Below, one piece after another: positions 1-64,000 of a stretch of DNA of 64,000 nucleotides. The notes beneath the pieces are model-generated. The model saw only the letters and a program-made list of their open reading frames with translations. It was not told the origin of the DNA and made no database searches. The stretch's first letter is position 1; each line of letters begins with the position of its first letter. The position numbers and the translations under genes were made by a program. The DNA is taken from the NCBI RefSeq assembly GCF_006345805.1, contig NC_043003.1, forward strand, positions 107,198,001-107,262,000. Reading direction: 5' to 3'. Origin of the DNA: Octopus sinensis (taxonomy: Eukaryota).

Positions 1-13430: not shown

Positions 13431-14715
13431 TATGTATATACACATATCTACAGTCACACATCTATAGTAATGTTTAGTCACAACGTATCAGTTATATCTT
13501 CAAACATCGTTAGTCTACTAATTATTTTTCTTTGATTTCCTGCAAATTTAATCATCTTCTCATGCGGCTCATTAATCTATTTATTTACTTATCTCTCTCC
13601 AAATATTCTTTTCTCTTTAGCCTCCATTAGCTGTTTTATGGTTATTCTATGATTTTTCAATGAGTTTTCTGATCATCTACACTCAAAGCTTGGCTTTAAA
13701 TCTCATTTCTGCGACTTCGTTTTCTACATACCTAATTAGTTGTTTAAAAGTAAATGGCATATCATAAATGATTCATTTCAACACAGACCAAACAAGTGCA
13801 TCTCTAGTCAAAATATTTGTGTGTTTTTGTGTGTTTGTGTGTGTTTGTGTGTGTGTGTGTGTGTGGGAAGGCACAAGGCCTAGTGTGTGTTTGTGTGTGT
13901 TAACAACAGGACACAAAAACTGTTCTTTAATATTAATAATGGACAATTATTATACGTAACTAGCAATGACACAGAACCCTGGGTAGCAACAGACTCATAT
14001 CTCAGACTTTAATATACGAATGTGTGTGTTAAGGCAGTGAGCTGGTAGAATTGGTAGCACGCCAGACAAATTGCTTAGCAGCATTTAGTATGTCTATATG
14101 CCGGTGGCACGTAAAAAGCACCAACCGATCGTGGCTGATGCCAGACCCCCCTGGCACCTGTGCAGGTGGCACGTAAAAAGCACCTACTACACCCACGGAG
14201 TGGTTGGCGTTAAGAAGGGCATCCAGCTGTAGAAATACTGCCAGATCAGACTGGAGCCTGGTGCAGCCCCTGGCTTCCCAGACCCCGGTCGAACCGTCCA
14301 ACCCGTGCTAGCATGGAGAACAGACGTTAAACGATGATGATGATGATATGATCTGAGTTCAAATCCCACAGAGGGTCAACATTGATTTTTATTATTTCGG
14401 GGTTGATAAAACAAGTACCAGTGCCCTAACTCTAACCCTTGAAATCATTATTGCTGTTGCTGTTGTTACTAGGCAGAATCACTAGAGAATCTGGAAAAGT
14501 GCTTTGCAGTATTCATTCTGGCTCTTTACATCACAAGTTCAAATCCTACTACGGTCAACTTTGCCTTTTATCCTTTTTTTTTGGGGGGGGGTCATTAAAA
14601 TAAAGTACGAGTCAAACACAGGAAGCAAAATCATTGCCTAACTTCCTCCCCCTAAAATTGCTGGCGTTTTCTGCCCAAATTGCTAACTCCCATCATTATC
14701 ATCATTATTATTATT

Positions 14716-15139
14716 CAGGAGTGGCTGTGTGATAAGTAGCTTGCTTACCAACCACATGGTTCCGGGTTCACTCCCACTGCGTGGCATCTTGGGCAAGTGT
14801 CTTCTGCTATAACCCCGGGCCGACCAATGCCTTGTGAGTGGATTTGGTAGACGGAAACTGAAAGAAGCCTGTCGTATATATGTATGTATATATATATATA
14901 TATGTGTGTGTATGTGTTTGAGTGTCTGTGTTTGTCCCCCTAGCATTGCTTGACAACCGATGCTGGTGTGTTTACGTCCCCGTTACTTAGCGGTTCGGTA
15001 AAAGAGACTGATAGGATAAGTACTGGGCCTACAAAGAATAAGTCCCGGGGTCAATTTGCTCGACTAAAGGCGGTGCTCCAGCATGGCCGCAGTCAAATGA
15101 CTGAAACAAGTAAAAGAGTAAAAGAGTAAAAGAAAAGAG
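14716..15139 (+). mobile_element. SINE family B copy
   Basis: Near-identical to 50282-50692. Confidence 0.9.
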
Positions 15140-15345
15140 AGTTCTATATTTAAGAGATGAGGAATTGTATTCATTATTTACATTATTTACATTATTTACA
15201 TTTGACGGATATTTGTCCTCATCTTGTTTGTTGTTAACACAACATTTCGGCTGATATACTCTCCAGCCTTCATCAGGTGTCTTGGGGAAATTTGGAAACT
15301 GGGTTCTCATTCCTAAGGTATTTTTTGCCGTTGTTGTTGTTATTG

Positions 15346-15385
<40 letters not shown>

Positions 15386-15799
15386 TATTAATAATATTTA
15401 GGTCAGTGCCTGGAATCAAACTCGGAATCTTGGGGTTAAGAGCAGGCATATGGCATAGCGGGCTACTAACACCAAGATTCTGAGTTCAATTCCAGGCAGT
15501 GACCTAAATAATAATAATAATAATAACATCGAAAAATACCTTAGGAATGAGAACCCAGGTTCCAAATTTCTCCAAGACACCTGATGAAGGCTGGAGAGTA
15601 TATCAGCTGAAATGTTGTGTTAACAACAAACAAAATGAAGACAAATATCCATCAAATGTAAATAATGTAAATAATGTATTGTAGCCATTCATTTGCTTCT
15701 TTATATCTGAATGCATGTCTTTGGAAAATCTCAGGGCACACTTAGACATCTTCTGGGGTGCACCAGTGCATGCGGGTGCACCTTTTGAGAACCACTGTC

Positions 15800-16525
15800 T
15801 TAATCAGTGCACACGTGTTCTCAGCTATTCCACACATGTTGAGTGTTTCCAAAATCCATGGATGCAGCAACATGTTGTAAGCCTTTTTTGAAATCTATCC
15901 AGGCCATGCATAAGTTTTTTTTTGGTATCGTTTACAGTTCTTCATTATAACCCTGACTATCACAGGGTGGTCCTTAGTGCCCTTGGATCCTTTTCAGCAT
16001 CCCTTTTGTTCTACTGGCAGAAGATTGTTTTCCGCAAGGAACGTATATATTTTCCTTGCGAGGGTACCTGTTAATAGTTTCCATAGGAGGTTAAGACAAG
16101 CAATGGGTCAGTAATTGCCAACCTCATTGCCCTTTGACCGATCTTTCATTAACAACGTTTTTCTTCCTTCTACCATCCACTCTGGAACTGTACTGTTCTG
16201 TAGGCAATTATCTAATTGCAACGCAATTCTCTTGTGCATTGACCTAAACCACTTGATCCAGTAGCCTTGAATTCCATCTGGTCCTGCCATTTTCCAGTTT
16301 GGCAGCATTGACATCTGTGCAATGACATCTGCTGTTGTTATGCGTACATAGTCCTATCATGGAGCAGCCTCCGGGTGATGGAGTTAAGATCTCATGGAAT
16401 GAATCCACTCAGTACTGTGGTTGTGCAAAACTTCTTGCCCCTAGATGTTATTCCAAAATTGGCGGGTTTCTCCTGCTTCATGAGGTGTGTTATCTTTTGT
16501 ATTTCCTCCTAAGCCCTTAAAAAAC
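15800..16525 (-). mobile_element. R4/Dong-like REL LINE, RT fragment
   Basis: FWNNI; LPNWKMAGPDGIQGYWIK...VPEWMVEGRKTLLMKD...GNY*PIACLNLLWKLLTG...EQKGC. The 5' end abuts (ATT)n at 16525-16557. Confidence 0.75.
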
Positions 16526-17814
16526 TGCCTCTTATTATTATTATTATTATTATTATTGAGCTGAAACTCAAATTGTAACTCTGGATTTTATGTCAATGAT
16601 TGTCCAAATTATAAAAGTAAAGGAACAGCATGGCAGCAAAGTCAGAATATTCATAATTGCATCAAAATATGATTAGTCAACAGTACATCAGGACTTGATT
16701 GATTGTTGAAAACATATACACCCTACCTTATGTACTTTTCTCCTTGTTTATAAATACAAACATCCAACTACACACACACACACGCACGCATATAGTTATC
16801 CTCATCGTCATCATTTAATGTCCATTTTCCACACTGGTATGGGTTGGACTGTATTGATATATACACATATAAACTACAAGTTTGTAGTTCATTAATTTGT
16901 GTGTGTGTGTGTGTGTGTGTGTGTTGAATTAATAAATCATGAGCTGATATATCAGTGTGACATGAAGGCAGTTATTTTGTCTCATCTTGATATTCTTTTT
17001 TGTTTTGTGTATTTTTTTGACCATTTACCAATTCCTCGTAAGTGATTCTTTTCATGGTGTCATCAAGAGTAAACAGAAACATTACCAAAACACGATTCCA
17101 TTTAACTGTAACTTTCGACAGTGCGAACCTGTTCTCTTGCTCAACAGTCGTACATCAACAATAGACTCTCTGTGACGTAGATCCGCTCGCGTTCTCAGTT
17201 TACATTCAAGCCTGGGTAGACAAATTAACATGAAGACAAACAGACAGACAGGAAAGAGAAGAAACAGGCAGAGACTGGGAGAAAGTTTTAATTTTGAATA
17301 TTTGGCCATTCAGTCACAATGAATTCATTCTTAAGTGTCAAAGAAATAAAAATGGCCAACTGGATACAGCATGCACGTAGTAGCTTGCAAGTCCTAGGTT
17401 CAAACCCATTGCAAGTGTATGGGTGGAGGCACATGTATGGGTGGAGGCACAACTGTGTGGTTAAGAAGTTTGCTTACCAATCACACAGCTCCATGTTCAA
17501 TACCACTGTATGACACCAAGGGTAATCAGTGGCTTCTGTTGCAGACTTAGGCTCATCTAAGGCTTGTAACGGAAAATTTGGCACATGAAATCTGTAGAAA
17601 CCATTCTGGTGGATGCCACATAAAAAGCACCTCTGCTGGAACCATGTAAGAAACACCCACACTTGGGCCACATAAAATCCATCCCTTTTGTGCCACATTA
17701 AAAAGCACCTGCACCCATGCCACATAAAATGCACCCAAAACACTCTCTGTAAAGTGGCTGGCGTTAGGAAGGGCATTTGGCTATAGAACCTTGCTAGCGT
17801 GGAAAACACATGTT

Positions 17815-17815
17815 A

Positions 17816-17849
<34 letters not shown>

Positions 17850-17955
17850 TTGATGATGATGTTGATGATGATGATGATGTTGATGATGTTGATGATGATG
17901 ATGTTGATGATGTTGATAATGATGGTGGTGCTGGTGGTGGTGGTGGTGGTGATGG

Positions 17956-17990
<35 letters not shown>

Positions 17991-18095
17991 TTGATGATGA
18001 TGGTGGTGGTGGTGATGACGATGATGATGATGATGATGATGTTGATAATGATGTTGATGATGATGGTGGTGGTGGTGGTGATGGTGATGATGCAT
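17815..18095. repeat. (GAT)n/(GGT)n tract grown from an RTE tail
   Basis: Starts exactly at the end of an RTE 3' UTR (AAAACACATGTTAGATGATG). Confidence 0.9.
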
Positions 18096-19326
18096 CATAA
18101 CGACTGAATCTGTTTCAGGAAGGTAGACTTAATCCATTGCTCTCTTTAGAAGTTTTAATAAAGTCCATTCTGTTGCAGGGATTTGAACCTAGTCCGCAAT
18201 CTCCACTTTTGACCAAACCACAAAAGAACATTGGTTATTCCACTAGACTGTCTTTGAGCCCTTGACAGAATACATATCGGAGAGGCACTGCGTGAATGCT
18301 GTCTGTAATTCACTACCATCACAGACATCTGGTGAAATGACCCAACTCTCAGCTGCAAATAAACAAGGAAAAGATCTGGCTTTGGGGCATTCTAGATTCA
18401 CGTTCCATCTTTGACATCTGTTGGATCAAAGATGAATAACAGTAACAGCAATGACATCAACAGCAGCAGCAGCAGCCGTTCAAGAATTTGGACCTGGAGA
18501 TCTCCATTTCCAGCGACTTCGAGGGTCACCTCCCAGTGGTGTCGGGCGTCAACGAAGAGCCCTCGACTACATCAAGACAACCAAAGTTTTTTTTTTTCTT
18601 TCCAAGGTCTGGGGTCTCCCGCCTCTAAGCCCTAGACCATCACCTAATCACCCTTACTCGTCTTGTTGCTTAACAACAACAACAACAACAACATCAACAG
18701 CAGCAGCATATCTAATTACTTCTGGAAAGTCGTTAATCAAATTCCTGCCCCACCCCCAGCCTTTACTATTGCCAGCAGACAGCAAGGAGGCTTTCTGTTG
18801 TGCAAAATAACACCAAGATGCTACGGTTGGTTTCATATTTGCTTATCAGTTCATATTCAGAATTGGATGGAATACAAAGAGAAAAGAGAAAAATAGGATT
18901 GGATCTATTTGTTGTTAATATAAAGTTCAAAAATAAAAACCAAATAACTATAAGTATAATTTGATTTTAATATATATATATATCATCATCATCATCATCA
19001 ACGTTTAACATCCTTTTTCCATGCTGGCATGGGTTGGACGGTTTGAGTGGGATCTGGGAAGCCAGGAGGCTGCACCAGGCTCCAATATATATATATATAT
19101 GTGCATGTGTGTGTGTGTGTGTGTGGGTGTCTGTGGATCTGACGATACACCATAAAGTTAAACCCTTTATGGATGGGAAACCCAGGGTAACCCCATAAAT
19201 CGGCCTTCCCCAGTAAAATCATCATCATCATCATCATAATCCTTGTTTAACATCCGTTTTCCATGCTGGCATGGGTTGGACGGTTTGACTGGGATCTGGG
19301 AAGCCAGGAGGCTACACCAGGCTCCA

Positions 19327-19364
<38 letters not shown>

Positions 19365-20018
19365 GAGTGGCTGTGTGGTAAGTAGCTTGTTTACCAACCA
19401 CATGGTTCCAGGTTCAGTCCCACTGCATGGCACCTTGGGCAAGTGTCTTCTACTATAGGCTCGGGCCGACCAAAGCCTTGTGAGTGGATTTGGTAGACGG
19501 AAACTGAAAGAAGCCCGTCGTATATATGTATATATATATGCATGCGTGTGTTTGTGTGTCTGTGTTTGTCCCCCTAGCATTGCTTGACAACCGATGCTGG
19601 TGTGTTTATGTCCCCGTTACTTAGCGGTTCGGCAAAAGAGACCAATAGAATAAGTACTGGGCTTACAAAAGAATATGTCCCGGGGTCGAGTTGCTCGATT
19701 AAAGGCAGTGCTCCAGCATGGCCGCAATCAAATGACTGAAACAAGTAAAAGAGTAAAGAGAGAGAGTATATATATATATATGTGCATGTGTGTGTGTGGG
19801 TGTCTGTGGATCTGACGATACACCATAAAGTTAAAGCCTTTATGGATGGGAAACCCAGGGTAACCCCATAAATTGGCCTTCCCCAGTAAAATCATCATCA
19901 ACTTCATTGTTTAATGTCTGTTTTCCATGCTGGCATGGGTTGGACGGTTTGGCTCAACTAAAGGCAGTGCTCCAGCATGGCCGCAGTCAAAGGACTTAAA
20001 CAAGTAAAAGAATAAAAG

Positions 20019-20070
<52 letters not shown>

Positions 20071-21186
20071 ACACACACACATATTTATTGGAGCTTTTTA
20101 AATTTTAAATAAATGTTGAATATTTGAAAAATTTCCACAAAGATAGAAATATCTATTTTTGTAATTTTGAAAATACAAATAAAACAATTTTTTTCTTTTA
20201 AAGTGAAGGATTTTTTTTTTGTACAAAATTGAAAGAAAAATTAATAAGGCATTAGAAGAGAATGACTCTCCCTAGACACAATAAAATATGCTTCAACACA
20301 CGAATTCACATAAAGAATCTTGCAAAGCAAATAAGAAAACGAAAGAAAGAAAATTTGTTGGATTTCAAAGTTTTTAGTTGTTTTGAGTTTCTATTGAGGG
20401 AAGACATTTTTGGCAGGTAAAAAAAAAAACAAATGGTCTTTGTAGAAACATGATACTAAGACAGGTGTGTGTGTGTGTGAGTGTATGTGAGTATATGTGT
20501 GTGCACGTGTATGTGTGTGAGTGTATGTGTGCACGTGTGTGTGTGAGAGTGTAACATTTTTGGCAGGTAAAAAAAACAAATGGACTTTACAGAAACATGA
20601 TGCTAAGACAGGTGTGTGTGTATATGTGTGTGTGCACGTGTGTGTGTGAGTGTATGTGTGTGCATGTCATGTATGTGTGTGCATGTCATGTATGTGTGTG
20701 TGTGCAGACACGTGTGTATGAGTGTATGTGTGTGCATGTGTGTGTGCACATGTGTGTATGAGTGTATGTGTGTGCATGTGTGTGTGCACACGCATGTGTG
20801 TATGAGTGTAAGTGTGTGTGCATGCATGTGTGCTTGTGTATATGTGCACATGCACATGTGTGCATTCATGTGCATGTATGCAAGTGTGTCCACATGTGTG
20901 TACACATACATCTGTATGCATGCATGCATGCATGTGTGCATTGTATGCATACATGTGTGCACATACATTATGTACACATGTTTGTGCATACATGTATTCT
21001 TTTACAATTCAGCTTTATAGAATATCAAGTTGTAATAAATATGTCTTTCCTAAGAATATTAATAATATTTGAGATCCAAAGGTGGCAAGCTGGCAGAATC
21101 GTTAGCACACCGGATGAAATACTTTGCGGTATTTCATCTGTCCTTATGTTCTGAGTTCAAATTCCACCAAGGTCGATTTTGCCTTT

Positions 21187-21620
21187 CATCCTTTTGGGGT
21201 CAATTAAATAAGTACCAGTTACACACCGGTGTCAATTTAATCAAATCATCCTCCCCAAAATCATTCTTTTGGGGCCAATTAAATAAGTAACAGATCGATT
21301 AATCGACTGGCCCCCTCTCCAAAATCTTCCTTTCGGGGTCAATTAAATAAGTACCAGTTATAAACTGGGGCCAATCTAATTGACTGGCCCCCTCTCCAAA
21401 ATCATCCTTTCGGGGTCAATTAAATAAGTACCAGTTATAAACTGGGGCCGATCTAATTGACTGGTCCCCTCTCCAAAATCATCCTTTCGGGGTCAATTAA
21501 ATAAGTACCAGTTATACACTGGGGTCGATCTAATCGACTGGCCCCCTCTCCAAAATCATCCTTTTGGGGTCAATTAAATAAGTACCAGTTATACACTGGG
21601 GCCGATCTAATTGACCAGTC
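21187..21620 (+). repeat. 77-bp tandem array inside a SINE A copy (6 units, one partial)
   Basis: Unit starts at 21187, 21262, 21326, 21403, 21480 and 21557. Confidence 0.92.
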
Positions 21621-22253
21621 CCCTCCTCCCCCCACAATTTCAGGCCTTGTGCCTCGAGTATTGCTAATATTTGAGACCCATAGTAGTTTATGCCTTCACA
21701 CTAAATCTAAATCTCGAATTTAACTCACTTCAATTTTACACTTTTGTACAATTTTCTCTTTCTAATTATTGGATAAAAATTCATCTTCATGTGCTGACAC
21801 AAGCCATAAATCTAAAAAGACGAAGGAGAGTATATAATCATGTGTTCCATTAAATACCAATTATTTTCATCTCTTGCATTCCATACAGGAATATTAAATC
21901 AACTTCTCTACTCGACTCACTCTTTATTCTATTGGTTTTGCAAAGCTAAAACCATAATGTTGCCATCTATGAGATTTGAAATCGGAGCATAAAGCATCAT
22001 AACTAAATAATCACAGGTGTTTTGTGCAGGTAATTTTGTCCGATTTGTTCCAGTCCACCACCTAATAGTTAATTATAGTGATTCTTTGAAATGCCTGCTT
22101 CCCATTTTATAACAAGTCATGATGGAGCAAAGGCAATGAGTGGCAGAACCATCATCACATTGCACAGAATGCATAGTGGCATTTCTTTCAGGTTTTTACT
22201 CTCTGGGTTCAAATCCTGCTGAGGTCAACTGATGCCACATAGTAAGCAACTGT

Positions 22254-22652
22254 GTCACATAAAAAGCACCTGCATTGGTGTCACATAAAATGTACCTGTG
22301 TCAGTGCCACATAAAAATGCACCTGTGTTGGTGCCATGTAAAAAGCACCTGTTCCACTGCCACATAAGCACCTGTACCAGTGCCACATAAAAAGCACCTG
22401 TGCTGGTGCCACATAAAAAGCGCCTGTGTTGGTGCCATGTAAAACTCCCCTGTGCCACTGCCATATGATAAGCACTTAGTACACTCTGTAAACTTGTTGG
22501 TGTTAGGAAAGGCATCCAGTCATGGAAACCTTGCCAAAACAGATGACAGAAGCCTGGTGCAGCTCTCCAGCCTTGCCACCTCCTGTCAAAATTTCCAACC
22601 CAGAGCACCATGGAAAACAGACATTGAATGATGATGGTGATGATGATGATAA
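22254..22652 (+). mobile_element. RTE-like 3' end with a ~26-bp unit array
   Basis: About 9 copies of GGTGCCACATAAAAAGCACCTGTGCT, then a diverged core and (GAT)n tail. Same variant at 17620-17730 and 52820-52870. Confidence 0.75.
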
Positions 22653-23327
22653 TGAAAAGAATTTAGCAAACATAAAATTTTCTGTAAAGTACTTTAAGCA
22701 GAAGAGTTTCAATGCAGGTATTATCAAAATCACCTCACTATAGCAGCCAAAATCTCCCTCAACAAAGTTCCTATTTGTCTTTAAAAGAAATGAAATATGT
22801 TTTTATCTTTCAAGCATATGTTGTATGTTAGAAGTGAATTTGCCCCACAACAAAGACAAGATTGTCACAAACTGATTGGCAAGCGTTAATTAATGATGAA
22901 ATGGCCTGAAGAGCTGATAAAAAGGAAAACAGTTACAAATCACTGGGGTGGAGGTGCAGCGTAGGAAAATACTGTAACAACATGAAATTATTTTACACAG
23001 ACGCCACATACACATATACATATTTATAAATATGCAGACATATATACATACAATAACACACACACACATACACATGTCTATAATAAGCATTTACATATGT
23101 GGATATATATACAATAATAGACATATACTCTTTTACTCTTTTACTTGTTTCAGTCATTTGACTGCAGCCATGCTGGAGCACCTCCTTTAGTTGAGCAAAT
23201 AGACCCCAGGACTTATTCTTTGGATACCTAGTACTTATTCTATCGGTCTCTTTTGCCGAACCACTTAGTTACGGGGACGTAAACAAACCACCATCGGTTG
23301 GGGGAACAAACAGACACACAAACATAT

Positions 23328-23443
<116 letters not shown>

Positions 23444-23562
23444 TATATATGTATATATACAATGGGCTTCTTTCAGTTTCCGTCTACCAAATCTACTCAC
23501 AAGGCTTTGGTCGGCCCGAGGCTATAGTGGGAGACACTTGCCCAAGGTGCCACATCTGGAGA

Positions 23563-25320
23563 GCTAATGGCTGCACCAGGCTCTAATCTGGTTCGGCAAT
23601 GTTTCTACAGCTGGATGCCCTTCCTAATGCCAACCACTCCGAGAGTGTAGGGAGTGCTTTTTACATGCCACTGGTACAGGAGCCAGTCAGGGGGCACTGG
23701 CCCCAGCTATGAACCATTGTTTTACTTAACTCAACAGGTCTTCTCAAGTATATCATATCACCCAACACATCAGGGTTATTCTGAACAGAGCTGGACATGT
23801 GTGGCTGCGATCTCACTTTAGTTGCCGGGTCTTCTCAATTACAGCATATCTCCAAAGGTCCTGATCTCCTGTCATTGCCTCTGTGAAGCCGAATGTTTGA
23901 AGGTCATGCTTCACCATCTCATCCCATGTTTTCCTGGGTCTACCTTGTCTACAAGTTCCTTCCACAGTTAGGGAGTGGCACTTCCTCACACAGCTGTCTT
24001 CATTCATATGTAACACATGACCATACCAGTGCAGACGCCTCTCATGCACACCACATTTGATGTTTCTTATGCCCAAATTTTCTCTTAGTGTGCTTACACT
24101 CTGTCATGTATGTACACTGACATTACACATCCATCAGAGCATATTGGCTTCATTCTTTCAAGCCTATGCACCTCCTCAGCATTCATGGCCCATGTTTCAT
24201 TGCTGTGTAGCATGGCAGTTTGCACACATGCATCATACAGTCTACCTTTTACTCTGAGCGAGAGGCCCTTTGTTACCAGCAGAGGTAAGAGCTTTCTGAA
24301 CTTTGCCCAGGCTATTCTTATTCTAGCAGCTATGCACTCAGAACATCCACCCACACTACAGACTTAGTCACCTAGGTAGCAGAAGCTATCAACTACTTCT
24401 AGTTTCTCCCCCTGGCATGGGATGGAATCTGTTTTCTGTATATCTTCAGCGTTTATTGCCCCTGTGCATCTGCCACACACAAAAACTATTTTCCCAGTTA
24501 ACCTTCCTTGGATATTGCTGCACCTCTTATGTGTCCAAAGCTTAACCAGGTACATCGCATGGAATTTCAACCCACACCTTTTCTATAGATCGAGCAGGGC
24601 CATCTACCTGAAGGGGATTGTGATTTGACAACCATCCTACTTACTAAGACTTTGGTTTTTGCCAAGTTAACCCTAAGCCCCTTCACTTCTAGACCTTGCT
24701 TCCACACCCTAAACTTCGTCTCTAGTTCTGGCTGTGACTCGGCTCCCAGGAGCATCCTGTCTTGAATTACTCTGTTATTGTCTAGAGAACTATAATGAAT
24801 AAGAGGGGCAGAGGACTGATCCTTGGTGAACCCCTACTTCTACTTGGAATTTTTCAGTATACTTGTTGCCAACCCTCACCTTACTGACAGCATCCCTGGC
24901 AGCTCTTACTAACCACTTCTCTATCCCCAGTTTCCTCATTGACCACCAGATAAGGGATCAGATGACCCTGTCAAAGGCTTTCGCCAAGTCAACAAAAGCC
25001 ATGAACAGAGGTTTATCTTTGGCTATGTATTTCTCCTGCAGTTGCCTTACCAGAAATATAACATCAGTGGTGCTTCTACCTGGCACAAAACCAAGCTGCA
25101 TCTCATCTAGGCTAACTCTCTCCCTAATTAGTTGGGCTATGACCCTCTCCATGACCTTCATCATCTGATCCAACAACTTGATACCCCTGAAGTTATTTCT
25201 GTCTAAAACATCACCTGTACCTTTGTGGCAGTTGACTATGATGCTGCTACACCAGTCATTGGGTATGACTCCTTCATGAACTACCTGATTTACGATGCAG
25301 GTGACAAGACCATAACCCAC
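23563..25320 (-). mobile_element. 5'-truncated RTE-clade LINE (RT domain to 3' UTR), decayed
   Basis: Consecutive minus-strand ORF pieces: RGIKLL...QLGFVPGRSTTDVIF...FVDLAKAFDRV; GLRVNLAKTKVL; LEVVDSFCYLG; RIRIAWAKFRKLLPLL; RRLHWYGHV...GRPRKTW. The 3' UTR matches the many short copies in the window. Confidence 0.93.
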
Positions 25321-25931
25321 ATTTGATTAATATCACAGCTTTGTATTATGTCAATATCATACTTGTATGGTGTGGGCATGGCTGAACGGTAAGAAGTTTG
25401 CTTCCCAACCACATGGTTCCAAGTTCAGTCCCACTGCATGGCACCATGGGCAAGTGTCTTCTATGATAACCTTGAACTGACTAAAGCTTGTGAGAGGATT
25501 TAGTAGATGGAAACTGAAAGAAGCCCATCGTATATATATATATATATATATATATGCCTGTGTGTGTGTGTGTGTTTTTCCCCACCACAGCTTGACAACT
25601 TATATTGGAGTGTTTATGTCCCCATAACTTAGCAGTTCAGCGAAAGAGACTAATAGAGTAAGTATTGGGCTTAAAGAATAAGTACTGGAGTCAATTTGTT
25701 CGACTAAAATTCTTCAAGGCAGTGCCCCAGCTTGGCCACAGTCTAATAACAGAAACAAGTAAAAGAATAAAAGAGCGTGATTGTTACATTTAATGTTAGC
25801 ATAGACAGAAAAAGCCAGGATCTGGATTTAATAAGGAAAAACATTAGAAAACAATGAAACAATCCTAACAAAAAAACAAACAAATTTGAGTGGATGAACC
25901 AAAGTGAATAAGACAGAAATTTAATTCTTAC

Positions 25932-26060
25932 TTTTCAATGGTTTCCTGAAGTCCTCTTTTAGTTTTCTTAGCTTTAGCAACAGCTGAGACGAGGGATGTA
26001 AAAGAACGATTTTTTCTGAGATCTGAAACAACGTTTTCCATTATGTCCTGGACATACTGT
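25932..26060 (-). CDS. IQCG: Next internal coding exon of the IQCG/DRC9-like gene
   Basis: Acceptor aattatttgcag (AG at 26062-26061) and donor GTAAGA at 25931. 129 nt, phase 2 to phase 2: (R)QYVQDIMENVVSDLRKNRSFTSLVSAVAKAKKTKRGLQETIE(K). Splices in frame to the 60124 exon giving DRQY, matching the recalled IQCG DRQF junction and the following helix (human DRQFFSDVIADTIKELQDSATYNSLLQAL). Confidence 0.72.
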
Positions 26061-26175
26061 CTGCAAATAATTAAAAAAATTGATACTATAATAATATAAA
26101 TTTCTATCAATCTAACTTTATGTTTGCATGGGTAAATTACATTATTATGAAGACATTAGCTATTGGAATTTATAA

Positions 26176-51030: not shown

Positions 51031-53812
51031 ACAACAATAAGGAGAGAGAGGGATGAGAGGGGTTGAAATAGAGGAAGAAGATGAACTTGCAAGAATCAGA
51101 GATTAAGTGAGAGATAATGAGACAGATTAAAGATTAGGGAAGAAAAGCAGATACATCCCTGTAGGCTAGCAGTTTGGCAAAAAAAAAAAATACCAACTTT
51201 AAAAGAAAAACCCATAACTCCTGGTGTCTATTTATTGGACTAAAATCCTTTAAGACAGTGCTCCAGCATGGCCACTGTCCAATGACTGAAAGAAGTAAAA
51301 GATAAAAGTAACTCCTGTACTTGTTGAACAAGTGATGAAAGAGAGACGAAGTAAATAAATGTACAATGTTTTATGTTGTTGGACATCGTTGAATATATTT
51401 ATTGGAAAATAAAATATTTAGAAATTAAATAATTCAGAGACACATCCACATAAAAAAAAAAAAACAATGGTTATGAGTTTGTGTTAACATATTTAGTACT
51501 CCAGTTAGTGTTAACAGATTTAGTTCTCCATGCATTAAATATGGTAATATTTACTTATTTGAATACATCCTGAGTGAACTTGGAGATAACATACACAGAA
51601 ACAGCATCAATAACTTACATGAAAGAAAATTTGAAAAATAAAATGCAATAAAAATACTTGTTATATGAAAATCAAAAAACAGCAATGAATATGTGCACAC
51701 ACGACTACATGGTGTCACAGTTTAAATAGGAGAGGCTGGAACAAGTCAACAGTACAAAATATATTCAAATACTTTTCTTTTCTACTCTAGGCACAAGGCC
51801 TGAAATTTTGGGGGAGGGGGTTCAGTCGATTAGATCGATCCCAGTACGCAACTGGCACTTAATTTATCAACCCCGAAAGGATGAAAGGCAAAGTCAATCT
51901 CTGTGGAATTTGAACTCTGAACATAAAGACAAACGAAATACCTATTTCTTTACTACCCACAAGGGGCTAAACACAGAGGGGACAAACAAGGACAGACAAA
52001 CGGATTAAGTCGATTACATCGACTCCAGTGTGTAACTGGTACTTAATTTATCGATCCCGAAAGGATGAAAGGCAAAGTCGACCTCTGTGGAATTTGAACT
52101 CTGAACATAAAAACAAAATACCTATTTCTTTACTACCCACAAGGGGCTAAACACAGAGGGGACAAACAAGGACAGACAAATGGATTAAGTCGATTACATC
52201 GACTCCAGTGCGTAACTGGTTCTTAATTTATCAACCCCGAAAGGATGAAAGGCAAAGTCGAACTCAGCAGAATTTGAACTCAGAACGTATAGGCCGACAA
52301 AACACCACTAAGCATTTCCCCCGGCATGCTAATGTTTCTGCCAGCTCACCACCCTCTTAATATATTCAAATACTAAAGAAGTTTTGACATGGTTTTTTGA
52401 AAGACTAGCAAAAATAGCAGCCAAATCTTTCTCAAATCACACTCTGCCATTATATGAAAAGATGTACACTTTGGATCCTTTACACATAGATACACTACTC
52501 TGCAGTAAGACACCAAGCCCTGTCCTTTTCTACATTTAATCTTTCATTAAGTAGCACAAAGTATTTCATCTGTCTTCATGTTCTGAGTTCAAATTCCACC
52601 ATGGTCGACTTTGCTTTTCATCATTTCAGGGTTGATAAATTAAGTACCAGTTGCATACTGGGGTTGATCTAATTCACTGGTCCCTTCCCCACAAATTTCA
52701 GGCCTTGTGCCTATAACAGAAAGGATTAAGTAGCACAGAGACACCAACCCCCTTACTATTATGATTCCCTCTTCCCAGCTGATGGGGTTTTTGTTTTGCA
52801 AGTTACTTAGTGACTCTGTTGGTGCTGGTGCCACATAAAATACACTGGTGATGGTGCCACATAAAAAGCATCCAGTACACTCTGTAAAGTGGTTGGTGTT
52901 AGGAAGGGCACATGGCCATAGAAACCATGCCAAAATAGACAATGGAGCATCGTGTGGCCCCTGGCATTATTAGGGTTTGTCAAGTCATCCAACCCATGCC
53001 AGCATGGAAAACAGACACTGAATGATGTTGATGATACACTATGACTGAAGAAAAAAGGGAGTTTTTTTTTTTTTTAATCATAGATCTCTTCCAATCAGGG
53101 TCGGCCTGAGACTAGACAACAATCTGTGCTAGCAGGGTGCAAAGAGCACCATACGAGTGTGATCGTTGACAGAGCGGCTAACTAGCTTCTGTGCCAGTGG
53201 CACATAAAAGGCACCATTCGAGTGTGTGATTTGCTGCAAAACCAGCTAATCCTCACTTCACTGAAGGGCAAAACTAGACTTTACGAGATTTCAACTCAAT
53301 ATATAAAGGACTGCAAAAAATACCACAAGGCATTTTTCCTGACACACAAATGATTCCGCTTCTTTCTAATGTTGAAACAAACCAGCAATTTTGAGGGAAG
53401 GAAAATCAATCAGATCAACCCCAGTACGCAAATGGCATTTATTGCTTGACCCCCAAAAGGATGAAAAGCAAAATTGACCTCAGCACAATTGGAACTCAGA
53501 AAATAAAGAACCAGAAGAATGGCAGCTAGGTATTTTGTCAGGTGTGCTAATGATTCTGCCAGCTCAGCGCCTTACTACTAATAATAATCCTTTCTATTAT
53601 AGGCACAAGAACTGAAATTTGGGGGAGGGGAATAGTCGATTTGATCGACCCCAGTACGCAACTGGTACTTAATTTATCGACCCCCCCCCCCCACAAGGAT
53701 GAAATGCAAAGTTGACCTCGGTAGAATTTGAACTCAGAACACAGCAACAGACAAAATACTGCTAAGCATTTCACTCGGTGTGCTAACGATTCTGCTAGCT
53801 TGCCACCATAAC

Positions 53813-53844
<32 letters not shown>

Positions 53845-54105
53845 CCTTTCTACACTAGGCACAAGGCCTGAAATTTTGGGGGAGTGGGGGGGCCAGTCAA
53901 TTTGGTTGACTATAATATGCAATTGGTACTTAATTTATCAACCCCCGAAAGGATGAAATGCAAAGTCAACCTTGGTGGAATTTGAACTCAGAACACAGCG
54001 ACAGATGAAGTACCACCAAGCACTTCACCTGGCATACTAACAATTCTGCCAGCTTGCCACCTTACTACTACTACTACTAATAATAATAATAATAATAATA
54101 ATAAC

Positions 54106-54138
<33 letters not shown>

Positions 54139-54713
54139 CTAAAATGCCCTGATGCAGTACCAGGCAGTGGCTCTCATGGCTTCTGATCTTAACTGATTGG
54201 AAGTGTTATCATGTACATTGTTTTGTCTTGGTATAAAAGATGGGCTACAGCAAATATTCTGCTCAATACCACAGATTTGCTTGTCAGTTGTTTGACCTTA
54301 ACCAGTTGAGCATGTCCCTTAGTGGCTGACGATATGTGCATCTCTGATCACGAGCAGAAGTAGTGGGGGAGATCATAGCCATGTGTTGAGAGGGATTCTT
54401 GGGGGTTGGATAATTCACCTCTGGAAATATGGGTGGTTCTTTCAACATCCTTAAACAACCTTATTCAGGGACCGTTGAGAGCGGGATGGGCTACTCAACC
54501 TGAAGAAAATTCTAACTGGGCTCCACCTGCAAGGTCATGTCTGTTTATCTTGATATGAGATCACCATGTCGCGCACATATGGTTGTGATGCATGTGCCTG
54601 GTGTGCCTTTATCAGACGGGTAGTCATGATGGGTATATTGGGCTTCGTATATTTTACCCCAGTGTCACTTTGATGACATGAACTGCTCTCTCACTCCTAA
54701 TAATAATAATAAT

Positions 54714-54752
<39 letters not shown>

Positions 54753-54954
54753 GTGATGAGGAGGGGAGAATGGTGGTGGTTAATGAGTGAAATAACAAAA
54801 ATCTGTTTCAAATTCACTAATTAGTTAAGGTTTTAAAGATCTTAATTTCAATACTGTTGCATGTTAGAATCACACCTGGTTGAATTTGAAATGAAGTGTT
54901 AGAGTTACAGACACACAACTGCATGCACACACACACACACACACCACACACACA

Positions 54955-54986
<32 letters not shown>

Positions 54987-55312
54987 TGCATGCACACTCA
55001 CAAATACATAAACACATGCACAAATGCACACAGACACACATGTATACTCATACAAATAAATACACACAAACATACACAGAAGATTATAAACCCACATACA
55101 TGCCTACATATACACACACGAACACACACAGACACACACATCCACAACATGGTCTTGTGTGTCTGTCAGGATTATCCCACAATGCAAGAGGTGCTACGCA
55201 CTCAATATTGACCAATCAGCTTTCACCGTTGTTCCCTCTCCATCACAAGGTCATCAGCTTCATCAAATCTTACATTGCACGCATCTGATTCGATCCACAT
55301 TAACTTATAAAG

Positions 55313-55463
55313 TACTAGCAGTATCACCCGGCGTTGCTCGGGTTTCTAAGGGAAATAACTATATAAGCACTTTTAGAGATGTAAAGTATAATAGCCATCT
55401 CAATATGGCTAACCACAAAGGGGGGGGGTTACTGTAGTTTCTTACGTTCTGAGATTTAATAAA
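55313..55463. mobile_element. Possible non-autonomous Helitron/Helentron-like element
   Basis: Starts TACTAGCAG...CCCGGCGTTGCTCGGG (hairpin near the end, a layout I recall for Helentron/DINE-like elements). Single copy here; no coding evidence. Confidence 0.3.
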
Positions 55464-55718
55464 TATATATACGACGGGCTTCTTTCAGTTTCTGTCTACC
55501 AAATCCACTCACAAGGCTTTGGTCGGCCCGAGGCTATAGTAGAAGACACTTGCCCAAGGTGCCATGCAGTGGGACTGAACCCGGAACTATGTGGTTGGTA
55601 GACAAGCTACTTACCACACAGCCACTCCTGCACCTATATATGTGCATATATGTATCTAAGACGTTGCATCCATTCACCATTAGACGGTGGTGAGAGGGAC
55701 AAATGCACACACACACAC

Positions 55719-55749
<31 letters not shown>

Positions 55750-55787
55750 TGTATATATATGTATATATATATATATATATATATGTA

Positions 55788-55818
<31 letters not shown>

Positions 55819-55859
55819 ATACAACTTTCAACAAAGTAGCAGTCATGTATACAACTTCA

Positions 55860-56119
55860 ACAGACACGTATCAGAACATAAACATACATTCACATGTACG
55901 TAAACATGTACACACACATACACAGACACATCTACACACTTACCAAAATACTTACATACATAAGTACATATGTACACACATACATGCATACATACATGCA
56001 TATAGACATGTACACATATGCATATGCACATACATACATACATACATACATTCATACACACATACATACATACACACACACACACACATACATACACACA
56101 TACATACATACACACACAT

Positions 56120-56150
<31 letters not shown>

Positions 56151-56549
56151 TACATACATACATACATAAATACATACATACATACATACATGTACATACA
56201 TACATACACACACACATGCATACGTACATACATACACACACACATACATACATACATACACACATACATACACACATACATACACATACATACATTCATA
56301 CATACATGCATACATGCATACATACATGTACATACATACATACATACATACATACACACACACATACATACATACATACATATATACACACACACATACA
56401 CACATACATACATACATAAATACATACATACATACATACATGTACATACATACACACATACATACATACACACATACATACATACACACACATACATATA
56501 TACATACATACATAAATACATACATACATACATGTACATACATACACAC

Positions 56550-56582
<33 letters not shown>

Positions 56583-56680
56583 TACATACATAAATACATA
56601 CATACATACATGTACATACATACATACACACATACATACATACATACATACACACATATATACATACAAATATATATCAT
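55860..56680. repeat. (CATA)n/(CA)n compound microsatellite
   Basis: Direct reading; source of the 345-aa H/T/Y/I ORF. A similar tract lies at 38470-38935. Confidence 0.97.
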
Positions 56681-57187
56681 GAATTAACTGTTACGTTCTC
56701 AGATGCAGGACGGAATTTTGTCAGTGATCAGGGACAGAGAAAACTCCGCTTCTCTGACTTATTTTCTCTGGAGACTCTGTGATCTCCAAGATGAAATATT
56801 CCAGCATCAAGTGGAATATTGCCACCATATTCACCCAGTGCCCCCAACTGCCAGCTCTGCCTCCGTAAAAACTGCATATCCTCCAACACCCTACAGCATC
56901 CATGAACAAGAAATACAATTTATCATATTGCTGCCACCAGAGGTGTTCCCTACTGGCAATTTTCAGACCTCTGACTGCCGACAACCTGGATACACCACCT
57001 TAACACCAGCTGCTACTCTGCACCGCCTGCACCAAGGTCACCACTACAACCAACCCCCTGAGCAGGACTACCAATTACCAATACCCAATGCTTGTTTTGC
57101 ACTTGCAAATGCACATTGTTTGCACACGTATGTGTGCGCACACACTGGTGTGCATTTGTACATGTATGCAAATAAACACATGTAGAT

Positions 57188-57710
57188 GGGCATATGGTGT
57201 AGTGGTTAAGAGCGTGGGCTTACTGACCCCAAGATTCTGAGTTCTATTCCAGGCAGTGACCTGAATAATAATAATGATGATAAAAATAATAATGATGATG
57301 ATAATAATTATAATAATAATTATAATAATAATAAAAAAGAAGAAGAAGAAGAAGAAAAAAAGAGAAGAAGAAGAAGAGAAGAAGAAAGAAGAAGAAGAAG
57401 AAGAAGAAGAAGAAGAAGAAGAAGGAGAAGAAGAAGAAGAGAGAAGAAGAAGAGAAGAGGAAGAAGAAGAAAGAAGAAGAAGAAGAAGAAGAAGAAGAAG
57501 AGAAGAAAGAAGAAGAAGAGAAGAAAGAAGAAGAAAGAAAGGAAGAAGAAGAAGAACAACAACAACAACATTGAAAAATAGCTTAGAATGAGAACCCAGG
57601 TTTTAAATGTCCCCAAGACACCTGATGAAGGCTGGAGGTATATCAGCCGAAACGTTGTGTTAACAACAAACGAGATGAGGACAAATATCCATCGAATGTA
57701 AATAGTGTAC
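57188..57710 (+). mobile_element. tRNA-headed SINE-like element with an internal microsatellite and a 3' hammerhead ribozyme
   Basis: A-box TGGTGTAGTGG and B-box-like GAGTTCTATTCC, then an (AAT)n/(AAG)n tract, then an HHR motif at 57617-57661. Same architecture at 15141-15443(-), 15444-15677(+) and 44552-46070(+, split by an RTE). Confidence 0.8.
57617..57661 (+). ncRNA. Minimal (Penelope-type) hammerhead ribozyme motif, core intact
   Basis: GACAC-CTGATGA-A-GGCTG(GAGGTATAT)CAGCC-GAA-ACGT-T-GTGTT. Stem I GACAC/GTGTT, stem II GGCTG/CAGCC, palindromic ACGT stem III, predicted cleavage after GUU. Degenerate copies at 15236-15281(-), 15576-15621(+) and 45948-45993(+). Confidence 0.8.
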
Positions 57711-58193
57711 ATATATACATGTAAAACATGAACTAATATGCATCTGTGTGCATGTGTGTGTGTGAGTGTGTGTGCATGCATGCATGTTCATCCAAGTGTG
57801 TGTGTATGTGTGTGTGGGGAGGCAGACTTGCACGTGCCCCCCCTTCCTACTCCCCACAACAACCTGACTGATTTCCTATCCACCACGTGGTCTATTTCCA
57901 GTCCTCCACTTGGTTAATTTCCTGTTCATCATGCAGTATTTTTCAACTAACCATTACCCCCATACCAACATCAAACCACGACACCATGTGACCTTTCTCG
58001 GCCAATTGCAGCTCACCTTACAGTAATAACAATTAACCTCTGCCATTCAAATTCAAAATGGCTGATGACTAGCATCATGCTTGAAACTCAAGAGTACCAA
58101 CAATTTGAATCAAACTGTTTTGATCCATCGCGTGTGTACCGTTGGCGATTTTTTTCCTCCGTCTTCCCTTCTCTGGATCTTTCCTTTTCCTAT

Positions 58194-58228
58194 GTTTCTG
58201 ATGAAGAGTTCTGCTCGAAACGTTAAAC
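58194..58228 (+). ncRNA. Minimal hammerhead ribozyme motif, second family, core intact
   Basis: GTTT-CTGATGA-A-GAG(TTCTG)CTC-GAA-ACGT-T-AAAC, stem I GTTT/AAAC. Related degenerate copies at 33218-33252(-) and 40852-40886(-). Confidence 0.75.
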
Positions 58229-58325
58229 CCTCCTTCTTCCCTTCCTTCCTGAGCATCCAATAATTCTATATTTGTTCCACGTCCTCGCGTTGTTGTGTTT
58301 TCTCTTTGTGTTTTCATGTTTGGAT

Positions 58326-58372
<47 letters not shown>

Positions 58373-58373
58373 A

Positions 58374-58902
58374 CAGGGTGGACCAAAATGATCTGACACA
58401 TTTGGAGGCTTAATAAGAGCACAAAATAAGAAATAATGAAAAGAAAAATTTTATTTTCTGAATTAAGTTTTAAAAATTAAATCAGCTAAATGCTTCCCAA
58501 CATTGTCAACACACTGTTGGAGACGGTCATGAAATTTATCGATAACTCTATGGATCATTTCTTCTGGAATGGTTGCTATTTCTACACAAATTGCACATTT
58601 TAATTCATCAATAGATTGAGGGCGATGGCTGAATACTTTTGATTTTAAATATCCCCACAAGAAGAAATTACATTTCACCATTCCAGAAGAAATGATCCAT
58701 AGAGTTATCGATAACTTTCAGGAACATCTCCAACAGTGTGTCGACTATGATGGAAAGCATTTAGCTGATTTAATTTTTAAAACTTAATGAAATAAAATGG
58801 CATTATATGTACATTCAGAAAATAAAATTTTTATTTTCATTATTTCTTATTTTGTGATTTTATTAAGCCTCCAAATGTGTCAGATCATTTTGGTCCACCC
58901 TG
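58374..58902. mobile_element. Palindromic Tc1/mariner-derived MITE-like element made of two 3' ends
   Basis: TA-CAGGGTGGACCAAAATGATCTGACAC...GTGTCAGATCATTTTGGTCCACCCTG-TA. Arms 58374-58573 and 58677-58902 around a 103 bp spacer. ORF 58463-58681 (FFLWGYLKSKVF...IDELKCAI...RLQQCVDNVGKH) is a Tc1/mariner transposase C-terminus. Confidence 0.88.
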
Positions 58903-58903
58903 T

Positions 58904-58945
<42 letters not shown>

Positions 58946-59035
58946 TATCTAAAGCAGCAGAAAATTCAACAAAATTTGTTACTCTGAGTTTCTCATTGCC
59001 GTTCATCAGACAGTTTTGTTAGAATCTAACAAAAA

Positions 59036-59073
59036 CTGTCTGATGAACGGCAACGAGAAACTCAGAGTAACAG
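59036..59073 (+). ncRNA. Hammerhead ribozyme-like motif, third family
   Basis: CTGT-CTGATGA-ACG(GCAA)CGA-GAA-ACT(CAG)AGT-A-ACAG. Stem I CTGT/ACAG, GNRA-capped stem II with an A.A mismatch at its base, 3-bp stem III, GUA triplet. Inverted copy at 58976-59013. Confidence 0.65.
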
Positions 59074-59367
59074 ATTTTGTTGAATTTTGTTGAATTTTCT
59101 GCTGCTTTAAATAAAGCATATTACTCTACCACTGGTATTTGAGTACTCTTTTTTTCCACCTTGTTTCACATTTATGTGTTTACTCCGGTATATATATATA
59201 TATATATATTCTGAATTTGTGTAAATGTGTATAGAATAATATATCAGTTGAATAAAGTTACAACATGGTCTGGTTTATACATTTTTTATTGTATTTTAAA
59301 AAAACTTTTACCATGTTGAAGTGTGTTAAACATTAAAAAATATTTTATAATGTTCGTAAAGTTCAAT

Positions 59368-59474
59368 AAAAATATGGAATGTTTCATGAATTTGCATGCC
59401 ATCCTTGCGCCGGGGCCATGCTAATCTTCTCCGTATCATTCCAATTTTAGAATATGTGCTGCCAAAGCTAGCAC
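59368..59474 (-). pseudogene. U6: U6 snRNA pseudogene, full length (107 nt)
   Basis: Reverse complement: GTGCTAGCTTTGGCAGCACATATTCTAAAATTGGAATGATACGGAGAAGATTAGCATGGCCCCGGCGCAAGGATGGCATGCAAATTCATGAAACATTCCATATTTTT, colinear with metazoan U6. The ACAGAGA box is ACGGAGA, several CpGs have decayed, and the upstream promoter region is replaced by an inverted repeat arm. Confidence 0.93.
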
Positions 59475-59669
59475 TTAATTCATGAAGTGTTGCATATTTT
59501 TATTGAACTTTATGAACATAACGAAATATTTTTTTATGTTTAACTCACTTCAACATTGCAAAACGTTTTTCTTAAATACAATAAAAAACATGAAAACCAA
59601 ACCATAGTTTGAGGATAAAAAAATGATAAAGTGATCTATCGAACACTCTAAAGTAATCTTTCCAAAATG

Positions 59670-60040
59670 GTCTACCTCTAGCAGTCTATCTCAAGGAGTC
59701 TATCTTGAGTAAGCTACCTTGAGTAGTCTATTTTGGGTAGTCTATCATGAGTTGTCTCTCTTAAACAGTCTCTCTCAAGCTGTCTATCTTAAATAGTCTA
59801 TCTCAAGCTGTCTATCTCAAGTAGTCTATCTTCAGTAGTCTATCTCAAGTAGTCTATCTTCAGTAGTCTATCTTCAGTACTCTATCTCAAGTAGTCTATC
59901 TTGAGTGGTCTATCTTCAGTAGTCTATCTTGAGTGGTCTATCTTCAGTAGTCTATCTCAAGTAGTCTATCTTGAGTGGTCTATCTTCAATAGTCTATCTC
60001 AAGTAGTCTACCTTGAGTGGTCTATCTCCAGTAGTCTATC
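59670..60040. repeat. 14-bp minisatellite (AGTAGTCTATCTYV), about 26 copies
   Basis: Direct reading; more degenerate at the left end. Confidence 0.92.
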
Positions 60041-60123
60041 GCATGCTCATATCATGAAACCCATTCTTCTCTTTTACACAGTAAAATATTGCCAATGGAA
60101 AGTATTTAGAAATGGAATCAAAC

Positions 60124-60368
60124 CTGTCTTCATTTATTTTAACGATGTTGTCAGATGTCAACGGGTTCTGCTCCACAGCTCGTGCAAATTGCAACGTGCT
60201 CCTTCCGAGTTCTTTGGCCACTTCATGGAACTTGTTGTTATCAGCCTGTGAGGGACGATAGGAGAATTTCTCTGCCTTTGATTTCTGTTTTTGAGCCAGG
60301 GCCGCTTTGTATTTCTCTTCCATGTCTTGCTGTTGCTCGACAGCCTCTTTCAGCACATTGTCAATAAT
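60124..60368 (-). CDS. IQCG: Internal coding exon of an IQCG/DRC9-like (dynein regulatory complex subunit 9) gene
   Basis: Strong acceptor (ttctttcttgtttgcttctag, AG at 60370-60369) and donor GTTTGA at 60123. 245 nt open reading: IIDNVLKEAVEQQQDMEEKYKAALAQKQKSKAEKFSYRPSQADNNKFHEVAKELGRSTLQFARAVEQNPLTSDNIVKINED+AG. Coiled-coil composition; the ending resembles the IQCG/DRC9 segment I recall (NP...DN..KI..DR). Family call is from memory. Confidence 0.72.
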
Positions 60369-60492
60369 CTAGAAGCAAACAAGAAAGAACAGGGAACATA
60401 ATGAAGGAGAAAAGGAAGAGGCAGCAGAAGAAGGAAGTGGCAGCGACGGGGGGGGGGGGGCTATGGAGATGGGTAAGGGGAGGGGAGAGGGG

Positions 60493-60523
<31 letters not shown>

Positions 60524-60705
60524 AGGAAAAGGAAAATATATAAAAAAACTGACAAGTTTCAAAATCAGTTTTTAAAAAATAATTAGTTTTAAAAATATGT
60601 GATTCTGTAACAAATATCACCATCATTATCATCATTATCCTCCTCCTCCTCATCATCATCATCCACATTGTCAACATTATTATAACTGTCATAATATCAA
60701 TATTG

Positions 60706-60759
<54 letters not shown>

Positions 60760-61109
60760 ATCATCATTGTTCTCATTAATAAAGCATTACCGCCATTATT
60801 CTTATCCTTTTCGTGACAAATTATTTAAAATCCAATTCATCATTATCGTTATTACCATTATTGCTATTAACATTGACATTATCATCTTTATGATCATCAG
60901 TGGATTGTGTCCTTCAGCAAGACACTCTGTTTCACATTGCTCCAGTCCACTCAGCTGGCAAAGGTAAGTTGTACCTGTAATACAAAGGGTACATATGTCT
61001 GTGGAGTATTCAACCACTTACATGCTAATTTCACAAGCAGGCAGTTCCACTAATCGGATCAACAGGAAGCCTCGTTGTCATAACTGATGGAGTTTCCAGC
61101 CACACATTA

Positions 61110-62001
61110 TAAAAAGCACCAACTGATCATGGCTGATGCCAGTGACCCCTGACTGGCTCTTGTGCTGGTGGCACGTAAAAAGCACTGTCCAAGCGTGGTC
61201 AATGCCAGGCCCGCCTGACTGGCTCTTGTGCCAGTGGCACATAAAAAGCACCAACTGATTCGTAGTCGATGCCAGTAACCCCTCACTGGCTCTTATGCCA
61301 GTAGCACATAAAAAGCAAGGGTCCGAACATGGTCGATGCCAGGTCTGCCTGACTGGCTCCTGTGCCAGTAGCATGTAAAAAGCCCCATCCAAACATGGCC
61401 AATGCCAGTGCCCCCTGACTGGCTCGTGTCAGTGGCATGTGAAAAGCACCGTCCGAATGTGGTCGATGCCAGATCTGCCTGACTGGCTCCTGTGCCAGTA
61501 GCATGTAAAAAGCCCCACCCAAACATGGCCAATGCCAGTGCCTGGCACTTGTGTTGGTGGCACGTAAAAAGCACCATCCGAATGTGGTCGATGCCAGGTC
61601 TATCTGACTGGCTCTTGTGCTAGTGGCACATAAAAAGCACCAACTGATCGTGGCCAATGCCAGTGCCCCCCTGACTGGCTCTTGTGCCGGTGGCATGTAA
61701 AAAGCACTGTCCGAACATGATCGATGCCAGTGCCCCCCTGACTGGCTCTTGTGCCGGTGGCATGTAAAAAGCACTGTCCAAGCATGGTCAATGCCAGTGC
61801 CCCCTGACTGGCTCTTGTGCCGGTGGCACGAAAAAGCACCCACTACTTTCAGAGTGGTTAGTGTTAGGAAGGGCATCAAGCTGTAGAAACTCTGCCAGAT
61901 CAGATTGGAGGCTGGTGCAGCCATTGGCTCTCCTGACCTCAGTCGAACAGTCCAACCCAAGCAAGCATGGAATACGGACATTAAACGATGCTGATGATGA
62001 T
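61110..62001 (+). mobile_element. RTE 3' UTR with an expanded array (12 AAAAAGCAC-type motifs, ~65-bp period)
   Basis: Motifs counted from 61111 to 61831, followed by the usual core and a GATGCTGATGATGATG tail. Confidence 0.88.
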
Positions 62002-62221
62002 GTAGTCTCAGAGAGATTATATCTAAAGAAGAAAAAGAGCAGTAGAAAACTCAAACCACTAATTATGGATAAATTCTCGAAAGGATTGAAAATTAAAAAT
62101 GCGTTCTAATGTACACAATATTTTTATGTGAATAATATATAGTCTATTGACTTTTTTTTTGTGCTAGGCCACTGGTAATAATAATTTCTATAATTCTTAT
62201 TACCTTAATATTTTTTATTAT

Positions 62222-62257
<36 letters not shown>

Positions 62258-63198
62258 GTGTGTGTGTATGTTTGTGTGTCTGTGTTTGTCCCTGCAACAT
62301 CGCTTTGCAACCGATGGTGGTGTGTTTATGTCCCCATCACTCAGCAGTTTGGCAAGAGAGACCAATGGAATAAGTACTAGGCTTACAAAGAATAAGTCCT
62401 GGGGTTGATTTGCTTGACTAAAGGCAGTGCTCCAGCATGGCCGCAGTCAAATGACTGAAACCAGTAAAAGAGTAAAGAGAGTATTTGATGGCATTTAAAT
62501 GTTTTCCAAAAACATCATCATCAACATCATCATCGTTTAACGTCCGTTTTCCATGCTAGCATGGGTTGGATGGTTTGACCGGGGTCTGGGAAGCCAGGAA
62601 GCTGCACCAGGCTCCAGTCTGTTCTGGCAGTGTTTCTACAGCTGGATGCCCTTTCTAACGTCAACCACTCCGTGAGTGTAGTGGGTGCTTTTTACATGCC
62701 ACTGACACAGGAGCCAGAGAAGGCTGTCAACAACCACGATCGGTTGGTGCTTTTTACCAAAAAATCCCCCCAGGCCCAATATGCACTTAACTGCTTTAGA
62801 CATTCCATGCCTTAACTCTCTCGTGTTCAGATTTCTCTGTCAAATGTGTACTGGCACTCCATTGGTTACGATGATGAGGATGCCAGTTGATCCAATCAAC
62901 GGAACAGCTTGCTTGTGAGACTAACATGCAAGTGGTTGAGTACTCCACAGACACACGTATCCCTTCACATACTTCTCAGGGAGATTCAGTGTGACACAGA
63001 GCATGACAAGGCTGGCCCCTTTGAAATACAACTCATTTTTGCCAGATGAGCGGACTGGAGCAACATGAAATAAAGTGTTTTGCTCAAGGACACAATGTGC
63101 CGCCACCGAGAATAGAACTTGCAACCCTACGATCACAAGCCTAACACCCTAACCCCTAAGCCACGTGCCTTCACATCTGTGAAATGTCATGTTTGGTT

Positions 63199-63604
63199 AC
63201 TCTTTTTACTCTTTTACTTGTTTCAGTCATTTGACTGCGGTCATGCTGGAGCACCGCCTTTAATCGAGCAACTTGACCCCACCGGGACTTATTCTTTGGA
63301 AGCCTAGTAGTTATTCTATCAGTCTCTTTTGCCGAACCGCGAAGTAACGGGGACATAAACACACCAGCATTGGTTGTCAAGCAATGCTGGGGGGACAAAC
63401 ACAGACACACAAACACACTCGCACATATATATGCATATATACGATGGGCTTCTTTCAGTTTCCGTCTACCAAATCCACTCACAAGGCTTTGGTCAGCCCG
63501 AGGCTATAGTAGAAGACACTTGCCCAAGGTGTCACGCAGTGGGACTGAACCCAGAACCATGTGGTTGGTAAACAAGCTACTTACCACACAGCCACTCCTG
63601 CGCC
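63199..63604 (-). mobile_element. SINE family B copy
   Basis: Reverse-complement match to 50282-50692. Confidence 0.9.
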
Positions 63605-64000
63605 TGTTATTCACATTGTTTTGAATTAATCATGGATTATCTCATAGCTTCAAGATTTCAATGATGTAACTGTTTATTTTTGGAATGACAATGTAGGGTA
63701 GGTGTGAGAGGCTGGATCTAGCCAGTTTAACCATAAAGCAAGTAGAATATTTGAGCTGGATATGGTTAGATTAAATAATAAAAGGTGAATGTACTAAGAA
63801 CATTCTTTCTTTCTTTCTTTCTTTCTTTCTTCTTTCTTTCCTTCTTTCTTTCTTTCTTTCTCTCTTTCTTTCTTTTACTCTTAATACGTGTTGCTGAAAT
63901 TCAAGTCTGTTTAAAATGCCGGCGTGTCTTTTAGGCCATCAAATATGGTAAAGCAGACAAAGAAAATAATAATTATAATGTTAACGAACTATTTATAGAC

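What the first reader, a model, noticed from the sequence alone, without database searches (positions are those of the whole stretch)
59265..59605. U6 snRNA gene trapped in a fold-back palindrome that replaces its promoter
Seen: a full-length U6 (59368-59474, -) whose 5' end is followed within 2 nt by an inverted copy of its own 3' end plus ~100 bp of 3' flank. Arms are 59265-59392 and 59477-59605, roughly 85% identical by eye. The ancestral GAAGCGTTCC decayed independently (GAAACATTCC vs GAAGTGTTGC), so the duplication is old and not an assembly echo. There is no poly(A) or TSD. Established: U6 needs upstream PSE/TATA elements. Inference: a DNA-level, promoterless U6 derivative that could be a MITE-like family or a source of U6-complementary hairpin RNA inside the host intron.
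Basis: partly seen in the sequence, partly recalled or inferred. Interest (0 to 1): 0.72.

Follow-up and report, generated by a model that had tools for sequence, protein, structure and literature searches.

The report
Decayed U6 pseudogene in old fold-back
A dead copy of the U6 spliceosomal RNA gene sits in an old 131-bp-armed inverted duplication of its own tail and downstream flank; it looks like a single local DNA-copying accident, not a working gene or a proven mobile-element family.

Summary
Rfam finds one full-length U6 at 59368-59474 (-), 101.6 bits. Two bases beyond its 5' end starts an inverted copy of U6 nt 83-107 plus about 106 bp of 3' flank. The arms are 59262-59392 and 59477-59609, 85.5% identical, with two 1-nt gaps. 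The unit folds at -143 kcal/mol (z = -14.8).

The arms differ at 19 sites, many at CpGs, so this is an old duplication and not an assembly echo. The U6 has 11 changes against the canonical sequence, including ACAGAGA to ACGGAGA. It is a pseudogene of about the same age as the fold-back.

I found no target-site duplication better than chance, no poly(A), no transposon-type termini and no second copy in the window. I could not run the decisive test, a search of the source genome and its relatives, because no eukaryote DNA collection is on hand. Indirect searches all came back empty.

Best reading (about 0.5): a one-off templated inverted insertion, from a replication template switch or snap-back repair synthesis, just upstream of the U6 start. 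The MITE-like family (about 0.2) and a reverse-transcriptase origin (about 0.13) remain open. Interest is low to moderate.

The parts
59368..59474 (-). Full-length U6 snRNA pseudogene (nt 1-107). It has 11 changes against canonical U6, including ACAGAGA to ACGGAGA. The T5 terminator is intact.
   Evidence: Rfam RF00026, 101.6 bits, model 1-105/105. Five mismatches fall at positions that are upper-case in the Rfam consensus (alignment).
59262..59392 (-). Arm A: U6 nt 83-107 (59368-59392) plus 106 bp of 3' flank 'X' (59262-59367). It is contiguous with the full-length U6.
   Evidence: Gapped alignment of the two arms, 112/131 identical; the repeat finder I1.
59393..59476 (-). Loop of the fold-back: U6 nt 1-82 (59393-59474) plus a 2-nt spacer (59475-59476, TT on the + strand).
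   Evidence: 84 nt between the arms; predicted hairpin loop.
59477..59609 (+). Arm B: inverted partial copy made of U6 nt 83-107 (59477-59501, 3 changes against canonical) plus 108 bp of flank X (59502-59609). Read on the U6 strand, it places CAATAAAAATATG (the inverted terminator) at about -31 to -19.
   Evidence: sequence read directly.
59329..59354 (.). 26-nt self-complementary stretch (AACATTAAAAAATATTTTATAATGTT) inside flank X. It is also present in arm B at 59515-59540.
   Evidence: the repeat finder D5; reverse self-hit at 92%.

Best explanation
This is a single, old, DNA-level fold-back at a U6 locus. A growing DNA 3' end just upstream of the U6 start site left its template. It re-primed on the complementary strand 84 nt back, at U6 nt 83, and copied about 133 nt in the reverse direction (U6 nt 83-107 plus about 106 bp of 3' flank). 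It then returned to, or was joined to, the DNA further upstream. The growing end could have been a replication fork undergoing a template switch, or a broken end undergoing snap-back repair synthesis.

The result separated the U6 body from whatever lay upstream. Since about that time the U6 and both arms have decayed neutrally, largely by CpG transitions.

Shown: the anatomy, the age relations, and the absence of transposition or retroposition hallmarks. Inferred: the copying mechanism, the single-copy status, and that the element has no function today. If a host transcript crosses it, it would form a 131-bp imperfect hairpin.
For: 1. The inverted copy comes from sequence 84 nt away on the same DNA and has sharp ends. 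That is the product the four-point template-switch model describes (PMC5453318) and that snap-back synthesis produces in alternative end joining (PMC4912351, PMC2943611).
2. No TSD better than chance, no poly(A), and no match of flank X to any Rfam family or to anything else in the window.
3. The arms differ by 12 transitions and 7 transversions plus 2 indels, K2P 0.163. This rules out a recent artefact.
4. The U6 core has 8 changes in 82 nt. About 5.9 are expected if it was canonical when the arms were made (P = 0.25). So loss of constraint and the fold-back are about the same age.
5. The window is CpG-depleted (o/e 0.40). Of the 7 CpGs in canonical U6, 6 are hit in the full-length copy, 5 of them by CpG-type transitions. 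That is neutral decay in methylated DNA.
6. Of 920 U6-derived ORFs in the 1.84-billion-protein library, none of the best 150 carries the flank-encoded residues or an inverted U6 3' end upstream.
Against: 1. From my own knowledge, unverified here, 133 bp is long for the short template switches documented in primates and for typical polymerase-theta templated inserts.
2. No microhomology is visible at either switch point. An AATT that is its own complement at the inner arm ends could hide one.
3. The inner junction lies within 2 nt of the U6 transcription start. Chance alone makes that unlikely (a few percent). It hints at an RNA-defined end or at fork stalling at a Pol III complex.
4. Fold-back derivatives of transposons are common in this window, so a mobile family is not far-fetched.
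5. Copy number in the source genome could not be measured.
Confidence: 0.5

Rival explanations
1. The unit is one member of a multi-copy fold-back or MITE-like DNA element. A U6 copy was captured next to a transposon end. That end, together with the U6 tail, was then duplicated in inverted orientation, giving two identical termini that a transposase can mobilise.
For: The long terminal inverted repeats with an internal unique segment match the anatomy of the transposon-derived fold-backs nearby. At 58334-58942, both arms carry the same transposase C-terminal coding end and TA-flanked CAGGGTGGACC termini. A second example lies at 11299-11544. Those elements are also single-copy within the window, so the lack of a second U6 unit in 64 kb says little.
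Against: No TSD better than chance. The termini (CAAC.ATGG...) are not flanked by TA on both sides and match no superfamily motif I know. There is no other copy of flank X in the window, even with a profile search. None of the best 150 U6-derived ORFs carries the flank. Pattern scans of metagenome, genome and viral contigs found nothing, though those collections are unlikely to hold this organism.
Confidence: 0.2
2. The origin was mediated by reverse transcriptase. A U6 RNA joined to another RNA (flank X) was reverse-transcribed at a nick or break. When the cDNA reached the U6 5' end, a second priming or snap-back event copied the 3' 133 nt again in inverted orientation. This would be a variant of twin priming.
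For: The inner junction lies 2 nt from U6 nt 1. A precise U6 5' end is the hallmark of processed and chimeric U6 copies (PMC4476161, PMC6789731). U6 followed directly by foreign sequence after its T-run is the structure of U6 chimeras. The window holds reverse-transcriptase fragments.
Against: No A-rich tail and no TSD. X matches no LINE or SINE in the window and no Rfam family. Classical twin priming gives adjacent, not fully overlapping, inverted and direct segments (model in PMC4476161). It would therefore need two RNA templates or strand displacement.
Confidence: 0.13
3. The arrangement is functional. Either it is a compact Pol III unit whose TATA box is supplied by the inverted terminator, or it is a selected source of long hairpin RNA (an editing or small-RNA substrate) that carries U6-complementary sequence.
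For: TATA-like CAATAAAAATATG lies at about -31 to -19. The hairpin is very stable. Template switching is known to create new hairpin RNA genes (PMC8794818, 10.1101/2023.04.19.537475).
Against: The U6 has lost the invariant ACAGAGA box and carries 11 changes. The arms have drifted apart at 19 sites and 2 indels with no sign that pairing is maintained. No PSE could be recognised. There are no expression data.
Confidence: 0.04
4. It is an assembly or sequencing artefact, such as a chimeric fold-back read.
For: The assembly is not gap-free. There is a 100-N run at 47124-47223.
Against: Artefactual fold-backs are exact copies. These arms differ at 14.5% of sites and by two indels, with CpG decay in opposite directions at the same ancestral CpGs.
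Confidence: 0.02

Closest known systems
Short-range template-switch mutations (four-point model; PMC5453318, PMC8794818)
   Same: A stretch is replaced or extended by the reverse complement of nearby sequence on the same DNA. This creates a hairpin-forming inverted repeat in one step, with no TSD.
   Different: The copied tract here is 133 nt, longer than most documented cases (from my own knowledge). The ancestral allele is not available, so the four switch points cannot be assigned. No microhomology is visible.
Snap-back templated insertions in polymerase-theta / synthesis-dependent microhomology-mediated end joining (PMC4912351, PMC2943611)
   Same: A 3' end folds back on its own strand, primes synthesis and leaves an inverted templated insert next to the break.
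   Different: Those inserts are usually a few to tens of nucleotides. No break or enzyme can be inferred for this locus.
snRNA pseudogene classes of Doucet et al. (PMC4476161): group I (DNA duplication with flanks), groups II-IV (processed, chimeric, twin-primed)
   Same: The U6 copy is full length with a precise 5' boundary. The duplicated segment includes flanking sequence, as in group I.
   Different: The duplicate is inverted, partial and abuts the gene's own 5' end. The A-tail, TSD and retrotransposon partner that define groups II-IV are all missing.
One-ended fold-back derivatives of Tc1/mariner-type transposons (examples in this window at 58334-58942 and 11299-11544)
   Same: The topology is the same: a longer copy on one strand, preceded by an inverted copy of its own 3' part, forming long arms around a unique loop.
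   Different: Those elements have transposon termini and TA flanks and carry a transposase coding remnant. The U6 unit has none of these.

Membership tests
Functional U6 snRNA gene (Pol III type 3) | Full-length match to the U6 covariance model | tested here: met
   RF00026, 101.6 bits, model 1-105/105.
Functional U6 snRNA gene (Pol III type 3) | Invariant ACAGAGA box and otherwise conserved core | tested here: not met
   The box reads ACGGAGA. Five mismatches fall at highly conserved consensus positions, and there are 11/107 changes against canonical U6. The AGC triad is intact.
Functional U6 snRNA gene (Pol III type 3) | Upstream TATA box near -30 and PSE near -55 | tested here: inconclusive
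   A TATA-like CAATAAAAATATG at about -31 to -19 comes from the inverted terminator. No PSE consensus for this taxon was available.
Functional U6 snRNA gene (Pol III type 3) | T-run terminator | tested here: met
   TTTTT at 59368-59372 (-).
MITE / fold-back DNA transposon family | Terminal inverted repeats | tested here: met
   131-nt arms at 85.5% identity with sharp outer ends.
MITE / fold-back DNA transposon family | Target-site duplication flanking the repeats | tested here: not met
   The best candidates score no better than 24.5% of random site pairs. There is no TA on both sides.
MITE / fold-back DNA transposon family | Multiple dispersed copies with the same ends | not testable with these tools
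   No second copy in the 64 kb, and no eukaryote genome collection is on hand. Indirect searches were empty.
Processed or chimeric U6 retrocopy (LINE-mediated) | Copy starts precisely at U6 nt 1 | tested here: met
   The boundary with the inverted arm is 2 nt from nt 1.
Processed or chimeric U6 retrocopy (LINE-mediated) | A-rich tail and TSD | tested here: not met
   No A-run at the end of flank X in the full copy. There is only an A7 run starting 7 nt beyond arm B. No TSD.
Processed or chimeric U6 retrocopy (LINE-mediated) | 3' partner is a retrotransposon or cellular RNA | tested here: inconclusive
   X matches nothing in the window or in Rfam. No repeat library for this organism was available.
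Template-switch / snap-back inverted templated insertion | Insert is the reverse complement of nearby sequence in cis | tested here: met
   The source lies 84 nt away on the same DNA.
Template-switch / snap-back inverted templated insertion | Microhomology at switch points | tested here: inconclusive
   None is evident after about 15% divergence. A self-complementary AATT at the inner arm ends could have served.
Template-switch / snap-back inverted templated insertion | Ancestral allele without the inverted tract at the orthologous site | not testable with these tools
   No orthologous locus could be fetched.

The most novel reading that the evidence does not exclude
The unit is a founder or member of a U6-carrying fold-back element family in this genome, which is probably a cephalopod's. 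The inverted U6 terminator supplies a TATA-like box at -30, giving a portable, self-promoted Pol III cassette or a dispersed source of U6-antisense hairpin RNA.
Probability: 0.08. Interest if true: 0.65.

Novelty: new member of a known kind. Interest (0 to 1): 0.25.

Why it matters
As it stands, this is a clean natural example of a long (133-nt) templated inverted duplication that created a 131-bp hairpin in one step and separated a Pol III gene from its upstream region.

The junction sits within 2 nt of the transcription start. That is a small piece of evidence for one of two ideas: that Pol III promoter complexes, or the ends of RNA-derived copies, are preferred sites for such events. It would matter more if genome-wide searches showed the structure to be recurrent. 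In that case it would be a previously undescribed snRNA-carrying fold-back family.

Tried and rejected
1. I used spurious ORFs across the arms (alignment A1) and across U6 plus flank as protein handles to find other copies. The search for homologous proteins returned no candidates.
2. The 110-aa ORF 430 bp to the right (60039-60368, -) was tried as a handle for orthologous loci. It has no homologue and no Pfam family.
3. The look-up of encoding contigs on three neighbouring window ORFs found nothing on record.
4. Exact-pattern scans all returned 0 hits: the arm core in metagenome, prokaryote-genome and viral contigs, and a generic 'inverted U6 3' end abutting the U6 5' end' pattern in metagenomes. 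These collections are unlikely to hold the organism, so this is weak evidence.
5. The search of protein representatives with the U6-frame ORF found 920 U6-derived ORFs. In the best 150 only the U6 part matches, and none has the flank or an inverted 3' end.
6. Extension of the arms to 59231/59639, suggested by the repeat finder I3, is rejected. It is at chance level.
7. The TSD candidates are rejected.
8. Classical twin priming is rejected because the inverted and direct segments overlap completely.
9. Literature searches for a U6-carrying MITE or a mollusc U6 promoter consensus found nothing usable.
10. A search for exons to test 'host intron' turned up only transposon and SINE-like ORFs.

Full report
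**What is there**

The window holds exactly one Rfam hit at gathering level: a full-length U6 snRNA at 59368-59474 on the minus strand. It scores 101.6 bits and covers model positions 1-105 of 105.

The repeat finder reports an inverted repeat with arms 59299-59392 and 59477-59570, 85% complementary, 84 nt apart. A gapped alignment extends the arms to 59262-59392 and 59477-59609. That gives 112 of 131 identical bases (85.5%) and two single-base gaps.

Read on the U6 strand, the order is:
- the reverse complement of [U6 nt 83-107 + about 108 bp of flank X];
- two bases (AA);
- U6 nt 1-107;
- flank X (106 bp).

Beyond 59262 and 59609 the similarity drops to chance, with 346 of 500 shuffles reaching the observed score. 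The arms therefore end sharply.

The unit would fold into a long imperfect hairpin with U6 nt 1-82 in the loop. As RNA it folds at -143 kcal/mol, against -63 +/- 5.4 for shuffles (z = -14.8). As DNA, z = -15.3.

**State of the U6 copy**

Against it the copy has 11 changes in 107 nt.

- Eight changes lie in nt 1-82 and three in nt 83-107.
- A43G turns the invariant ACAGAGA box into ACGGAGA.
- The Rfam alignment independently shows five mismatches at positions that are upper-case in the family consensus.
- Of the seven CpGs in canonical U6, six are hit in the full-length copy, five of them by CpG-type transitions.
- The window as a whole is CpG-depleted, with o/e 0.40.

This is a pseudogene decaying in methylated DNA.

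**Age relations**

The arms differ by 12 transitions and 7 transversions, giving a K2P distance of 0.163.

- In the 25 nt where the ancestral state is known, each arm has two private changes. One change, G88A, is shared by both arms.
- At two ancestral CpGs the two arms decayed in opposite directions: GCG became ACA in one arm and GTG in the other, and CG became TG in one and CA in the other. This confirms independent decay after duplication and excludes an assembly or read artefact.
- If the U6 was still canonical when the arms were made, about 5.9 changes are expected in nt 1-82. Eight are seen (P = 0.25).

The fold-back and the loss of constraint on U6 are therefore of similar age. Either the event inactivated a gene, or the pseudogene and the fold-back arose together.

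**Tests for transposition or retroposition**

- A systematic search over all plausible boundaries found no target-site duplication better than 24.5% of random site pairs.
- There is no poly(A). The only A-run is an A7 that starts 7 nt beyond arm B.
- The termini are not flanked by TA on both sides and match no superfamily motif I know.
- Flank X has no other copy in the window, by BLAST or by a profile built from the two arms.
- X matches no Rfam family even at E <= 1.
- ARAGORN finds no tRNA in the window.

**Attempts to find relatives elsewhere**

No eukaryote DNA collection is on hand, so I tried indirect routes.

- ORFs that run across the arms and across U6 plus flank found nothing in the word-indexed protein search.
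- Three neighbouring window ORFs are not on record in the contig index.
- The 110-aa ORF 430 bp to the right has no homologue.
- Exact-pattern scans of metagenome, prokaryote-genome and viral contigs returned nothing. They covered the arm core and a generic 'inverted U6 tail abutting U6 head' pattern.
- The exhaustive HMMER search with the U6-frame ORF did find 920 U6-derived ORFs in the 1.84-billion-protein library. In the best 150 only the U6 part matches. None carries the flank-encoded residues, and none has an inverted U6 3' end upstream.

All of this is weak negative evidence. The copy number in the source genome remains unknown.

**Context**

The window is AT-rich, rich in microsatellites and dominated by repeats.
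- It holds a Mos1-type mariner HTH (6292-6804) and a reverse-transcriptase fragment (24958-25320).
- A SINE-like sequence recurs many times.
- From memory the repeats look cephalopod-like. I did not test this.
- I could identify no exon, so 'host intron' is unverified.

Fold-back structures are common here.
- The element at 58334-58942 has TA-flanked CAGGGTGGACC... termini. Both of its arms end with the same transposase C-terminal coding sequence on opposite strands.
- The element at 11299-11544 is similar.
- 58938-59121 is a near-perfect palindrome.

These share the U6 unit's topology: a longer copy preceded by an inverted copy of its own 3' part. They are also single-copy within the window. 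So the lack of a second U6 unit in 64 kb cannot decide the family question.

**Mechanism**

The simplest account is a single templated inverted insertion. A DNA 3' end located 2-6 nt upstream of the U6 start switched to the complementary strand at U6 nt 83. It copied 133 nt backwards and then rejoined upstream DNA. This is the product described by the four-point template-switch model (PMC5453318). That process is known to create hairpins de novo (PMC8794818). The same product arises from snap-back synthesis in alternative end joining (PMC4912351, PMC2943611).

The main unexplained detail is that the inner junction coincides with the transcription start. It may be chance. It may reflect fork stalling at a Pol III initiation complex, which is inference from general knowledge. 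Or the U6 5' end may have been a physical DNA end, as in processed or chimeric U6 copies (PMC4476161, PMC6789731). The last possibility keeps a reverse-transcriptase origin alive, although the A-tail, the TSD and a known partner RNA are all missing.

One curiosity: the inverted terminator reads CAATAAAAATATG at about -31 to -19, which is a TATA-like box at the canonical distance. Given the decayed U6, I treat this as coincidence.

**Verdict**

The most likely reading is an old, one-off, non-functional fold-back at a U6 pseudogene (0.5). The MITE-like family (0.2) and the reverse-transcriptase origin (0.13) are the live rivals. A single genome-wide BLAST and one orthologous alignment would settle it.

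Noticed in passing
window 58334-58942: A palindromic Tc1/mariner-type derivative. Its termini are TA-flanked CAGGGTGGACCAAAATG... Its arms are 58334-58573 / 58677-58942 (93-98% identical) around a 103-nt loop. Both arms end with the same transposase C-terminal ORF (...IPEEMIHRVIDxFxxxLQQCVDxxGKHLADLIFKT*) on opposite strands. It is therefore a one-ended fold-back with the same topology as the U6 unit. (TA)n microsatellites have grown at both TA target sites.
   Followed up: partly
window 58938-59121: A near-perfect 184-bp palindrome (arms 92-96% identical, 14-nt centre) lying between two (TA)n tracts. It draws sub-threshold hits to many miRNA-precursor models in Rfam, which look like generic hairpin matches.
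   Followed up: partly
window 11299-11544: Another inverted duplication (94-nt arms, 91% identical, 58-nt spacer). Both arms encode a mariner-type transposase C-terminus (...EEVKTVVKKWLKEQSxEFY...).
   Followed up: no
window 15179-15678, 45924-46047, 57549-57713: A 172-nt-armed inverted repeat (92% identical) whose arm sequence recurs at two other places in the window. It is a genuinely repeated fold-back or MITE-like family.
   Followed up: no
window 59683-60040: A 14-bp minisatellite (AGTCTATCTTAAGT, about 26 copies, 78% matches) starting about 75 bp upstream of arm B.
   Followed up: no
window 61110-61840: A 67-bp tandem array (about 11 copies) built from a motif (…GTGGCACGTAAAAAGCACC…) that also occurs in the many SINE-like copies across the window.
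   Followed up: no
window 59475-59505 (read on the minus strand): The reverse complement of the U6 terminator and first flank bases gives CAATAAAAATATG at about -31 to -19 of the U6 start. This is a TATA-like box at the distance used by type 3 Pol III promoters.
   Followed up: partly
window 47124-47223: A 100-N assembly gap. It lies in a region of extreme low-complexity sequence (47-48.7 kb).
   Followed up: no
proteins P0001, P0003, P0009, P0135: The public protein collections contain hundreds of spurious 'proteins' that are translations of U6 genes. U6 reading frame 3 is open across the whole RNA. Some of these carry two or three U6 units (tandem U6 arrays), and one is fused to a WD40-repeat protein model.
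   Followed up: no
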